From: Terrimicrobiaceae bacterium | GTDB lineage: Bacteria; Verrucomicrobiota; Verrucomicrobiia; Chthoniobacterales; Terrimicrobiaceae | Length of the DNA: 64,000 nt | Assembly (NCBI GenBank): GCA_044342325.1 | Contig: JBIIPZ010000001.1 | Location: forward strand, 79,564 to 143,563 | Reading direction: 5' to 3' | Shown: piece after piece, positions 1-64,000 of the stretch | Layout of the letters: every line of letters begins with the position of its first letter | Numbering within the stretch: the first letter of the stretch is position 1 | Translations under genes and position numbers: made by a program | The notes under the pieces: generated by a model | Told to the model about the DNA's origin: nothing | The model's input: only the letters and a program-made list of their open reading frames with translations | Databases searched by the model: none

Positions 1-842
1 TCCTCGCTGGTCCGAATCCGGACGGCGGGGTTTGCGGCGAAAAAGACGAAGGCATAAGTCGCTTGGGCAAATTCCGTCTCGAATTCGATTGTTACTTCCT
101 GCGCCAGTCCGGCCGAGAGTTCGATGCGGCGTGTGGCGAGGGTGTGCTCCGGGGTGAAGTTGTCGGGCCGATGACCGGTGCGCAGCGCCACTTCGAGGGT
201 TGTCGGTTCCGAAACATCGAGTAGGCAGGTGATCACGGAGACGCGTGCGGCATGCAAGGGGAGCAGTTGCGCCCACGAATGTTCGAGGTGGATCAACGGG
301 CCGTCGGGTGCCAGCGCTGAGAGACGAAGGTCTCCGGAGGAGGTCAGCGTTGCCTTTCGGGCAAGATTCTCCTCATCGAGCAGGCGGTAGCCGGGGATGT
401 GTTGGTCGGTGCGTGCGAGATCGCGGCGGAACACGCGCAGGCGCTCCGGTTCATTCAGATCGCGCGGCTTGGTATAGCTGTCGAGCCGCATGACCAGTGT
501 GCGGGCATCGCGCTTATCGGTCTTGACGCGCATGCAGCGCGGGTCGACTCGCTCGGGCGTGACGACGATATTAGCGACGCCCATTTCCTCCAGAGCGCGA
601 TGAAGGTGGTATCCGAAAGACTCGGCCTCGTAGCAGGAGTGGAGCTCGATGCCAGGGCCGCCGGAATCCTTGATGAACTTGAAAGCTTGCTCCGAATTCA
701 TCTTGAGCGAGGGTTGCGGGGTTCTGTCGCCGATCTGGCGACACACAGTTATCTGGTTCGCGTGGACATCCAGACCGAATTTGATTTTGATGATTTCCTT
801 GGCCGGAGCCTCGAACTTTTGGCTTACTGCGTCTTGTTTCAT
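1..842 (-). CDS. Chimeric ORF (runs off window): IS110-family DEDD transposase N-terminus fused in frame to a putative FAD-dependent oxidoreductase C-terminal region
   Basis: Manual translation from ATG 842: MKQDAVSQK...FGLDVHANQITVC...SCYEAESFGYHLHRAL...RVKTDKRDARTLVMRLDSY then TKPRDL...RTDQHIPGYRLLDEENLARKA...; no stop before base 1. Absent from the ORF track because it is open-ended. Confidence 0.75.
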   Translation of the reverse strand, partial: MKQDAVSQKFEAPAKEIIKIKFGLDVHANQITVCRQIGDRTPQPSLKMNSEQAFKFIKDSGGPGIELHSCYEAESFGYHLHRALEEMGVANIVVTPERVDPRCMRVKTDKRDARTLVMRLDSYTKPRDLNEPERLRVFRRDLARTDQHIPGYRLLDEENLARKATLTSSGDLRLSALAPDGPLIHLEHSWAQLLPLHAARVSVITCLLDVSEPTTLEVALRTGHRPDNFTPEHTLATRRIELSAGLAQEVTIEFETEFAQATYAFVFFAANPAVRIRTSE

Positions 843-897
843 ATGGAGCCGACAGTATGGCGCGGTTCACGCCGTCTCTTGGCTACATGTCATCTCC
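474..897 (-). mobile_element. Truncated IS110-family element (left end plus RuvC-like DEDD domain only)
   Basis: All four DEDD motifs (GLDVH, YEA, KTD..DA) are present; the transposase C-terminal domain is missing; ends are approximate. Confidence 0.7.
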
Positions 898-902
898 CGG
901 TT

Positions 903-931
903 GCACGAGTCGCGCTGCCGCGCGGCAGCGT
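903..931. repeat. Partial REP-family motif (gcacgagtcgcgctgccgcgcggcagcg)
   Basis: Matches the cacga..cgcgctgccgcgcgg spacer of the repeats at 3951, 4155 and 7367. Confidence 0.65.
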
Positions 932-949
932 GATCGTTCGCGAAAAGCT

Positions 950-1732
950 TCAAACCACGATTGTGTGGGGCAGGGGGAATCCCTCGGCACCAGGGCAATG
1001 AACGCAGGTATGGTTGTTTCCGGAGGCTTGGAGTTTTTCCTGGATGGTGCCGGTGGCTAGTGCCGGGGCGTTGCAGTCCTCGCTTAAGTGCGCGAGGAGG
1101 ACATGGCGTAGATCAGGGCTTGCGATTTCGGCAATGAGGCCGGCTGCGGCTTGATTAGAAAGGTGGCCGTGACGGGAGAGGATGCGTTGTTTCACAGACC
1201 AGGGGCGCTTCTGATCATTTTGCAGGAGGGTCTCGTCGTGGTTCGCTTCGATGAGCACGGCATTGACGCCGCGCGTCGCGTTGACCACCTGGCGCGGGGC
1301 GTGTCCGAGATCGGTGAGGACGGCGAAGGATGAGGATTCATGTCTCAAAACAAAACCTACCGGGTCGGCGGCATCATGCGGCACGGAGAAGGGATGGATG
1401 TTGAAGTCCCCGAGTTGAAAGGCGGCTCCGCTTGAGAAGAAGCGCCACTCTGCTTGCATGCCGCCTTTGCGCAGGCTGTCTGCAGTGAGTGGGTTTGTGA
1501 AAACAGGGATCGCATTTTTTCCGCAAAGCCCTTTGAGGCCGCGCGTGTGGTCCACATGCTCGTGAGTGAGAAAAATCCCTGCGAGCATCTCGGGCGGCGT
1601 CGCCAGTCCAGCAAGAAGCTCGTTGAGGCGTTTCGCGCTTAGGCCTGCGTCGATCAAAATCGAAGTCCCTCCCGCCTTGGCAAGAATGGCGTTTCCCGAG
1701 CTGCCGCTGGCGAGGATGGAGACATGAATCAT
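950..1732 (-). CDS. MBL-fold metallo-hydrolase (YycJ/WalJ-like)
   Basis: ASGSSGN, THEHVDH, HDAADP, TDLG, EANHD, HGHLSN, HLS motifs; start at MIHVSIL (alternative start 1762). Confidence 0.88.
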   Translation of the reverse strand: MIHVSILASGSSGNAILAKAGGTSILIDAGLSAKRLNELLAGLATPPEMLAGIFLTHEHVDHTRGLKGLCGKNAIPVFTNPLTADSLRKGGMQAEWRFFSSGAAFQLGDFNIHPFSVPHDAADPVGFVLRHESSSFAVLTDLGHAPRQVVNATRGVNAVLIEANHDETLLQNDQKRPWSVKQRILSRHGHLSNQAAAGLIAEIASPDLRHVLLAHLSEDCNAPALATGTIQEKLQASGNNHTCVHCPGAEGFPLPHTIVV

Positions 1733-1835
1733 GAGCTTTTTATGGTAATCAAAACGGCTCATGGTTTGCGAGTCGAAGATCGGTGCGCAAGAGAGGACTT
1801 GCAGTGGATATGCGGCACGGATAGAGCCTTCGGAC

Positions 1836-2447
1836 ATGAAAAGTTTTCTCACACTTCGCAAGGGCGGCAATGATGCGGGTGTCGTTGCTTTGGTCGCCGT
1901 ATGCATTTTGCTCCTCGCGGGATTCCGCGTGCTTCGGGCAGGACTTCTTCCGGAGTTGCCAAACTTCTCTCCGGTGGCGGCTGTGGCTTTTTGCGGCGGG
2001 CTTTTCCTGCCCGGCGTTCTGGCTTGGGTCGTTCCTTTCGGCATCCTCTTTGTTTCCGACCTGGCTTTAGCCATGCTCCTCGGATACCCGGCATTCAGCT
2101 CCGCGCAGTTTGTTTCCTGGGCCTGCATTTTGGCAGTCGTTGGAATCGGCCGCCTTCTGTCCAAAGCATCCTTCTCAACGCCACGATTTTTTTCCGCGTT
2201 GATCGGCAGCGGACTCTTTTTTTACCTCGTGACCAATACCGCCGCGTGGATCGGAAATCCCTCGTATCCCAGAGGCTTGGGCGGGCTTTGGATGTCGCTC
2301 ACCACAGGATTGCCTGGCTTTCCTCCTTCTTGGATGTTTTACCGCAACGCGGTAGTCTCGGACCTCATCTTTGGAGCGTTGCTTCTGGCGGTTTGGGCTC
2401 TAGCCCGTCGCGCCGTGAGGGAAAATCCTCAGCTCCACAGCGCCTGA
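1836..2447 (+). CDS. DUF6580-like membrane protein (putative solitary ECF S-component-like transporter)
   Basis: PNFSPVAAVAF, FYLVTN..AW, TGLP..FYRN..SDL; about 6 hydrophobic segments. Confidence 0.7.
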   Translation: MKSFLTLRKGGNDAGVVALVAVCILLLAGFRVLRAGLLPELPNFSPVAAVAFCGGLFLPGVLAWVVPFGILFVSDLALAMLLGYPAFSSAQFVSWACILAVVGIGRLLSKASFSTPRFFSALIGSGLFFYLVTNTAAWIGNPSYPRGLGGLWMSLTTGLPGFPPSWMFYRNAVVSDLIFGALLLAVWALARRAVRENPQLHSA

Positions 2448-2467
2448 TCTCGTGAGTTTTCCTCTCT

Positions 2468-2502
2468 AAAAAATAAAAAACCCGACCCGTTTGCGGGTCG
2501 GG
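2468..2502 (-). terminator. Intrinsic terminator
   Basis: cccgacccg-tttg-cgggtcggg hairpin with an adjacent A-run (U-tract on the minus strand), downstream of the 2531-2833 gene. Confidence 0.85.
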
Positions 2503-2530
2503 GATTTCATCGTAGAGAAGGAACGCTTTT

Positions 2531-2833
2531 TTATTTAGCGACCGGGATCGGGTCCGGAGTCAGGGCCTTGGCCAAGGAGGCGAGGCCTTTGTATTTTTTG
2601 CCGGTCTTTTTAACCATGCCTCGGGAAACAAGATTTTGGAGTTTCTCGTAGGCTCGAAGGCGAAGCATCTCTTCGCCGCCGCTGGCTGCGTTGCGAGCCT
2701 TCAGACGCTCATGGACCTGATCGAACAACTGCTTGAATTCGAAGGAGGTCTTTTTAGTAAGAACTGCCACCAGTTCCTCGGTAACCAAATCAGGTCCGCG
2801 TCGGGAGAACGCACTTTTTCGTTGCATAAGCAT
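2531..2833 (-). CDS. Small basic hypothetical protein, possible winged-helix DNA-binding protein
   Basis: 100 aa, K/R-rich; has its own terminator and an AT-rich upstream region; ends in a helix plus GMVKKTGKKY wing-like segment. Confidence 0.7.
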   Translation of the reverse strand: MLMQRKSAFSRRGPDLVTEELVAVLTKKTSFEFKQLFDQVHERLKARNAASGGEEMLRLRAYEKLQNLVSRGMVKKTGKKYKGLASLAKALTPDPIPVAK

Positions 2834-3124
2834 TAGAAGAAATCTTTACCATGATCCTGCGGACTTGTCCATCTTTTGTTTCCTTAATAAGGAAAATAAA
2901 CGTTAATAACGCTGTAACAATTTATAATTGAATTTTCTAAAAAAATAATTTATTCGCATTGGCAGTTGGCTAAATTCTTCTATGGGACGGAAAACTCCCA
3001 GCATTGAAACCGAACGGTCTGGCTATTGCCTCGATCGGAAAATAAACCATCCGCTGCCACCCTGTGTTTTTTTGAAATTCGGATTTACAAGGCTGCGGCG
3101 GCGATGCATCTTCACCATCCCGTT

Positions 3125-3209
3125 GCTCACGTGGCGGAACTGGCAGACGCATACGACTCAGGATCGTATGGGGTAACCCGTGGAGGTTCGAGTCCTCTCG
3201 TGAGCACCA
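3125..3209 (+). tRNA. tRNA-Leu(CAG)
   Basis: GCTCACG/CGTGAGC acceptor stem, D-loop GGAACTGGCAGAC, anticodon loop CT-CAG-GA, long variable arm, GGTTCGAGTCC, encoded CCA. Confidence 0.97.
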
Positions 3210-3233
3210 TCCTTTTCCGGATATCGAAATAAA

Positions 3234-3932
3234 GTGGAATCTCAACTTGCCCAAAAAAATCCGGAGTTCGTGCGAAGCACCTTCGCTTCGATTGCCGGGC
3301 GATACGATCTGGCGAATCACTTGCTCAGCGGCGGGATGGATTTTATCTGGAGAGCCAAGCTAGCTCGGCTTGTGGCTGCGTGTCATCCGTCGGAGGTTTT
3401 GGATTTGGCCACCGGCAGTGGAGACTTGGCTTTGGCTATTAAGAAAGCCTGCCCGAAAGTCCGAATCACTGCTGCGGATTTTTGCTTGCCGATGTTGGAA
3501 CAGGCGCGGCTCAAGGGGGTCGAGAGGTTGGTCCAAGCGGATGGCTTGGCGTTGCCCTTTTCCGATGGGTCTTTTGATGTGCTGACGGTCGCCTTTGGTC
3601 TTCGCAACATGGCGGATTGGAAGGCGGCGATCCTGGAGATGAACCGCGTTCTTCGGCCAGGTGGAGTTGTGTTTATTTTGGATTTTTCGCTGCCTGAGTG
3701 GGAGCCTCTGTTGTCCTTTTATCGCCTCTATCTCCACCATGTGTTGCCACGATTGGCGCATTGGGCCACGCAGCGCAAGGAGGCGTATGAGTATCTCGGC
3801 GGCTCGATCGAGACATTTCCGAGCGGTCGGAAAATGAATGCACTTCTCGAGGAGTGCGGCTTTTTCTGCGAGGCACCGCGACCTCTCACGCTCGGCGTCG
3901 TGTCGATTTATCAGGCGAGGAAAAGAGGGTAG
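3234..3932 (+). CDS. ubiE: Ubiquinone/menaquinone biosynthesis C-methyltransferase
   Basis: [43 protein letters not shown]. Confidence 0.92.
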
Positions 3933-3950
3933 GTTTTTTGCGGCGCCTTT

Positions 3951-4056
3951 TGTGAATGAAAAATGGGCCATGCCGGAGGATGGGCCATGGTCACGAGGCG
4001 CGCTGTCGCGCGGTTTTTTTGTGGGAGGGTCAGCGTCTCGCCTGACCCAAAATTTC
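3951..4056. repeat. REP/REPIN-like composite intergenic repeat, copy 1
   Basis: gaa..aaatgggccatgccggagga..ggcc...cacgaggcgcgctg.cgcgcgg...gtgggagggtcagcgtctcgcctgacccaaa; near-identical to 7367-7474. Confidence 0.9.
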
Positions 4057-4154
4057 GGGTGCGGCGGGCTTTCGTTTTGCAGAGTGGTGAGAGGATGGCG
4101 GGGCGTGTTGGACTGGGGAGTGGTTCGGGAGTTTTTTTGAGTTTCGACGGGTTA

Positions 4155-4222
4155 TGTGAATTGAAAATGGGCCATGCCGGAGGACGGCCCTCCCATTGGC
4201 ACGAATCGCGCTGCCGCGCGGT
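4155..4222. repeat. REP-like repeat, copy 2 (first hairpin plus spacer)
   Basis: tgtgaattgaaaatgggccatgccggaggacggccctcccattggcacgaatcgcgctgccgcgcgg. Confidence 0.9.
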
Positions 4223-4234
4223 GGTGTGTTGTTT

Positions 4235-5314
4235 TTAGTCGCCGAAGGAGATTTCGACGGCGCGGGCGTGTTCCACCAATTGGTCGCTGGGATCGACACG
4301 GCGCATTTTGTGGACGGCATCGGAGATTGGGACGGCGCAGGTGGAGTGGTTTTTGTAGCTCACCATGGAGCCGAATTTTCCTTCTTCGAGGAGCTGAACG
4401 GCTTTGATGCCGAAGCGGGTGCCGAGGATACGGTCGAGCATGGTGGGGGCGCCTCCGCGTTGGAGGTGGCCAAGGACGCAGGTGCGAACCTCTTTTCCGG
4501 TGCGGTTGCCGATTTCGCGCCCGACGATTTCGGCAATGCCACCAAGGCGGTTTTCGCCGTTGGCGGATTGGAGTCGAGAGACCTTGCCGTCTTTTGGTTT
4601 TGCTCCCTCGGCGACGACGACCATGGTGCATTTGGCGCCTTCCTTTTCACGGCGCAGGACCTCTGCTGCCACTTTGGAAAACTCAAACGGAATTTCTGGA
4701 ATGAGAATAATGTCAGCGCCTCCTGCCAAACCGCCGTGGAGGGCGATCCAGCCGGCGTGGCGGCCCATGACTTCGATCACCATCACGCGCTTGTGGCTGG
4801 TGGCCGTGGTGTGCAGGCGGTCGAGGGAACTGGCGACGCATTCCACAGCAGAGTCGAAGCCGAATGTCATGTCGGTGGCCTCAAGATCATTGTCGATGGT
4901 TTTTGGAACTCCGATGACTGGCAGTCCCGCATGGTGCATCTGGAGTGCGGTATTCAGGGATCCGTCGCCGCCGACCACGATGAGGCCATGGAGATTCAGG
5001 GATTGGAATGTCTGTCGTGTTTTGCCAAGCACCTCGGCCGGGATGAAGGAGCCTTGGCGGCCATTGCCGCGCGAGATGAACTGGCCTTTATTGACGGTGC
5101 CGAGGAGGGTGCCGCCAAGGTGCATGATGCCTGCTGTGGCGCGGCGGTTCAGAACGACATGTGTCGCTGGCGCGAGGAGACCCTCAAAGCCATCCTGAAA
5201 TCCGATCAACTCCCAGCCGAGTTTCTCGGAGGCACGGCTGGCGGAGCGCAGCACGGCGTTGAGGCCGGGGCAGTCGCCGCCGCTGGTGAGAATCCCAATG
5301 CGTTTACGCTCCAT
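4235..5314 (-). CDS. pfkA: 6-phosphofructokinase, probably ATP-dependent
   Basis: TSGGDCPGLN, GGDGS, PKTIDND, EVMGRHAG, LGHLQRGG. Confidence 0.93.
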   Translation of the reverse strand: MERKRIGILTSGGDCPGLNAVLRSASRASEKLGWELIGFQDGFEGLLAPATHVVLNRRATAGIMHLGGTLLGTVNKGQFISRGNGRQGSFIPAEVLGKTRQTFQSLNLHGLIVVGGDGSLNTALQMHHAGLPVIGVPKTIDNDLEATDMTFGFDSAVECVASSLDRLHTTATSHKRVMVIEVMGRHAGWIALHGGLAGGADIILIPEIPFEFSKVAAEVLRREKEGAKCTMVVVAEGAKPKDGKVSRLQSANGENRLGGIAEIVGREIGNRTGKEVRTCVLGHLQRGGAPTMLDRILGTRFGIKAVQLLEEGKFGSMVSYKNHSTCAVPISDAVHKMRRVDPSDQLVEHARAVEISFGD

Positions 5315-5323
5315 GGAAGCGCC

Positions 5324-6241
5324 TCAGAGGCTTGTTGATTTCTTCGTCGGGCGGCCTTCGGCGGCCCAGGCGTCGTAGAGGCTCCAGCCGTGTCTCAGGA
5401 GGGTCTGCCCTTCGCCAAAGCGATTCGGGGAATTCAGGACCACGACATTGATTCGGCGTGGGGTGATGAACACTGTCTCGCCTTCGCGCTGGGATTCCGG
5501 CGAGCGGGTGGATGAGAGGATGAGGCAATCCCCGGCGCGGCGGGTGCGGCCGGTTTTCACGCCGTCGATGCCATCTTTGCCGAGGAGTTCGTTGGTGTTG
5601 TTGATTTCGATGGGCGTGTCGATGCCGCCCCGGAAGATATGAATCTGGCGGGATTTTTGGGACACATAGAAAGTAAAGCCGGCGTTGTTGTAGGCGTAGA
5701 GGACGAGACGAGCGAGATCCTCCGCTGTCGAGTGGGGAGTGGCGATGTCGGTGCGGTGATCCATTCCCGAGGGGTTCAGGAAAAGAGTTCGCTTCATGAA
5801 CAGCGTTCGGGCGAGGGCGTTCATGTGGGCGACGAAATTTTCCACGGGAGGGAGTTCCTGGGGATTTGCGACTTGGGCGCCAATATGGTTCGCGAGGGTG
5901 TGGGCGGCGATGTTATCTGAGGCAAGAAGCGCGCAGTAGATGAGGTCGCGCAGGCTCACCGAGTCGCCGGGTTGGAGGCCAACGGTGCTCACGGCTCCCT
6001 CTGCGTTGGCGTTAGCTGGGACCTCGGCGAGTGCAGCAAGGTCGGCTTTGTTGAGGTCTGCCCAATCGAGCGCAACGAGCGCCGTGGCGATCTTGGTCAA
6101 GCTGGCAATCTGGACCTTGGCGTTCTTGTTTTTGGAATCCAGAATAGTCCCAGTCTGGTTATCGACGATGATGTAGCTCTCAGCGGCCTGTGAGGACCAA
6201 AGGAACGCGCTGAGAAGAGTGGTGATGATGAGTTTTTTCAT
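5324..6241 (-). CDS. D-alanyl-D-alanine carboxypeptidase (peptidase S11)
   Basis: Signal peptide; SxxK (ASLTK), SxN (SDN), KTG. Confidence 0.9.
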   Translation of the reverse strand: MKKLIITTLLSAFLWSSQAAESYIIVDNQTGTILDSKNKNAKVQIASLTKIATALVALDWADLNKADLAALAEVPANANAEGAVSTVGLQPGDSVSLRDLIYCALLASDNIAAHTLANHIGAQVANPQELPPVENFVAHMNALARTLFMKRTLFLNPSGMDHRTDIATPHSTAEDLARLVLYAYNNAGFTFYVSQKSRQIHIFRGGIDTPIEINNTNELLGKDGIDGVKTGRTRRAGDCLILSSTRSPESQREGETVFITPRRINVVVLNSPNRFGEGQTLLRHGWSLYDAWAAEGRPTKKSTSL

Positions 6242-6358
6242 TGCGCCTGCGGCGAGGAAAGTATGGTTAGGCGCGACGATAGCGGCAGGGGGTGCCGTTT
6301 CAAATCCTTTTCAAAAAAGAAGGATTTCCCCGGCGGGCGGACATGGTATTCACGCTTG

Positions 6359-7327
6359 ATGCGTATTCTTTCCGGCATCCAACCTTCGGGAACCCTTCAC
6401 CTGGGAAATTACTTCGGCATGATGAAGCCCGCGATCGAACTTCAGGAGCAGGGTGAGGCCTACTATTTCATAGCGGATTTTCACGCCCTTACGAGTGTGC
6501 ACGACGCCGCCGCGCTACGGGCCAATGTGCGGGAGTTGGCGGTGGACTTTCTCGCCTGCGGGCTCGATCCGGCGCGGGCTGTTTTCTTTCGTCAATCGGA
6601 TGTGCCCGCCGTCACCGAGTTGTCATGGATTCTCAGCACCGTGACTCCCATGGGGCTGTTGGAGCGGTGTCACTCGTTCAAGGACAAGACTGCAAGGGGT
6701 CTGGCAGCATCGCATGGCTTGTTTGCTTATCCGGTGCTGATGGCGGCCGATATTTTGATTTGTGACAGCGATCTTGTGCCAGTCGGTCGGGATCAGAAAC
6801 AGCATCTTGAGGTGACTCGCGACATTGCGGTGAAGATGAACGAAACTTTCGGGGAGATTTTTAAACTCCCGCTGCCGAGTATTCGGGATGAGACGGCTGT
6901 CGTGCCCGGACTGGACGGGGCGAAGATGAGCAAAAGCTACAACAACACCATTGAGATTTTTGCTCCTGAGGCTGCGCTGCGGAAAAAGATCATGGGCATC
7001 AAAACCGATTGCACGCCTGTCGAGTCGCCCAAGCCTGTCGAGGGTTCGGTGATTCTGGATCTCTACAAGCTCGTCGCGTCGCCGGGAGATTTTCAGTCCA
7101 TGCTTGCTGCGTTCCACAACGGTGGCACGGGCTACGGGGATTTGAAGAAGCAGCTCTTCGCTGGAATCTGGGAATACTTCGCGCCTTTCCGTGTGCGCCG
7201 TGAGGAGATTCTCGCCGATGCCGGTCTGGTTGACCGAGTCCTCGCGAACGGTGCTGCAAAGGCCCGTGAGGTGTCGGATCGCGTTATGAAGCGTGTGCGG
7301 GCAGCGGTGGGGATTGGGGAGTGCTGA
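6359..7327 (+). CDS. trpS: Tryptophan--tRNA ligase
   Basis: MRILSGIQPSG.LHLGNY, YPVLMAADIL, VPVG.DQ.QH, KMSKS. Confidence 0.97.
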   Translation: MRILSGIQPSGTLHLGNYFGMMKPAIELQEQGEAYYFIADFHALTSVHDAAALRANVRELAVDFLACGLDPARAVFFRQSDVPAVTELSWILSTVTPMGLLERCHSFKDKTARGLAASHGLFAYPVLMAADILICDSDLVPVGRDQKQHLEVTRDIAVKMNETFGEIFKLPLPSIRDETAVVPGLDGAKMSKSYNNTIEIFAPEAALRKKIMGIKTDCTPVESPKPVEGSVILDLYKLVASPGDFQSMLAAFHNGGTGYGDLKKQLFAGIWEYFAPFRVRREEILADAGLVDRVLANGAAKAREVSDRVMKRVRAAVGIGEC

Positions 7328-7366
7328 GGGGGAAGGGCGGTGGCGGAAAGTGGTCTGTGGCTTTTG

Positions 7367-7474
7367 GTGAATTGAAAATGGGCCATGCCGGAGGAGGGCC
7401 CTCCCATGGGCACGAGGCGCGCTGCCGCGCGGATTTTTTTGTGGGAGGGTCAGCGTCTCGCCTGACCCAAATTT
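7367..7474. repeat. REP/REPIN-like composite repeat, copy 3
   Basis: Complete unit: gggcc..ggccctcccat hairpin, cgcgctgccgcgcg spacer, gtgggagggtcag..ctgaccc hairpin. Confidence 0.9.
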
Positions 7475-7577
7475 GAATACGGTGGGCGGTTTTTAGAGAC
7501 GGAATGGAGGCGTGCAAGGAATGGTGAGGGCAGTGCTAGGCAAAAGGGGGGGGCTGGTTTGTGTTTCGGCGCGTTTT

Positions 7578-7633
7578 GTGAATGGAAAATGGGCCATGCC
7601 GGAGGAGGGCCCTCCCATGCGCACGAGGCGCGC
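7578..7633. repeat. REP-like repeat, copy 4 (partial)
   Basis: gtgaatggaaaatgggccatgccggaggagggccctcccatgcgcacgaggcgcgc. Confidence 0.88.
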
Positions 7634-7640
7634 GAGCAGC

Positions 7641-7676
7641 AAAAAGCGGATGCCTCCTTTGGGTGGCATCCGCTTT
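7641..7676. terminator. Probable bidirectional intrinsic terminator between trpS and greA
   Basis: aaaaagcggatgcc-tcctttgggt-ggcatccgcttt. Confidence 0.85.
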
Positions 7677-7693
7677 GTGAGTTGTGACCGGTT

Positions 7694-9580
7694 TTAGTTG
7701 GAGGTGGCCATTCCGGCGGGGATGGCGTGGACTTTTGAGCGCAGGAGTTCGAGATCGGTGAAGGTTTTGATCGACTCGATGGTCACCTTGCGAGTGCCGT
7801 TTTCGGCGGGCAGTTCCAAGGTGGTGCCTGCGGCTGCGCCGAGGAGGGCTTGGCCGACGCCGGCTTTGTAGGAGACGATGCCGAGGTCGGGTGCGCTATC
7901 CCACGCTCCGAGGATACTGAATGTTTCCTTGGAGCCGTCTTCATTTTTGACGGCGACGACGGTTCCGATGGAAACCGTGGCTGTTGACGGAGTCTCGAAG
8001 TTTGTTCCGCGGGCGATAACCAAGTCGTGTTCCATCTCGGCGCGGCGGCGTTGGAGGACGCGCTGGTGCTCCTTGGCGGCCTTGAATCCCGCGTTTTCGC
8101 GCAGATCGCCTTGTTCCTTTGCGATGTTGATGTCGCGGAGGTTTTGCGGGATTTCTTTGGTGATGAGGTTGTCGAGTTCGGCTTTGCGTTTTTCGAGGCT
8201 GGCCCAGGACACGATGAGGTTATCGGCTTTCTCTTCATCTTGATGTGCGCCGGTGATCATGCTCTGGGTATCCGGGTAGAGCTTGACGATGCGGGCCATG
8301 AGCGAGCGCTTGGAGAGGTCTTCAATCGCCGGAGTGAGCAGGAGTTTCCGCATGGAGTCGCGAACGACATCGCGGCTGGCTCCGATGAGAAGGTCGCCGA
8401 TGAGGTCTCCGTCGTCGATGAGGAGGTCCTTGAGTCGCGAGGTGCGTTTTTCAGCGAGCAGATCTGCCTCGAGTGCGCTGAAAACGGCCGCGAGTAGCTC
8501 TGCGTTGAAGAGGGCTGGGAAGCGTTTGTCGCGCTCTTTGCAGAGCCAGATGAGCATCTCGGAGGAAATCGAGCGCTCACTGATCCATTTCTCGACGGTG
8601 GCTTGGAACTGCTCCTTGCGTTTGTGTTTTTCAAACAGGCGGCAGATGTCTGAAATCAAGCGGGCGCCAGCGGTGGGGAGGAGGGCGATTGCTTTGTCGC
8701 CCCAGACTTCGCCATATGCGGGTTCGAGGGCTTCGAGCACGCGCTTTTCCTTCGAACCTGGGATGGACTCCAGAATTTGACCGAGTTTTCCAGGTTCGGA
8801 GGCGATGATATTGGCGATGGTGGGAGATTCGGCTCCGGCTTGGAGATTGGGGAATTTCTCAAGCAGGTCATCGCGGGCGATGAGAATCTCAATGGCTGAG
8901 GCTGGATTCAGACGGCGGGCGCGCAGGGCGGCTTCTTCGATGAGTGTGACGATGGCTGGGAGTTCATCTTGGCTGCCTGCGAGGTCGTCGAGGGATTTCG
9001 AAATCTCTTCAAGAGCGAGAACTTGATCGCGCGTATGGCGTGCGGAGCGGAATCCATCGAGGAGACGCGATCCCGAATTCACCGGGGTGTCCAGCAGCAC
9101 ATAGGGGTCGGTTTTTTTCGCTGGCATGCCAAATTGTCCGTCGGACTTCATTTTCTTCCGGGCGGCATCCCACCAGCGTTTCAAGGCGGCGGCGTCGAAA
9201 ACGCCTGGGCTGAGCGCAGACGCGATCTGGTCGCTTGTGGCTTTGCCACCGAAGTCTGTGAGGATTTTTTTGATCAGCGCGGAGGAGTCGGATTTTGCGA
9301 GTTCGCGAATGCTGTCCGGATTGGTCTCACGCTGGGCGAGGATGTGGTCCTCGGCGATAGGTGTGAGGGTCTCAGCCGCATAGACGGCCTGCATGGGGTG
9401 GTTTTTCTTGGTCTTGAAATCAATCAGGACCTGGCCGGCGAGAAGGTTCCATTCCGCGACACGTCCGAAGCCCCAGCTCTTGTGGGTGCAGTAGGATCCG
9501 GGCGTGAGGCGGGCGAGCCTGTCGGCAGTTTTTTTATCGAGGGCGCCGCTCTCAACGGCTTGGGCGAGTTCATCTGTCAT
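7694..9580 (-). CDS. greA: Long-form GreA/GreB transcription elongation factor with a large N-terminal extension
   Basis: C-terminal GDLRENA, VSIGTVV, ILGAWD, ISY-like SYKAGVGQALLG; GAGGGG ribosome-binding site before ATG 9580. Confidence 0.88.
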   Translation of the reverse strand: MTDELAQAVESGALDKKTADRLARLTPGSYCTHKSWGFGRVAEWNLLAGQVLIDFKTKKNHPMQAVYAAETLTPIAEDHILAQRETNPDSIRELAKSDSSALIKKILTDFGGKATSDQIASALSPGVFDAAALKRWWDAARKKMKSDGQFGMPAKKTDPYVLLDTPVNSGSRLLDGFRSARHTRDQVLALEEISKSLDDLAGSQDELPAIVTLIEEAALRARRLNPASAIEILIARDDLLEKFPNLQAGAESPTIANIIASEPGKLGQILESIPGSKEKRVLEALEPAYGEVWGDKAIALLPTAGARLISDICRLFEKHKRKEQFQATVEKWISERSISSEMLIWLCKERDKRFPALFNAELLAAVFSALEADLLAEKRTSRLKDLLIDDGDLIGDLLIGASRDVVRDSMRKLLLTPAIEDLSKRSLMARIVKLYPDTQSMITGAHQDEEKADNLIVSWASLEKRKAELDNLITKEIPQNLRDINIAKEQGDLRENAGFKAAKEHQRVLQRRRAEMEHDLVIARGTNFETPSTATVSIGTVVAVKNEDGSKETFSILGAWDSAPDLGIVSYKAGVGQALLGAAAGTTLELPAENGTRKVTIESIKTFTDLELLRSKVHAIPAGMATSN

Positions 9581-9696
9581 CCCCTCTGTTGTCACAGAAA
9601 ACCCCCTATTGATGCAAGGGGAAGAAAATCGGGGCTTCCTGTGGACGGTGAAGTTTTCCCTTGCGGGTTCGGGCCGTCGCGGCAATGTCTGCGGCC

Positions 9697-10311
9697 ATGA
9701 GCAAAACTGAGGAACAGGTATTGGTGGTGAAACGGGAATTCTTTGACGGCCTGGGAAGCTTTCAGGGCCTATGCCGGAGGGTGGATGACTACCTGCCTGC
9801 CTTCATGAAAAAGGAGAACAACTTCTTCGTGCCTCGCGGCGCGGCGGAGGAGGATCCCTCGCTCAAGCAGATCATACCCTACGCCGTTTTCCGCCATGGC
9901 GGGCGCATTCTGCATTACACACGCGGTGCGAAATCCGGCGAGAAGCGCCTCGTGGCGAAGTCCTCGATCGGCATCGGCGGCCATGTGAATGACACGGATG
10001 AGTGTCAGCATTTCGATCAAGCGACTTATCACAATGCCGTGAAGCGCGAGATCAGCGAGGAGTTGCGGCTCGGCGGCGGTTTCACCGAGCGGGCAGTTGC
10101 TTTGATCAACGACGATTCCAGCGAGGTTGGGCGGGTGCATTTGGGTATCGTGCACATCGTCGATTTGGAAAATGACAGTGTGAGCGCCGGCGAGAAGGCG
10201 ATTGCCGAGTTGGGTTTTGCCACGCGCGCTGAGTTGCTGGCGCGGCGGGATTCCTTTGAAACCTGGTCGCAGATCGTGCTCGACGGGTTGGACGAACTCG
10301 ACACCTTTTAG
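9697..10311 (+). CDS. NUDIX-family predicted phosphoesterase (COG4112/YmaB-like)
   Basis: AEEDPSLKQIIPY, GEKRL, SIGIGGHVN, REISEEL, VGRVHLG, ETWS. Confidence 0.8.
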   Translation: MSKTEEQVLVVKREFFDGLGSFQGLCRRVDDYLPAFMKKENNFFVPRGAAEEDPSLKQIIPYAVFRHGGRILHYTRGAKSGEKRLVAKSSIGIGGHVNDTDECQHFDQATYHNAVKREISEELRLGGGFTERAVALINDDSSEVGRVHLGIVHIVDLENDSVSAGEKAIAELGFATRAELLARRDSFETWSQIVLDGLDELDTF

Positions 10312-10356
10312 CCTGCGCCCTTGCATGGCGTGGCGGGGTTTCGCATGATTTCCAGC

Positions 10357-11328
10357 ATGGATTATTTGAAGCTGGCGCGCCGTGTTTTTGAGATCGAGCT
10401 TTCCGAGATCGAGGCCACGGCCGCGCGCTTGGATGGTCAGTTTGTGGCGGCCGTCGATCTCATCAAGGCAGCCGTGGAGCGGCGCAACAAAGTCGTTGTC
10501 CTTGGCGTCGGAAAATCCGGGCACATTGGCGAAAAAATAGCCGCCACGCTCACCAGCACTGGCAGCACGGCGGTCGTTCTGAATTCACTGAACGCCCTGC
10601 ATGGCGACCTCGGCATCGTTGCCGACGGGGATGTTGTGCTGGCCCTGAGCTACAGCGGGGAGACGCAGGAGTTGCTGGCTGTGCTACCTGCCATCGTCCG
10701 CTTCGGCTTGCCGATTATCGCAATCACCGGTGATAAAAATTCCTCCCTCGCTAAGGCTGCGCAGGTCGTGCTGGATGTTTCTGTGACGCAGGAGGCGTGT
10801 CCGTTGAACCTCGCGCCGACATCGAGCACGACGGCGATGCTGGTTCTCGGTGATTCGCTGGCGATGGTGCTCCTCGAGAGCCGGGGATTTCAAAAAGAGG
10901 ATTTTGCAAGGTTCCACCCCGGAGGCAGCCTCGGGCGCTCGTTGCTGCTGCGGGTGAACCAAATCATGCGGCCGGTTGCGGAGATGGCGGTCATCTCGCC
11001 GGAGACACCAATTCTGGAGGCCATCCAGGCTATGACATCCAAGCGGGCCGGTGCTGCTGTGGTCATTCATCAGGATAGCACGCTTGCCGGCATCTTCACC
11101 CACGGCGACTTCGCGAGGCACTTTCCCGAGAACCCGGGTATCGCCAATGCGCCGGTGGGGGATTTTATGAGTTTGCGGCCGGTGACTGTGGATGGCAACA
11201 AGCTCGCCGCCGAGGCGCTTCAAATTCTGGAGCGTCACCGTATCGATGATCTCGTGGTGGTCGATGAAGGGCGGCACCCGATCGGCGTTGTCGACTCGCA
11301 GGACCTCACTCGCCTGAAGATCCTTTGA
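10357..11328 (+). CDS. kdsD: KpsF/GutQ arabinose-5-phosphate isomerase with a CBS pair
   Basis: GVGKSGHIG, HGDLG, SYSGET, EACPLNLAPTSST, FHPGGSLG. Confidence 0.93.
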   Translation: MDYLKLARRVFEIELSEIEATAARLDGQFVAAVDLIKAAVERRNKVVVLGVGKSGHIGEKIAATLTSTGSTAVVLNSLNALHGDLGIVADGDVVLALSYSGETQELLAVLPAIVRFGLPIIAITGDKNSSLAKAAQVVLDVSVTQEACPLNLAPTSSTTAMLVLGDSLAMVLLESRGFQKEDFARFHPGGSLGRSLLLRVNQIMRPVAEMAVISPETPILEAIQAMTSKRAGAAVVIHQDSTLAGIFTHGDFARHFPENPGIANAPVGDFMSLRPVTVDGNKLAAEALQILERHRIDDLVVVDEGRHPIGVVDSQDLTRLKIL

Positions 11329-11894
11329 TTCTCGCCTTCCACAAACCCTACGGCGTGCTCTCGCAGTTCACGCCGGATGGCAGCGCGAACCGTCCGCTGG
11401 CGGAGTTTGGATTTCCGAAGGGGGTTTATCCTGTCGGGCGTCTGGATGCGGACTCTGAGGGATTGCTTTTGCTCTCTGACGAGGCGCGTTGGAATGAGCG
11501 TCTGCTCTCGCCCTCCAATCATGTGGAAAAAACCTACCATGTCCTTGTCGAGCGATTGCCTGACGAGTCGGCGCTGCGGCAGCTTCGCGATGGCGTCGTG
11601 CTTGACGGGAAGCCCACGCTGTCTGCAGGTGCCGGATTTTTGGATCCCCAGCCGGAATTTCCGCCGCGCGATCCTCCGGTTCGTTTTCGAAAAAATGTGC
11701 AGGATTTCTGGATCGAGTTGCGCCTGCGCGAGGGGCGGAACAGGCAGGTGCGGCGCATGACGGCTGCGGTCGGGCATCCGACGCTGCGGTTGGTGCGCAT
11801 GGCGATTGGGGGAGTTCGGCTCGGGAGTTTGGTTTGTGGAAGTTGGCGGGAATTGACGGTCGGGGAGATCGGGATGCTGACGGGCGGATCGTGA
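11325..11894 (+). CDS. rluE: rRNA pseudouridine synthase (RluE/RsuA family)
   Basis: FHKPYGVLSQF, GRLDADSEGLLLL, EGRNRQVRRMTAAVGHPTLRLVR. Confidence 0.85.
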   Translation: MILAFHKPYGVLSQFTPDGSANRPLAEFGFPKGVYPVGRLDADSEGLLLLSDEARWNERLLSPSNHVEKTYHVLVERLPDESALRQLRDGVVLDGKPTLSAGAGFLDPQPEFPPRDPPVRFRKNVQDFWIELRLREGRNRQVRRMTAAVGHPTLRLVRMAIGGVRLGSLVCGSWRELTVGEIGMLTGGS

Positions 11895-11917
11895 GAGACG
11901 CCGCTTCGCGGCTGAGA

Positions 11918-11947
11918 AATGGGGCATGCGAGACGATGCCCCTCCCA
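11918..11947. repeat. Single REP hairpin of the same family (reverse orientation)
   Basis: aatggggcatgcgagacgatgcccctccca is the reverse-complement variant of tgggagggtcagcgtctcgcctgaccc. Confidence 0.7.
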
Positions 11948-11970
11948 GATTTACGAATCGCGCCGGCGGG

Positions 11971-12345
11971 CTATTTCTGGGGGAGGAGCGTCAACTGCGA
12001 GGCCTTAGTCACCTTGATTTGTGTCTTGGATTTGTAGGCTTCGAGGATTCCTCGCACTTCCACGCGCTGGCCTTTGTATTTTTCGAGATCGCCGATGGCT
12101 TTGTAGGCAGCTGGAAAAATCGCTGCCACGAATCCGCGCTCGCGGTCGGTGGTGAAATCAAGGAAGCGAATCTTGTCGGCGTCGCTTTTGCCTACGGAGA
12201 TCACTTTGCCCCGCACTACGGCTTCTTGTCCGATGGATGCAAAAAGTTTCTCCGTCTTTCGGGCGTCGATGGAAGGCGTTTTGCCTGCGAGTGCGGTGTG
12301 GCAGATAGCCAGCACCAACGCGACCGGGATAAAAAACCGACTCAT
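11971..12345 (-). CDS. Exported OB-fold-like hypothetical protein
   Basis: Signal peptide; GQEAVVRGKV...FLDF...F.AAIF...GQRVEVRG.L..Y...QIKV..ASQL. Confidence 0.65.
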   Translation of the reverse strand: MSRFFIPVALVLAICHTALAGKTPSIDARKTEKLFASIGQEAVVRGKVISVGKSDADKIRFLDFTTDRERGFVAAIFPAAYKAIGDLEKYKGQRVEVRGILEAYKSKTQIKVTKASQLTLLPQK

Positions 12346-12355
12346 TTGAGGAGTT

Positions 12356-12733
12356 TTACTCAAAGCCCATGCCCAGGCAGTCGAGCATTTTGGTTGTGAG
12401 ATCCTTCTCGAAAAATGGCTTGGTCATGTAGGCCGTGGCTCCGGCCTTGATGGCTGTGATGATTGCATCCTTGCTGCCTTCTGTGGTCAGCATGAGCACG
12501 GGGAGTGATTTCCAGCGTTCGTCGGCGCGGATGCGAGTGAGAAATTCGAGCCCATTCATGTTCGGCATATTCCAGTCCAGGCAAACGAGTGAGAACCCCT
12601 GGGGGTCGGCTTCGAGGACGCCAAGGGCTATGTGTCCATCCTCTGCGGGAACGCACTCTGCACCTATAACCGATGCGGCAGAGGCCACGATGCGGCGAAT
12701 AAGCATGGAGTCATCAACAGCTAAGACTTTCAT
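12356..12733 (-). CDS. cheY: Single-domain response regulator, CheY-like
   Basis: VDDS, LDWNMP.MNG, MLTTE, KPF; last gene of the che operon. Confidence 0.88.
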   Translation of the reverse strand: MKVLAVDDSMLIRRIVASAASVIGAECVPAEDGHIALGVLEADPQGFSLVCLDWNMPNMNGLEFLTRIRADERWKSLPVLMLTTEGSKDAIITAIKAGATAYMTKPFFEKDLTTKMLDCLGMGFE

Positions 12734-12807
12734 AGTTTGGGGCGGGCTTCTGAAATGTAGGATTTTGAAAAAAACAAGCAATACGAATTCATGGTAGTCG
12801 TATTGAA

Positions 12808-13902
12808 CTAAGTTCCCAGAGTCTGGATAATGAGCGAATGCCAACCAGTCGAATAAGTCTCATATCCGGGAGAGGTCGCCACCGCGAAGAGGGTGGGAAT
12901 GCCGTGGTCTTCAGCGATGGTGAAGCCCTTTCCTTGGAGGATGAAGGATTCAAGGTGTGAAATGTTTACCCGGTCTTTCAGGATGGCATTTTTTGAGTCA
13001 GCCAAGATTGTTCCGGAAGGGTCTATTATGCAAACTCTTGAGACTTCTTTTTCGGAGGGCGATAGAGGCGTGCGGTGGACGATGGTCTGGGCGAGCGCTT
13101 CCCAGTTGAAGAGAATGCCCAAGACGCCGATCAATTCTCCATTCGGCTGTCCGTCGCGGCGGACTCCGCAGGAGTAGGCCAGAATGTGCTGTCCTTGGAC
13201 CAATGGGGAGGCATGGACTGTTTCGAAGCCGAAATCATCACCGCTTGCAGAGGTGCGAGCTTTGCGGAACCACTCGTTGGCCGCCACATTCATGCCGATG
13301 GATTTGTATTTTCCTGAGCGACCGTTTGCTATGACGGTTCCGTTGAGATCACACAACACGATGTCGTAATAAACGGTGTAGGCGTTCAAGATGACTCCCA
13401 AGCGTTCACAGGCATGGCGTGATGAGTCGGTGCCGGGGAAGGTGAGGGCATTGACCGCACTGGCATCGGTGGCCCACCAGCGGACATCGCAGGAGCGCTC
13501 GTAGAGGTTGCGGTCGATGAGATCTATGTTGGTAAGAGCGAGATCAACAAGGCGTCCACCGCGCACTACGGAATCCAAGCGGTCGCTGATTTCAGAGAGT
13601 TGCGTGATGTCATGCTTGGTTTCCTCGGCGAGGCCCTCAGCGACTTGTGCGGTATTGGTTGAGAGGTTTCCGATTTCATTGGCGACCACGGCGAAGGTGC
13701 GCCCTGCGTCACCGGCTTTGGCGGCTTGAATCTGCGCGTTGAAGGACAAAAGTCGAACGCGCATGTTGATGTCGTCGATTTGCCTCAGCGAGTTGTTCAT
13801 CTTACTCGAAATGCTCTTGGAGAGGTGGCGGATGCTTTCGATCCACTTATCGAAGGAATCGGTTTTTGCCGGGTCGGAAGGTTGGATTTGTTGAGTTGCC
13901 AT
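12808..13902 (-). CDS. Soluble chemoreceptor-like protein: short MCP signalling hairpin plus C-terminal Cache-like domain
   Basis: RLLSFNAQIQAAKAGDAGRTFAVVANEI tip motif, then IDRNLYERSCDVRWWATD...; no transmembrane segment. Confidence 0.8.
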   Translation of the reverse strand: MATQQIQPSDPAKTDSFDKWIESIRHLSKSISSKMNNSLRQIDDINMRVRLLSFNAQIQAAKAGDAGRTFAVVANEIGNLSTNTAQVAEGLAEETKHDITQLSEISDRLDSVVRGGRLVDLALTNIDLIDRNLYERSCDVRWWATDASAVNALTFPGTDSSRHACERLGVILNAYTVYYDIVLCDLNGTVIANGRSGKYKSIGMNVAANEWFRKARTSASGDDFGFETVHASPLVQGQHILAYSCGVRRDGQPNGELIGVLGILFNWEALAQTIVHRTPLSPSEKEVSRVCIIDPSGTILADSKNAILKDRVNISHLESFILQGKGFTIAEDHGIPTLFAVATSPGYETYSTGWHSLIIQTLGT

Positions 13903-13933
13903 AAGTATTAGGATTTTATTATTGAGCTAATTT

Positions 13934-14785
13934 TTATTTCCTTCTGTAAAAGTAGGATCCGGCCACATTTTCCGTTGAAAAGAGATGCTGATGCGTGAAG
14001 AGGGATTCTGTTCCACCAAGCATGAGGTGTCCATTAGGTAAAATAACCTGCGCAAGTCGGGTGAAGAGGTCTTTTTTAAAATCTTCCTCGAAGTAAATGG
14101 CGACATTCCGGCAGAGCACTAAATCAAAAAGGCCCAGAATCGAGAGATCGTCTTGGAGGTTTCTTTTTTTGAATGTCACCATCGATCGAATCTCAGGCTT
14201 CAATGTCCATGTATTTCCGGGAGTGGATTCAAAGAAGTTGTTCTTCCAATAATCCGGCAGGCCGCGTGAGATTTCGAGTTGGCTGTAACGGCCGGCGGAT
14301 GCCAAAAAAAGCGTTCCTGGGGAGATGTCGAAGCCAGTAATTTCAAACGATGAGAGGTTCACGCCGCCCAACATGCCAGAGGCCTTCAGTTTATGGAGAA
14401 GGAGGGCGATGGAGTAGGGCTCTTGGCCTGTGGAGCAGGCAGCGCTGAGGATACGAATGCGAGATTTTTTACCGGTCTGAAGAAGTTTTCCTAGTTCTGG
14501 AAGAATCGAATTTTCAAGTGATTCCCAAGGCCGCGTGTCGCGAAACCAGTAGGTCTCGTGGGTTGTCATGGAGTCGATGATTTTATCGCGCAGGCGGCCT
14601 GTGGCGTCCGCTTTCGCCATGCGTATGAACTCCGGAATATCAGCGGCTCCGCTTTCGGCGATGATTTTGCCGAGGCGCGCCTCAAAGAGGTAGCGTTTTT
14701 CCTCGCCTAAGTGAATGCAGCAGGCTTGAGCAACATATTCCGAGAGAAGTCCCAATTGGTTCGGGTTTTTAGAGAAATCAAACAT
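13934..14785 (-). CDS. cheR: Chemotaxis protein-glutamate O-methyltransferase
   Basis: TTHETYWFRD, SAACSTGQEPYS, DIS, LCRNVAIYF. Confidence 0.95.
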   Translation of the reverse strand: MFDFSKNPNQLGLLSEYVAQACCIHLGEEKRYLFEARLGKIIAESGAADIPEFIRMAKADATGRLRDKIIDSMTTHETYWFRDTRPWESLENSILPELGKLLQTGKKSRIRILSAACSTGQEPYSIALLLHKLKASGMLGGVNLSSFEITGFDISPGTLFLASAGRYSQLEISRGLPDYWKNNFFESTPGNTWTLKPEIRSMVTFKKRNLQDDLSILGLFDLVLCRNVAIYFEEDFKKDLFTRLAQVILPNGHLMLGGTESLFTHQHLFSTENVAGSYFYRRK

Positions 14786-14813
14786 ATGCCCAGAGATTTA
14801 TCGCCCTTGATAA

Positions 14814-15872
14814 TTAAAGTCTGAAAAGTTTGTTAATGCGGGGGCCGATTTCTTGAAGTGGCAAGATTTCGTTGCTCAAATGCCTCTGAGCAATGGCCTG
14901 AGGCATTCCATAAACTGTAGATGTTGCTGCATCCTGAGCGATGCACCACGTGGGCAATGCGTGTTGCAAGGTCGCTACGCCATCGGCTCCATCAGATCCC
15001 ATCCCTGTGAGAATAATGGCAATAGCTCCGCGCAGGTTGCATTTGGCAGCGGAAGTGAAAAGAACATCCACCGAAGGGCGGCAAGATTGCACATGTGGGC
15101 TGCTAGTGATGCGGGTTTGAATTTTTCCTGCATCGTTTCGAAAGATTTCCAAGTGGAAGCCTCCCGGGGCTATGAGCACTTCTCCTGGTATGGGAATATC
15201 GCCGTTTGAAGCCTCTTTGATCGTAAGCCCGCTGATTTTGTCCAACTGCTCGGCCAAGGACTTGGTGAAAGTGGCGGGCATGTGTTGCACGAGCAAGATG
15301 GGAACCGGAAGCTTGGCCGAAATAATTGGAAGAACCGTGGAAAGGGCATTCGGCCCGCCAGTTGACACGCCTATGAGAACCAATTCAGGAAATGGCGGTG
15401 GTTGGAGGCGCTTGATCGGTGCCGCTGCCGTTGGACTGCTTGGCTCGGGAGCAGCATGCAAGGCCGAAGCCGAGGCGCCACGAAGGCGCGCCATCGTGGC
15501 AACTTTGCGAATATCTGCTTTAAGAGCCTCCATTCCAGACTCAAATGAGGAGCCTGAGGGTTTTGGAATGAAATCCATCGCTCCGTGAGACAGACAGCCG
15601 ATCGTGATTTCTGCATCTCGGCCTGTGGCTCCGCTCACCATGACCACCGGCAAACCGGGGTGGGACTGCTTAATTTTCTCGAGCGTTTGCGATCCGCTCA
15701 TTTGATCCATGAAAACGTCCAGCAGAACAAGGTCGAACTTTTCAGATTCGAGACGCTTGAGCGCCAGCTCGCCGCCCGAGACAGCTACGGTTTCCGCTCC
15801 CGGAACGCTTGAAGCAGCGTCCGAGAGAAGTTTCCGATAAAGTGCTGAATCGTCAACGACAAGAATTCTCAT
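14814..15872 (-). CDS. cheB: Chemotaxis methylesterase (receiver plus CheB domain)
   Basis: GVSTGGP, VQHMP, RPSVDVLF, LTGMGSDG, VYGMP. Confidence 0.95.
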   Translation of the reverse strand: MRILVVDDSALYRKLLSDAASSVPGAETVAVSGGELALKRLESEKFDLVLLDVFMDQMSGSQTLEKIKQSHPGLPVVMVSGATGRDAEITIGCLSHGAMDFIPKPSGSSFESGMEALKADIRKVATMARLRGASASALHAAPEPSSPTAAAPIKRLQPPPFPELVLIGVSTGGPNALSTVLPIISAKLPVPILLVQHMPATFTKSLAEQLDKISGLTIKEASNGDIPIPGEVLIAPGGFHLEIFRNDAGKIQTRITSSPHVQSCRPSVDVLFTSAAKCNLRGAIAIILTGMGSDGADGVATLQHALPTWCIAQDAATSTVYGMPQAIAQRHLSNEILPLQEIGPRINKLFRL

Positions 15873-15887
15873 GAAACAATGGCAGGG

Positions 15888-17972
15888 TTACAACTTGAAT
15901 CGATTCACGAGTTGGCCGAGGGAACCGGCAAGGTGGCTCAGTTCCCCAGCGCTCGAGCTGATGCGCGAGGCTCCTTTGGCGGATTCGCTGGCGGCTTGGG
16001 AGACGCCGTTGATATTGCGTGAGACTTCATCCGCGCCGGCAGAGGCGTTCTTCACATTTTCGGACAGGCTCTTTGTGGAGGATGTCACATTGTGCAGTGA
16101 ACGAACGATTTCTGATGTGGTCGCGGATTGTTCTTCGACAGCTGCCGCAATGCTGGAAGCGATCTGGCTGACTTGTTCGATGACCTTGGCCACATCATCA
16201 ATCGCTTCCATGGAATTTGAGGTATTTTCCTGGATGAGACTGACCTGAAGTCGGATGTCCTGAGTCGCTGCTGCAGACTGGCGGGCGAGTTCCTTGACCT
16301 CGTTGGCCACGACGGCGAATCCTCGACCGGCTTCACCGGCGCTGGCGGCTTCAATGGTTGCGTTGAGCGCCAACAGGTTTGTCTGCTCGGCGATTTGGTT
16401 GATGAGTTCTACGATTTTTCCGATCTGGCGCGCCGATTCGTCGAGCTTGATCATAAGCTCGCGTGTCTGACGGGCTTGTGAATCCGCCTTGCGGGCGATT
16501 TCTGATTCTTGGGTGCAGTTGCGAGCTACCTCTTGGATGGATGAGGACATTTCCTCCACGGCAGCGGCTACGGTGGTGGCGGATTGGCTGATCTCGCCGG
16601 CCGATGCTGTCATGGATTTGGAATTGATTGCAAGTTCTTCTCCTGCAGCAGCGACTGTATGGGCTTGCACATTGGTTTGCTCCGCGCCTGCGGCTTGCGA
16701 ATTCGCGGTCTCGGTAAGGATCGAGGCGGATTCCGTCAGTGCTTCGGATGTATGCGTGATTTCCTGCACCATCTTGCGAAGGTTCTCGATGCAAGTATCC
16801 ACCGAGTTGGCAAGAACGCCCACCTCATCACCGCGCTTGAGTTTGACGCTGCCACTCAGGTCGCCATCAGCCAGTTTTTTCACGGCTTGGGCGCATGCCA
16901 CGATCGGTTTGCTAATCGAGCGACCGATGATCACTGCAGCGGCAAACATGAAGATAACGGCACAGATCGATATGGTCCAAGTGATTTCCACCACACGCTT
17001 GAGCAAGTCCTGCTCATGAACGCTCACAAGAACATGCCAATTGGCATTTGGGTATCCTAAAACGCCCTTGCTTCTGGCTGCGCCATAAACCGTCCACTCT
17101 TTGTGGATGGGATCAAATTCCCTGCCGATCGAGGAGGTTTTGGAAAGAATGTCTTTGGCGGCTTCTCTTCCTTCGGCAACAATGTTTTCGGTAAGAATGA
17201 CTTTGGAATCTTTGATAAAATCTTCGCTTCCTGTGGCAGATGGGTCCAGTTTTCCGAGCACAAGGCCATGCTCGTTCAAAAGTGATATCTCAGTGGATAA
17301 AATTCCACTTTCCTTCATTTGAACGTAGGGTTTGTGTAAGATGTTTTCGACGAATGTCATGTCTGCAAAATTCTTCCAGACGCCCAAGAATTCTCCATTT
17401 TTCCCCGTGATCGGCGCAGCGAACCCGATGGTTTCGAATTCTATGCCGAGGAGTTTATTGACATCTAGGTCTCGAGCCGGCTGGCCTACAACGGTGCCAG
17501 TCAAGGTATCCGATGCCGTGAAACGGCCTTGTTTGGCATTGACAAACCAGTCTGCACCGGAAAAGTCTTTACCCAAAAGGTAGCTGGAGTCGATCGACTT
17601 TCCTAAAGCATCCAAAGAATTGACTGCAACAACCTTGCCATTTGCGTCAACGATGAGGCTGATCGGGTAGCACCCGTAGAGTCTCACATAGGTATTGATG
17701 GCCTCTGTAAGAGAAGAAGAGTCTTTTTCCTCACCGCCTAGAAAATTTTTGGCCACTGGGTTTGAGGCAAAGGCTTGCACATCACCATAGCGTTCGAAGA
17801 GATTTCGTTCGATGATTTCGATCGAGGCATCCGCATGGGCCAGAAGTTGTTTCTTGGAAAAGTCGGCGATGCGGTTGGCGGAGTTCAGGCCAAAGATGGT
17901 CAATGCCATCACTGGAATCAGGCCACCTATGGCCATGCTGATGATAAGCCGTGTTGAGAGGTTGATTTTCAT
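15888..17972 (-). CDS. Methyl-accepting chemotaxis protein (TM-Cache-TM-HAMP-MCP signal)
   Basis: Two transmembrane helices, HAMP (GDL...DEVG.L), [34 protein letters not shown]. Confidence 0.95.
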
Positions 17973-17978
17973 GGTATT

Positions 17979-20750
17979 TTAATTGGTGAGAGTTGCTGCT
18001 TCTTTGGTGTTTGGTAGCTGGGTCATGTGGTGCTGGGGGTGGCCTGGCTGCTGCTGCGAGTTCGCCGTGAGCATGAAATGGCCTTGAGCGAAGAGTGATG
18101 TCTCGTCTCCGCCTGCGCTGAGCATTTCCGCGATCGCGTCGAAATCCAGGACCAGTGAAAGGCGATCCGATAGGACAGCGCTGCCCCTAAGTCCTCTGGC
18201 TCTGAATGTTGCTTTGTCGATTTGGTCTTCTGAGAGATCGGCGGAGTCGACAATGCGGGAGGCGACAATGCTTAATCCATCGAATGGTGGCCTTGGCACA
18301 ATGAGGAAGAATTCCTCTGCGCGTTGGGTCTGTGGCTTGATAGGGATAAGATCCGAGAGTTGGACCAATCGCAGCGTGGAGTCGTGGTTCTTGCGGAGGC
18401 AATCCATCGAGCCGATGCGCTCGATGTCGGAGGCTTTGACGGATTCGACGCGCATGACTTTTTTGAGGTGGATGGCGAGGAATTCGCCATCGGTCTCCTG
18501 AAAAATAAGCACGCGCTCGGAAGTAGAGTCGGAAAGAGCGACTTCGCTTGATTTCGAGGCGTTGAGAGCCAATTGAGAGGCTGAAATCCTGCCTTGAGCC
18601 ATGGAATTCGGGTCCAGAATCATGGCGATTTCACCCTGACCTAATATCGTGGCTCCTGTATAATAAGGCACGGAGCGAAGATGGCGGCCGAGAGGTTTGA
18701 CCACGATTTCCTCGTTGCTGATAATTTCATTAACGATCAGGCCGTAGGAAACATGGTCCAATCTCAGAACGACCACGAAGTTTTCTTGTTTGGCATTCTC
18801 CCGGGGAGGGTGGCCCAAAAGGTCGGAGAGATCCACGACGGGAAGGAGTTGTCCTCGCAGCTCAAGCACGCGTGCACCGCCCATGGATTTGAGCGGGTAT
18901 TCCTCTCCAGGGTGCACGATTTCATCCACATTGATCTGAGGCAGTGCATAGTTTGTGCCTCGGCAGCCAACGATCAGGGCGGGAACGATCGCCAGTGTGA
19001 GCGGGAGGCGAATAATGATGCGGGTGCCCTGGCCCAAGCGGCTGTCAAGTTCCACATGGCCACCGAGTTTCTCGATGTTGGTTTTCACCACATCCATGCC
19101 AACGCCACGGCCTGAGATGTCACTGACTGCCGCAGCTGTGGAAAAACCAGCGGCGAAGATTAATTGGAGGGCGTCGGAGTCCGTCATGCGGGCGGCTTGA
19201 TCGGCGGTGAGGATCCCTTTTTCGATAGCTTTTGATTTGAGGCGCTCGGGATCCATGCCGCCGCCATCGTCGAGGACCTCGATCTGGACGCGCCCAGCGA
19301 GGTGCGCAGCCGAGAGACGAATGGTTCCGCAGGAGCTTTTGCCTTTGGCTGTCCGATTTGCCGGGGCTTCGATACCGTGATCGACGCTGTTCCTCACAAG
19401 GTGGGTGAGGGGGTCGGAAAGGCCTTCCAGAAGGGTGCGGTCGAGTTCCACATCGTCGCCGAAAATTTCGAGCTGGATTTCCTTGTTCAGCTTGTGGCTG
19501 AGATCGCGGACGATGCGTGTGAATTTCCCAAAAAGACCACCGACTGGCTGCAGGCGGGCTCGCATGATCGTATCCTGAAGATTGGAAGTCACCGAGCTGA
19601 TCTCTTGCACCACGGATTGCATCTGGGAATTGTCAGGGCCATTATCCGAGCGGCCGGCTATCCGCAGGAGTCGGTTGCGGCCGAGAACCATTTCGCCCGC
19701 CAGATTCATGAGCGAGTCGAGAAGGCCGACACTGATGCGAATGGTTTCCTCGGGTTTGCGTCTGGCAGCTGCAACGGGCTTGGGATCAATCTGGGTGGCG
19801 GCTGGCTCCGCAGGTTGAGGCGCGATGGCGGGGACCGTCGGCGAGGTCGGCACGATGCTTTGAGATACGACAACCTCTGGAGTCGTTTCCTCAATCTCTT
19901 GCGACTCGTCCACGATAGGAGAGGTTTTTTCAGTTGGAGCAGTTTTTACCCATTCGCCCAGTTTGGATGATTCGATCTGGTGGATGTTTTCATCGCCCAG
20001 GCCGAGTGCACCACAGAGGATAAATGGCTCCAAGGCCGTTACAAAAAAGAAGCGGCAAGAGACATCGGCCTCTGCACAGTTCGAAAGAGTGACATGATCC
20101 GGTAGTGAGGCTTCGGTGCCTATGAGCGTGCCGAGGGATGTTAGCTCTGATACAAAGTGCTCAAGGGTCTGTGCTTGAGATTCGATCTCTTTTTCCAATC
20201 CTGCTTGCACGATGTAGAAGTTTTGGCCGTGCTTCAGCCCATCCAAAAGATCATCCGGATGAAAATCAAATCTCGCAAGTTCCCTATCAAGGACGGAATC
20301 CGATTTTTTTTCAGGAAGTTTTGGGGCCGGTGTTTCGGCGCCGCTTGCGGCAGCCGACGAGGCCCCCGAGGAAGTGCCGTCGAGAATGGCTTGGAGGCCT
20401 GCAATCTCGCCTTCACAGGCGATTTCTATGGCCCTTTCCGGGTTGCCGAGCATGAGGTTCAGTTTGTCCGAGGTCGAGATGAGCAGGCTGACCATAGGCT
20501 GGTCGGCCTTAAGAACTGCATCCCGCAGGAGCGACATCACGCTCTCCATCACATGGGCGAGCTTGACGATGGGGTCGAAGCCAAAGAAGCCGGCGCCGCC
20601 CTTGAGGCTGTGAACAGATCGGAAAATGCTGTTCAGTAGGGCATTGTCCGTTGGATTCGACTCGAGGGCCATCAAATCCGTTTCAAGGGTCTGCAAGTGC
20701 TCGCTGGACTCTTGAACAAAAAGATCGAGCATTTCCTGATCGGCACTCAT
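17979..20750 (-). CDS. cheA: Chemotaxis histidine kinase with a second CheW-like domain at the C-terminus
   Basis: Hpt FRSVHSLKG, HLVRNSVDHG, DDGGG, GFST..VSDISGRGVGMDVV, EIVVKPL. Confidence 0.96.
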   Translation of the reverse strand: MSADQEMLDLFVQESSEHLQTLETDLMALESNPTDNALLNSIFRSVHSLKGGAGFFGFDPIVKLAHVMESVMSLLRDAVLKADQPMVSLLISTSDKLNLMLGNPERAIEIACEGEIAGLQAILDGTSSGASSAAASGAETPAPKLPEKKSDSVLDRELARFDFHPDDLLDGLKHGQNFYIVQAGLEKEIESQAQTLEHFVSELTSLGTLIGTEASLPDHVTLSNCAEADVSCRFFFVTALEPFILCGALGLGDENIHQIESSKLGEWVKTAPTEKTSPIVDESQEIEETTPEVVVSQSIVPTSPTVPAIAPQPAEPAATQIDPKPVAAARRKPEETIRISVGLLDSLMNLAGEMVLGRNRLLRIAGRSDNGPDNSQMQSVVQEISSVTSNLQDTIMRARLQPVGGLFGKFTRIVRDLSHKLNKEIQLEIFGDDVELDRTLLEGLSDPLTHLVRNSVDHGIEAPANRTAKGKSSCGTIRLSAAHLAGRVQIEVLDDGGGMDPERLKSKAIEKGILTADQAARMTDSDALQLIFAAGFSTAAAVSDISGRGVGMDVVKTNIEKLGGHVELDSRLGQGTRIIIRLPLTLAIVPALIVGCRGTNYALPQINVDEIVHPGEEYPLKSMGGARVLELRGQLLPVVDLSDLLGHPPRENAKQENFVVVLRLDHVSYGLIVNEIISNEEIVVKPLGRHLRSVPYYTGATILGQGEIAMILDPNSMAQGRISASQLALNASKSSEVALSDSTSERVLIFQETDGEFLAIHLKKVMRVESVKASDIERIGSMDCLRKNHDSTLRLVQLSDLIPIKPQTQRAEEFFLIVPRPPFDGLSIVASRIVDSADLSEDQIDKATFRARGLRGSAVLSDRLSLVLDFDAIAEMLSAGGDETSLFAQGHFMLTANSQQQPGHPQHHMTQLPNTKEAATLTN

Positions 20751-21064
20751 TCGGCGTCCTCCTGGGTTATGATGGACATGCGGCGTTTAAGATTGAACAC
20801 ATTCAGAAATTGTTTCGCCTCCGGCGAGGCTTGGATTTTCAGGGCAAGTCCCCGGTTTTGACATTCCTGAGCCAGGGTAAGTAGAATCTTGATCGTTCCC
20901 GAGTCGAAGCTGGCGGTCTCTGAGAGGTCGAGTTCGACTGTGCTTGCGCCATCCGCCTTTTCGAGTGCCTTCTGGAGCTGTGGGGCGGCTTTGACGGCGG
21001 TCGAGACGTTCAACTCAAGACCAGGCGTGATCTTGAAGATGCCTTTTTGGTTCTTCGTTTTCAT
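20747..21064 (-). CDS. STAS-domain protein
   Basis: VELDLSETASFDSG.I.LL pattern; 105 aa; overlaps cheA start. Confidence 0.8.
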   Translation of the reverse strand: MKTKNQKGIFKITPGLELNVSTAVKAAPQLQKALEKADGASTVELDLSETASFDSGTIKILLTLAQECQNRGLALKIQASPEAKQFLNVFNLKRRMSIITQEDAE

Positions 21065-21594
21065 GCCGAGTGGTTTTTCTTAAGCTCCGACATGGACACA
21101 AGGTTGCCGATTTGCAGCACGGTGGTGAGGGTGTCTTGAGAGCTGATAACTCCGGCGATGAACCGGGTATCCAAACCGCTGAGTGCCTCTGGAGGAGGTG
21201 GCAGAACCTTTGTTTCAGGCGGTAGGATGTCTCCAATGGCGTCGACGAGCAGGCCGGTTGGGTCGGCGTCCGCCAGCTCATGGTCTTCGGGTGGGTGGGG
21301 AAGGCGCACCAGGTCGTTTGTTGTCTTGAAAAAGATGCAGCGGCTCGAGGGGCGGTTTTCAGGGATGGGGTGGCCGAGGCGTTCCTCCAAGTCGAGAGCC
21401 GTTAAAATCTGGCCTCTCAAGTGCACGACGCCGCGCACATAGGAGGAAGCCAGTTTGACAGGAGTCACGGATGGGCAGCGCAGGACTTCTTTAACCCAGA
21501 GAAGGTCACAAGCGTATTGCCGGCCGCAGGAAGTGAATCCCAGCCATTGCGATTCTCTGGATAAGGGTCCTGCTTTTGCGAGGCTAAGATTCAC
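21061..21594 (-). CDS. cheW: Chemotaxis coupling protein
   Basis: VKEVL...VTPV.LA..YVRGVVHLRGQI, GLLVD.IGD. Confidence 0.9.
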   Translation of the reverse strand: MNLSLAKAGPLSRESQWLGFTSCGRQYACDLLWVKEVLRCPSVTPVKLASSYVRGVVHLRGQILTALDLEERLGHPIPENRPSSRCIFFKTTNDLVRLPHPPEDHELADADPTGLLVDAIGDILPPETKVLPPPPEALSGLDTRFIAGVISSQDTLTTVLQIGNLVSMSELKKNHSA

Positions 21595-21618
21595 TTAAGA
21601 TATGGTGAGGGTTGATCG

Positions 21619-22836
21619 TTAAAACGCCTTTTTAGCGGCGTCTCGATTTGGGTAAATATCCAGCGTGGTCTGGCCCTCAAATGGATTCTTAATATCTTTG
21701 AACGCAGCCACTTTTTGGTTGCTTGCAACGAGTGTGGGCAGGGTGAAGATGTCATCATCCGATCCCACGATGCGCCACGCGATATCCAAGGCCTTTGCTT
21801 CGACAAGGATGCATGCGATGGCTCGGAGCAATGGGATTTCAAATTTTTTGACCCCAGTCAGATCCATGATGAGTTTGTTGTGTCCGGAGTTTACGAGGCC
21901 GGAAAGTCTGGCGCGGGAATAGCGAACAAGGTCGAGCGACCCGATCTCACTCAGATCCTCCGGCATGGAGACAACGAGAGCATCCTCGTCCATACTGTAG
22001 AAGAGCGGCGTGTTATCCAAATCCATGGCGCGGACTAAGCGGTCTGGAAGCTCTTTCAGGTCGAGAGGTTTCGTGATGCTGCCAACAAATCCTGTATCTT
22101 TCGCATTGTTTTGCTCGAAAGTTGCTGTTTTGACACAGAGACCCATAAGCGGCACCTTGCTCAATGCGGGATTCGAGCGCACGGTTGCGTAGAAGGTCAG
22201 GGCTGCTTTGTTAGGGTAAGCGAGGCTTATCAGAATGATGTCGGGTGTATTTTCAACTGGCACCGAGGAGGCGACTTCTGCAGCCGCTTCGGTCGGACTT
22301 GCACTGCCCACGACTTTCCAACCGCGATTTGAAACCGCTTTTTGGATGGACTCGATGATGGCCGGGTGCTCGTCAACAACGAGGATTTTTAGAGCATCCG
22401 TCACGGATTTCTGTTTCTTGCCGGGTCCTGCTGCGACCGCAGCTGGTGCTGCAGCTCCCTTGTGTTTGAGGTCCACCAGCTTTGATACGCGGTCAACGAC
22501 GTTTGCTTCTGTGAAGGGTTTGACGATGTAGTCGCGGACACCCATTTTGGCGATCTTGAGCACATTCTCTTTGCCTGCCTCGGCAGTGAGCATGATAACT
22601 GGAATGTCTTTGAGTGCCGGGTCTGCTTTGAGTTTCCCGAGGCATTCCACGCCGTCCATGACAGGCATGGTCACATCGAGAAGAATGACATCTGGTTTTT
22701 CATTGGCGGCTACTTCCAGGCCTTCGGCTCCATTGTTGGCGAACAGCATTTGGACATCATAAGGTGCAAAGCCTTTGTTGATAAGGGTGTGGATCATTCG
22801 ACTGTCGTCGACGCTAAGAATTTTAGGTGAGCTCAT
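21619..22836 (-). CDS. Response regulator: receiver, pseudo-receiver and STAS-like tail
   Basis: First receiver VDDS/LLDVTMP/MLTAE/VKPF; second VVDEH/ILISL/TKPL; tail KLIMDLTGV. Confidence 0.8.
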   Translation of the reverse strand: MSSPKILSVDDSRMIHTLINKGFAPYDVQMLFANNGAEGLEVAANEKPDVILLDVTMPVMDGVECLGKLKADPALKDIPVIMLTAEAGKENVLKIAKMGVRDYIVKPFTEANVVDRVSKLVDLKHKGAAAPAAVAAGPGKKQKSVTDALKILVVDEHPAIIESIQKAVSNRGWKVVGSASPTEAAAEVASSVPVENTPDIILISLAYPNKAALTFYATVRSNPALSKVPLMGLCVKTATFEQNNAKDTGFVGSITKPLDLKELPDRLVRAMDLDNTPLFYSMDEDALVVSMPEDLSEIGSLDLVRYSRARLSGLVNSGHNKLIMDLTGVKKFEIPLLRAIACILVEAKALDIAWRIVGSDDDIFTLPTLVASNQKVAAFKDIKNPFEGQTTLDIYPNRDAAKKAF

Positions 22837-22851
22837 AGATAGAAGAAAAAG

Positions 22852-23343
22852 TTAGTGTTCCAATGCGGCAAAAGCTTGAACAACCAAGCTGCCGGGGCAG
22901 TCCTCGATCGTGTAGTCGTTCCGAACGCTAACGGAGGCTGTCTTTGCCGAGACCCTGATATCATCGCCCTTTACGACGCTGGGAATGCTGAGGCTGCAAT
23001 TGAAACCTGAATCGCACAGCTGGGACTTGAGGTTTCCCGTGATCATGTTTGTGAGTTCTGCAACGACATCTGAAACATCTTGGTCGCTGGCGCTTCCTCC
23101 GAGGATTTTTTCTGCCACGCACTGCGCCAGATCATAAGAAAAAGCGGTATAAACCATGCCGTTGACTTTTCCGCTCAGGCCGATGGAACCAGTCACGCCG
23201 ACCAAACTTGCAGGCTGTGGTGCGTTTTCATTTCCCGTTCCAGGTTTGGCCGTGACACCTACCATGGTCTGCATGACCTCTGGAACATATCGGTTAAGAG
23301 TTGCTAAAAATAATTCGCCACCGGGCACGTTATAGTTTGACAT
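22852..23343 (-). CDS. cheX: CheX-like phosphatase
   Basis: VTGSIGLSG, DVVAELTNMITGN, LSIPSVV.G. Confidence 0.9.
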   Translation of the reverse strand: MSNYNVPGGELFLATLNRYVPEVMQTMVGVTAKPGTGNENAPQPASLVGVTGSIGLSGKVNGMVYTAFSYDLAQCVAEKILGGSASDQDVSDVVAELTNMITGNLKSQLCDSGFNCSLSIPSVVKGDDIRVSAKTASVSVRNDYTIEDCPGSLVVQAFAALEH

Positions 23344-23483
23344 ATTAATTTAGTTTGAACTTGGGCACATTTTTAACTGCTAAGAACTCCTCAAATTCGG
23401 CGTTCTCCCCTTGATGCGGCGACTTTTTGACCAAAATTACTCCATGCGGTCAATCGTCTTGTTGGATAAAATGGGAATTCCCT

Positions 23484-25133
23484 TCAAAATTTCCCGCATT
23501 CGAGTTCCAGTGTGATGGTCGGGCGGTCGCAGATATCGGCCGGGCCGAAGTATTGAATTGGGCCGGGGAATGCGTATTGGGTTTCCTTCGCCCAGGAGGC
23601 GCGGTGTTTTTCGAATTCCTTGAAGGCGGGGCCGTCAAGTTCGACGAGGGCTTTTTTGATGACGGGCACCATTTTGCCGTGGCGGCGTTCCATGTTCATC
23701 ATCTGGGCCATAGGGATGCCGCCCGCTTGCCAGTCGGCGGCGGGTTTGGTTAGGCCGCGAACGGAGCAGATGTAGCCTGTGAGGCCCTCGCGGAGGAGGA
23801 GGGCGGCGGTGAAGCCGAGCGTGTAGGTGTAGTCGGCGTCGAAGTTCGACGGCACGGCGCAGCGGCCTTCATAGCCAAAATAGTGCGGCTGGGGCGAGAA
23901 GCTGGCTTTATAGGTGCCGGCGGCTTTCATTTCTTTCAAGCGCGCTTCGACGAGGTCGATCAGGAGGCGCTGGGTGTCAATGCGGGCGACTTGCACATTA
24001 CCGTGCGGATCGCGGTCGAGGATAAGTTGATTCGCGATGTCATCCGGCAGGCTGCGATAGAGCGATGCGGCGGCTGCGGTGAGCTTCGCGGCGACGAATT
24101 CGCGTTTTTGCGGGAGCGTTTCCAGGGCGTTGAAGGCGTCGCCGTGGTGTGCGAGGGTGTCGTTGAGTTCGCCGATGAGGGCGCCCATTTCCGGAACGAA
24201 TTCGATGAGGCCTTCGGGAATGAGAACGGTTCCGAATTTTTCGCCGTTGTCCGCGCGGTGGGCGACGGTGTCTGAGATCTGGTCGACGATTTGCTTGAGC
24301 GTGAGCCCGCGCTCAGCGACTTCCTCGGAGATGAGTGTGATATTCGGATGCGTCTGCAGCGCGCATTCCAGGGCGATGTGTGAGGCCGAGCGGCCCATGA
24401 GCTTGATGAAGTGCCAGTATTTGCGGGCCGAGATGGCGTCGCGCTGGATGTTTCCGATGAGGTCGGAGTAAACCTTGCTGGCCGTGTCGAAACCGAAGCT
24501 TGTCTCGATGTGCTCGCCGCGCAGGTCGCCATCAATCGTCTTCGGAACGCCGACGACGCAAAGCGGGGCGTTGTTGGCTTTTGCAAACTCGGCGAGCTTC
24601 GAGGCGTTGGAATTTGAGTCGTCACCGCCGATGACCACCAGTGCGGTGAGATCGCGGGATTTTGCGGTTTCGAGGGCTTTGAGAAAATCCTCGTGCGATT
24701 CGAGTTTCGTGCGGCCCGAGCCGATGATGTCAAACCCACCGGTGTTGCGGTAGCTCTCGAGGAGCTTGGCGTCGATTTCGATGCCCTTGTTCGTGAGAAG
24801 GCCGTCCGGGCCATTCAGGAAGCCGATGAGCGAGCTTTCGGGATGGATGCTTTTAATGGCGTCGAAGAGACCGGCGATGACATTGTGTCCACCGGGCGCA
24901 GGGCCGCCGGAGAGGATCACGCCAACGCGGATCGGCGAAGCTGCGGCTGGTGCGGAGCCTTTTTCAAAGGTCACAGCGGGTAGGTCGAAGGTGTTTGGAA
25001 AAAGGGCGCGGATTTCGCTGTTGCTGGATGTCGGTAACGGAGTCTGCTTCGCGGTGGATGCCGCGCTGAGCGAGGCTGGGAGCTTGGGACGGTATGCTGA
25101 ACGGGCTTGGGCGAGTGCTGTTTGCTGGATCAT
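23484..25133 (-). CDS. pfp: Pyrophosphate-dependent phosphofructokinase (long clade)
   Basis: SGGPAPGGHNV, GGDDSN, PKTIDGD, KLMGRSASH, FGYEGRC, YAFPGPIQY. Confidence 0.95.
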   Translation of the reverse strand: MIQQTALAQARSAYRPKLPASLSAASTAKQTPLPTSSNSEIRALFPNTFDLPAVTFEKGSAPAAASPIRVGVILSGGPAPGGHNVIAGLFDAIKSIHPESSLIGFLNGPDGLLTNKGIEIDAKLLESYRNTGGFDIIGSGRTKLESHEDFLKALETAKSRDLTALVVIGGDDSNSNASKLAEFAKANNAPLCVVGVPKTIDGDLRGEHIETSFGFDTASKVYSDLIGNIQRDAISARKYWHFIKLMGRSASHIALECALQTHPNITLISEEVAERGLTLKQIVDQISDTVAHRADNGEKFGTVLIPEGLIEFVPEMGALIGELNDTLAHHGDAFNALETLPQKREFVAAKLTAAAASLYRSLPDDIANQLILDRDPHGNVQVARIDTQRLLIDLVEARLKEMKAAGTYKASFSPQPHYFGYEGRCAVPSNFDADYTYTLGFTAALLLREGLTGYICSVRGLTKPAADWQAGGIPMAQMMNMERRHGKMVPVIKKALVELDGPAFKEFEKHRASWAKETQYAFPGPIQYFGPADICDRPTITLELECGKF

Positions 25134-25193
25134 GGAATGCGATAAAGGAAGGCGCTTTATTAGCCTTCTCAAAAACGAACGCAAGCGCGGCTT

Positions 25194-26549
25194 TTACTCG
25201 GAAGCGGGCGGTGTATCCTGGGGCAGCGTAGTGCTGGTTGGATCTACAGACGGGGAGGGATTCGGCGTCGGGCTAGGACTTGGAGTCGGCGAAGGTGTTG
25301 GCGTCGGCCACGGGGGCACAAGATTTGGCCATTCGTGCAATGGCACGGTGAGGCCGCCGAGTTCCTCAGCGAGTTGAGTGCATTTTTCCCGCCACTTCGC
25401 GAGATCAGGCGGGCCGGGGGATTCATCGGCCGAACCAGGGAAGACGAGGTAGGTCACATTGAGGTCGCTGGCGGCGCGGATGATATTCGACGAGCGCTGG
25501 CTGAGTTCGCGGCAGAGCAGGAGTGAGGCCTCGCCGACTTTGTGGGAGGGGCCGGAATCGCCTAGGATGGCGGGATAGGCCCGGCCCTCGTGGATTACGA
25601 TGGCGTAGTCCCCGATTTTCGGCACGAAGGGGCCGGTGTGGTCCCTCATGATGAATCCCGGTAGGACGATGAAGGGGTCCACCGAGGAGACCAGAAAGCT
25701 CCATTTCTTCAGGTCGTGGATGCGGCGGGTGGCGAGGTCGATGCCTTCGTTGATCTGGGTCACGCGTGCTGGCTTAAGTTCAGGCTTGAGTTTTTCGGCT
25801 TTGAAATCGGCGAGTCGCTTTTCCTCGATTGCCAGCATGAGATTCGCCCGCTCGGTCTGTTTCGGCCAGCGATAGCTCGTCTGGGGAAGAAAGAAAATGG
25901 ATGACGAATCGACTTGGACATTGCGGTCGCCATCCGAGCCGTCCGTGTTCACATCCATGTCAGCTATGACGAGCAGCGCGCGGCGCGATGTGGCGGTGTT
26001 CTCGAGCTCAAGCATCGTCTCGCAGTCGTAAAAATTATGCCGAGTGAGCACGGCGTCGAGGTTGGCTAGCTTGCGGTTTAGGTCGTTTGTTTTGAGTTCG
26101 TAGATTTTTTCAAAAAACGGAGACACCGAAGCGCTGGTAAGCAGGACGGGAAGGTCCTTGAAAACGCTGGGCAGCGAGGGGTCGCTTGCCGCGATGTCTT
26201 CGAGCGCGAGGGCCGGGCGTGGCAGGCGGGCGCGCAAGGTCAGCTCGACTTTATAGGCATCCGGGTCACGGCGGTCCTGCGATGCCAGTTCGTTCGATGC
26301 ATTCGCAACAGCGGCGGATTCCAGCGAGATGCCGCTGAAGAGCGTGGCCGTGGGAAGCGGCTTGCGAACCAGAGCGGGTATCGGCTTGGGCGTCGGGACC
26401 GGTGTCGGCGTGGGGGAGGGCATTGGCGTTGGGGGAGGAGGGGGTGGCGGCGGAGCTTTCGGGCAGGCGGTGAGGCTGAACGCGGCGAAGCACACTCCGA
26501 GAGCTGCAAATCCCCTGCGCCACCTGCCTGCCGTCGCGCCCGTTTTCAT
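25194..26549 (-). CDS. GH75 (chitosanase-like) lipoprotein with Pro/Thr-rich linkers
   Basis: Lipobox FSLTAC; DMDVNTDG, FIVLP, ILGDSGP...GEAS. Confidence 0.75.
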   Translation of the reverse strand: MKTGATAGRWRRGFAALGVCFAAFSLTACPKAPPPPPPPPTPMPSPTPTPVPTPKPIPALVRKPLPTATLFSGISLESAAVANASNELASQDRRDPDAYKVELTLRARLPRPALALEDIAASDPSLPSVFKDLPVLLTSASVSPFFEKIYELKTNDLNRKLANLDAVLTRHNFYDCETMLELENTATSRRALLVIADMDVNTDGSDGDRNVQVDSSSIFFLPQTSYRWPKQTERANLMLAIEEKRLADFKAEKLKPELKPARVTQINEGIDLATRRIHDLKKWSFLVSSVDPFIVLPGFIMRDHTGPFVPKIGDYAIVIHEGRAYPAILGDSGPSHKVGEASLLLCRELSQRSSNIIRAASDLNVTYLVFPGSADESPGPPDLAKWREKCTQLAEELGGLTVPLHEWPNLVPPWPTPTPSPTPSPSPTPNPSPSVDPTSTTLPQDTPPASE

Positions 26550-26552
26550 TCC

Positions 26553-28406
26553 TCAGGTATGGGCGATGAAGGCCGAGTAAACATCCGGTGGGATGTCGAG
26601 CATCTTGTAGTCGCTGGATGAAACGAAGAGCAGGGTTTGCTTGCCCTTGCCGAGAAGTTGTCCGAGCGAGTCATAGATTTCATGTTCCAGTGTAGCGAAC
26701 TTGCGGTTGTAGCTGGCAACGCGGATTTTCACCTGCACGGTTTCAAACTCCCGGGTTTCGCGGACAAACTTGTGCTCGAACGAGCGGGTCAGGATGTAGA
26801 ACGGTGTGTTCTTGAGATTGAACTTCGGCATGACGCGGTTGAAAAATAGCTCGCGCGCCTTACCGACCCACATGGCATACATGCCGAAATAGACATTACC
26901 GACCGAGTTGGTGTCCGCATAGGTCGCGACGAGGGTGTAAACAAACCACTTGTCTTCAAAATGCCCTGCCAAGCTGTGCTGGGAGGCTCCCGGGTCGAGA
27001 ACAGTGATCGGGCTCGCCACGCTCACAGCGCTCTCTGGGCGTGACGCAAAGGCTGAGGGGGCGGTGGTGTCTAATTCCGCTGTATCGCTCACGAATTCAT
27101 CCGAGGAAGTGGGCTTCAGCAGCAGCCAGATCACATAGCCGAGCGGCAGGAGCGAGCCGACGATTTGCAGGCTCGGAGAACGCAGGAAGTAGCCAAAGGA
27201 AAAAATGACCACTGCAATGCTGCCGATGCAGAACATTTTCACCTGCGGAATCGCATTCGCCGGGCTGACAATGTAGCAGCGGGCGATCGCCAGGATCGAG
27301 TAGCCAACGAAGAATGTGGCGTAAAAGATCATGAAAAATTCCAGCTCAAACTTGAGCATGACTCCCGCCACGGCGACGATGCCTGCAAGCAGGTAGGCTG
27401 GGATCGGAGATGTGAGGAGCTTGGGCGGAACGAGTGAGAAGATCGGATGGTTGCTCGTGCTGGCGTTGGATTGCAAAAACCACTTCAAAGCGATGTAGCC
27501 GCTGTCGAGCGTGGTCAGCACACACACGCAGATGAACACAGCATAGGCGGCGAATGTCCAAGATGACGCATTGGAGAAGACCATGGTCAGCACTTCCTGG
27601 CCATAGTTGTGCCCGGTGATTCCCACGCGAATGAACTCTCCCGCGCCCCAGTTGAGCGCCCAGAGTGCTGTGATGCCGTGCCAGAGGATGAGGCCGAAAA
27701 AGAGGAGCGAGCCGATGATATATCCGGCAGCGATGGAGACGCGCTCGCGGTGCATTTGAATCGCCCGCTGCCATTGCTGGAGGTCAAGCCACGGGCCGAC
27801 GAGGAAACCGATGATGATCGGCACGGCGTAGCCCCAGTAGTTCCAGTCGTTCGTAGGCAGCTTGGGAATCGTTAGTGGGCCGGTTCCCTTTCCGAGTGTG
27901 TGCACAGTAAGAATCACCAACGCCGGAGCAAGCAGCAGGAAAAGCGCTCCATGGCTGAATTTGATGCGTTTGATGTCAAATTCCTCGCCAAACAAAATCG
28001 CCGCCGCCAGCACCACAAGCATTGTGAGTGGTAAGTAGAGGAGTTCCGGACGGAAGCCCAAAGGCGCCCAAGCGTAGCGGATGAATGCAAAGATCGTCAG
28101 TGTGATGGCGAGCAGTTGATAGAGGAAAAAAACCAGCCGGAACGGCCTCGACCAAGAGGCAAAAAATTTCGCCAGCGACTCGGATCCCGACTCCCTCCGC
28201 GCCAAGTGGTGCGTGACCAAGCCGAAGATCAGAAGCCCCAGAAAATTCGGAATCGCAAAGGTCAGCAATCCGAAGAGTCCGAATTGCGTGGTGAATTGAA
28301 CAGAGAAGAACAGGCCGAGCCCCCACATCCAGGAAAGCGCAATAGAGATTCCCCACAGCACAGCGCCGAGAGAGCGTGGGATTGGAAGAGCCGAAGATTT
28401 AGCCAT
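26553..28406 (-). CDS. Multi-pass membrane protein fused to a C-terminal hot-dog thioesterase
   Basis: About a dozen hydrophobic segments, a Ser/Pro linker, then YADTNSVGNVYFGMYAMWVGKARELFF. Confidence 0.8.
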   Translation of the reverse strand: MAKSSALPIPRSLGAVLWGISIALSWMWGLGLFFSVQFTTQFGLFGLLTFAIPNFLGLLIFGLVTHHLARRESGSESLAKFFASWSRPFRLVFFLYQLLAITLTIFAFIRYAWAPLGFRPELLYLPLTMLVVLAAAILFGEEFDIKRIKFSHGALFLLLAPALVILTVHTLGKGTGPLTIPKLPTNDWNYWGYAVPIIIGFLVGPWLDLQQWQRAIQMHRERVSIAAGYIIGSLLFFGLILWHGITALWALNWGAGEFIRVGITGHNYGQEVLTMVFSNASSWTFAAYAVFICVCVLTTLDSGYIALKWFLQSNASTSNHPIFSLVPPKLLTSPIPAYLLAGIVAVAGVMLKFELEFFMIFYATFFVGYSILAIARCYIVSPANAIPQVKMFCIGSIAVVIFSFGYFLRSPSLQIVGSLLPLGYVIWLLLKPTSSDEFVSDTAELDTTAPSAFASRPESAVSVASPITVLDPGASQHSLAGHFEDKWFVYTLVATYADTNSVGNVYFGMYAMWVGKARELFFNRVMPKFNLKNTPFYILTRSFEHKFVRETREFETVQVKIRVASYNRKFATLEHEIYDSLGQLLGKGKQTLLFVSSSDYKMLDIPPDVYSAFIAHT

Positions 28407-28460
28407 TGATGCAAAATCCATACAACGACCGGATCGAACTCGCAACTTCTTCCAAAACTT

Positions 28461-28518
28461 CCGCGCGGCAGCGCGTAGTTCCCATGGGAGGGGCAGCGTC
28501 TCGTCTGACCCAAATTTC
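28461..28518. repeat. REP-family copy (inverted spacer plus hairpin)
   Basis: ccgcgcggcagcgcg...atgggaggggcagcgtctcgtctgacccaaattt. Confidence 0.8.
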
Positions 28519-28582
28519 CAGCAAGGACGGCGCCTCTCAACAAATTGATGTGCCTACCCTGGCACATTCAGCAGTTCAAGCG

Positions 28583-28990
28583 TTAGGCCAGTTGTTGACT
28601 CAGCGTGACCCTCCCCCGTGCGATGGCGCGGGATGCCGAAGTGATTTCAAATTCGAACTGCGCGAGTGGCCCAAGCTCTCTGACGAGCGTCACGCTGGCC
28701 TTCAAAGTCTCATTGGGCAGGGCCGCGCTCTGGATTCGCAGGGCGTCCACCGAAGCAACGAACAAAGCGGCGTCGGGTTTGGCGCTGTCTTTCATCCACA
28801 GCGCTCCAGCGGTCTGTGCGGCGAATTCCATAAGCAGCGCGGCAGGCACGATGGGGTTTCCTGGGAAGTGGTCTTTAAAAAACCACAACTCCGGATTCAG
28901 ATGCCATATCCCGATGCCGTTGCCATCAACGCATTCGAAGGTATCTAAAAAACGGAATCCCGGGCCGTGGGGAGTGAGTGGTTTGTTCAT
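28583..28990 (-). CDS. FabA/FabZ-like 3-hydroxyacyl-ACP dehydratase
   Basis: PHGPGFRFLD, FFKDHFPGNPIVP..L.E.AAQ. Confidence 0.85.
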   Translation of the reverse strand: MNKPLTPHGPGFRFLDTFECVDGNGIGIWHLNPELWFFKDHFPGNPIVPAALLMEFAAQTAGALWMKDSAKPDAALFVASVDALRIQSAALPNETLKASVTLVRELGPLAQFEFEITSASRAIARGRVTLSQQLA

Positions 28991-29958
28991 TTTTCGAGAC
29001 GGGAGTAGTGGTGCCATTGTTCGGGTGCACGGGTGAAGAGAGGCACAAGCCCCTCCTTGGCCAATCGCGTGGTGAAGTTCTCCAGAGTGGCTTCGCGCCC
29101 CTCGGGCAACCATACCGGGCGCAATGGCGGCGCGGCTTCGATGGCAAATTGGCCATTCGGTTCGCGCCAGATGCCGGCGGCGACGATCGGCGCGCCGGAG
29201 AGGAGCGAAAGCAGGACCGGAGCGGTGGAGAAGGGAATGCGGCCATGCGGTAGATCGACCTCGACGATGTTGGCGTCGAAAGGGCGGTCGCTAAGCAGGG
29301 CGATCATCGCTCCGTTTCGCAGCTTGCGCGTTATTTCCACAGCAGAGAAGGCATCGTTGCCGACCACCACCGTTTCAACCCCCCAGCGTTTGCGGAAGTC
29401 CGCCCGCCAGCGGGTCAGCTCGGTCGTAGGCTCGGGCAGCGTGAGCGTGGTCATCGGATATCCCAACTGGGACATCACAAGCCCGCCGAGTTCGAAAAAT
29501 CCAAAGTGTCCAGTCACGAAAAGGCAGCCCTTTCCGTCGCTGCGTGCGTCCTCGATATGTTCAATGCCTTGTTTTGATCCCAGCATGTCGAGCACTACGC
29601 CGGTTTTGCTGACGCCCAGTTCCGCATATTCGCGGAAGTTCAACGCCTGGTGAGTGCAGACTCGTGCCGCATTTTTCCAAGTCGCTTTGCGGGGATCGAG
29701 CAGTGCGATGTTCGCGCGGATTTCGCGAAGCACCTTGGGGTGCGCAAGCGCATAGCCGGCGCCAATGAGGCGAGCGATCCAGATGCTCAGCGCCTTTCCG
29801 ACAAGCCGCCGCGCTGAAATCGCCAATTCAAAGGCATGCGGACGGTAGAGCGCCTTGTAAAACTTCGCCTCGCGGTAATCCTTGCCACGCCTCGGGCGCA
29901 AGGCCGCAACCAAGAGCGCCAGCAGACCCGTAATGATCAAAATATGTCGGAGCCGCAT
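28987..29958 (-). CDS. LpxL-family acyltransferase
   Basis: TGHFGFFELGG (HxxxxE), LLSDRP, PEQW. Confidence 0.85.
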   Translation of the reverse strand: MRLRHILIITGLLALLVAALRPRRGKDYREAKFYKALYRPHAFELAISARRLVGKALSIWIARLIGAGYALAHPKVLREIRANIALLDPRKATWKNAARVCTHQALNFREYAELGVSKTGVVLDMLGSKQGIEHIEDARSDGKGCLFVTGHFGFFELGGLVMSQLGYPMTTLTLPEPTTELTRWRADFRKRWGVETVVVGNDAFSAVEITRKLRNGAMIALLSDRPFDANIVEVDLPHGRIPFSTAPVLLSLLSGAPIVAAGIWREPNGQFAIEAAPPLRPVWLPEGREATLENFTTRLAKEGLVPLFTRAPEQWHHYSRLEK

Positions 29959-29999
29959 AGGTGGGGTTGGCGTCTGCCGCAGTGCGAGTTTGGGTCGCT

Positions 30000-30266
30000 T
30001 TACGCGCTGGCAAGTCGCCCGTTGATCCAGTCCCGAAGCACGCCGAGGCTCTGCAGGGCATCCCTCGCCGTCGTGGCGTCGCCGATCGAGATGCCGTATT
30101 TTTTTTCTACGGCGATGATGATTTGCAAGGCGTCCAGCGAGTCGAGACCGAGGCCGTCTGCGCCAAATAACGGCGTGTGCTCGGAGATGGTGGCGACATC
30201 GATTTTAAGCATCACATTTTCAGCCAGCATGGAGCGAAGAATGTCAACGGAGGTTTCTTTGTCCAT
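30000..30266 (-). CDS. Acyl carrier protein (aryl-polyene/flexirubin type)
   Basis: PLFGADGLGLDSLDAL...EKKYG, with the phosphopantetheine Ser. Confidence 0.9.
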   Translation of the reverse strand: MDKETSVDILRSMLAENVMLKIDVATISEHTPLFGADGLGLDSLDALQIIIAVEKKYGISIGDATTARDALQSLGVLRDWINGRLASA

Positions 30267-30304
30267 GGGGTCAGGCAGCGGTGGAGTAGCAGAGCGTGTG
30301 AGTC

Positions 30305-31003
30305 TCAAGCTGACCCTGCATCCAGCCTGTCTGTGAATATATAACCATCTACTTTCAGCGTATTCAGAAGCTCGGAAAGTGTGCAAGCCCGCTCTCCCTC
30401 GCGCATGCTGCGAAGGTGGCTTTCGTGAAGCAGGATGATGCCTCCGGGCGTTGCGCTCCGGCGGATGCGCCGCACCACGCGGGCGGGGTCGTGGGCGATG
30501 CCGTCATGACCTGTGGCGGACCAGCCCATGATCTTGAGACCGCACGCCTCGGCCGCGAGATGCACAAAGGGGTTGGCCATGCCAACTGGGGCTCGAAAAT
30601 GAACAGGCATTCGACCGATTGCTTTTTCAATAGCCGCCGAGCAACGCGTGATTTCCTCCGCCGCGCGGCGAGGCCCGGCGGACCAGAAGGTCGCCGAGGG
30701 ATGTGAGTAGGTATGGTTCTGCACGGAGTGTCCTTCGTCCACCATGCGTCGACAAAGTGCCGGATGGGCCTCCGCCTTTTTCCCAATCACAAAAAATACC
30801 GCCCTCACTCGTGCTTTTGCCAAAGTATCCAAGATTTGCGGGGTCTGCTGGGGATCAGGGCCGTCATCAATCGTAAGCAGGAGTTCCCTCTCTCGGGTAG
30901 GGAAGGATTTTTCGACCGCTCCGAACCAGCCGCAGTTTCGAATCACCCCCGGTAGCACGAGCATCCAACCCGCGCAGGCTGTGAGATATCGCGACTTGTT
31001 CAT
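30305..31003 (-). CDS. Polysaccharide deacetylase (NodB/CE4)
   Basis: LTIDDGP, NHTYSH, FRAPVG, IILLHE. Confidence 0.9.
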   Translation of the reverse strand: MNKSRYLTACAGWMLVLPGVIRNCGWFGAVEKSFPTRERELLLTIDDGPDPQQTPQILDTLAKARVRAVFFVIGKKAEAHPALCRRMVDEGHSVQNHTYSHPSATFWSAGPRRAAEEITRCSAAIEKAIGRMPVHFRAPVGMANPFVHLAAEACGLKIMGWSATGHDGIAHDPARVVRRIRRSATPGGIILLHESHLRSMREGERACTLSELLNTLKVDGYIFTDRLDAGSA

Positions 31004-31806
31004 TCCACGGGATCGGAACATCGCCGGATCGCCTCTCCCTCACGGATCAGGCGTTGGCGAAAATATTCCTCCAGCGTCTGGCTGAAATCACGCGCATTGG
31101 CATGTGGGTCGGGATGAAAAACCTGGCCGGTCGAAAGGCGGAAGTGGATTGGCATTTCGAGCGGGCTTTTGAATGAGATCGCTTTCCCTAAAAAACGGCT
31201 CGTGCACTCGATAAAGATGGTTCGCACAGCGGCACCGCCTTTGATGGCGGCGAGCGCGAATCCATCGAGGAACGGCCCAATCGCACCCTCGCGTGTTCGG
31301 GTGCCTTCGGGAAAAACAATCATGTTGCCGCCTTGGGCCACAAGTCGCCGTGTCTCCTTGACCATGCGCAGCGCAGGAAGGCTGGGTATGTATGCGGCCT
31401 GCTTGGCCGGGATGGAAAAAAGAGGATGTCGCCAAGGATTTGCTCCGACCACACAAGCCGCGTGGGGAAATTTCTGGAAAAGTAGGAGCGCGTCAAAAAT
31501 CGAGGGATGGTTCGCGCAAAGAAGAGAGCCACGCCAGTTGGCGGAGTCTTCAAAGCCCACATATTCGCAGCGGGTGCAACCCATGCGCGCCAGGCGATCG
31601 AGGTATCTCGCGCAGTGGCGGCTTATGGTCTCTCTCGCCCGGAGGTGGGATGTTTCGTCATTGCCGGATGGGAATCTGAAAAGCACGGAAGCTGCTAACC
31701 AACTCGCTCCAGCTAGATAGAGAGCGTAGGCGGCGTGGAGCCGCGCAGAATCTCGCAGAGGCCTGCTCTCGAACTGAGGCGCCGGCGCAGTCGCCGAATT
31801 CTCCAT
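31000..31806 (-). CDS. Lysophospholipid acyltransferase (PlsC family)
   Basis: ANHPSIFD, VFPEGTRT. Confidence 0.88.
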   Translation of the reverse strand: MENSATAPAPQFESRPLRDSARLHAAYALYLAGASWLAASVLFRFPSGNDETSHLRARETISRHCARYLDRLARMGCTRCEYVGFEDSANWRGSLLCANHPSIFDALLLFQKFPHAACVVGANPWRHPLFSIPAKQAAYIPSLPALRMVKETRRLVAQGGNMIVFPEGTRTREGAIGPFLDGFALAAIKGGAAVRTIFIECTSRFLGKAISFKSPLEMPIHFRLSTGQVFHPDPHANARDFSQTLEEYFRQRLIREGEAIRRCSDPVE

Positions 31807-32041
31807 GGAAGCGAGCCTATTGAGTGCCATCCATCGTATGTTTGACCGAGATGCGGGTCTTTCACCAGAACAACCTCACTCCTGCTTTGGACGCTCGGCT
31901 TGTTGTGGAGGCTTGCTTTGGGACAGGCTTGGATGCTTCTTTGCTGTTTCGTCGGAGATCAAGACCAAGCCGTGCGGCGGAGTGGATTGCGTTGCCTCAG
32001 GCATGGTCGCCGAGGTATTAAATTCTGGACCAATCGAACAT

Positions 32042-32707
32042 ATGGCAGATTCCTTTTCCGCATTTCAGATAGCCCGCGCCTATGGTCGCTCCAGATGGCT
32101 TCGAGGCTATGTTGCTGGAAAAGTCGGCACGGATCCTGTTTTCAAGACGGCGTGGAAATTTATCAGTATGCGTCGCCAGCCCGTATGGGACATCGGATGT
32201 GGATTGGGTCTCCTTGGTATTTCCATGCGCGGCGCAGGTCTCACCGAGCGCTACCGGGGCTTCGACACCAGCGCCTGGAAGGTCAATCTGGGCAAGGAGG
32301 CCATGCGGCATTTTGGTTTTGAGGAAGTGGGCTTCGAAGTGCGCGACGCGCTGTCGGTGCAGATTCCCGAAGGGGCGACGGTCTGCATGTTCGATGTGCT
32401 TCATTATCTCTCGCCACCGGATCAGAAGCTCATGCTCGAGCGCTTGGCCAAAGCGGCTGAAGCAGGGTCTCTCATCCTCCTACGCACGACATTCAAAGAC
32501 GCCGGTTGGCGTTATCTGGTAACCCTTCTTGAGGAGTGGTGGACCCGCGTTAGCGGCTGGATCAGCGGGGGAGATGTCAATTTTCCTCACCGTCGGGAGT
32601 TGGTTTCCTTTTTCAAGAATCGCGGCCTCGGAATCGGCGTAACCCCGCTCTGGGGTAAGACCCCCTTCGGCGGCGAGTTGGTCGTCATCGAAAAAATCGA
32701 GGCCTGA
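32042..32707 (+). CDS. Class I SAM-dependent methyltransferase
   Basis: GK...DPVF, DIGCGLG, FDVLHYL, PLWGKTPF. Confidence 0.85.
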   Translation: MADSFSAFQIARAYGRSRWLRGYVAGKVGTDPVFKTAWKFISMRRQPVWDIGCGLGLLGISMRGAGLTERYRGFDTSAWKVNLGKEAMRHFGFEEVGFEVRDALSVQIPEGATVCMFDVLHYLSPPDQKLMLERLAKAAEAGSLILLRTTFKDAGWRYLVTLLEEWWTRVSGWISGGDVNFPHRRELVSFFKNRGLGIGVTPLWGKTPFGGELVVIEKIEA

Positions 32708-32778
32708 TACCAACGGCTACTTGCGTTTTGACTACGGTGCTGAGGCGCGGGCGTGTCGCTTTCCGACCTCCTGCGCCA

Positions 32779-32811
32779 GGAAATGGGTCATCCCAGAGAA
32801 TGACCCATTCC
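32779..32811. terminator. Stem-loop between convergent genes
   Basis: aatgggtcat-cccagaga-atgacccatt; no clear U-tract. Confidence 0.55.
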
Positions 32812-32845
32812 GGTGAAGGATTTCGATGCTGCTTGCGTTTTAGGA

Positions 32846-35800
32846 TTAGCGGGAGGCGATAACTTCTTCGCTGATGACCTTACCTGTGGCCTCGGGCTCT
32901 TTGGAGGGCTCGGGGACCGGTTTGGCGGTCGGGACATTCGGGCTGACCTTCCAGAAGAGGGGCTGGAATTTGTTCCAGGCTCCGAGGATTTCGGTGGCGC
33001 GGGGGCTGCCGGTGAGATCGTGGTGCTCTTGGATGAGGGCCTTGAGTGTCGCGATGTCAGAGTCGGCAGCCAGACGCGAGATCGAGATGAGCTGGTTGTT
33101 GTAGAGGCGCTCGAAGCGGTTCTCGAGGTCTAGGATGTAGGCCGCGCCGCCGGTCATGCCGGCGCCGAAGTTTTTGCCAGTGCGGCCGAGGACCACGACG
33201 GTTCCATTGGTCATGTATTCACAACCGTGGTCACCGATGCCTTCAACGACGGCAGTGCCGCCGGAATTGCGGACGCAGAAGCGCTCGCCGGCGCGGCCGT
33301 TTGCGAAGAGGCGTCCACCGCTCGCGCCATACATCACGGTGTTGCCGATGATCATGGCCTCGTGCGGGATGAAGAGCGAGCCGGGCTCGGGTTTGATGAC
33401 GATTTCGCCACCGCTCATGGTTTTGCCGACATAGTCGTTGGCTTCGCCGGTGAGGAGGAGTCGCACGCCGGGCGAGAGGAACGCGCCGAAGCTTTGTCCC
33501 GCGCTGCCCTTGAGCTTGAGTTCGACGGTGCCATTGGCAATGCCTTCCTCGCCCCACTGGTAGCCGATCTCGCCGGAGACCTGGGTTCCCACCGAGCGGC
33601 TGGTGTTTTCGACCTCGTAAGAGAGGGAAATGGGACGGCCATCGGTGATGGCATCCTTCGCGTCTTGGAGAACGGTCTCGTCGAGCGTCGAGTCCTCGGG
33701 TCCATCGTTGCGCGAGCGGGTGGCGTGGCGCACGGCGGAAGGATCATCGGCGGCGACATTCACGAGCAGGCGTGAGAGGTCGAGGGTGTTGGCTTTCGGG
33801 TGGTTTGGGATTTCCTTTTGGCGCAGGCATTCCACGCGGCCGACCATTTCATCAATGGTGCGGAAGCCTAGACGGGCCATCATTTCGCGGACCTCGGTGG
33901 CGACGCCGTTGAAGAAGGCGACGACATTTTCCGGGCGGCCTTTGAATTTCGCGCGGAGTCGGTCGTCGATCGTGGCGACGCCGACGGGGCAGGTGTTGAG
34001 ATGGCACTGGCGGACATACACGCAGCCCATCGCGATGAGGGCGGCGGTGCCGAAGTTGAACTCCTCGGCTCCAAGCAGGGCGGCGTAAACAATGTCCTCG
34101 CCGCTGCGCATGCCGCCGTCGGTGCGGAGGGTGACGCGGTTGCGGAGCCCATTGAGCATGAGAACCTGATGGGCTTCGGCGACGCCGAGTTCCCAAGGTC
34201 CACCGGCATGCTTGATCGAGCTCAGCGGGGAGGCCCCTGTGCCGCCTTCATGTCCGCTGACGAGAATGATGTCCGCATGAGCCTTTGCCACGCCTGCGGC
34301 GATGGTGCCGACGCCTGCGGTGGAGACGAGCTTCACGCAAATACGGGCGCGGGGGTTCACCTGTTTCAAATCGTAGATGAGCTGGGCCAGATCTTCGATC
34401 GAGTAGATATCATGGTGTGGAGGTGGGGAAATAAGGGTCACTCCTTCCACCGAGTGGCGCAGCTTGGCGATGTAGGCGCTGACCTTGTGGCCGGGCAGTT
34501 GGCCGCCTTCGCCTGGCTTGGCGCCTTGGGCCATCTTGATTTCGATTTCTTTGGCGCTGGCGAGATAGGCTGCCGACACGCCGAAACGGCCGGATGCGAT
34601 CTGCTTGATGGCGCTGTTCGCCCAGTCGCCATTGTCGCGGCGTTTGAAGCGGGCGGGGTCTTCGCCACCTTCGCCGCTGTTCGACTTGCCGCCGATGCGG
34701 TTCATGGCGATGGCCAGGCACTCGTGGGCTTCGGGGCTCAGGGCTCCGAGCGACATACCAGCTGTGGTAAAGCGTTTGCGGATGTCTTCAATCGGCTCCA
34801 CCTCATCTATAGAGATCGGGCCTTCGGTCGTGGGCAGGATTTCGAGAAGATTGCGGAGTGCGACCGGCGTGTTTGCCAGCACCGAGTCGACATATTTTTT
34901 ATAATCCTCCGCCTTGCCGGCTTTGTCGGCACCCTTGATGCCCACATAGGCGTGGAAGCTTTGGAGGACAGGTGGAGTCACGGCATGCATCTCGCCGCCG
35001 CGACGGAAGCGGTAGTAACCGGGGTCGCTGAGTTTGCCGGCTTCGATCGGCACGGCTTCCGAATAGGCCATGGCGTGGCGGGTCAGGGACTCGATGGCGA
35101 TTTCCTTGAAGCCGATGCCTTCAATCTGGGAGGCCGTGCCCTTGAAGCATTCCTCGATGAGTTTGGAGGAAATGCCGATGGCTTCGAAGATTTGCGCGCC
35201 ACGGTAGCTGTTGACCACCGAAATGCCCATTTTAGACATGATCTTGAGGATGCCAGCTTCGATGGCTTTGCGGTAGTTGATGGCCGACTTGGCGAAATCG
35301 CCGTTCGCACCGTCGCGCTCGAGAAGTTCACGAATGGTCTCGAAGGCGAGGTAGGGATTCACTGCCGCAGCGCCGAAGCCGATGAGGCAGGCGATCTGGT
35401 GCACATCGCGGGCTTCGCCCGTTTGGCAAACCAAGCTGGCGCGCATGCGTTTTCCAACGCGAATCAGGTGGTGGTGCACCGCTCCCACGGCGAGGAGCAT
35501 CGGAACGGGGACTTTCCCGTGGTCGACTCCGTAGTCCGAGAGAATGAGAATGCGTGTGTCGGCATCGATCGCCGCCTCGGCATCGGCGCAAATGCGCTTG
35601 ATGGCAGGCTCGAGGCCGTCTTCGCCCTCGGAGGCGTTCCAGAGTGTCGAAACTGTGGTGGACTTGTGTTCATTGCCTACAGCTTGAATCGCGGCCAGTT
35701 CCTCGTTGAGAAGCGCAGGCGACTCCAGACTCACCAGGCGGGCATGCTCGGGCGTTTCGGCGAGCATGTTTTTGCGCCAGCCGAGCACGGTATTCAGGCT

Positions 35801-37429
35801 CATAACGAGCTTCTCGCGGATCGGATCGATCGGCGGGTTGGTGACCTGTGCGAAGAGTTGCTTGAAGTAGGTGTAGAGCAGGCGTGGCTTTGCGGACAGG
35901 ACCGCGAGCGGTGTGTCATCCCCCATCGAGCCCACGGCTTCGGCGCCGTCTTTGAGCATGGGTTTGATGATCATGTCCACTTCTTCGGATGAATACCCGA
36001 ATGCAACCTGGCGCTGGGTGAGCGTGAGGATGTCGAGTTCGCCAACGGGGGCGGTGACCTGCTTTTCGGTCAGCTGAGGCAGGTTGCTGAGGTTGTTTTT
36101 CAGCCATTCGCCATACGGTTGGCGGGCTGCAAGGCTGGCCTTGATGTCGGCATCGCGGAGGAGTTTTCCGGCGGCCGTGTCGATAGCGATCATCTCGCCG
36201 GGGGCAAGACGGCCTTTTTCAACAATCTTGAGCTGGTCGAGTTGGGAACCGCCGACCTCGGAGGCCATGACGAACATGCCGTCCTCGGTGATGTTGTAAC
36301 GCGCAGGGCGGAGTCCGTTGCGGTCAAGGCAGGCTCCAGCGATGACGCCATCGGTGAAGGTGAGCGCGGCTGGTCCATCCCAAGGCTCGGAGAAGCAGCG
36401 GTGGTAGTTGTAGAAATCCTTGAGCTCCTGCGAGAGGTTCGGGTCCGTGCGGTAGGACGGAGGCACGAGCATCGTCACGGCGTGCAGGATGCTGCGGCCG
36501 CTCATGGTGAGAACCTCCAGCGCATTGTCGAGGCTGGCGGAGTCGGAGCCGCCAGGTTGGATGATCGGCTTGAGGAGGTCGATGTCGGCACCCCAGAAAT
36601 CGGCTTTCAGCTCGGCCTCGCGGGCATGCATCCAATTCCGGTTGCCACGGATCGTGTTGATCTCGCCATTGTGGGCGAGCATGCGGAACGGATGGGCCAG
36701 CGGCCAAGTCGGGAAGGTGTTTGTGCTGTAGCGCTGGTGGAAGAGCGCGATGGCCGTCTCGTAGTCGGGATTCGCGAGGTCGGGGTAGAATTTTTCGAGG
36801 GATGCCGAAACGAGGAGGCCCTTGTAAACAATCGTGCGGTGCGAGAACGAAGGGATGTAGAAATCCTTGATCTTGTCGGCGGCGGCGCGGTCCTCGATTT
36901 CGTTGCGGGCTAGGAAAAGACGGCGCTCGTAGTCGTCATCGGACATCCCGGCAGGGCGGCCGACCAGAACCTGCTCGATGAGCGGCATGGTGGACTGGGC
37001 TTTTTCGCCGAGCACATGGTCGTTGATGGGGACCACGCGCCATCCGAACACGAAGAGTTCGCGTTTTTTCAGAACCTCTTCGGTGATCGCGCGGGCGCGA
37101 GCGGTCTCGTATTCGTTGTGCGCGGGCAGGAACATGACGCCCACTCCGAGGTCGCTGGGATTGTAAAGTGTGTGGCCAAGCTTCTCCACTTCGGGAGTGA
37201 AGATTTTGTAGGGAATCTGTGTGGTGATGCCCGCGCCGTCGCCGGTCTTCGCATCGGCATCCAGCGCGCCACGGTGCATGAGGCTGCAGATTGAGAGCAG
37301 GGCGGTCTCGAGAATGGCATTCGAGCGTTCGCCACTGATCTGGGCCACGAGTCCGACGCCGCAGGCGTCATGCTCGAGGTCGGGATTGTAGAGTCCGTTC
37401 GAATCGCGGGATGGCAGAGCTTGGTTCAT
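32846..37429 (-). CDS. gltB: Glutamate synthase large subunit
   Basis: EHDACGVG, HQRYSTNT, PWDGPA, KMAQGAKPGEGG, 3Fe-4S motif GC..VRQCHLNTC. Confidence 0.98.
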   Translation of the reverse strand: MNQALPSRDSNGLYNPDLEHDACGVGLVAQISGERSNAILETALLSICSLMHRGALDADAKTGDGAGITTQIPYKIFTPEVEKLGHTLYNPSDLGVGVMFLPAHNEYETARARAITEEVLKKRELFVFGWRVVPINDHVLGEKAQSTMPLIEQVLVGRPAGMSDDDYERRLFLARNEIEDRAAADKIKDFYIPSFSHRTIVYKGLLVSASLEKFYPDLANPDYETAIALFHQRYSTNTFPTWPLAHPFRMLAHNGEINTIRGNRNWMHAREAELKADFWGADIDLLKPIIQPGGSDSASLDNALEVLTMSGRSILHAVTMLVPPSYRTDPNLSQELKDFYNYHRCFSEPWDGPAALTFTDGVIAGACLDRNGLRPARYNITEDGMFVMASEVGGSQLDQLKIVEKGRLAPGEMIAIDTAAGKLLRDADIKASLAARQPYGEWLKNNLSNLPQLTEKQVTAPVGELDILTLTQRQVAFGYSSEEVDMIIKPMLKDGAEAVGSMGDDTPLAVLSAKPRLLYTYFKQLFAQVTNPPIDPIREKLVMSLNTVLGWRKNMLAETPEHARLVSLESPALLNEELAAIQAVGNEHKSTTVSTLWNASEGEDGLEPAIKRICADAEAAIDADTRILILSDYGVDHGKVPVPMLLAVGAVHHHLIRVGKRMRASLVCQTGEARDVHQIACLIGFGAAAVNPYLAFETIRELLERDGANGDFAKSAINYRKAIEAGILKIMSKMGISVVNSYRGAQIFEAIGISSKLIEECFKGTASQIEGIGFKEIAIESLTRHAMAYSEAVPIEAGKLSDPGYYRFRRGGEMHAVTPPVLQSFHAYVGIKGADKAGKAEDYKKYVDSVLANTPVALRNLLEILPTTEGPISIDEVEPIEDIRKRFTTAGMSLGALSPEAHECLAIAMNRIGGKSNSGEGGEDPARFKRRDNGDWANSAIKQIASGRFGVSAAYLASAKEIEIKMAQGAKPGEGGQLPGHKVSAYIAKLRHSVEGVTLISPPPHHDIYSIEDLAQLIYDLKQVNPRARICVKLVSTAGVGTIAAGVAKAHADIILVSGHEGGTGASPLSSIKHAGGPWELGVAEAHQVLMLNGLRNRVTLRTDGGMRSGEDIVYAALLGAEEFNFGTAALIAMGCVYVRQCHLNTCPVGVATIDDRLRAKFKGRPENVVAFFNGVATEVREMMARLGFRTIDEMVGRVECLRQKEIPNHPKANTLDLSRLLVNVAADDPSAVRHATRSRNDGPEDSTLDETVLQDAKDAITDGRPISLSYEVENTSRSVGTQVSGEIGYQWGEEGIANGTVELKLKGSAGQSFGAFLSPGVRLLLTGEANDYVGKTMSGGEIVIKPEPGSLFIPHEAMIIGNTVMYGASGGRLFANGRAGERFCVRNSGGTAVVEGIGDHGCEYMTNGTVVVLGRTGKNFGAGMTGGAAYILDLENRFERLYNNQLISISRLAADSDIATLKALIQEHHDLTGSPRATEILGAWNKFQPLFWKVSPNVPTAKPVPEPSKEPEATGKVISEEVIASR

Positions 37430-37461
37430 GGTCAAAAAAAATAACGAGCCAGCAAGAATCG

Positions 37462-37483
37462 CTCCACAATTTAGAATGTGGAG
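37462..37483. promoter_or_regulatory. Palindromic candidate operator upstream of gltB
   Basis: CTCCACA-N8-TGTGGAG, about 33 nt upstream of the ATG, in an AT-rich region. Confidence 0.45.
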
Positions 37484-37574
37484 AATTTTTTTGAAAAAAA
37501 TTGACGGTCAATCCGAGCGGTTCGCCGGATTTTTCATTTGGGGGAGTCTGGCGAATTGGGTGCTCAATCCGCTC

Positions 37575-38123
37575 TCAACGGGCGTGGCGGCGGATCGCCT
37601 CCTCTTTGAGAATGCCGATGTAGGGCAGGTTCCGGTATTGCTCGTTGTAGTCGAGTCCGTAGCCGACCACGAATTCGTCGGGGATCTCAAAGCCGACATA
37701 ATCAGCCACTGTGGCTGCCTCGCGCTGTAGTTTTTTGCGCAGCAACACGCAGGAACGGATGCTTGCCGCGCCGGATTCCGCTGCGAGACGGTCTTTGATG
37801 GCACGCAGGGTCAGGCCGCTGTCGAGGATGTCGTCGAGGATCAAAACATGCCGCCCGGTGACATCGGCGATGGAGTTTTGCCGGAATTCGATGCGGCCCT
37901 TGGATTTCGTGCCGTGGTAGCTGGAGACGCTCCACGAATCGATTTGGAGCGGCAGTGGAACACGCCGTAGCAGGTCGGCCATGAAAATGAAGCTGCCATT
38001 CAGGATCGAGACTACGGTCAGTTCCTTACCCTCGTAGTCCTTGGCGATGGTATGGGCCATCTCGTCTAGGCGGCTGAGGATAGTTGTCTCGTGATACAGA
38101 ATCCGGTCGATGTCGCCTTGCAT
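37575..38123 (-). CDS. hpt: Hypoxanthine phosphoribosyltransferase
   Basis: ILNGSFIFMADL, VSSY, LILDDILDSGLTL, FVVGYGLDY. Confidence 0.95.
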   Translation of the reverse strand: MQGDIDRILYHETTILSRLDEMAHTIAKDYEGKELTVVSILNGSFIFMADLLRRVPLPLQIDSWSVSSYHGTKSKGRIEFRQNSIADVTGRHVLILDDILDSGLTLRAIKDRLAAESGAASIRSCVLLRKKLQREAATVADYVGFEIPDEFVVGYGLDYNEQYRNLPYIGILKEEAIRRHAR

Positions 38124-38160
38124 GCGGGGGATTCGTAGCCAGCGCGCTGCGGCAGGCAAG

Positions 38161-38778
38161 CTATTCGATCACGCCCAGCGAGCGCAGGTTGCCGTTCTCG
38201 AGGGCAAAAATCTCGCGGCTCACGGGGTGGTTGGAGGAGAGGTAGGTATTGATGATCCTTTCCGACAAGCGGAGGTGGATATTGTCCTGCTTAGAAAAAA
38301 CCAGCACCTGATTGCGTGTCGGTATGGCGACGAGCAGGTCGGGGCCGAGTGTTTTCTCAAAAGCAGACGCAAACTCCGGCGCGAGCACGCAGGAGGCGGT
38401 GAGGGGATCATCCGACTCGATGGCGGCGTATTGGATCACCTGCTTTTTATTTCGCACAAAGGTGGGCTTCATACGCTTGAAAACCTCCGAAGCGGTCTGC
38501 AGAGCCTGCTCCTGGATCATTGGATAGGTCATGTGGACGGATTTTTTCTCCTCGCGGGTGAGCGGTTGGATTTCTCCATTCGCGATGCGGGCTATTGCCA
38601 GCACTGTCCGCTGCGAGTCCTGAATCGGGCGTCGCATTTTGTGATCCATGAACGATGGCTCCACGAGGAGGGCCCATTGGTCGGCGCGGAGGGTTGCGGT
38701 GGAAGCCGCCGCAAAAAGAAAAACCAAGATCGCCCTTTCGAGTGTGGTGCGGGCTCTGGTAGTAATGGAAGGCATCAT
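38161..38778 (-). CDS. Exported hypothetical protein
   Basis: Signal-peptide-like N-terminus; AS..L, LLVAIPTRN, PVS.EIF; ends 2 nt before the longest hpt ORF frame. Confidence 0.6.
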   Translation of the reverse strand: MMPSITTRARTTLERAILVFLFAAASTATLRADQWALLVEPSFMDHKMRRPIQDSQRTVLAIARIANGEIQPLTREEKKSVHMTYPMIQEQALQTASEVFKRMKPTFVRNKKQVIQYAAIESDDPLTASCVLAPEFASAFEKTLGPDLLVAIPTRNQVLVFSKQDNIHLRLSERIINTYLSSNHPVSREIFALENGNLRSLGVIE

Positions 38779-39382
38779 GATTGCGTTTTTAGAAGGAACA
38801 CTCGCCGAGTCTCTCCCCACACAGATCGTCGTCAATGTCCATGGTGTCGGGTATCAAGTGATGATTCCCATATCAAGTTTCGAGCGGTTGCCGCAGCCTG
38901 GCTCGGCCGTGAAGATCCTCACGCATCTCGCCGTCCGCGAGGATGCACATGTGCTCTATGGATTTTGCACCGCCGGTGAGCGCGATCTCTTTCGTCTGCT
39001 TCTTAATCATGTCACTGGCGTCGGCCCGAAGATCGCGCTCGCGGTGCTCAGCGGTCTCTCGGTGGAAATGTTTAAATCCGCCGTTGTGGCCGGGGATACC
39101 GGAACGATCTCGAAGATCAGCGGAGTTGGTAAAAAAACCGCCGAGCGAATTGTGCTCGAGCTGAAAGACAAGGTTGGCGTCGCCGCCGAGTGGGAGGCCT
39201 CCAGTGCGAAGAACGCACCGAGCCAGGAAGATGTCCGCTTGCATGATGCCGTGCTGGCTTTGATTTCCCTCGGTTACAAACAGGTCGAGGCCCACAAGGC
39301 GATTCGGGCGGTAATGAAGACGGGGGATGAAATGCCGACCTCTGAGGAGTTGATCCGCCAGGCGCTGAAAATCCTCTCATGA
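38777..39382 (+). CDS. ruvA: Holliday junction branch migration protein RuvA
   Basis: MIAFLEG, VHGVGY, VREDA..LYGF, GVGPK, GVGKKTAERIVLEL, ALISLGY. Confidence 0.96.
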   Translation: MIAFLEGTLAESLPTQIVVNVHGVGYQVMIPISSFERLPQPGSAVKILTHLAVREDAHVLYGFCTAGERDLFRLLLNHVTGVGPKIALAVLSGLSVEMFKSAVVAGDTGTISKISGVGKKTAERIVLELKDKVGVAAEWEASSAKNAPSQEDVRLHDAVLALISLGYKQVEAHKAIRAVMKTGDEMPTSEELIRQALKILS

Positions 39383-40665
39383 GTCCGATTGAATCGGCCC
39401 GTGCCGTCCGTGCCGCCATGCCCGAGGGTGGTCTCTTTCATGAAAAGGAATGGCGCATCGCCCCGGCACCCTTTGCGCTGCCGGATGGACTCGCGCCGGA
39501 ACTCGAAAAGCTCGGCTACCGGCTCATGCTTTTCCTGCGAGCATGCGACCAACTTTACCGCCAGAGCGTGAAAGGCCGCCAGCCCGCTTGGGTTGCCGAT
39601 CTCCTCGATGCGGGCAAACCGCCGGAACTCGTCGCCTTCCAGCGCGACTGCGGACTCGCGGGCGACATTCACCGCGTCATTCGGCCCGACTTGGTTCTCA
39701 CCGAAGATGGCTTCACCATCGCCGAGATCGATAGTGTTCCTGGCGGAATCGGGCTCACGGCCTGGCTCAACAAAACCTACGCAGCGCTGGGATTTGATGT
39801 CCTTGGCGGGGCGGATGGCATGCTGCGCGGATTCTCGGACATCCTACCCGGGGGTGACATCGTCGTCTCGGAGGAGGCGGCGACCTACAGGCCGGAAATG
39901 GAATGGCTCGCTGGCGAGTTGAATGCGACCTCGCCGCAATGGCGCGTCGTGGATGGTTCGGCGAGGGATGACTGGCAGCAACGGATTTATCGTTTTTTCG
40001 AACTGTTCGATTTGGCGAATGTGCCTGCGTCATTGGGAATCATGGACGGCGTTCGTGCTCGCTCGATCCAAGTCACTCCGCCGTTCAAGCCTGCTTTGGA
40101 AGAGAAGCTGTGGTTCGCCCTTTTTTGGATGAAGCCGCTGGAGGACTTCTGGCGCCGCGAACTCAGCGAGCGCGCGTTTTTAGCGCTGCAAAAAGTGATC
40201 CCCTACACATGGCTGGTCGATCCGCAGCCGCTGCCGCGTCACGCGGTTCTTCCGAGGCTCGAGGCGCATTCGTGGGACGAGGTCGCGAAATTCAGCCAGA
40301 AGCGTCGGAATTTTATTTTGAAGGTGAGCGGATTTTCCGAACGGGCGTGGGGGTCGCGCGGTGTGGTTGTGGCAAGCGACCTGCCGCAGAAGGAATGGCA
40401 GGGCGAGTTGGAATCGGCCTTGGTGGCTTTTCCCTCGCAGCCTCACATCCTCCAGGTTTTTCATACGGGGAGGCTCTTCGATGCCGAATACTGGCTCCCT
40501 GAAAATGCCGACCTACAGAGGATGCGTGGACGGGTGCGCCTGTGTCCGTATTTCTTCGTTGGCGAAAAAACGACGCAACTCGGCGGTGCGCTGGCCACCA
40601 TCTGTCCCGACGACAAAAAGCTCCTTCATGGAATGCGCGACGCCATTTTGGCTCCTGTCGCGTGA
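39379..40665 (+). CDS. Conserved hypothetical protein, probable ATP-grasp-like amide ligase
   Basis: IRPDLVL...F.IAEIDSVPGG, ILK.SG, GSRGV, ILQ, RVRLCPY; overlaps ruvA stop (ATGA). Confidence 0.6.
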   Translation: MSPIESARAVRAAMPEGGLFHEKEWRIAPAPFALPDGLAPELEKLGYRLMLFLRACDQLYRQSVKGRQPAWVADLLDAGKPPELVAFQRDCGLAGDIHRVIRPDLVLTEDGFTIAEIDSVPGGIGLTAWLNKTYAALGFDVLGGADGMLRGFSDILPGGDIVVSEEAATYRPEMEWLAGELNATSPQWRVVDGSARDDWQQRIYRFFELFDLANVPASLGIMDGVRARSIQVTPPFKPALEEKLWFALFWMKPLEDFWRRELSERAFLALQKVIPYTWLVDPQPLPRHAVLPRLEAHSWDEVAKFSQKRRNFILKVSGFSERAWGSRGVVVASDLPQKEWQGELESALVAFPSQPHILQVFHTGRLFDAEYWLPENADLQRMRGRVRLCPYFFVGEKTTQLGGALATICPDDKKLLHGMRDAILAPVA

Positions 40666-40671
40666 GCGGCC

Positions 40672-41535
40672 TCAGGGCTTGAGTCGGCGTGACAGGTCGC
40701 GCAGGGCGCGGGCGAGCAAGGGATCGCTGATTCTCAGCAGCGCGCGGTAAACCGGCAGCACAACGCGGCGGCGGACGAACCGTTCGGGCCAGTGTGGCAG
40801 AAGCGTCGCGACACGAAGCGGGAAGAGTTGCAGTGTGCGGCCATCCTCAGTGGGACATTGCATGCGACAGCCGGGCTGGATGGTTCCTATGGCACCTGCC
40901 TCTTCGGCTGCTTCCATGAGTGCGACTTCTTCGAGTGACATCCCGGATTCGAGGTGTCCTTTAGGAATAAGCCAGCGTGCGCCCGAGGAACTGGTGATGA
41001 GAACGATGTGGAGAACGCCCTTTTTGAAAAGAAACGGCACGGCCCCCGCTTGGACATCTGTATCGCCGGACACCGGGACGCCATGCAGGGCGATCTGGCG
41101 GAGGGAGTCGGAATCGGGGAGCGTGATTTCGCGGCCAAGAAATGCAGGTTTTCGGAAACGGCGCGCGCTTGAGGCATTCGAGAAGCGGATTCGTGCCATC
41201 ACCAGCGGAGCGTGCATGTCGGTGAAGACATCGAGTTCCATGGTCGCATCGCCGTGGGGAAGTTGGTGGCGGGTCACTTCAACACGGTGGCCTTCCGTGT
41301 TTTTCCATAGCGCATTGAAGGTCGTTTCCGGGATGGGAACAGGATCTAAAACACTTCCATTCGAGGGGGCGGTGATGACGGCAATGCCACAGTTTCGCCC
41401 CTCTTGCCTCACCCAGACCTCACGCGTGCGGTCATGCGAGAGACATCCGAGTTTCACACGGGAGGCAGCTAGGCCCTTGAGGACAGGTAGCGGGCCTTCG
41501 ACGAGGAAAAGGCGTTCCGATTTGCGGGCTGTCAT
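40672..41535 (-). CDS. Degenerate CYTH domain fused to a NUDIX hydrolase
   Basis: ERLFLV, ELDVF, F..P.FLGREIT (CYTH); QAGAVP, LITSS, WLIPKG...EAAEEAG (NUDIX). Confidence 0.78.
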   Translation of the reverse strand: MTARKSERLFLVEGPLPVLKGLAASRVKLGCLSHDRTREVWVRQEGRNCGIAVITAPSNGSVLDPVPIPETTFNALWKNTEGHRVEVTRHQLPHGDATMELDVFTDMHAPLVMARIRFSNASSARRFRKPAFLGREITLPDSDSLRQIALHGVPVSGDTDVQAGAVPFLFKKGVLHIVLITSSSGARWLIPKGHLESGMSLEEVALMEAAEEAGAIGTIQPGCRMQCPTEDGRTLQLFPLRVATLLPHWPERFVRRRVVLPVYRALLRISDPLLARALRDLSRRLKP

Positions 41536-41592
41536 GGGATGGGGCTCACTCGTTCAAATGACGGTTGGGAAATTCGGGAGTCAAGCTTGGCT

Positions 41593-43233
41593 TCAAGCTT
41601 TTTGTAGGAGTGAGGAGGCCCGACGTGCGTTGGCACCCCGAGAAAATTGATCCAGCGAGGAGCATAGTTTTTCGCGGAGGGCGGCGTGTTCGTGGTGTAG
41701 GCTGCCAATGAGGCCGCCAAGGGACAGCGCGAGGCGGGTATCGCCGGATTCGAGATGTCTTCCGGCGTGATGCAGAAGATAATCCTGTTGGAGCGATGTG
41801 TCGTTGTAACGGCCGAGGCGGTTCTGGAGTTTTGCCAGTTGCCTAGCAAGGGGATCGACTGTCTCCGCTGGAAAGAGATGGCCAAAGCACTCCAGAAGAT
41901 AGCGCATTTTTTTACAATCGATGCGGATCGAGTGGATCACCGGGTCCGGAGTTTCCGCAGTGATCGATTTGCTGATTTTGCGAATACGGCGGAAGCGTTT
42001 CAGAATTCGCTCTCCGGCAACTGCGAGGATCGGACGCGTGGAATTTGGTGTGGCATCCATCGAGTGAGCCGAACCCCATGCATTTTGAAGCGAGGCTATG
42101 TGGTTTTTGTAGGTATCGGAGCTAAAAAACTCCGCAACCCGCGCCGCTTCGAGTTGGCGCTCAGCCTTGAGTTCCTCGAAGAACGAATCAAGCCCGCTTC
42201 GAATTTCCTCGGGCAGCATGTTTTCAAGACGGCGTCGCGAGAGAAGATAAACATCGAAATCGCGCAGGGCGTTTGTTCTGCGGCAAAGGTCGCCGATTTG
42301 TTTCTTCCATGCTTCGGCGAGGTGCTCGGGAAAAACGCCTTTCATTTGGCCGGTCACCGAGCGGAGTTTGCGGAGCGAGACGCGGTAGTCGTGGAGAAAT
42401 TCCGTGTCGATATCCTTGATTATGCCTTCCTCATTCCAGCGGGCGATGGACAGCAGGCTGCTGAAGATTTCCAGCAGGACGGTGCGGGCGTGTGTCTCTG
42501 GAGCAAAGGCGAGCCGGAGTTTCAGCGAGTAGGGCGCCGGGCGCACCCTGCAGAGCTTGTAGGCTTCCTGGACAAGGTTCTCGTGGGTTGGTCGGCAGTC
42601 GGCGGCTATCAAGGCCTGAGCAACCGCTCCCATGTCGAATTTCACGCCTGCGACAGGAAGGACTTCGACCAGGGTTGTCCGAACTTTTCGCGATCTTGTG
42701 GTCGCAATCCGGCACACCGCAAGGCGGAAGACAATCCGGCGCGATGCATCGTGGGCCTCGAAAAAATCCCGCTGCAAATGCACCGAAGCCGTCTTCCGCA
42801 GCGCACGGATATCCGTCAAGTCGCCCAGTTGAGTGCGCAGCGGTCCCTCCGAAAAATCCTCCGCGAATTTTGGGGTTTGCGGGGTATCGGCTGATCGAAA
42901 CAATTCGTCACCCGCTTGGAGCGTCCATCCATTTTCGTTCGCCAGAATGGCGTTGCCGAACCAGAGGCTCCACACATGGGTGTCGTAAAAATCGCACGGG
43001 CGGGATTCGGATTCGATCCTCCGGAGGCTCAGGTCTTTAAATATGCGGGGTTTGATTTCAAAGGAGCCCCTGCAAACAAAGTGATGCACAGCGGCGGCAT
43101 CCGGCGCGGATTCGTCGGGAGCTATGTGGAATGGATTTTCCGGTTTCAACAAAGGGAAATCAAATGTCGCAGGTTGGATTTTGCAATGGGGGTGAAGGAC
43201 TCTCCGGCCAATCAGTAAACTTCGGGAACCCAC
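41593..43233 (-). CDS. CHAD-domain protein (start uncertain, possibly about 43090-43150)
   Basis: DTEFLHDYRVSLRKLRS, LRDFDV, IHSIRIDCKKMRY, LQNRLG.YND. Confidence 0.88.
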   Translation of the reverse strand: MGSRSLLIGRRVLHPHCKIQPATFDFPLLKPENPFHIAPDESAPDAAAVHHFVCRGSFEIKPRIFKDLSLRRIESESRPCDFYDTHVWSLWFGNAILANENGWTLQAGDELFRSADTPQTPKFAEDFSEGPLRTQLGDLTDIRALRKTASVHLQRDFFEAHDASRRIVFRLAVCRIATTRSRKVRTTLVEVLPVAGVKFDMGAVAQALIAADCRPTHENLVQEAYKLCRVRPAPYSLKLRLAFAPETHARTVLLEIFSSLLSIARWNEEGIIKDIDTEFLHDYRVSLRKLRSVTGQMKGVFPEHLAEAWKKQIGDLCRRTNALRDFDVYLLSRRRLENMLPEEIRSGLDSFFEELKAERQLEAARVAEFFSSDTYKNHIASLQNAWGSAHSMDATPNSTRPILAVAGERILKRFRRIRKISKSITAETPDPVIHSIRIDCKKMRYLLECFGHLFPAETVDPLARQLAKLQNRLGRYNDTSLQQDYLLHHAGRHLESGDTRLALSLGGLIGSLHHEHAALREKLCSSLDQFSRGANARRASSLLQKA

Positions 43234-44120
43234 ATTTCCTTGGGAACATCGTGCCGGTGGTAATCCGGATGATGGATTCGGGCGGGCAGAGTGATCGGGG
43301 CGTGAGGCACTGCTTCGTAGGGGACTTGGCTCAGAAGGTGCGCGATACAGTTCAAGCGGGCCTTCTTTTTATCCACCGCATGGACGACCCGCCACGGAGC
43401 CTCCGGGATGCTCGTGCGCTGGAGCATGACCTCCTTGGCTTTGGTATAGTCCTCCCAGCGGGTGCGCGATTCGAGGTCCATCGGGCTGAGTTTCCACTGC
43501 TTCAAGGGATCCTGAATACGCGCGTTGAAGCGGAATTCCTGCTCGGCGTCTGTGATCGAGAACCAGTATTTGATGAGCTGAATTCCGGAACGCACGAGCA
43601 TCTTCTCAAACTCCGGCACATCGTTGAAAAATTGTCCGTATTCCTCGACGGAGCAGAAGCCCATGACGCGCTCGACGCCGGCGCGGTTATACCAACTACG
43701 GTCGAAGAGAACGATCTCGCCCGCCGCCGGGAGGTGCGCGACATAGCGCTGGAAATACCACTGCGTCCGCTCACGGCTGTTCGGTGCTGGCAGCGCTGCC
43801 ACGCGGCAAACGCGTGGGTTCATCCGTTGGGAAATGCGTTTGATGACTCCTCCTTTGCCTGCGGCATCGCGGCCTTCGAAAATAATGACGATCTTTTTTC
43901 CCGTTTTGACGACCCAGTCCTGGAGCTTCACCAATTCACTCTGGAGGCGGAAGAGTTCGCGGAAATAAGTTTGGCGGAACGCGTGGTCGGTGGCTTTCGA
44001 ATCCGCATTGCCTGCCCCGGGGCCGACTGTCTCCTCCAGTTCGAGTTCCAGTTCCTCGTCGAGATTGTCGAGGATTTCTTGGCGGATTCGTTGGTGAAGG
44101 TCGTCGGGTTCTTTTGTCAT
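43212..44120 (-). CDS. ppk2: Polyphosphate kinase 2
   Basis: FEGRDAAGKGG, WYFQRY, FDRSWYNRAGVE, WKLSPMD. Confidence 0.96.
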   Translation of the reverse strand: MTKEPDDLHQRIRQEILDNLDEELELELEETVGPGAGNADSKATDHAFRQTYFRELFRLQSELVKLQDWVVKTGKKIVIIFEGRDAAGKGGVIKRISQRMNPRVCRVAALPAPNSRERTQWYFQRYVAHLPAAGEIVLFDRSWYNRAGVERVMGFCSVEEYGQFFNDVPEFEKMLVRSGIQLIKYWFSITDAEQEFRFNARIQDPLKQWKLSPMDLESRTRWEDYTKAKEVMLQRTSIPEAPWRVVHAVDKKKARLNCIAHLLSQVPYEAVPHAPITLPARIHHPDYHRHDVPKEMWVPEVY

Positions 44121-44203
44121 GATGCGATTTTCTCTCTAACCTTCCGGACTGTCCACAATCCGCCGCTTGTGAACTTTTCGTGACACAAGCGAAGCGAGGG
44201 CGC

Positions 44204-45658
44204 TCAGACGCCGGGCGGGCGCTGGCTCGAAAAACCCGCCGCCGTCTCATAGGCGTCGGCGATTCCCAGAAGGCGGGTTTCATCCAGCGCCTTGCCGAGG
44301 AATTGCAGTCCGACAGGAAGCTTTGAGCCGCCCTCCTCCACGAATCCGCACGGCACACTGATGCCGCAAATTCCGGCGAGGTTGGTCGCGATGGTGAAAA
44401 TATCCGCCAGATACATGCGGAGCGGGTCGTCCACGCGCTCGCCGATTTTGAAGGCCGCATCGGGTGATGTCGGGCAGATGAGGGCGTCCACTTTTTCAAA
44501 GGCGTTTTTGAAATCCTGCCGGATGAGCGTGCGAACCTTCTGGGCGCGCAGGTAGTAGGCATCGTAGTAACCGCTTGAGAGAACATAGGTGCCGAGAATG
44601 ATGCGGCGTTTGACCTCGCTGCCGAAGCCCTCCTCCCGAGAGCGCATGTAGTGGTCGAGCAGGTCGCGCGGATTCTTGGCGCGATGGCCGTAACGCACGC
44701 CGTCGAAGCGGGCCAGATTCGCCGAGGCCTCTGCTGTGGCGATGATGTAATACACGCCCACGGCATACGAGGTGTGCGGAAGCGAAACCTCAATGATCTC
44801 AGCTCCGAGTTCCTTGCAGCGCTGGATGGCTGCCTCGACTTGCGAGCGGACGCTTGGGTTCATGCCGTCCACGAAATATTCCTTCGGAACGCCCAGCTTC
44901 ACGCCTTTCAAGTCGCCGCCGAGCTTCGCGGTGAAATCCTCCGCCGGCAGGTCGAGTGAGGTCGAGTCGTGCGAATCCTTGCCGGTGATGACATTTAAAA
45001 TAGAGGCGCAATCCCGCGTCGTGCGGGCAATCGGGCCGATCTGGTCGAGGGATGATGCGAAGGCTACGAGGCCGTAGCGGGACACGCGGCCGTAGCTGGG
45101 CTTGAGGCCGACCACGCCGCAGAGCGCGGCCGGTTGGCGGATCGAACCGCCCGTGTCGCTGCCGAGAGTGGCGAAAGCCTCACGGGCCGCTACCGATGCC
45201 GCCGAGCCGCCGCTCGAGCCGCCCGGAATGCGTGTGGTATCCCAAGGATTGCGGGTCTTTTTGTAGGCGGAATTTTCGGTGGAGGAGCCCATGGCGAACT
45301 CGTCCATGTTCAGTCGGCCGTAGGGAATCGCTCCCGCCGCACGGAGCTTGCCGATGACGGTCGCGTCGTAGGGCGATTTGAATCCGGCGAGCATTTTGGA
45401 GGAGCAGGTGCAGGACTCGCCGAGCACATTGATAGCGTCCTTGATGCCGATGGGCACGCCGCCGAGAGGGAGGTTGATGTCCGCTTTCTCCGCAGCCGCC
45501 AGGGCCGTTTCAAAATCGCGGGAAAGGTAGGCGTCGATCGAGGGATCCACGGCAGCAATGCGTGCCTCGAGTGCGCGCAGTGCATCGGCGGGTGTGAAGT
45601 CTCCACGGCGGAAACCTGCTTGGAGTTCAGAAATGCTGAGATCGGTGAGTTCGCTCAT
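44204..45658 (-). CDS. gatA: Asp/Glu-tRNA amidotransferase subunit A
   Basis: PGGSSGGS, LGSDTGGSIRQP, GSEVKRRIILGTY. Confidence 0.97.
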   Translation of the reverse strand: MSELTDLSISELQAGFRRGDFTPADALRALEARIAAVDPSIDAYLSRDFETALAAAEKADINLPLGGVPIGIKDAINVLGESCTCSSKMLAGFKSPYDATVIGKLRAAGAIPYGRLNMDEFAMGSSTENSAYKKTRNPWDTTRIPGGSSGGSAASVAAREAFATLGSDTGGSIRQPAALCGVVGLKPSYGRVSRYGLVAFASSLDQIGPIARTTRDCASILNVITGKDSHDSTSLDLPAEDFTAKLGGDLKGVKLGVPKEYFVDGMNPSVRSQVEAAIQRCKELGAEIIEVSLPHTSYAVGVYYIIATAEASANLARFDGVRYGHRAKNPRDLLDHYMRSREEGFGSEVKRRIILGTYVLSSGYYDAYYLRAQKVRTLIRQDFKNAFEKVDALICPTSPDAAFKIGERVDDPLRMYLADIFTIATNLAGICGISVPCGFVEEGGSKLPVGLQFLGKALDETRLLGIADAYETAAGFSSQRPPGV

Positions 45659-45659
45659 T

Positions 45660-45947
45660 TTATTCAATCACTTTGGTCACCACGACGAGGTTGTTTGCGG
45701 AGTGCGGCGCATTGGCGAGCGCTGCCTCGCGGGTCAGGCCAGGATGGGAAACATCCTCGCGGAGGACATTGAAAACAGGGTTCGCGTGGGCCGTGGGCTC
45801 CACATTGGAAACATCGAGCGTCTTGAGTTGCTCGACATATTCCAGCACGCGGCCGAGCTGCGATTGGAATGTGGTGGCTTCTTCGTCGGTGAGTTCGATG
45901 CGGGCCAGGCGGGCGACATCTCGGACATCAAGGTTGGGACTGCTCAT
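45660..45947 (-). CDS. gatC: Asp/Glu-tRNA amidotransferase subunit C
   Basis: VARLARI, LDVSNVEPT, LRED, ALANAP; directly upstream of gatA. Confidence 0.93.
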   Translation of the reverse strand: MSSPNLDVRDVARLARIELTDEEATTFQSQLGRVLEYVEQLKTLDVSNVEPTAHANPVFNVLREDVSHPGLTREAALANAPHSANNLVVVTKVIE

Positions 45948-45999
45948 GCGCGGATATTGGTAGGAGTTCGAGGGCGATTTGTCCAAAAGTTTGATCCCG

Positions 46000-46758
46000 T
46001 CACGGTAGAATCTCCCGCAGGCGTTCGACCAGCGGATGCTCGACGCGCTGCGTTTGGCCATCCGGATCAAGCAAAAGCAGGTGTCCTTCCGGATCCAATC
46101 CCGTGAAAAGTCCGGCAACGCTTCCACCCGTGGAGAGCTGGATCTCAACAGGCGAGGGGACCTGCCAGCTTTGGTTGAGTTCCTCGATGGCCGCCGCCAT
46201 GCCGCCGCTTTGCATTTCGGCATGCGCGCTAGAGAGTGCCTCCAGGACGCCATGCGCTACGGCAGCGATATCTGGCGGCTCGATCCACTCGGCGAGGTTC
46301 GTGGCTGTGGCGCGGAGGGCGGGATCGTCCAGCCATGGTTCGTTGGTGATGTTTAATCCAAACCCGACGATGAGCATGCCGCTGGCGGGTTGCTCGATGA
46401 GCAGACCTGCCACTTTGCGCGGTCCGCACATGAGATCGTTCGGCCAGCGAAGGCGCGCGGAGGGGATGCCGAGGCTTTTCAGGTAGCGCAGCAGGCACGC
46501 GCCAACGCGGAGTGAAAAACCCGCCCACTGCTCCGGCATTCCAATTGCCGGCATCGCTGCTGAAATCCACAGACCGCCCTGCCCTGAAACAAACGCCCTC
46601 CCGAAACGCCCCCGGCCCTTGCTTTGCACATCCGCCCGCACCGCCGACCATGCCGCCAGTTCGCGACAAATATCGTTCGTCGATCCAGCCGAGGGATAAT
46701 GCCGCAACACCCACTCCGTTCCACACCCCGTCAGATATTTTTCCTCTTCAAAATTCAC
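46000..46758 (-). CDS. birA: Biotin--[acetyl-CoA-carboxylase] ligase (no HTH)
   Basis: GSTN, Q..GRGR.GR.F, RWPND, KVAGLLIE, GFGLN. Confidence 0.88.
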   Translation of the reverse strand: MNFEEEKYLTGCGTEWVLRHYPSAGSTNDICRELAAWSAVRADVQSKGRGRFGRAFVSGQGGLWISAAMPAIGMPEQWAGFSLRVGACLLRYLKSLGIPSARLRWPNDLMCGPRKVAGLLIEQPASGMLIVGFGLNITNEPWLDDPALRATATNLAEWIEPPDIAAVAHGVLEALSSAHAEMQSGGMAAAIEELNQSWQVPSPVEIQLSTGGSVAGLFTGLDPEGHLLLLDPDGQTQRVEHPLVERLREILP

Positions 46759-46977
46759 TCACCTAAACAAAACACTCCAGCAGCATTTACAAGATCAACA
46801 GAACCACTGGAACGCCACTCGAGGCTTCGAGCGCCAAGTAAAAATAACGCCCATATAGCCTTATCCAAAATTTCTCCGTGCCCTTTGTGTCCTCTGTGGT
46901 CAATCCCTCCCGATGCGCACCCAAGAAAGACATTGCCCCTCGGGCGGTTTTCCAAAACATTACCCGTCTTTCTTTTC

Positions 46978-48693
46978 ATGAGCACCGACACACAGGAACC
47001 AAAGCCACTCAGCGCAAACGAAGTCCTCAAAGCCGCATCGCACCACCTGCGCGGCACGATCGCCCAGGAACTCGCCGACACCTCCACGGGAGCCATCGCC
47101 GAGGAGACCGGTCAGCTGACGAAATTCCATGGGCTTTATCTTCAAGACGACCGTGACCTCCGCGTGGCGCTCAAGAAGGCGGGTAAGGAAAAAGCCTTCT
47201 CCTTCATGCTCCGTGTGCGCCTGCCCGGCGGCAAGGCAACGCCCGCCCAGTGGCTCGTTCTCAATAAGCTCGCGGGGGATGTCTCCTCGCCCTCGCTCCG
47301 TCTCACCACGCGCCAAACCTTCCAATTCCACGGCGTGCTCAAGGGCAATGTCAAAAAGCTCGTCAAGGGCATGCACCAGGTTCTCCTCGATTCCATCGCC
47401 GCCTGTGGTGATGTGAACCGCAATGTCATGGCGCCGCCAAACCCCGAGCGCAGCGTGGCGGCCCAGCAGGTCTACGATGCCGCTGTGTCCTGGAGCGAAT
47501 TCGCCCTTCCTAAAACCCGTGCCTACCATGAAATCTACCTCGATGAGGAACTCGTCGCCGGCGGCGAGCCCGAGCGCGAGCCCATGTATGGAGACACCTA
47601 CCTCCCGCGCAAATTCAAGACCGGCTTTGTGCTGCCTCCCTCTAACGATGTGGATGTCTTTTCCCAGGATCTTGGCTACATCGCGATCATCGAGGACGGC
47701 AAGCTCGTCGGCTACAATGTCACGGTCGGCGGCGGGCTCGGAATGAGCCATGGAAATGCCGAAACCTTCCCGCGCCTAGCCGATGTTCTGGGCTTCATCA
47801 CTCCCGACCAGGTCAATAAAGTCGGAGAGGCCATCCTCACCACCCAGCGTGACTTCGGCGACCGCACAAACCGCAAGCATGCGCGTCTCAAATACACCAT
47901 CCAGGATCGCGGCATTGCCTGGTTCAAAGGCGAGGTCGAGAAACGCTCGGGCATTGTCTTTGGTCCGGCCCGCGACTTCCATTTCACCACGATTCAAGAT
48001 CCCTTTGGTTGGCACGAGTGCACCGACGGCACTTGGTTTTACGGCTTGCACATTCTCAGCGGACGCATCATCGACAAGGAAGGCTGGGCGATGAAAACCG
48101 CCCTCCGCGAAATCGCCGAAATCCATACCGGCGACTTCCGCCTCACTCCTTCCCAAAACCTCACCATCTCCGGCGTCACCGCCGCACAGAAGCCTGTCAT
48201 TGAAGCGATCCTCGCCAAGCACGGTCTCGACAAGGAAAACGACCGCTCTGGCATGCGTTTGAATGCCCTCTCCTGCGTGGCCCTGCCCACCTGTGGCCTC
48301 GCCCTCGCCGAGAGCGAGCGCGCCCTGCCCGAGTTGCTCGAAAAATTCGAAACCGTCCTCGAGGAGCACGGCCTCGCCCACGATGCCATCAGCATCCGCA
48401 TCACCGGTTGCCCGAACGGCTGCGCCCGACCCTACCTCGGCGAAATCGGCCTCGTCGGCAAAGCGCCGAACAAATACGCCCTCTATGTCGGCGCCGCCTA
48501 CAACGGCACCCGTCTGAACCGCCTCATGTCGCCCAGCACGACAATGGATGGTGCCGTCGAAATGCTCCGCCCGGTCATCAAGCGCTACTCCCTCGAGCGT
48601 CAACCCGGCGAAGGCTTCGGTGACTTCTGCAACCGCGCCATCCTGCCCGCCGACGCCACATTCCACAGCATCGGCACGCAAGTAGCGGCATAA
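46978..48693 (+). CDS. cysI: Sulfite reductase hemoprotein subunit
   Basis: KFHG.Y.QDDRD, TTRQTFQFHG, ACGDVNRN, LPRKFK, CVALPTC, GCPNGC. Confidence 0.92.
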   Translation: MSTDTQEPKPLSANEVLKAASHHLRGTIAQELADTSTGAIAEETGQLTKFHGLYLQDDRDLRVALKKAGKEKAFSFMLRVRLPGGKATPAQWLVLNKLAGDVSSPSLRLTTRQTFQFHGVLKGNVKKLVKGMHQVLLDSIAACGDVNRNVMAPPNPERSVAAQQVYDAAVSWSEFALPKTRAYHEIYLDEELVAGGEPEREPMYGDTYLPRKFKTGFVLPPSNDVDVFSQDLGYIAIIEDGKLVGYNVTVGGGLGMSHGNAETFPRLADVLGFITPDQVNKVGEAILTTQRDFGDRTNRKHARLKYTIQDRGIAWFKGEVEKRSGIVFGPARDFHFTTIQDPFGWHECTDGTWFYGLHILSGRIIDKEGWAMKTALREIAEIHTGDFRLTPSQNLTISGVTAAQKPVIEAILAKHGLDKENDRSGMRLNALSCVALPTCGLALAESERALPELLEKFETVLEEHGLAHDAISIRITGCPNGCARPYLGEIGLVGKAPNKYALYVGAAYNGTRLNRLMSPSTTMDGAVEMLRPVIKRYSLERQPGEGFGDFCNRAILPADATFHSIGTQVAA

Positions 48694-48906
48694 GAAAACC
48701 ACACGCAATCTTTTGGAGGGTCAACCTTTGCCTTGCTTCGTGCCCCTGCTCGCTGCGCCCTACGGGCCATCTGCGATGCGCTTCCTCCGCCGCGCCCGCG
48801 GCTTCGGTTGGCTTGACCCAAGACTGAAACGCTCTGTCATCACGGCGTTCCTTCCGAATTACCCCTGCGCGCCAATTGGACTTGGGCGGACACCAAGCTT
48901 CTGCGC

Positions 48907-50496
48907 CTAAAATTTCTGCTTCAGGAAAATCCTCCTTAGGGGATGTTCGTCGAGGACATTGGCTTTCAGGCCGCCAATCTTCGAGGGGTCGTAGAGCTGT
49001 ATACCCACATAGTAGTAGATTGGGCAGACGGGCATGGCTTTTTGCACTAGCAGATCTTCTGCGCGGCGGAGAATCTCGAAGCGGCGCGCGGGATCGAGTT
49101 CGCGGGCGGCTTCGGCGATGAGGTTGTCGTATTCGGAGCTGGACCAGCCCGTGCGGTTGTTTCCGCCGCCTGTCAGGAACATGTCGAGAAAAGTATTCGG
49201 GTCTGGATAATCGCCGACCCAGCTGGAGCGGGCAATGTCGTAGTCGAGAAGCGAGAGGGAGTTCAGGTAAACTTTCCACTCCTGCCGCTCAAGGTTCACA
49301 TTCACGCCCAGAGCCTCGCGCCACATGCTTTGAAGCTCCACGGCGATCGCCTCGTTGAGTTCACTTTTACTGTAGAGGTAGCGGGCGTTGGGAAATCCCT
49401 TGCCGCCTGGATAACCGGCCTCGGCCATCAGGCGGGCGGCTTCCGTGGGATCAAATGCCACCCCTTCGGTTCCCTCATAGCCGGGGATGCCCGGCGGGAC
49501 AAAACCCGGCGCCGGCAACTCTCCCGCGCGGGTTATTTTTTCGACGATGCGTTTCTTATCCACCGCCAGCGAAAAAGCCCTCCGCACCCGCTCGTCGCTG
49601 AACGGTCCGCGCTCGCAGTTGTAGCGCAGAAAGTAAATCCCCAGAAACGGCGCGGCGTGGAAATCCTCCCGACGCTTCAGGTCGTCGAGCAGCGCCGGCG
49701 GGGCGAGGCCTTTATCCATGAGAAGGTCCGCCAGGCCACTGGCATAAAAATTAAACGCCACATTCGCATCCGAGATTGGCAGGACATCGATTGTTTCGAG
49801 TTGCACCCCGCTATGATCCCAATAGTGGGCGTTCTTTTTCAGGCGAATCCGATCGTTGATCCGCCAATCCTCCAGCGTGTAGGCACCGTTTCCGATCAGC
49901 TTGCCGGGCTTCACCCAATCGTCGCCTAGACGCTCGATGAGCCGCACTGGAACTGGGTGGAGCGTGGAAAAAGCACAGAGCTGGATGAAGTATGGTGTGG
50001 GATTTTCGAGCTCCACAATCAACGTCCGGTCGTCCATCGCTCGAACTCCTACGTGCGCAAAGTCTGTGATTTTTCCTTCCGCAAAAGCTTGGGCGTTTTT
50101 GATCGGGAAGAGTTGGTAGTTGTATTGCGAACCGGTCTCCGGCGTGAGCGTGCGTTTCCAGCTGTCCACGAAATCCCTCGCCGTCAGCGCGCTGCCATCG
50201 CTCCACTTGGCAGTCGGCCTCAGATGGAATGTGTAGGTCTTTCCATCCGGCGAAATGTCCCATCGCTCCGCGACGCCCGGCACGGCTTGCCCATTCTCGT
50301 CATAGGCGCAGAGGCCTTCGAAGAGAGCGTTAACGACCCGTCCCTCCGGTTGGCCGGTGATGATCGCCGGGTCGAGCGTCTCGGGTTCCGCACCATTTAT
50401 GAAAACCAAATCCGCACGCTTGCCGTCGCGCTCGCAGCCTGCAAGGGCCAGTCCAAGAATTGCCATGCAAATCCAGCGTCCGAGGCGTAACATCAT
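48907..50496 (-). CDS. oppA: Peptide ABC transporter substrate-binding lipoprotein (OppA family)
   Basis: LALAGC lipobox, EPETLDP, KWSDG..LTA.DF, WVGDYPDP.TF. Confidence 0.9.
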   Translation of the reverse strand: MMLRLGRWICMAILGLALAGCERDGKRADLVFINGAEPETLDPAIITGQPEGRVVNALFEGLCAYDENGQAVPGVAERWDISPDGKTYTFHLRPTAKWSDGSALTARDFVDSWKRTLTPETGSQYNYQLFPIKNAQAFAEGKITDFAHVGVRAMDDRTLIVELENPTPYFIQLCAFSTLHPVPVRLIERLGDDWVKPGKLIGNGAYTLEDWRINDRIRLKKNAHYWDHSGVQLETIDVLPISDANVAFNFYASGLADLLMDKGLAPPALLDDLKRREDFHAAPFLGIYFLRYNCERGPFSDERVRRAFSLAVDKKRIVEKITRAGELPAPGFVPPGIPGYEGTEGVAFDPTEAARLMAEAGYPGGKGFPNARYLYSKSELNEAIAVELQSMWREALGVNVNLERQEWKVYLNSLSLLDYDIARSSWVGDYPDPNTFLDMFLTGGGNNRTGWSSSEYDNLIAEAARELDPARRFEILRRAEDLLVQKAMPVCPIYYYVGIQLYDPSKIGGLKANVLDEHPLRRIFLKQKF

Positions 50497-50502
50497 TCGA
50501 CT

Positions 50503-51036
50503 ATGAAAGCGGGAATCCTTTTCTCTGCAATGTTGATCACTCTGCTGCTCGCTGGGTGCGCCTCGCGTCCACCGCTCCCGACAGTGCCTCGAGTGGATCT
50601 CAAACGCTACGAAGGCCGCTGGTTCGAAATCGCAAAATACCCGAATTGGTTCCAACGCGGATGTGTGGCTGACACCACAGCTGAATACACCGCGCAGCCG
50701 GATGGCAGCATTCGCATCATGAATCGTTGCCGCCAAAAAAACGGATCCATCCGCGAGGCGAAAGGGCAGGCCACAATTGTGCCGGGGTCCAACAACTCGA
50801 AACTCCGCGTCCGCTTTGCCGGGAGTCCCATCGCCGGCGACTACTGGATCATCGGACTGGATGAAAAAAACTACTCCTGGGCGCTGGTGGGGCATCCCTC
50901 GCGGCAGTTCCTCTGGATTCTTGCCCGTGAGCCGCAGCTCGCCCCGACGAGTTATTCCAATATCGTCTCGCTTGCCGAGAAACTTGGCTACAAAGCCGCC
51001 CGCATCGAGAAAAGCACGCAAACATCATCCAAATGA
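50503..51036 (+). CDS. blc: Lipocalin family lipoprotein (Blc-like)
   Basis: LLAGC, VDLKRYEGRWFEIA, GDYWI, LWILAR. Confidence 0.9.
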   Translation: MKAGILFSAMLITLLLAGCASRPPLPTVPRVDLKRYEGRWFEIAKYPNWFQRGCVADTTAEYTAQPDGSIRIMNRCRQKNGSIREAKGQATIVPGSNNSKLRVRFAGSPIAGDYWIIGLDEKNYSWALVGHPSRQFLWILAREPQLAPTSYSNIVSLAEKLGYKAARIEKSTQTSSK

Positions 51037-51536
51037 ACCACGATTTCCGCCGCGCTCGGCTCTATCTAAGCCGAGCCTGTCTGCTCAAATGCCCCGAGTG
51101 TGGCACAAGGCCTATTTTCCTGCCGCTCCTGCGTATCCGCAGCCTGCGCGACTACTTCACGCCGCTTGATGGCTGCCCGCGCTGCGGCTACGCTTACGAG
51201 AGGGAAACCGGATACTTCCTGCTCGCCGTCTGGGCCATCAACTACGGTTTCGGCAGCATTCTCGGAATCGCGATCTATTGCTTTTTAGAGTTCAACTACC
51301 ACCTCTCGCTTCCTGTTTTGCTGGGGAGTGTCATCACGCCGGTTGTGCTCTTCAATTTTTTCTTCGCCCGCCACTCGAAGGCATTGTTCCTCGCCCTCGA
51401 CCATTACTTCGATCCCCACACGAAGGATGGCTCAGGCGGAGGCGGCGGGAGTGGAAAAACAAACCCGCCCACAAGTCCGGTTCCCGCTGCTCCGGTTGAT
51501 GCCCCCAGGCCCGTGGAGCCAGCTCTCCACATCTGA
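51033..51536 (+). CDS. DUF983-like Zn-ribbon membrane protein
   Basis: CPECG...CPRCG..YERE.GYF followed by two transmembrane helices. Confidence 0.75.
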   Translation: MNHDFRRARLYLSRACLLKCPECGTRPIFLPLLRIRSLRDYFTPLDGCPRCGYAYERETGYFLLAVWAINYGFGSILGIAIYCFLEFNYHLSLPVLLGSVITPVVLFNFFFARHSKALFLALDHYFDPHTKDGSGGGGGSGKTNPPTSPVPAAPVDAPRPVEPALHI

Positions 51537-51545
51537 TTTTCGCTA

Positions 51546-52391
51546 ATGCACCTTCTCAAGCTCAACTGTCCCGACGCCGTAGGCCTGCTGGCCCGTATCA
51601 CAGGATTCATTGCAGCTTCCGGTGGAAATCTTCTCGATGTGAGCCAATACACCGACCCCGTGTCGCGATGGTTTTTTACCCGGCTTGCCTTCACCGGTGG
51701 CATGGTGGAGGACGACTTTGCTCGATTCGAGCAAGACACGCGCGTATTGGCTGATTCGATGAATGCCGAGTGGACGCTGCGCCACTCCGACCGGCCCGTG
51801 CGCACGGTCATTCTCGTCAGTAAGCAGGATCATTGCCTTGTCGACCTGCTCTGGCGCTGGCGCTCACGCGAGTTGAATATCGATCTCCCACTCGTGCTTT
51901 CAAATCACGATGACGCCCGCCCATTGGTCGAACGCGAAGGTATTTGTTTCGAGAAAATAGATTTCTCCAGCGACAAACCCGCCGCCTTCGAGCAATTGGC
52001 CTCCCGCTTGCGTGCGGAGGGTGCCGAACTCGTCATTCTCGCCCGTTTCATGCAAATCCTCCCCGAGGCCCTCTGCCGCGAGTTCGCCGGGAAGGTCATC
52101 AATATCCACCATTCCTTTCTCCCCGCCTTTGTTGGAGCCAATCCCTATCGCCGCGCTTTCGAACGCGGAGTGAAACTGATCGGCGCGACCTGCCACTACG
52201 CCACCGAGGACCTCGACCAAGGGCCGATCATCGAGCAGGAGGTCTCGCGCGTGGAGCACTACCACGAACCCGACGACCTCATCCGCCTCGGCCGCGATTG
52301 CGAGCGCCTCGCACTGGCCCGCGGAGTCCGATTCCATGTCGAGGACCGAGTTCTCGTGCATGGCACCCGCGCCATCGTCTTCCGCGATTAA
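51546..52391 (+). CDS. purU: Formyltetrahydrofolate deformylase
   Basis: ACT domain CPD..G, VSK..HCL, INIHHSFLP.F.GA.PY, GPIIEQ. Confidence 0.95.
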   Translation: MHLLKLNCPDAVGLLARITGFIAASGGNLLDVSQYTDPVSRWFFTRLAFTGGMVEDDFARFEQDTRVLADSMNAEWTLRHSDRPVRTVILVSKQDHCLVDLLWRWRSRELNIDLPLVLSNHDDARPLVEREGICFEKIDFSSDKPAAFEQLASRLRAEGAELVILARFMQILPEALCREFAGKVINIHHSFLPAFVGANPYRRAFERGVKLIGATCHYATEDLDQGPIIEQEVSRVEHYHEPDDLIRLGRDCERLALARGVRFHVEDRVLVHGTRAIVFRD

Positions 52392-52459
52392 CTGCTCCTC
52401 GGACCGCCAAACTCCACTCAGTCCTCGTCAACGCACGAACCAAAAATTTGGACGATCGT

Positions 52460-53137
52460 TCAAATTTTTGGTCGGCGGTTTTTGTTGAAGATGCGAAACC
52501 AGTTGGCGAAGTGTTTTTTTAGGCCCTCGCGGAAGGTCAGGTAGTGGCCTTCAGGCTGGCCGCCTTTTCTGAGGGCGGCGAGGAGGGCGGGGACCGACAG
52601 TTCGTCCAAATCAAATGAGGTCCACGAAATGCCGGCGGCAGAGTCGTGGTGGGCGTCGCTGGCGGCGGTCATGGAGAGGCCACGGGATTTTGCGTATTGC
52701 AGCGCTTTCTCGTTGTAGGCTTTTGCGGTTACGGCTGCGTTGAAGACTTCGAGTGCCTCGATGTCGAGTGTGTCGAGCGTTTCGGCTCGAATACCCGCGC
52801 GCCATTTGTCGAAAGGATGGGCTGGAATGCCGACGCCGCCGGCCCTTTTGATTTCCGCGAGCACTTCGCGGGCGGGTTTGCCTTTGAGGTATGGGAGTGT
52901 GGCACCGATGCAGAGGAGGTGTCCTTCCGCAGTGCTCACCTCTACGCCGGGTATGACGAGGAACCCCTCCGGCAGTTGGCGTCCCCGAAGGTAATCGTGG
53001 ACCTCGCAGGTGTTGTGGTCGGTTATCGCGATTCCACTGAGGCCACGGCGCCGGGCCGCTTCGATCATTTCCTCGGGGCTGTTGCAGGCATCCGTGGAAA
53101 AAAATGTGTGCGTGTGGAGATCGAATCGATGGAGCAT
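52460..53137 (-). CDS. PHP-domain metal-dependent hydrolase
   Basis: DLHTHT, AITDHN, G.EVST..GH, AHPF, SDAH. Confidence 0.88.
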   Translation of the reverse strand: MLHRFDLHTHTFFSTDACNSPEEMIEAARRRGLSGIAITDHNTCEVHDYLRGRQLPEGFLVIPGVEVSTAEGHLLCIGATLPYLKGKPAREVLAEIKRAGGVGIPAHPFDKWRAGIRAETLDTLDIEALEVFNAAVTAKAYNEKALQYAKSRGLSMTAASDAHHDSAAGISWTSFDLDELSVPALLAALRKGGQPEGHYLTFREGLKKHFANWFRIFNKNRRPKI

Positions 53138-53193
53138 GAATGCGTAAGGTTTCCCTTGTAGGCGGAACTTGTGTAAAGAACGAACTCAACAAC

Positions 53194-53733
53194 ATGAGTG
53201 TGGCATTCAAGGAATGGGCCGTCGTCTGCGAGGCGATTGGCAGTGGCAGGCAAAGCATCATGCTCCGTAAGGGGGGCATTGCTGAAGGACGCGATGGGTT
53301 CGCCTTCAAGCATCAGGAATTCTTTCTTTTCCCGACATGGTTTCACGAGCAGTTGGAAAAAACGACGCTTCCAGTGGGAACATTGCTCCCACCTCAATTG
53401 GAGGGCGAAATCGAAATTCGCCACGCTGTGACTTTGGAATGGAGTCGTCTCGTCACCGATGCGGCTCGGTTGCCTTCGCTGCGTGAGTTCCACATCCTCC
53501 ATGACAGCGTGATTGAGGAGCGCTTCCGCTATGATGAGACGCCGGGTATTCATGTCGCTTTCGTGCGTGGATTCCGTCTCGCATCGCCTCAGCGGCTCGC
53601 CATGCAGAAAAACTTCGGTGGCTGCCGCTCATGGCTCGACCTTCCGGGGCTGGACGACGCCGAACTTATACCGGTAATCAGCGACGAGGAACATGCCGCC
53701 AGAAGAGACGCTCTCCAAGCCCTGCTGGGCTGA
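53194..53733 (+). CDS. DUF1802 family protein
   Basis: AFKEWA, G.Q..LRKGGI.E, FFLFPT..H, GCRSW. Confidence 0.85.
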   Translation: MSVAFKEWAVVCEAIGSGRQSIMLRKGGIAEGRDGFAFKHQEFFLFPTWFHEQLEKTTLPVGTLLPPQLEGEIEIRHAVTLEWSRLVTDAARLPSLREFHILHDSVIEERFRYDETPGIHVAFVRGFRLASPQRLAMQKNFGGCRSWLDLPGLDDAELIPVISDEEHAARRDALQALLG

Positions 53734-53756
53734 CTCGAGCTATCCGTAGGTTTTCC

Positions 53757-53870
53757 TCATGTCGTAGAATCAGGTCCATAGCATGGAACTTTCGGATCTT
53801 CGTTGCCTTTAGGTTGATAGAGGCTATCGGTGAAGGAATCGGCGATGATGAACTGTGTGGGTTGGATCAT
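53757..53870 (-). pseudogene. N-terminal stump of a UvrD-like defence-island helicase
   Basis: MIQPTQFIIADSFTDSL resembles the F.IADTFTDSL N-terminus recalled for such helicases; ATGA overlap with the upstream ATPase; stop after 37 codons. Confidence 0.5.
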
Positions 53871-55057
53871 TCCTTGGGTTGAAAATCCGGAATCGCTCTT
53901 TTCATGAAAGCGTCGAAAAGCGGCACGGTGAAAGCCATATCCCCATAGGCTGGGCTGTAGATCATTCCTTTCTTGATCAGCTTGGAACGGACGGGACCGA
54001 TGCTGGACACCTTCACGCCGAGAGCGGCGGCGATATCGCCCGTGCGCTGCGCCCTGGGACCAAGCTCGGCCATGGCTCTCAGGAAATTCTTTTCTCCGGG
54101 CGTGAGGCGGTCGAAACGGACCCGGAAAAAGTTTTGATCCAGTCGCGGGATCACTGCACCCGTGGCGGCTTGCACCGCTTCCATGGTGATCGGGCTGGCT
54201 TCGGCGAGGTTCCAGGTTTGGTAACCCCATTCCTGAAGGAAATACGGGTAGCCTTTTGTGAGGCGGTGGATTTCGGCGAGCGCCATTGCTTCGACCACCA
54301 CCCCGTTTGCCAAAGCCGGTTCGCTCACGGCTTTCGCAGAGTCCTCCTCGGACAATGCTCCCACATCCGGAAACGCGAAGAGGCGCTCAGCGTAGGATTT
54401 GGAGTCTCCGGCCAGACCCGGTAAAACCGGCAAGCCCGCTGCCAGCAGGATAACGGGGAGTTGCCGCTGTTGCATTCGGTGCATCGCCATGATCAAAGCC
54501 CCCAGCTCTTTCTGGCTGAAGTATTGAATCTCATCGATCAACACCGCGATGGCCGTGCCGCGTTCCTGGGCCGCCTCGCCTGCCGCTTCGAAGAGATTTG
54601 GCAAATCCTGTTCGATGTCGCCGCTGTCCGCCGCGCCGCGTTCCGGTTCGATGTCGAGCCCGATTTCCACATCGCCGAGCGAAAGCTTCAAGCCACCCAC
54701 GAAACTACGCAGCACCCTCAACCCCCGCTTCACGCGGTCTCCGGCATGGGCCATCCGGTCTAACTCAAAAAACACCGCCTTCAGCTGTGTCGCCAAGAGC
54801 GGCCCTAAAGCTTTGTTTTCATGGGCTTCGATGAAAATGGTGCGATACCCTGCGGCTTTGGCCATCCGCTGGATTTCATTCAGCAAAACCGTCTTTCCGA
54901 CCCCGCGCAGGCCGGTCAAAAGAAGACTTTTTTCAGATTTGCCAATGCGGATGCGGCCCAGAAGCACGCGGGCTTGCTCCAGGATCGGTCCGCGTCCCAC
55001 AAGTTCCGGTGGGGGTGAGCCAGCGCCAGGTGAAAATGGGTTTTTGATCGGATCCAT
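53867..55057 (-). CDS. AAA/P-loop ATPase with a C-terminal winged helix
   Basis: NPFSPGAG..P, GLRGVGKT, LIDEIQ, GYPYFLQ, R..LIKKG.IY. Confidence 0.85.
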   Translation of the reverse strand: MDPIKNPFSPGAGSPPPELVGRGPILEQARVLLGRIRIGKSEKSLLLTGLRGVGKTVLLNEIQRMAKAAGYRTIFIEAHENKALGPLLATQLKAVFFELDRMAHAGDRVKRGLRVLRSFVGGLKLSLGDVEIGLDIEPERGAADSGDIEQDLPNLFEAAGEAAQERGTAIAVLIDEIQYFSQKELGALIMAMHRMQQRQLPVILLAAGLPVLPGLAGDSKSYAERLFAFPDVGALSEEDSAKAVSEPALANGVVVEAMALAEIHRLTKGYPYFLQEWGYQTWNLAEASPITMEAVQAATGAVIPRLDQNFFRVRFDRLTPGEKNFLRAMAELGPRAQRTGDIAAALGVKVSSIGPVRSKLIKKGMIYSPAYGDMAFTVPLFDAFMKRAIPDFQPKE

Positions 55058-55061
55058 GTTC

Positions 55062-55107
55062 TATCAAGTTGTATTAGGTTATACTAAAAATAAAGTATAA
55101 CTTGATA
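55062..55107. promoter_or_regulatory. Nested inverted repeats directly upstream of the AAA-wHTH gene
   Basis: GTTATACT-N8-AGTATAAC (55078-55101), plus outer TATCAAGTTGTA / TATAACTTGATA. Confidence 0.6.
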
Positions 55108-55129
55108 AACTCGCTATAATTTGGAAAAC

Positions 55130-55205
55130 ACACCATGAAAGACCTTCAGCGCTTCGTTGCCGACGTGGTTGATGACTTTGACGGCGATGCGGTCGGCGCG
55201 GTCGT
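55130..55205 (-). pseudogene. C-terminal stump of a second Mod-like DNA methyltransferase
   Basis: Minus strand reads RADRIAVKVINHVGNEALKVF, like the IAVKVI..G.E..KV Mod tail. Confidence 0.55.
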
Positions 55206-55251
55206 TTTGATTGGTTTCTATGAAGTTATTTTGGGTGTTGGAAAAAAGTAT

Positions 55252-55830
55252 TCACCACGGGTTGCTCAGGATTTCGCGGACGCGAATGGGGTTGAGAACG
55301 GTGGAGCAGGTTTCCCAATCGGCGTCTTCGACTTTGCTGTATTTCTCGCCGAAGGGGTTGCGGGTGTGGGCGGCGCGTTCGATGAGTTGGCGGGCGGACT
55401 CTTCGTCGTTTTGGGCAATTTTCACCCACACATCCTCGAGCGTGTCGGGAATTTGGCCGAAAATCCGGTGGATAGCTTCAAGTCTTTGGGCGAGGACGCG
55501 GTGCACTTTGTCTTCCACCGAATCGCGGTAGCGCAGGTTGGCGACCCATACTTCCGAGCGGATTTGACCGATACGCTGGATCCGGCCCTTGCGCTGTTCG
55601 AGGCGCGTGGGGTTCCATGGAAGGTCGATGTTGATGAGTGTGCCGAGGCGCTGGAGGTTGAGGCCCTCGGAGGCGGCATCTATCCCGAGGAGCAGGGTTA
55701 GCTCGCCGGTGCGAACGAGTTGTTTGAGGTAGTTGCGGTCAGAGCGTTGGAAATCGCCGCCACGCCAGAATCCGGAACGGTTGCTTACTGCGTAAAGGCC
55801 GATGTCGAGGTTTGAAAACTCCGGCCGATT
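55252..55830 (-). pseudogene. C-terminal fragment of an SNF2-type helicase (PLD-helicase anti-phage family-like)
   Basis: DAASEGLNLQ, INIDLPWNPTRLEQRKGRIQRIGQ, FGQIPD.LEDVW; no Walker A/B part. Confidence 0.75.
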
Positions 55831-55928
55831 TGCTGGCCTTCCACTTTGAGAAAATGGGGCCGCTTTATCCGTTCTCAGATTGATCGCTTCCAAGTGGCGT
55901 GCACGATCATAGATCGTCCCGACTTCTT

Positions 55929-58900
55929 TCAATGCTCCCGAAGGCTTGCTTGGGAATTCCTCGCTTCCCACAGTTTGCCCATGGTTTCGAGCCAATCCGC
56001 CAGCGCATTTTTCGCCTTCAGAGGCTCAGCGAGAGGCTCTTCCTGATGCGCGACATGGCGGTTTCTGAAGTCATTCAATCTGCTGACGCGATCCAGCAAA
56101 TCCCTTGCCCCTGTAAATTTCAGGCTGCATTTTACAGTATCGAAAACTCCCCCGATCTTGGTTGAATCGTTTAGTGCGTAGTCCAGACAGCTCCGCAACA
56201 TTCCCACTGGAGACACCCCGCTGCGATACACCAGTGTTTTCCGCAAGTTCCGGCCAAGGTCTTCATAGTGCCGCCGCATCCGCTGATCCACTTTGCCTAA
56301 ATAGGGGTAGAACCAATCTTGCTGATCCACTGGGTTTGAAGGGATGAGCGGTGAGAGTTTTGTCATTACCAGCCCTTTCGCGCATTCATCCACGACTCCG
56401 AGTAATGTGGTGAACACGGGGGCGTAGTTGACTCCTTCCTTCTTCTCGAAAAAGCGGAATAGCGAAATGGCTTCATCCGCAGCCCGTCTGAGTCGTTCCG
56501 GCAATCCCTCAAGTAAACTTTCGGGAACGACCGATTGCGCGGCAGGAGCTTTTTCGTCCAGCATGCCGAGGTTGGCGAATAGTGGAAGTTCGTCCGCAAG
56601 TTTTCTCTCATCGAGCAAATCCTGCAAACTTGGCGCGCAGGCTTTCGCAAGTTGGGAAAAATCGCTTCCGTTGAACCGATGGAACACGCCTTCAAGCACG
56701 AACACATATTCCCATTCCGCGCCCTTGCTCCATTCGACTGTGGCACGGGCTTTCACCGGAACATCACGATCCACTAGGCCTTTCGTTTCCACGAGGTAAC
56801 AGCGTCCGTTTTTCGTTCGAACGAAAAAGTCTGGTGTGTAAAACGCCAGCCTGTGACCGTCCGCCAGATAGTCGATCCGCAGGGCCTGGGGCCCAGCATT
56901 CTTTGCGAAGGCGACCACATCGCTACAGCGTGACATCAGTTCCGCAAAAGCCGTTTCAAGAGCCCGGTTGCAAGGAATAAGATTAAAAAGAGTCTTTTGA
57001 GAAGTTAGCACTGGCCTGCGCTCGCTTACGGTGACTTGAAACGGCCGCCATGATGCCAATGAAAGAGGCGCCATCATCGATTCGCGTGTTTGTGATTGAA
57101 TGATCTTCGAACGCACCAGCGGCAGAAACACCGCGCGGACATTTTCTCTCACATCCGCATCTCCGATGTCGCTTCACCAGCTTGACATCGAAAACGGACT
57201 GGCCGGGCCCGAACAAAATTTCTTCCAGAAAGACCTGCAACAGCGGAGCGAGCACCTGATGCGTGCCCTTCACTTTGCAGATGTGCTCCACCTCCTGCAC
57301 ATAAAACGAAATCGCGCCGAGGCCGGATTCCAAGAGCACCAGATTTACTTTCATGTGCTCGACCACCTCACCAGTGATCAGGTGGCGGCCTTCATATTGC
57401 ACTTCATCGGGGCCACGTTCACCCAGTGAAAGAGTCTGGTATTTTAGAAATGCCGATCTCATTTCATCCTGCGTGATAGGTCCCAAACCGGTCAGCGTTT
57501 GATTTCCTGCTGACAAGCGGGGAATGAGGATATCCAGCGAGGCGGAGTCTTTCGTGTTGGTGTCCGGGAAAATCGAGACCGTTGTGACCGGCACTTTTTC
57601 AATATCCACCAATTCGACCTCTAGGCCTTCCTGTGCGAGTTCGTCGCGATAAAGTCGTGCGAACGCCTCGTGTTCCACCACCGTCACCACTTCGTTCGCC
57701 TGCCCGGGTAGGGTCATTCGCCGCAAACCGCGTCCCAGCGTCTGTTCTGGCAGAATGCCTGCTTGCGAGCTGTATGGCCTCAGCGGAACAATGGTCGTGA
57801 CATTCCTCACATCCCAGCCTTCCCGCAGCATCAGCACGCTCACGATGCAGAAATACGGACTCAATCCGGAATCCAACTCTCGGCTGAGTTTCCGCAGTGC
57901 TCTGAGATCTTCGTCGGTGATGTCCTTGTCGCTTGTTTCGAAGGCGCCGGTCTTTTTGTTGATCTTGCCTTTGAGGTTCGTGTGTAGGTTGATTGTCCGT
58001 CCGTTGAGATCCTTAAACACGGCGTCACCATGAAGGCGGCGAGTAATCTCGTTCGCTTCCTTGGTGTCGTTGCACATTACGAAGAGCAGCGGTTTCTTGC
58101 CGGATACCAGCCATTCTTCACAGCTCTTCTGCCAACGCTGATAGCCAAGTCTCAGATGCGCCTCGTAACGATAAGCTGCATCATCAGTGGCCTGTTCCAC
58201 CAGATTGCCGGCACGGCCAATGATCGGCGTTTTCACGATGCCAGCATCCACGGCTTCGCCGAGCGGCGTGTCGCACACGATGTGCTTAAAGTAGTTTGCT
58301 TTGTTGTCCTTGGGCGTTGCAGAGAAGTCCAATTGGGAAACCAGCATGCCACCTCGTTTCCTGAGTGTTTCATGCAGGAATGAAATGGCCTCATTCCAAG
58401 CAGAGTCCGGATCCCAGACATGGTGCGCCTCGTCATTGAGCACCATAATTCGCTCGTGACCGGTGATGCGTTCATGCAGGGCCGCGCCAGTGTCCAGCGC
58501 GGAAGCCTTGGCAACAGCAGGTCCCATCCAATCGAAGGCTCCGCCCTTGAGTGTTTTTCGGTTGGAGTTGTCGAATAGCCGGTGAATATTTGTGAGGTAG
58601 AGCACTCCGCCGGTATGAGCGCCGCCAGCCTCATCCTGCAAAACCGTCGTCAGGTTCCAGTCGCCGCGCCACTCTACGGGAATTAGCGGATCATTGTCGA
58701 AAATGTCTGTGCCTCCGCCTTCCGGTTTAAAGTCTTCCTTCAGGCGCTCGAACACCGTCAGGTTCGGCGCAATTACCACAAAATGCCTCGCCATGTTTGA
58801 ATCGCTTTCCCGCAGCGCGTGGAAGTAGCTCCAAACGATGCACTGGCTCATCACCTTGGTCTTGCCGGAACCTGTCGCCATTTTGAAAGCATATCGGCTC

Positions 58901-59322
58901 CATGCGTCTTCATCATCGGTAATGCCCAGCGCGGCGGTTTCCGCGTAGGCTCCGCCGAACTCGGCAATGATCTGCGACAGACATTCCAGTTTGCGGACCT
59001 CTTTCAGATAGATGAATGTCTCCAGCGCCTCGCGCTGGCAGAAATAATAGCGGAACTCAAAGCCACCAACTTGATGGCTCCTCCCGAACCAATGGTTGAG
59101 TAGATAGCGAGTGGTGCCGCTCGCGCCTGGATAAAACGCGTCTCGCCAATCCTTCACCGCCCCGCGGAGGTTCTGGGCGATAGTGATGCCGCTCGGGCGT
59201 CTCCCGTCGCGGGTAGTGGCTCCCACGTTGCCTTCCGCGCGGCCGCGGTGCTTGCGCGGCTCCTCCCAAGCGGAAAAGAGCGGCTCCAAAGATTCGGTTT
59301 TTACAGTCAGGGAATCAGGCAT
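55929..59322 (-). pseudogene. res: Type III restriction enzyme Res subunit split by a +1 frameshift at about 57168
   Basis: YFCQREA, MATGSGKT, NDEAHH, FSATP, MLREGWDV, EQ.LGRGLR; second ORF carries YTPDF...VETKG. Confidence 0.85.
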
Positions 59323-59373
59323 GGTAGAAAATTGGGTGGTTGACCAAAGAGAATGATGAGGGAAACTTGGCTC

Positions 59374-59583
59374 ATGAAATTCTACACGGCGGTGATTGAA
59401 CGCGACTCCGTGACCGGCCTGCTTGTTGGATATGTGCCCGGTTTTCCAGGTGCACACTCGCAGGGAGAAACGATGGAGGAACTCAACGAAAACCTGCGCG
59501 AAGTGATTGCCATGCTTCTCGAGGACGGCGAACCCAACTTTGAGGCTGAATTCGTGGGAACCCAGAATGTCGCGCTCGCCTGA
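59374..59583 (+). CDS. hicB: HicB-family antitoxin (short form)
   Basis: YTAVIERD...VPGFPGAHSQGET.EE...NLREVI. Confidence 0.9.
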   Translation: MKFYTAVIERDSVTGLLVGYVPGFPGAHSQGETMEELNENLREVIAMLLEDGEPNFEAEFVGTQNVALA

Positions 59584-59585
59584 AC

Positions 59586-59810
59586 ATGGGCTCTCTTCCC
59601 GTTCTCAAGCCTGCGGAAGTCTGCCGCCTTCTGGAAGGTCTTGGATTCGCGGCCGTCCGCCAAAGGGGTTCGCATATCCAGTATCGTCACGCTGACGGAC
59701 GGGGAACAACTGTTCCCATGCACAAGGGACGCGACATCGCTCCTCCTCTGCTCCGACAGATCGCCCGGGACATCGGACTGACGATCGAGGAATTGGTTTC
59801 CCGTCGCTGA
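59586..59810 (+). CDS. hicA: HicA-family mRNA interferase toxin
   Basis: LGF..VRQRGSH..Y.H.DGR.TTVP.H...I...LL..I. Confidence 0.92.
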   Translation: MGSLPVLKPAEVCRLLEGLGFAAVRQRGSHIQYRHADGRGTTVPMHKGRDIAPPLLRQIARDIGLTIEELVSRR

Positions 59811-59818
59811 CATCGTGA

Positions 59819-61744
59819 TCAAATAGCGATGTCCAGCGTCAGGCTGGTGTCACAGCCAAACACATCCACTACTTTCACGCAGATGGTGCGTTTTCCTGGT
59901 GCTGGATAGGTGTAGGCGGCGTCGCTGACGGTTTTCAGACTCCGATCCTTGCGCGTCCGGTAATCCTGCCAGTCATGGTGAAACGGCTCGCCGAGTTTCC
60001 AATCGAAGTCCACTGCCCAGAAGTCAATAAAATCGAAACCACTGCGGATGGCACGTTCCTGCAAGGCTTCCAATTCCTTGCCGGGGACTTCCGCCAGCGA
60101 GGGCAGGAATTTGGTCAGCTTCACTTCCACGATCGTTTTACCAGCTTCTGCCCGAGTAACAGCCTCCGCCTCCAAAACCGCCATCTCGAGAAAGGGCGGC
60201 GGACTCTTGCGGTTCTTTTCCATGATCTCTCGCGGAATGGGCACCAGCTTCAGGCGGATGCCGTGCTCGGCTTCCAGCGCGAGGCAATGCTGGCGCAACT
60301 CCATCTGGAATTCCCATGCTAGGCAATAGACCTCACGCCCTCCCGCCGCCACCACAGCTTCCGCCACCGAGCGAGCCTCGTCGCTGGTAAAAATCCCATC
60401 GATGCCGTCCACATGGCAGAACGCCGCGCCCTTGCGACCATGAAGCAGGGGGCTGGTGGCATTGGTGAGAATCTCCGCCCGGAAAAATTCCAGCACTACC
60501 TTGCGGTGCTCTTCCTCAGCGCCTTTCAAGCGGTCTTTTTGCCACCACTGCCGTTCGTAACGGCCAAGATTGTGAACATCGAAAGCACGGTAAGGCTGGC
60601 CTTCTTCATGAAGCTTGCGCTGGAGTTCAATCAAGCGCTTGCGCGTGGTGTGAATCGCGAAACGACCGAGGTCCGCCATGATCCATCGACGCCCTAACCG
60701 CTCCGCTACCGCGCCCGTGGTGCCGCTACCGCAGAAGAAGTCGGCGACCAGATCACCTTCGTTGCTGCTGGCGCGGATGATGCGTTCGAGAAGTGCTTCG
60801 GGTTTTTGTGTGGCGTAGTCGGCTCGTTCATCAGCCGCAGGATTTACTGGAGGTATGTCATCCCAAACTGAGTCAACGATGTCACCAGGCACTTCATCTA
60901 AATAAATTATCCTGCTGCCACCAGCCGTTGGATTGACATCGTCTCGATATAATCTGCCATCGCCATCTTTTTTGAATCGTGCGATGTATTCGGGTTTATG
61001 CGGCTTATATTGGGTGCTCCAAGTCCAACGCTCACCTTTTCGATATGAAAGGATGCTATCGTGTTTTTGAGGAAACTTTCTTGTGGTTTTTCGTTTGAAC
61101 GCAAAATACGTCCAAGCGATTTCATTGAGGAAATTGTCTTTCCCGAAACCTTGATCAAGCACGCAGCGAAGGAAGTAGCTAACACGCCAATCGCAGTGCA
61201 CGTATATACTCCCGTTGTCAGAAAGAAGCTCCTTCATCAACGACAGCCGCTCGAACATCATGTGCAGGTAGCTGTCCGTGCCCTTGCCCCACATGTCGCG
61301 ATAGGCGACCATTTCGAGCGTGGACTGGTCTTTTTCGATTGTTTCCTTTCCATCTCCGATTGGCACATCCATCGTGAAATCCGCGCCGACATCGAAGGGT
61401 GGGTCGATGTAGATGAGATCGATCTTGCCCTTGAACTCGGCGAGCAAGCTGGCGAGCACCAATTTGTTGTCGCCCCAGACCAGACGATTGCGGAAATCGT
61501 CACGCTTTTTTCCGTCGAGTTGTTCTTCAAACATCGTGAGCTGGCCGGTGGCCTCAGCTCGCTGGCGAGGTTCATCGACGGTCTCAATTTTTTGGAGCGG
61601 CATCGCCAGCGACGCGGCATCGACTTCCCGGCGGCGGCCATATTCATCGTATTTTCCATCCCACACCAGTTCGGTGCGCATGAGGGACAGAGGATGAGGA
61701 TTGGCGGGTCCCCATAAAAAATCTTTCTGCGGAGTGTGCTTCAT
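59819..61744 (-). CDS. mod: Type III R-M DNA methyltransferase (Mod)
   Basis: LVWGDN, IYIDPPF, YATQKPEALLERII, DFFCGSGTT, VKVVDVFG. Confidence 0.92.
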   Translation of the reverse strand: MKHTPQKDFLWGPANPHPLSLMRTELVWDGKYDEYGRRREVDAASLAMPLQKIETVDEPRQRAEATGQLTMFEEQLDGKKRDDFRNRLVWGDNKLVLASLLAEFKGKIDLIYIDPPFDVGADFTMDVPIGDGKETIEKDQSTLEMVAYRDMWGKGTDSYLHMMFERLSLMKELLSDNGSIYVHCDWRVSYFLRCVLDQGFGKDNFLNEIAWTYFAFKRKTTRKFPQKHDSILSYRKGERWTWSTQYKPHKPEYIARFKKDGDGRLYRDDVNPTAGGSRIIYLDEVPGDIVDSVWDDIPPVNPAADERADYATQKPEALLERIIRASSNEGDLVADFFCGSGTTGAVAERLGRRWIMADLGRFAIHTTRKRLIELQRKLHEEGQPYRAFDVHNLGRYERQWWQKDRLKGAEEEHRKVVLEFFRAEILTNATSPLLHGRKGAAFCHVDGIDGIFTSDEARSVAEAVVAAGGREVYCLAWEFQMELRQHCLALEAEHGIRLKLVPIPREIMEKNRKSPPPFLEMAVLEAEAVTRAEAGKTIVEVKLTKFLPSLAEVPGKELEALQERAIRSGFDFIDFWAVDFDWKLGEPFHHDWQDYRTRKDRSLKTVSDAAYTYPAPGKRTICVKVVDVFGCDTSLTLDIAI

Positions 61745-61754
61745 TTCGCTTCTC

Positions 61755-61961
61755 CTATCCCTGCTGAAAGGCTTTTTTCTTGATAAGAGCACTGCCCCGA
61801 GTGCTCGTCTCTATGATTTTCTCCTTCTCGATGACCTGAAAGAGCAGATGGGCGATGACGCGGCTGGTGGGGATGCGGAGGCCGTTGTTGTCGGCTTTTT
61901 TCTGAATCCACGCCCACAGATCGGGTGACAAAGAGAGATTGATAGCCTTGTTTTTGCGCAC
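61755..61961 (-). CDS. Small ribbon-helix-helix-like protein, co-oriented with mod
   Basis: GTG start; KAINLSLSPDLWAWIQKKA...PTSRVIAHLL; ends 10 nt before mod. Confidence 0.6.
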   Translation of the reverse strand: MRKNKAINLSLSPDLWAWIQKKADNNGLRIPTSRVIAHLLFQVIEKEKIIETSTRGSALIKKKAFQQG

Positions 61962-61973
61962 AGATGCCAAGTG

Positions 61974-62087
61974 TGCCACACGTATTACTGGTGGCAATTA
62001 CTTTTTGAGGGGGTTTAAAAAAGTGGCTATTTCGTGGGTTTTTCTGAGGAACGCGCCTTGCAACACTTTTGTTGCGTGTGCTATTTT
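61974..62087. promoter_or_regulatory. Back-to-back sigma70-like promoters with inverted repeats
   Basis: Plus strand: TTGCAA (62058)...TG-c-TATTTT (62082), with GCAACA-N4-TGTTGC. Minus strand: TTGCCA (61997)...TG-g-CACACT, with TGCCAC-N11-GTGGCA. Confidence 0.5.
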
Positions 62088-62093
62088 TGTTTT

Positions 62094-62375
62094 GTGCCGA
62101 GAAAGACCATAACCGCGAATGTATCGCTGCCGCCGGAGATTCATGCTTGGGTGAAGGGCAAGATTGCCGCCATCTTGGAGGTGGAACCGGCGGCGAATCC
62201 GACATTCACCAGCGTGGTTTCGGACGCCTTGCGCCGCGCCATGCGCGATGAGGAGAAGGCGGCTCAGCTTGCGGAATCACCCGAGGCAGCGCCGCTGCAG
62301 CCACTTTCAAAAACCAAGGCCAAATACAAAAACGCGCGCGAAAGCAAAAAGCAGACGGGATCGAAAACGATTTAG
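62094..62375 (+). CDS. Small ribbon-helix-helix-like protein, divergent from mod
   Basis: GTG start; KTITANVSLPPEIHAWVKGK...TFTSVVSDALRRAM; basic tail. Confidence 0.6.
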   Translation: MPRKTITANVSLPPEIHAWVKGKIAAILEVEPAANPTFTSVVSDALRRAMRDEEKAAQLAESPEAAPLQPLSKTKAKYKNARESKKQTGSKTI

Positions 62376-62541
62376 AAGCTGAGTGTGCTTATCAACCTGT
62401 CGACGCTCTGTTGCTTTTCCAGGCTCGACCTTCCGGGGGGAGGGCGCCGAACTTGTGCCGACGATCAGCGACAAGAAACATGCTGCCGCAACAGAGTCTC
62501 TGCAAACCTTGCTCGTCCCTGGTTGGAAAAGGGAGGGAGCT

Positions 62542-63705
62542 TTAGGAAATCTGCATTCTACCTTTGTCGGTGAGTCGGTATTTCTGAAGGCGGCTGTTGG
62601 GTTTTTCGGGGATGGTTCGTTCGAGAAAGGCGAGGTCTAGAAGTTGGTTTACACGAAGGTTGAGTTTGCTGGAAATGCTGGAGTGTCCAAGGGCACGCGC
62701 CAATTCTGCCTTCGAGAGGGGAGAGGCATTCAAGGACTCAAGGATTCTGGTAGCAAGCGACTCTAGCCCTGACTCTAGCCCTGACTCTAGCCCCGGCTTT
62801 GCATTCGACTGGACCCTGCGGCGATCGTCTGATCGGGATTGTTCACGGGTTAGAGGGAGAATCTCCGGAAGGGGTATGGTAAATCGGACGCGTCCGGCGA
62901 GTTCTTCGATGGTGGGTTCGGGAAGGTTTTCAGCCTTGGCGATGCGGTAGATGCCTGGAATGCCGCTGCCCCATTGTTCGACCAGTTCCAGTTCGCGAAA
63001 CACGCGGGCGATGACGGGATTTCGGATTTGGGAGACGCCTTGCTTGATGTCTTCGACGGTCAGACCGGGAAGGAGCAGACCTGGGCTTTCAATCTCGATC
63101 CTGTTGTCGAAAAAAGCCACGCGAATGGGGAACCACGGTGGGAGTAGTCGGCATGAACGAGCGCGTTGATGACGACTTCGCGGAGGATTTTCACCGGTAT
63201 GCTCCAGATGTCCTTGCGGCGGATTTCTGAAAAATCCGCACCTCGCATGGCATGCTTTTTCAGAAAGAGCATGATTTCGTCCACGGCTTTTGACAGCGGA
63301 GAATGGATGTCGATGTGGTCGAAGATATCGGCCTTGTCGTTGCCGATGAAGCGCCCGCATTGTATCCAGGCGTCGTCGAAGTATTGGCGGCGGTCGAGGC
63401 CGTAGAGCAGTATGCCACCCTGGCTCGGCACCAGCTTGCCTTGTTCCTTGAGCATAATCCGCAGGCTTTGGAGTGTTCGCTCATCAATGGAGTTGCGACC
63501 TTCGAAATCTTTGGCGATGGCTTTGAGGTCGAGGTCATCCTGCGTGAGTTCTGGCATCGGGAGGGCGTCGAAGCTCACACCTGCGACCCCGCGTTGTAAC
63601 TCGGCAATTAGCTGAGGACCGGCGAGGCGATTGGTCGATCCCAACCGGACATAGGTGCCGCTTTGCTGGCCTTCCGCTTTAAGAAAATGGGGCCGCGTGC
63701 CACTA
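62542..63705 (-). pseudogene. AlbA/RecG-C-terminal-like HATPase + winged-helix regulator, frameshifted (about 63128) and cut by an IS
   Basis: YVRLGSTNR, LREVVINALVHADY, then a frame change to IRVAFFDNRIEIESPG, RNPVIA, EQWGSG, TIPEKPNSRLQKYRLT. Confidence 0.82.
62759..62794. repeat. 12-bp tandem repeat x3 encoding (GLES)3
   Basis: gactctagccct gactctagccct gactctagcccc. Confidence 0.9.
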
Positions 63706-64000
63706 AGGTCTCACGCAAAAATAACTGTCGCATTTCTTGTGAGCCTATGGCAGGCTTTGAATGATGATCGACCAAGCAACTCTCCAAGCCAAATTCGCCG
63801 AAATCAGACCTCTACTCAACGAGCGCCAGCTCCGTCTCGTCGCCCTTGCCGAAGCCAAATTCCTCGGGCACGGAGGCATCAAATCAGTTGCCGAGGCCTG
63901 CGGACTATCCCGGCGGAGCATTGAGCGGGCAAAAGTCGAGGCGAACCAGGAGTCCAAGGATTCCGCAGGGATGACAAAGCAACGTGTTCGCCGCTTGGGC
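63706..64000 (+). mobile_element. ISAzo13-family IS, left end and transposase 5' part (CDS from 63761, runs off window)
   Basis: MMIDQATLQAKF..IRPLLNERQLRLVALAEAKFLGHGGI..VAEACGLSR.SI...RVRRLG; the host gene frame breaks at about 63705. Confidence 0.82.

Follow-up and report, generated by a model that had tools for sequence, protein, structure and literature searches.

A gene in the window (the whole stretch of 64,000 nucleotides analysed here, from a Terrimicrobiaceae bacterium) encodes in one polypeptide a membrane domain of 12 helices and, joined to it by a disordered Ser/Pro/Ala linker, a hot-dog thioesterase (TE) at the C-terminus; it lies beside genes of lipid synthesis. This raises the question of whether such a fusion is a genuine protein family, what its two halves are and whether it works together with the genes next to it.

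The fusion gene and its distribution

A previous reading of this locus, made from the sequence only, had described one continuous ORF joining a membrane part to a thioesterase. We found the same arrangement, a single ORF with an ATG start coding for 617 aa and a stop (Table 1), and all motifs quoted in that reading, SWMWG, GPWLDLQQWQR, TLDSG and DTNSVGNVYFGMYAMWVGKARE, were recovered in place. Other in-frame starts are present at 28421 (ATG) and 28445 (TTG, giving 630 aa). The possibility of an assembly chimera or one-off fusion had also been raised. Homologues are abundant and share the architecture: among 8000 candidates scored at least 1113 relatives were found at E <= 0.001, the best 120 of them are all full length, and 491 of 524 pattern-matched stretches from species-representative genomes encode a relative. 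An assembly chimera is thus excluded, and the fusion is genuine and conserved. Full-length sequences form about 35 clusters at 50% identity, with identity going down to 29%.

In a sample of 401 genomes of one verrucomicrobial order the fusion is found in 156. About eight families of this order carry it almost universally; counts in four families are 62/71, 30/31, 35/36 (family f6) and 17/17, and in the genus of the window all 26 genomes carry it. A second, distant fusion clade can probably be assigned mostly to Pseudomonadota. Relatives of 408–497 aa without the TE (P0171 and others) exist as well. Across distant lineages joint purifying selection acts on both halves. A full-text literature search returned no paper on a carrier-TE fusion, in agreement with the earlier statement that no protein of this architecture had been described; both halves belong to well-studied superfamilies, and their permanent fusion is without a studied example in this search. 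Public databases name the family generically as 'acyl-CoA thioesterase FadM'; for ten distant relatives the cluster entries gave no name.

Table 1. Positions of the fusion gene, its domains and motifs, and adjacent genes in the window
Feature	Position	Strand	Remarks
Whole fusion gene	26553..28406	minus	single ORF, ATG start, 617 aa + stop
Membrane domain, residues 1–433	27108..28406	minus	predicted 12 TM, N-in/C-in; divergent SSS/LeuT-fold carrier by profile and model
SWMWG, residues 25–29	28320..28334	minus	unwound break of TM1 in the model
GPWLDLQQWQR, residues 204–214	27765..27797	minus	TM6 break in the model; D208 and W212 invariant (38/38)
TLDSG, residues 299–303	27498..27512	minus	TM8; T299 in 35/38, S302 in 37/38
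Ser/Pro/Ala-rich flexible linker, residues 434–481	26964..27107	minus	length and sequence variable among relatives
Hot-dog TE domain, residues 482–617	26556..26963	minus	CalE7/DynE7/EspE7-like by 4HBT_2, PDB matches and Foldseek
TE catalytic motif DTNSVGNVYFGMYAMWVGKARE, residues 498–519	26850..26915	minus	assigned by alignment to CalE7
GH75 chitosanase-like lipoprotein gene	25194..26549	minus	3-nt spacer after the fusion stop; LTAC lipobox, poly-Pro
Upstream 4.4-kb block	28460..32846	minus (methyltransferase plus)	lipid-synthesis genes, translocated

The two halves of the protein

Hydropathy analysis placed 12 membrane segments, all inside residues 15–433, and the positive-inside pattern predicts that the N- and C-termini are both cytoplasmic, and thus the TE as well. 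The AF2 model (mean pLDDT 86.6) shows helix breaks at residues 26–28 and 208, with W26 and W28 beside the break in TM1 and D208 at the break in TM6; the linker is disordered (pLDDT < 50 for residues 439–475). LeuT-fold carriers bind substrate and ions in the region of the TM1 and TM6 breaks. The invariant or near-invariant polar residues of the family (W26, W28, N54, Q97, D208, W212, T299 and S302) are located on TM1, TM3, TM6 and TM8. Among 38 aligned members W26 is found in 35 and W28 in 36, the remainder being gaps. The position of TLDSG in TM8 presumably corresponds to the SSS/LeuT ion site.

The motifs of the membrane domain, including GPWLDLQQWQR, recur in a sister family of PF00474. When a profile of 36 membrane-domain sequences (P0261 removed) was aligned by hhalign to P0261 plus 30 PF00474 homologues, a probability of 99.6% and an E-value of 1.2e-24 over 387 columns were obtained. 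VIA-align comparison of the AF2 model gave CHT1 (Z 26.9, 396 residues aligned, rmsd 3.8), the sialic-acid carrier SiaT (Z 24.8), DUR3 (Z 24.1, 420 aligned) and the monocarboxylate carrier SMCT1 (Z 23.8) as four of the top five structural matches; LeuT-fold carriers outside the SSS family scored nearly as high, with Z 25.0 for DMT1 and 22.5 for MhsT. In a PDB search the family profile matched DUR3 weakly (E 0.023–0.029). Pfam SSF (PF00474) did not match the window protein at E <= 0.01 and was reached by one of the 38 aligned members, the bridging P0261 (2e-28). Aligning the family to the single E. coli PutP sequence by hhalign yielded nothing (probability 0.2), a template of one sequence being too weak, and the Foldseek 'pdb' list held TE matches and none for the membrane half.

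Profile alignment and the structural model thus identify the membrane half as a divergent carrier of the SSS/LeuT fold, as had tentatively been suggested before. A LeuT fold in which TM1 and TM6 are broken is common to it and the SSS family (PF00474, TC 2.A.21: DUR3, CHT1/SLC5A7, SiaT, SMCT1, SGLT1, vSGLT). Unlike SSS proteins, which have an extra N-terminal helix and are N-out, the window protein has 12 TM and is predicted to be N-in. That it lacks the extra helix follows from the hhalign alignment, which begins at template residue 53; the first hydrophobic segment corresponds to core TM1. The C-terminal enzyme domain and the lack of a match to the Pfam SSF model also set the protein apart from this family.

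The hot-dog domain is the sole Pfam match of the window protein. 4HBT_2 (PF13279) covers residues 497–613 (profile positions 4–122 of 122, E 6.6e-11, 43.2 bits vs a cutoff of 25.5) and is matched by 32 of the 38 aligned members. In PDB searches enediyne TEs fill the top five positions with the single sequence and the top six with the family profile. EspE7-type 5vpj, CalE7, SgcE10 and DynE7 lead the single-sequence search at E 1.7e-10 to 2e-5, whereas YbgC types follow at 0.03–0.07; with the profile, enediyne TEs reach 2.8e-16 to 9e-14 and YbgC types 1.8e-5 or worse, 11 orders of magnitude weaker for YbgC/FadM. The enediyne TEs (CalE7 2w3x, DynE7 2xem/2xfl, SgcE10 4i4j, EspE7 5vpj/9ccr) have the same fold as the TE of the fusion and also the motif (D/E)TNxVGNVY...Y..W.G..RE. 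N500, Y510 and R518 align with N19, Y29 and R37 of CalE7 and are kept in 32/34, 32/33 and 32/32 of the TE-bearing members with a residue in the column. Enediyne-type TEs have an Asn in the position of the catalytic acid, together with a conserved Tyr and Arg; Kotaka et al. (2009) reportedly described the roles of these residues in CalE7. YbgC and FadM share the hot-dog 4HBT fold, but where they have a catalytic Asp the TE carries Asn500. Scores for the corresponding models stayed below their cutoffs: 22.2 vs 68.7 bits for NCBIfam TIGR00051, 17.1 vs 141.35 for thio_ybgC (TIGR02799) and 16.2 vs 185 for PRK10800.

Fold comparison does not separate the two groups. With Foldseek the TE matched 5vpj at E 4.5e-7 and TM 0.82 (identity to EspE7 27–29%), and TM was 0.82–0.84 for CalE7-type vs 0.86–0.87 for YbgC structures; YbgC 1s5u reached TM 0.87 and, with VIA-align, Z 16.6 at an rmsd of 1.9. 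Since YbgC fits the fold as well as CalE7 does, the enediyne-type call is one made from sequence. At that level the TE is nearer to enediyne-type TEs than to YbgC/FadM, which bears out the DynE7/CalE7 assignment of the sequence-only reading, and the public 'FadM/YbgC' annotation is misleading, given that the TE lacks the catalytic Asp. ApeK of E. coli CFT073 is 20% identical to the TE (E 0.015) and has an Asp-type motif.

The enediyne TEs differ from the fusion in being free-standing, soluble proteins of about 140–160 aa, whereas the TE described here sits behind a 12-TM carrier. Their genes neighbour an iterative type I enediyne PKS, unlike the fusion in the scanned loci: Pfam detected no type I PKS domain in 17 window genes, 137 neighbouring ORFs from 17 loci and 81 ORFs from 19 loci of the distant clade. 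According to their PDB titles the nearest relatives of solved structure have long polyene chains on ACP as substrates. CalE7 recognises the acyl chain and not the ACP (PMC3107222), which makes a generic acyl donor plausible for the TE of the fusion.

Neighbouring genes

The fusion had been proposed to be the last co-oriented gene of an ACP/dehydratase/acyltransferase cluster. This did not hold in either respect. A GH75-like gene, PFK and a chemotaxis operon continue on the same strand, and the fusion homologues are unlinked to acyl-carrier genes, an outcome which that proposal itself had named as speaking against it. The upstream block consists of genes for a methyltransferase, a PlsC-like acyltransferase, a NodB-like deacetylase, an ACP (positions 30000–30272), an LpxL/PatA-like acyltransferase and a FabZ/ApeI-like dehydratase. 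Of the 54 genome loci that extend 4.5 kb or more upstream, only 2 have the block next to the fusion, and of 31 comparable metagenome loci none does. In a 99%-identical relative gltB abuts the fusion gene and the entire 4.4 kb is absent. In sister genomes the block is found elsewhere, as part of a fuller cluster of methyltransferase, acyltransferases, deacetylase, ACP, dehydratase, KS and CLF with or without a halogenase, which contains no thioesterase of its own; a contig other than that of the fusion carries the block in G694, G698, G553, G568 and G733. Within the genus, the block's acyltransferase was found in 15 and the fusion in all of the 26 genomes; in family f6 the counts are 5 and 35 of 36 genomes. 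Orthologues of 55–61% identity occur in a genus without the fusion. The block is thus a part of an aryl-polyene-like cluster that has been translocated, and lies outside the conserved unit of the fusion. The lipid-synthesis genes beside the fusion are recent neighbours and not fixed partners. As a practical caution, apparent membership in a biosynthetic cluster arose here from a recent translocation.

Together with a KS/CLF pair elsewhere in the genome the block resembles the APE clusters of PMC8253772 (Table 1 therein for E. coli CFT073): methyltransferase, LpxL-type acyltransferase, ACP, ApeI-like dehydratase and KS plus CLF. Block and fusion do not co-occur. No LolA/MMPL export genes were seen. 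At 6–8 of 80 loci a different KS plus CLF pair follows the fusion and GH75 genes. A divergent upstream KS (L002, L003, L007, L008) was considered as a third link to acyl synthesis and given little weight, because it is orthologous to a lone KS (C16) with unrelated neighbours in the genome that the window comes from. LpxL-like tblastn matches of 26–30% identity at 2 of 80 metagenome loci (L117, L118) were not confirmed by Pfam at 1e-5. A promoter scan of positions 28200–28800 gave no sites. Two terminator-like sites were found vs 1.2 expected, which is not above chance; a terminator-like hairpin lies 3' of the dehydratase gene.

The GH75-like protein matches Pfam GH75 (E 1e-11) and V-Csn 7tvm (E 4e-8), with the catalytic Asp/Glu pair kept. 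Its gene follows the fusion directly at 48 of the 60 loci from genomes and at 33 of the 38 from metagenomes, and is missing beside it in 12 of the 60. It is also found in 377 of the 401 genomes of the order, and families without the fusion have it as well (f3 70/71, f77 68/71, f76 42/43). It is therefore an order-wide core gene and a frequent neighbour of the fusion, not an obligate partner. In the distant clade neither the GH75-like gene nor block-type neighbours were observed at any of 19 loci. Single distant-clade loci have a propionyl/acetyl-CoA carboxyltransferase 2.5 kb away (L119) or an enoyl-ACP-reductase-family SDR directly downstream (L122). Pfam analysis of 137 ORFs from 17 loci and 81 ORFs from the 19 distant loci revealed no neighbour conserved across the fusion clades.

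Possible function

From the observed architecture, the assignment of each half to a fold and family, the conserved catalytic and binding-site residues, the cytoplasmic TE and the autonomy from neighbouring genes we infer as the most likely reading, tentatively and with less than even confidence, a substrate class, a direction of transport and a coupling of the two halves: the fusion may be an autonomous membrane module that hydrolyses long-chain acyl thioesters and hands the acid to its own carrier. An ion-coupled 12-TM SSS/LeuT-fold carrier with an intact central binding site would flexibly tether a cytoplasmic CalE7-type TE, which probably dimerises as hot-dog TEs do. The TE would cleave long-chain acyl-ACP or acyl-CoA near the membrane, the chains possibly being unsaturated or beta-functionalised, and the freed carboxylate would enter the carrier half and leave the cytoplasm. 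Cleavage of the thioester would make the release irreversible, build up a local product gradient and drive efflux. The lack of a neighbour conserved across clades fits such a one-protein device. Against this reading count that the SSS carriers characterised to date are importers, that long-chain fatty acids pass membranes without carriers, that the TE fits the YbgC fold equally well, that the window protein has no match to Pfam SSF and that the TE-less relatives indicate a carrier able to work alone.

The same observations lend themselves to uptake, which we consider rather unlikely: the carrier would import a solute, for example a carboxylate that is then activated with CoA, and the TE would be an accessory, either a safety valve that prevents the trapping of CoA or a regulatory domain that senses acyl-CoA. 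The nearest relatives (DUR3, CHT1, SiaT, SMCT1, SGLT1) are all importers, the sister family is named urea or proline symporter, forms without TE exist, and the carboxyltransferase and the SDR of the distant clade would suit such a role. However, these two neighbours occur at 1 of 19 loci each, no acyl-CoA synthetase is among the conserved neighbours, and in a purely regulatory TE there would be no need to conserve the catalytic Asn, Tyr and Arg so strictly. Import of glucosamine or its oligomers, released outside by the chitosanase-like lipoprotein, with the TE linked metabolically, would account for the close spacing and frequent adjacency of the two genes, for the retained catalytic acids of GH75 and for the presence of sugar transporters among SSS carriers. 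We regard it as very doubtful, since the GH75-like gene is also abundant in families without the fusion, is missing from a fifth of the genome loci and all distant ones, and no chemistry joins a thioesterase to amino-sugar uptake.

That the fusion serves as the release-and-transport step of the adjacent aryl-polyene-like pathway, as first proposed, would supply the fuller cluster with the thioesterase it lacks and agrees with a TE type that acts on polyene-ACP. Acyl-synthesis genes have moreover become neighbours of the fusion on two or more independent occasions, as the block (window, L006, L009, G513) and as the different KS plus CLF pair. The rarity of the block beside the fusion, its location on other contigs in five genomes, its patchier distribution, its orthologues in a fusion-less genus, the distant clade, the dissimilarity to ApeK and the hairpin after the dehydratase gene (not above chance) argue against this proposal, to which we give only a slim chance. 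Equally hard to credit is a membrane half that serves as a scaffold without transport and holds a YbgC-like housekeeping TE beside lipid-synthesis enzymes. YbgC-type TEs are equally close at the fold level, and YbgC reportedly associates with the inner membrane and phospholipid enzymes; an anchor, however, could do without 12 helices that have invariant polar residues in TM3 and the TM6 break and near-invariant ones in TM1 and TM8, residues shared with true SSS carriers, and would not explain why versions without TE persist.

Returning to release and export by one protein, a stronger form is a chemically driven secondary carrier, in which acyl-thioester hydrolysis would be coupled mechanically or kinetically to the LeuT-fold cycle, so that bond cleavage, and not just an ion gradient, powers the vectorial export of a long-chain or polyene acid. 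We consider this form improbable, and to our knowledge such reverse group translocation is undescribed for any member of the APC/LeuT superfamily. If hydrolysis and transport were coupled, a LeuT-fold carrier would here be energised or directed in a new way, which would also provide a compact part for the release and export of fatty acids or polyketide acids in engineering. The fusion is near-core in several families of Verrucomicrobiota that are abundant in freshwater and soil. Only one freshwater metatranscriptome covers any of the window, a fraction of 0.06, with six short contigs that overlap segments of the GH75-like, TE, ACP and deacetylase/acyltransferase genes, none of them bridging two genes.

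Architecture and spread of the fusion family

The sequence-only reading had described a membrane domain joined to a thioesterase (TE) in one gene, and all motifs that it quoted were found in the ORF where it had placed them. Basic residues are concentrated at the N-terminal end and in loops with even numbers, suggesting that both termini are cytoplasmic. The hot-dog domain is the sole part of the protein recognised by Pfam; the membrane half had no match in Pfam or NCBIfam.

Location of the fusion gene, its domains and surrounding features (window positions unless a locus, L, or genome, G, with contig, C, is named; G000 is the window's own genome)
Feature	Location	Strand	Remarks
Fusion gene	26553-28406	minus	single ORF, 617 aa from ATG
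Further in-frame starts	28421, 28445
Membrane domain	residues 15-433		12 membrane segments by hydropathy
Linker	residues 434-481		Ser/Pro/Ala-rich
Hot-dog TE domain	residues 482-617		Pfam 4HBT_2, E 6.6e-11, above cutoff
GH75 chitosanase-like lipoprotein gene	25194-26549	minus	3 nt downstream of fusion; LTAC lipobox, poly-Pro spacer
Acyl block	28460-32846	minus	upstream of fusion: PlsC-like acyltransferase, NodB-like deacetylase, ACP, LpxL/PatA-like acyltransferase, FabZ/ApeI-like dehydratase; beyond these a divergent methyltransferase, gltB farther out
Dispersed repeat, ~33 nt	~28485-28517, ~7442-7474, G000 C60:29786-29819
Terminator-like hairpin	28548-28567	minus	7-bp stem, T-rich tail
Na+/H+ exchanger, then KS and CLF	G000 C2:175-4041
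FAD-dependent halogenase-like gene	L174:7867-9138	plus	Trp_halogenase 6.6e-27
FAD oxidoreductase gene	L174:4672-6207	minus
Processive GT2 synthase gene	L048:5565-7277, L051:5495-7132
YkuD L,D-transpeptidase gene	L048:7154-7867
LpxL-like acyltransferase orthologues	G409:C37:5844-6770, G482:C5:8814-9752		54-56 % identity

Three lines of evidence agree in identifying the membrane half as a predicted divergent carrier of the SSS/LeuT fold, which bears out a tentative earlier assignment: profile alignment, a match to DUR3 and a structural search. P0261, a phmmer match to the query at E 1.6e-9, itself belongs to PF00474 (2e-28); all 120 of its listed homologues carry this domain, the named ones being urea-proton or Na+/proline symporters. 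A profile of 36 membrane domains, with P0261 taken out, was aligned by hhalign to the PF00474 family of P0261 over 387 columns (probability 99.6 %, E 1.2e-24), and both have the motifs SIAxSWxW, PN, YQ, DxQxWQRA and STLDSG in common. Against the PDB, the fusion family profile weakly matched DUR3 urea symporters (E 0.023-0.029). An AlphaFold2 model calculated from a 38-sequence alignment (mean pLDDT 86.6, pTM 0.70, values below 50 only in the linker and at residues 1-3) contains helix breaks at residues 26-28 and 208. Searched against representative structures it resembled CHT1 (Z 26.9, 396 aligned, rmsd 3.8), SiaT (24.8), DUR3 (24.1, 420 aligned), SMCT1 (23.8) and SGLT1 (22.4), with other LeuT-fold families scoring close (DMT1 25.0, MhsT 22.5). 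The additional N-terminal helix of typical SSS members is absent.

Q97, D208 and W212 are invariant and W26, W28, N54, T299 and S302 near-invariant, all located on TM1, TM3, TM6 and TM8. In the model D208 coincides with the break in TM6, and the TM1 break has W26 and W28 on either side; in the LeuT fold the area of these two breaks is the canonical binding-site region. Conservation at this place argues for a working carrier.

For the TE half, a comparison of the single sequence with all solved chains returned 5vpj and 9ccr first (EspE7 of the esperamicin pathway according to Foldseek titles), followed by CalE7, SgcE10 and DynE7. These enediyne thioesterases matched at E 1.7e-10 to 2e-5, YbgC-type chains only at 0.03-0.07. 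With the family profile, six enediyne enzymes were found at 2.8e-16 to 9e-14 and the best YbgC type at 1.8e-5, and scores for the YbgC/FadM models of NCBIfam stayed far under their cutoffs. N500, Y510 and R518 align on N19, Y29 and R37 of CalE7, residues to which Kotaka and co-workers are said to have assigned catalytic roles in 2009. Among TE-bearing members these columns hold Asn in 32/34, Tyr in 32/33 and Arg in 32/32 sequences. ApeK, the aryl-polyene TE of E. coli (CFT073 record; 20 % identity, E 0.015), carries an Asp-type motif, whereas the fusion has Asn at position 500. The predicted fold resembles YbgC (TM 0.86-0.87, Z 16.6) as closely as CalE7 (0.82-0.84), so that it is sequence, through E-values and the Asn/Tyr/Arg columns, that upholds the earlier proposal of an enediyne-type rather than a YbgC-type domain. 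The FadM/YbgC label of public annotation is contradicted by the catalytic-residue test.

The fusion of carrier and TE is genuine, since full-length relatives were found among proteins and species-representative genomes alike. When 5.8 billion proteins were searched by word index, 1113 of the 8000 candidates scored matched at E <= 0.001. The best 120 of these, at 66-99 % identity, all extend over the full length (527-637 aa); the named ones are called 'acyl-CoA thioesterase FadM' or 'thioesterase family protein' and come from Spartobacteria, Terrimicrobiaceae or Chthoniobacterales MAGs. A relative is encoded in 491 of 524 pattern-matched stretches taken from one genome per species. An exhaustive phmmer search of 1.84 billion 50 %-identity representatives returned only 346 matches at E <= 1e-3 (89 at <= 1e-30), comprising ~35 full-length clusters with identity down to 29 % and a small number of TE-less proteins 408-497 aa long. 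As no protein among the top 150 exceeded 681 aa, we consider the family compact and specific. TE-less carriers with 28-39 % identity to the window protein are P0171 (408 aa; 4 members, contigs to 29.9 kb), P0189, P0198 and P0201.

The fusion occurs in 6/401 genomes of an even sample of the phylum and in 156/401 of a sample of the order, with a sharp division between families. It is present in f1 (62/71), f80 (30/31), f6 (35/36) and f81 (17/17) and in the smaller f2 (3/3), f72 (2/2), f78 (2/2) and f4 (3/5). With the window protein as query, counts were 0/71 in f3, 0/71 in f77, 0/43 in f76 and 1/30 in f75, and for smaller families 0/8 in f74, 0/6 in f79, 0/3 in f5 and 0/1 in f73. A second clade, revealed by a metagenome scan that used distant family members as seeds, shares 30-38 % identity with the window protein and is encoded on DNA with a G+C content of 59-72 %; a protein-language-model atlas assigns its nearest cluster mostly to Pseudomonadota.

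Genomic neighbourhood of the fusion

The GH75-like protein, aligned with V-Csn, a viral chitosanase of solved structure (E 4e-8), retains both catalytic acids, the Asp and Glu named in PDB mutant titles. Where enough downstream DNA was available, its gene directly follows the fusion in 48/60 genome and 33/38 metagenome loci. It is found in 377/401 genomes of the order, fusion-less families included, and was not found at the 19 distant-clade loci examined; it is thus a core gene that the fusion usually adjoins and not an obligate partner. The sole recurrent neighbour in the distant clade is a convergent PAS-GGDEF-EAL gene (8/19 loci). Upstream neighbours differ in nearly each lineage; in some relatives genes for a GT2 synthase and a YkuD L,D-transpeptidase are located there.

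Comparison of loci showed the placing of the acyl block next to the fusion to be local and of recent date. A tblastn search detected the block in 2/80 genome loci (L006, L009), or 2/54 when loci with less than 4.5 kb upstream are set aside, and in 0/31 comparable metagenome loci. L004 encodes a fusion protein with 99 % identity, and there gltB directly abuts the fusion gene and the block is absent; at L001, L003 and L007 the 8 kb upstream are unrelated to the window. At least a partial DNA match to the block exists in 38/41 genomes of the genus, usually at another place: block and fusion are on separate contigs in G694, G698, G553, G568 and G733, ~18 kb apart in G784 and adjoining in G513. G553 and G694 have the block inside a fuller cluster, in the order Na+/H+ exchanger, methyltransferase, (FAD oxidoreductase), acyltransferase and deacetylase, ACP, (FAD halogenase-like), LpxL-like acyltransferase, dehydratase, ketosynthase (KS) and chain-length factor (CLF), with no thioesterase among its genes. 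On contig C2 of the window's genome, KS and CLF come straight after the exchanger, indicating that in this lineage the six-gene block was excised from an aryl-polyene-like cluster and moved before the fusion gene. The block is the translocated half of an aryl-polyene-like type II cluster (compare L174 and L175; for cluster composition, Table 1 of PMC8253772).

The phyletic patterns of block and fusion do not match. Within the genus the fusion was detected in 26/26 genomes and the acyltransferase of the block in 15/26, its absence extending to genomes that are 98-100 % complete; the corresponding numbers for f6 are 35/36 and 5/36. Orthologues with 55-61 % identity occur in one genus of f77, a family without the fusion. 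Together with the rare adjacency, this speaks against the earlier proposal that the fusion belongs to the ACP/dehydratase/acyltransferase cluster.

Possible function of the fusion

An autonomous one-protein module fits the data best. Tentatively, we infer substrate, direction and coupling as follows: the cytoplasmic TE would hydrolyse long-chain acyl thioesters by the membrane, and the released acid would pass to the protein's own carrier half for export. This reading draws on the intact catalytic residues, the conserved central carrier site and the carboxylate carriers among the structural relatives, as well as on the type of TE, since a passage in PMC3107222 describes CalE7-type enzymes as gripping the acyl chain and not the carrier protein. 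The alternatives nevertheless deserve serious consideration. An uptake carrier whose TE has an accessory or regulatory role appears less likely, and a membrane domain serving merely as an anchor is improbable given the conserved residues in the binding-site region.

A facultative use of the fusion in trans by the acyl cluster is favoured by the missing TE of the fuller cluster, by a different KS and CLF pair after the fusion and GH75 genes in 6-8/80 loci, and by the action of this TE type on polyene-ACP; seldom adjacent and differently distributed, the two are nevertheless very doubtful partners. Just as little probability is given to a functional tie with the GH75-like gene, which adjoins the fusion in most loci but is equally at home in families that lack it and absent from the distant clade. 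Hydrolysis within the module, followed by export, remains our tentative preference, and the architecture hints at hydrolysis-coupled transport. A full-text literature search brought up no publication describing a thioesterase-symporter fusion; the family is abundant yet unstudied, with both halves of known kinds.

Minor features around the acyl block

The halogenase-like and FAD oxidoreductase genes are the two extra genes of the G553 cluster, and they hint that some species of this genus may make a halogenated product of the aryl-polyene type. The ~33-nt repeat is located just upstream of the fusion start and adjoins the rearrangement junction; longer, weaker matches (~50-75 nt) are found on many contigs of the window's genome and its relatives. 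Between block and fusion gene, 16 nt past the dehydratase stop, lies the terminator-like hairpin, from a scan that overall did not exceed chance. The LpxL-like orthologues of f80 genomes sit within open frames of ~1060-1100 aa and thus seem to be fused to other domains.
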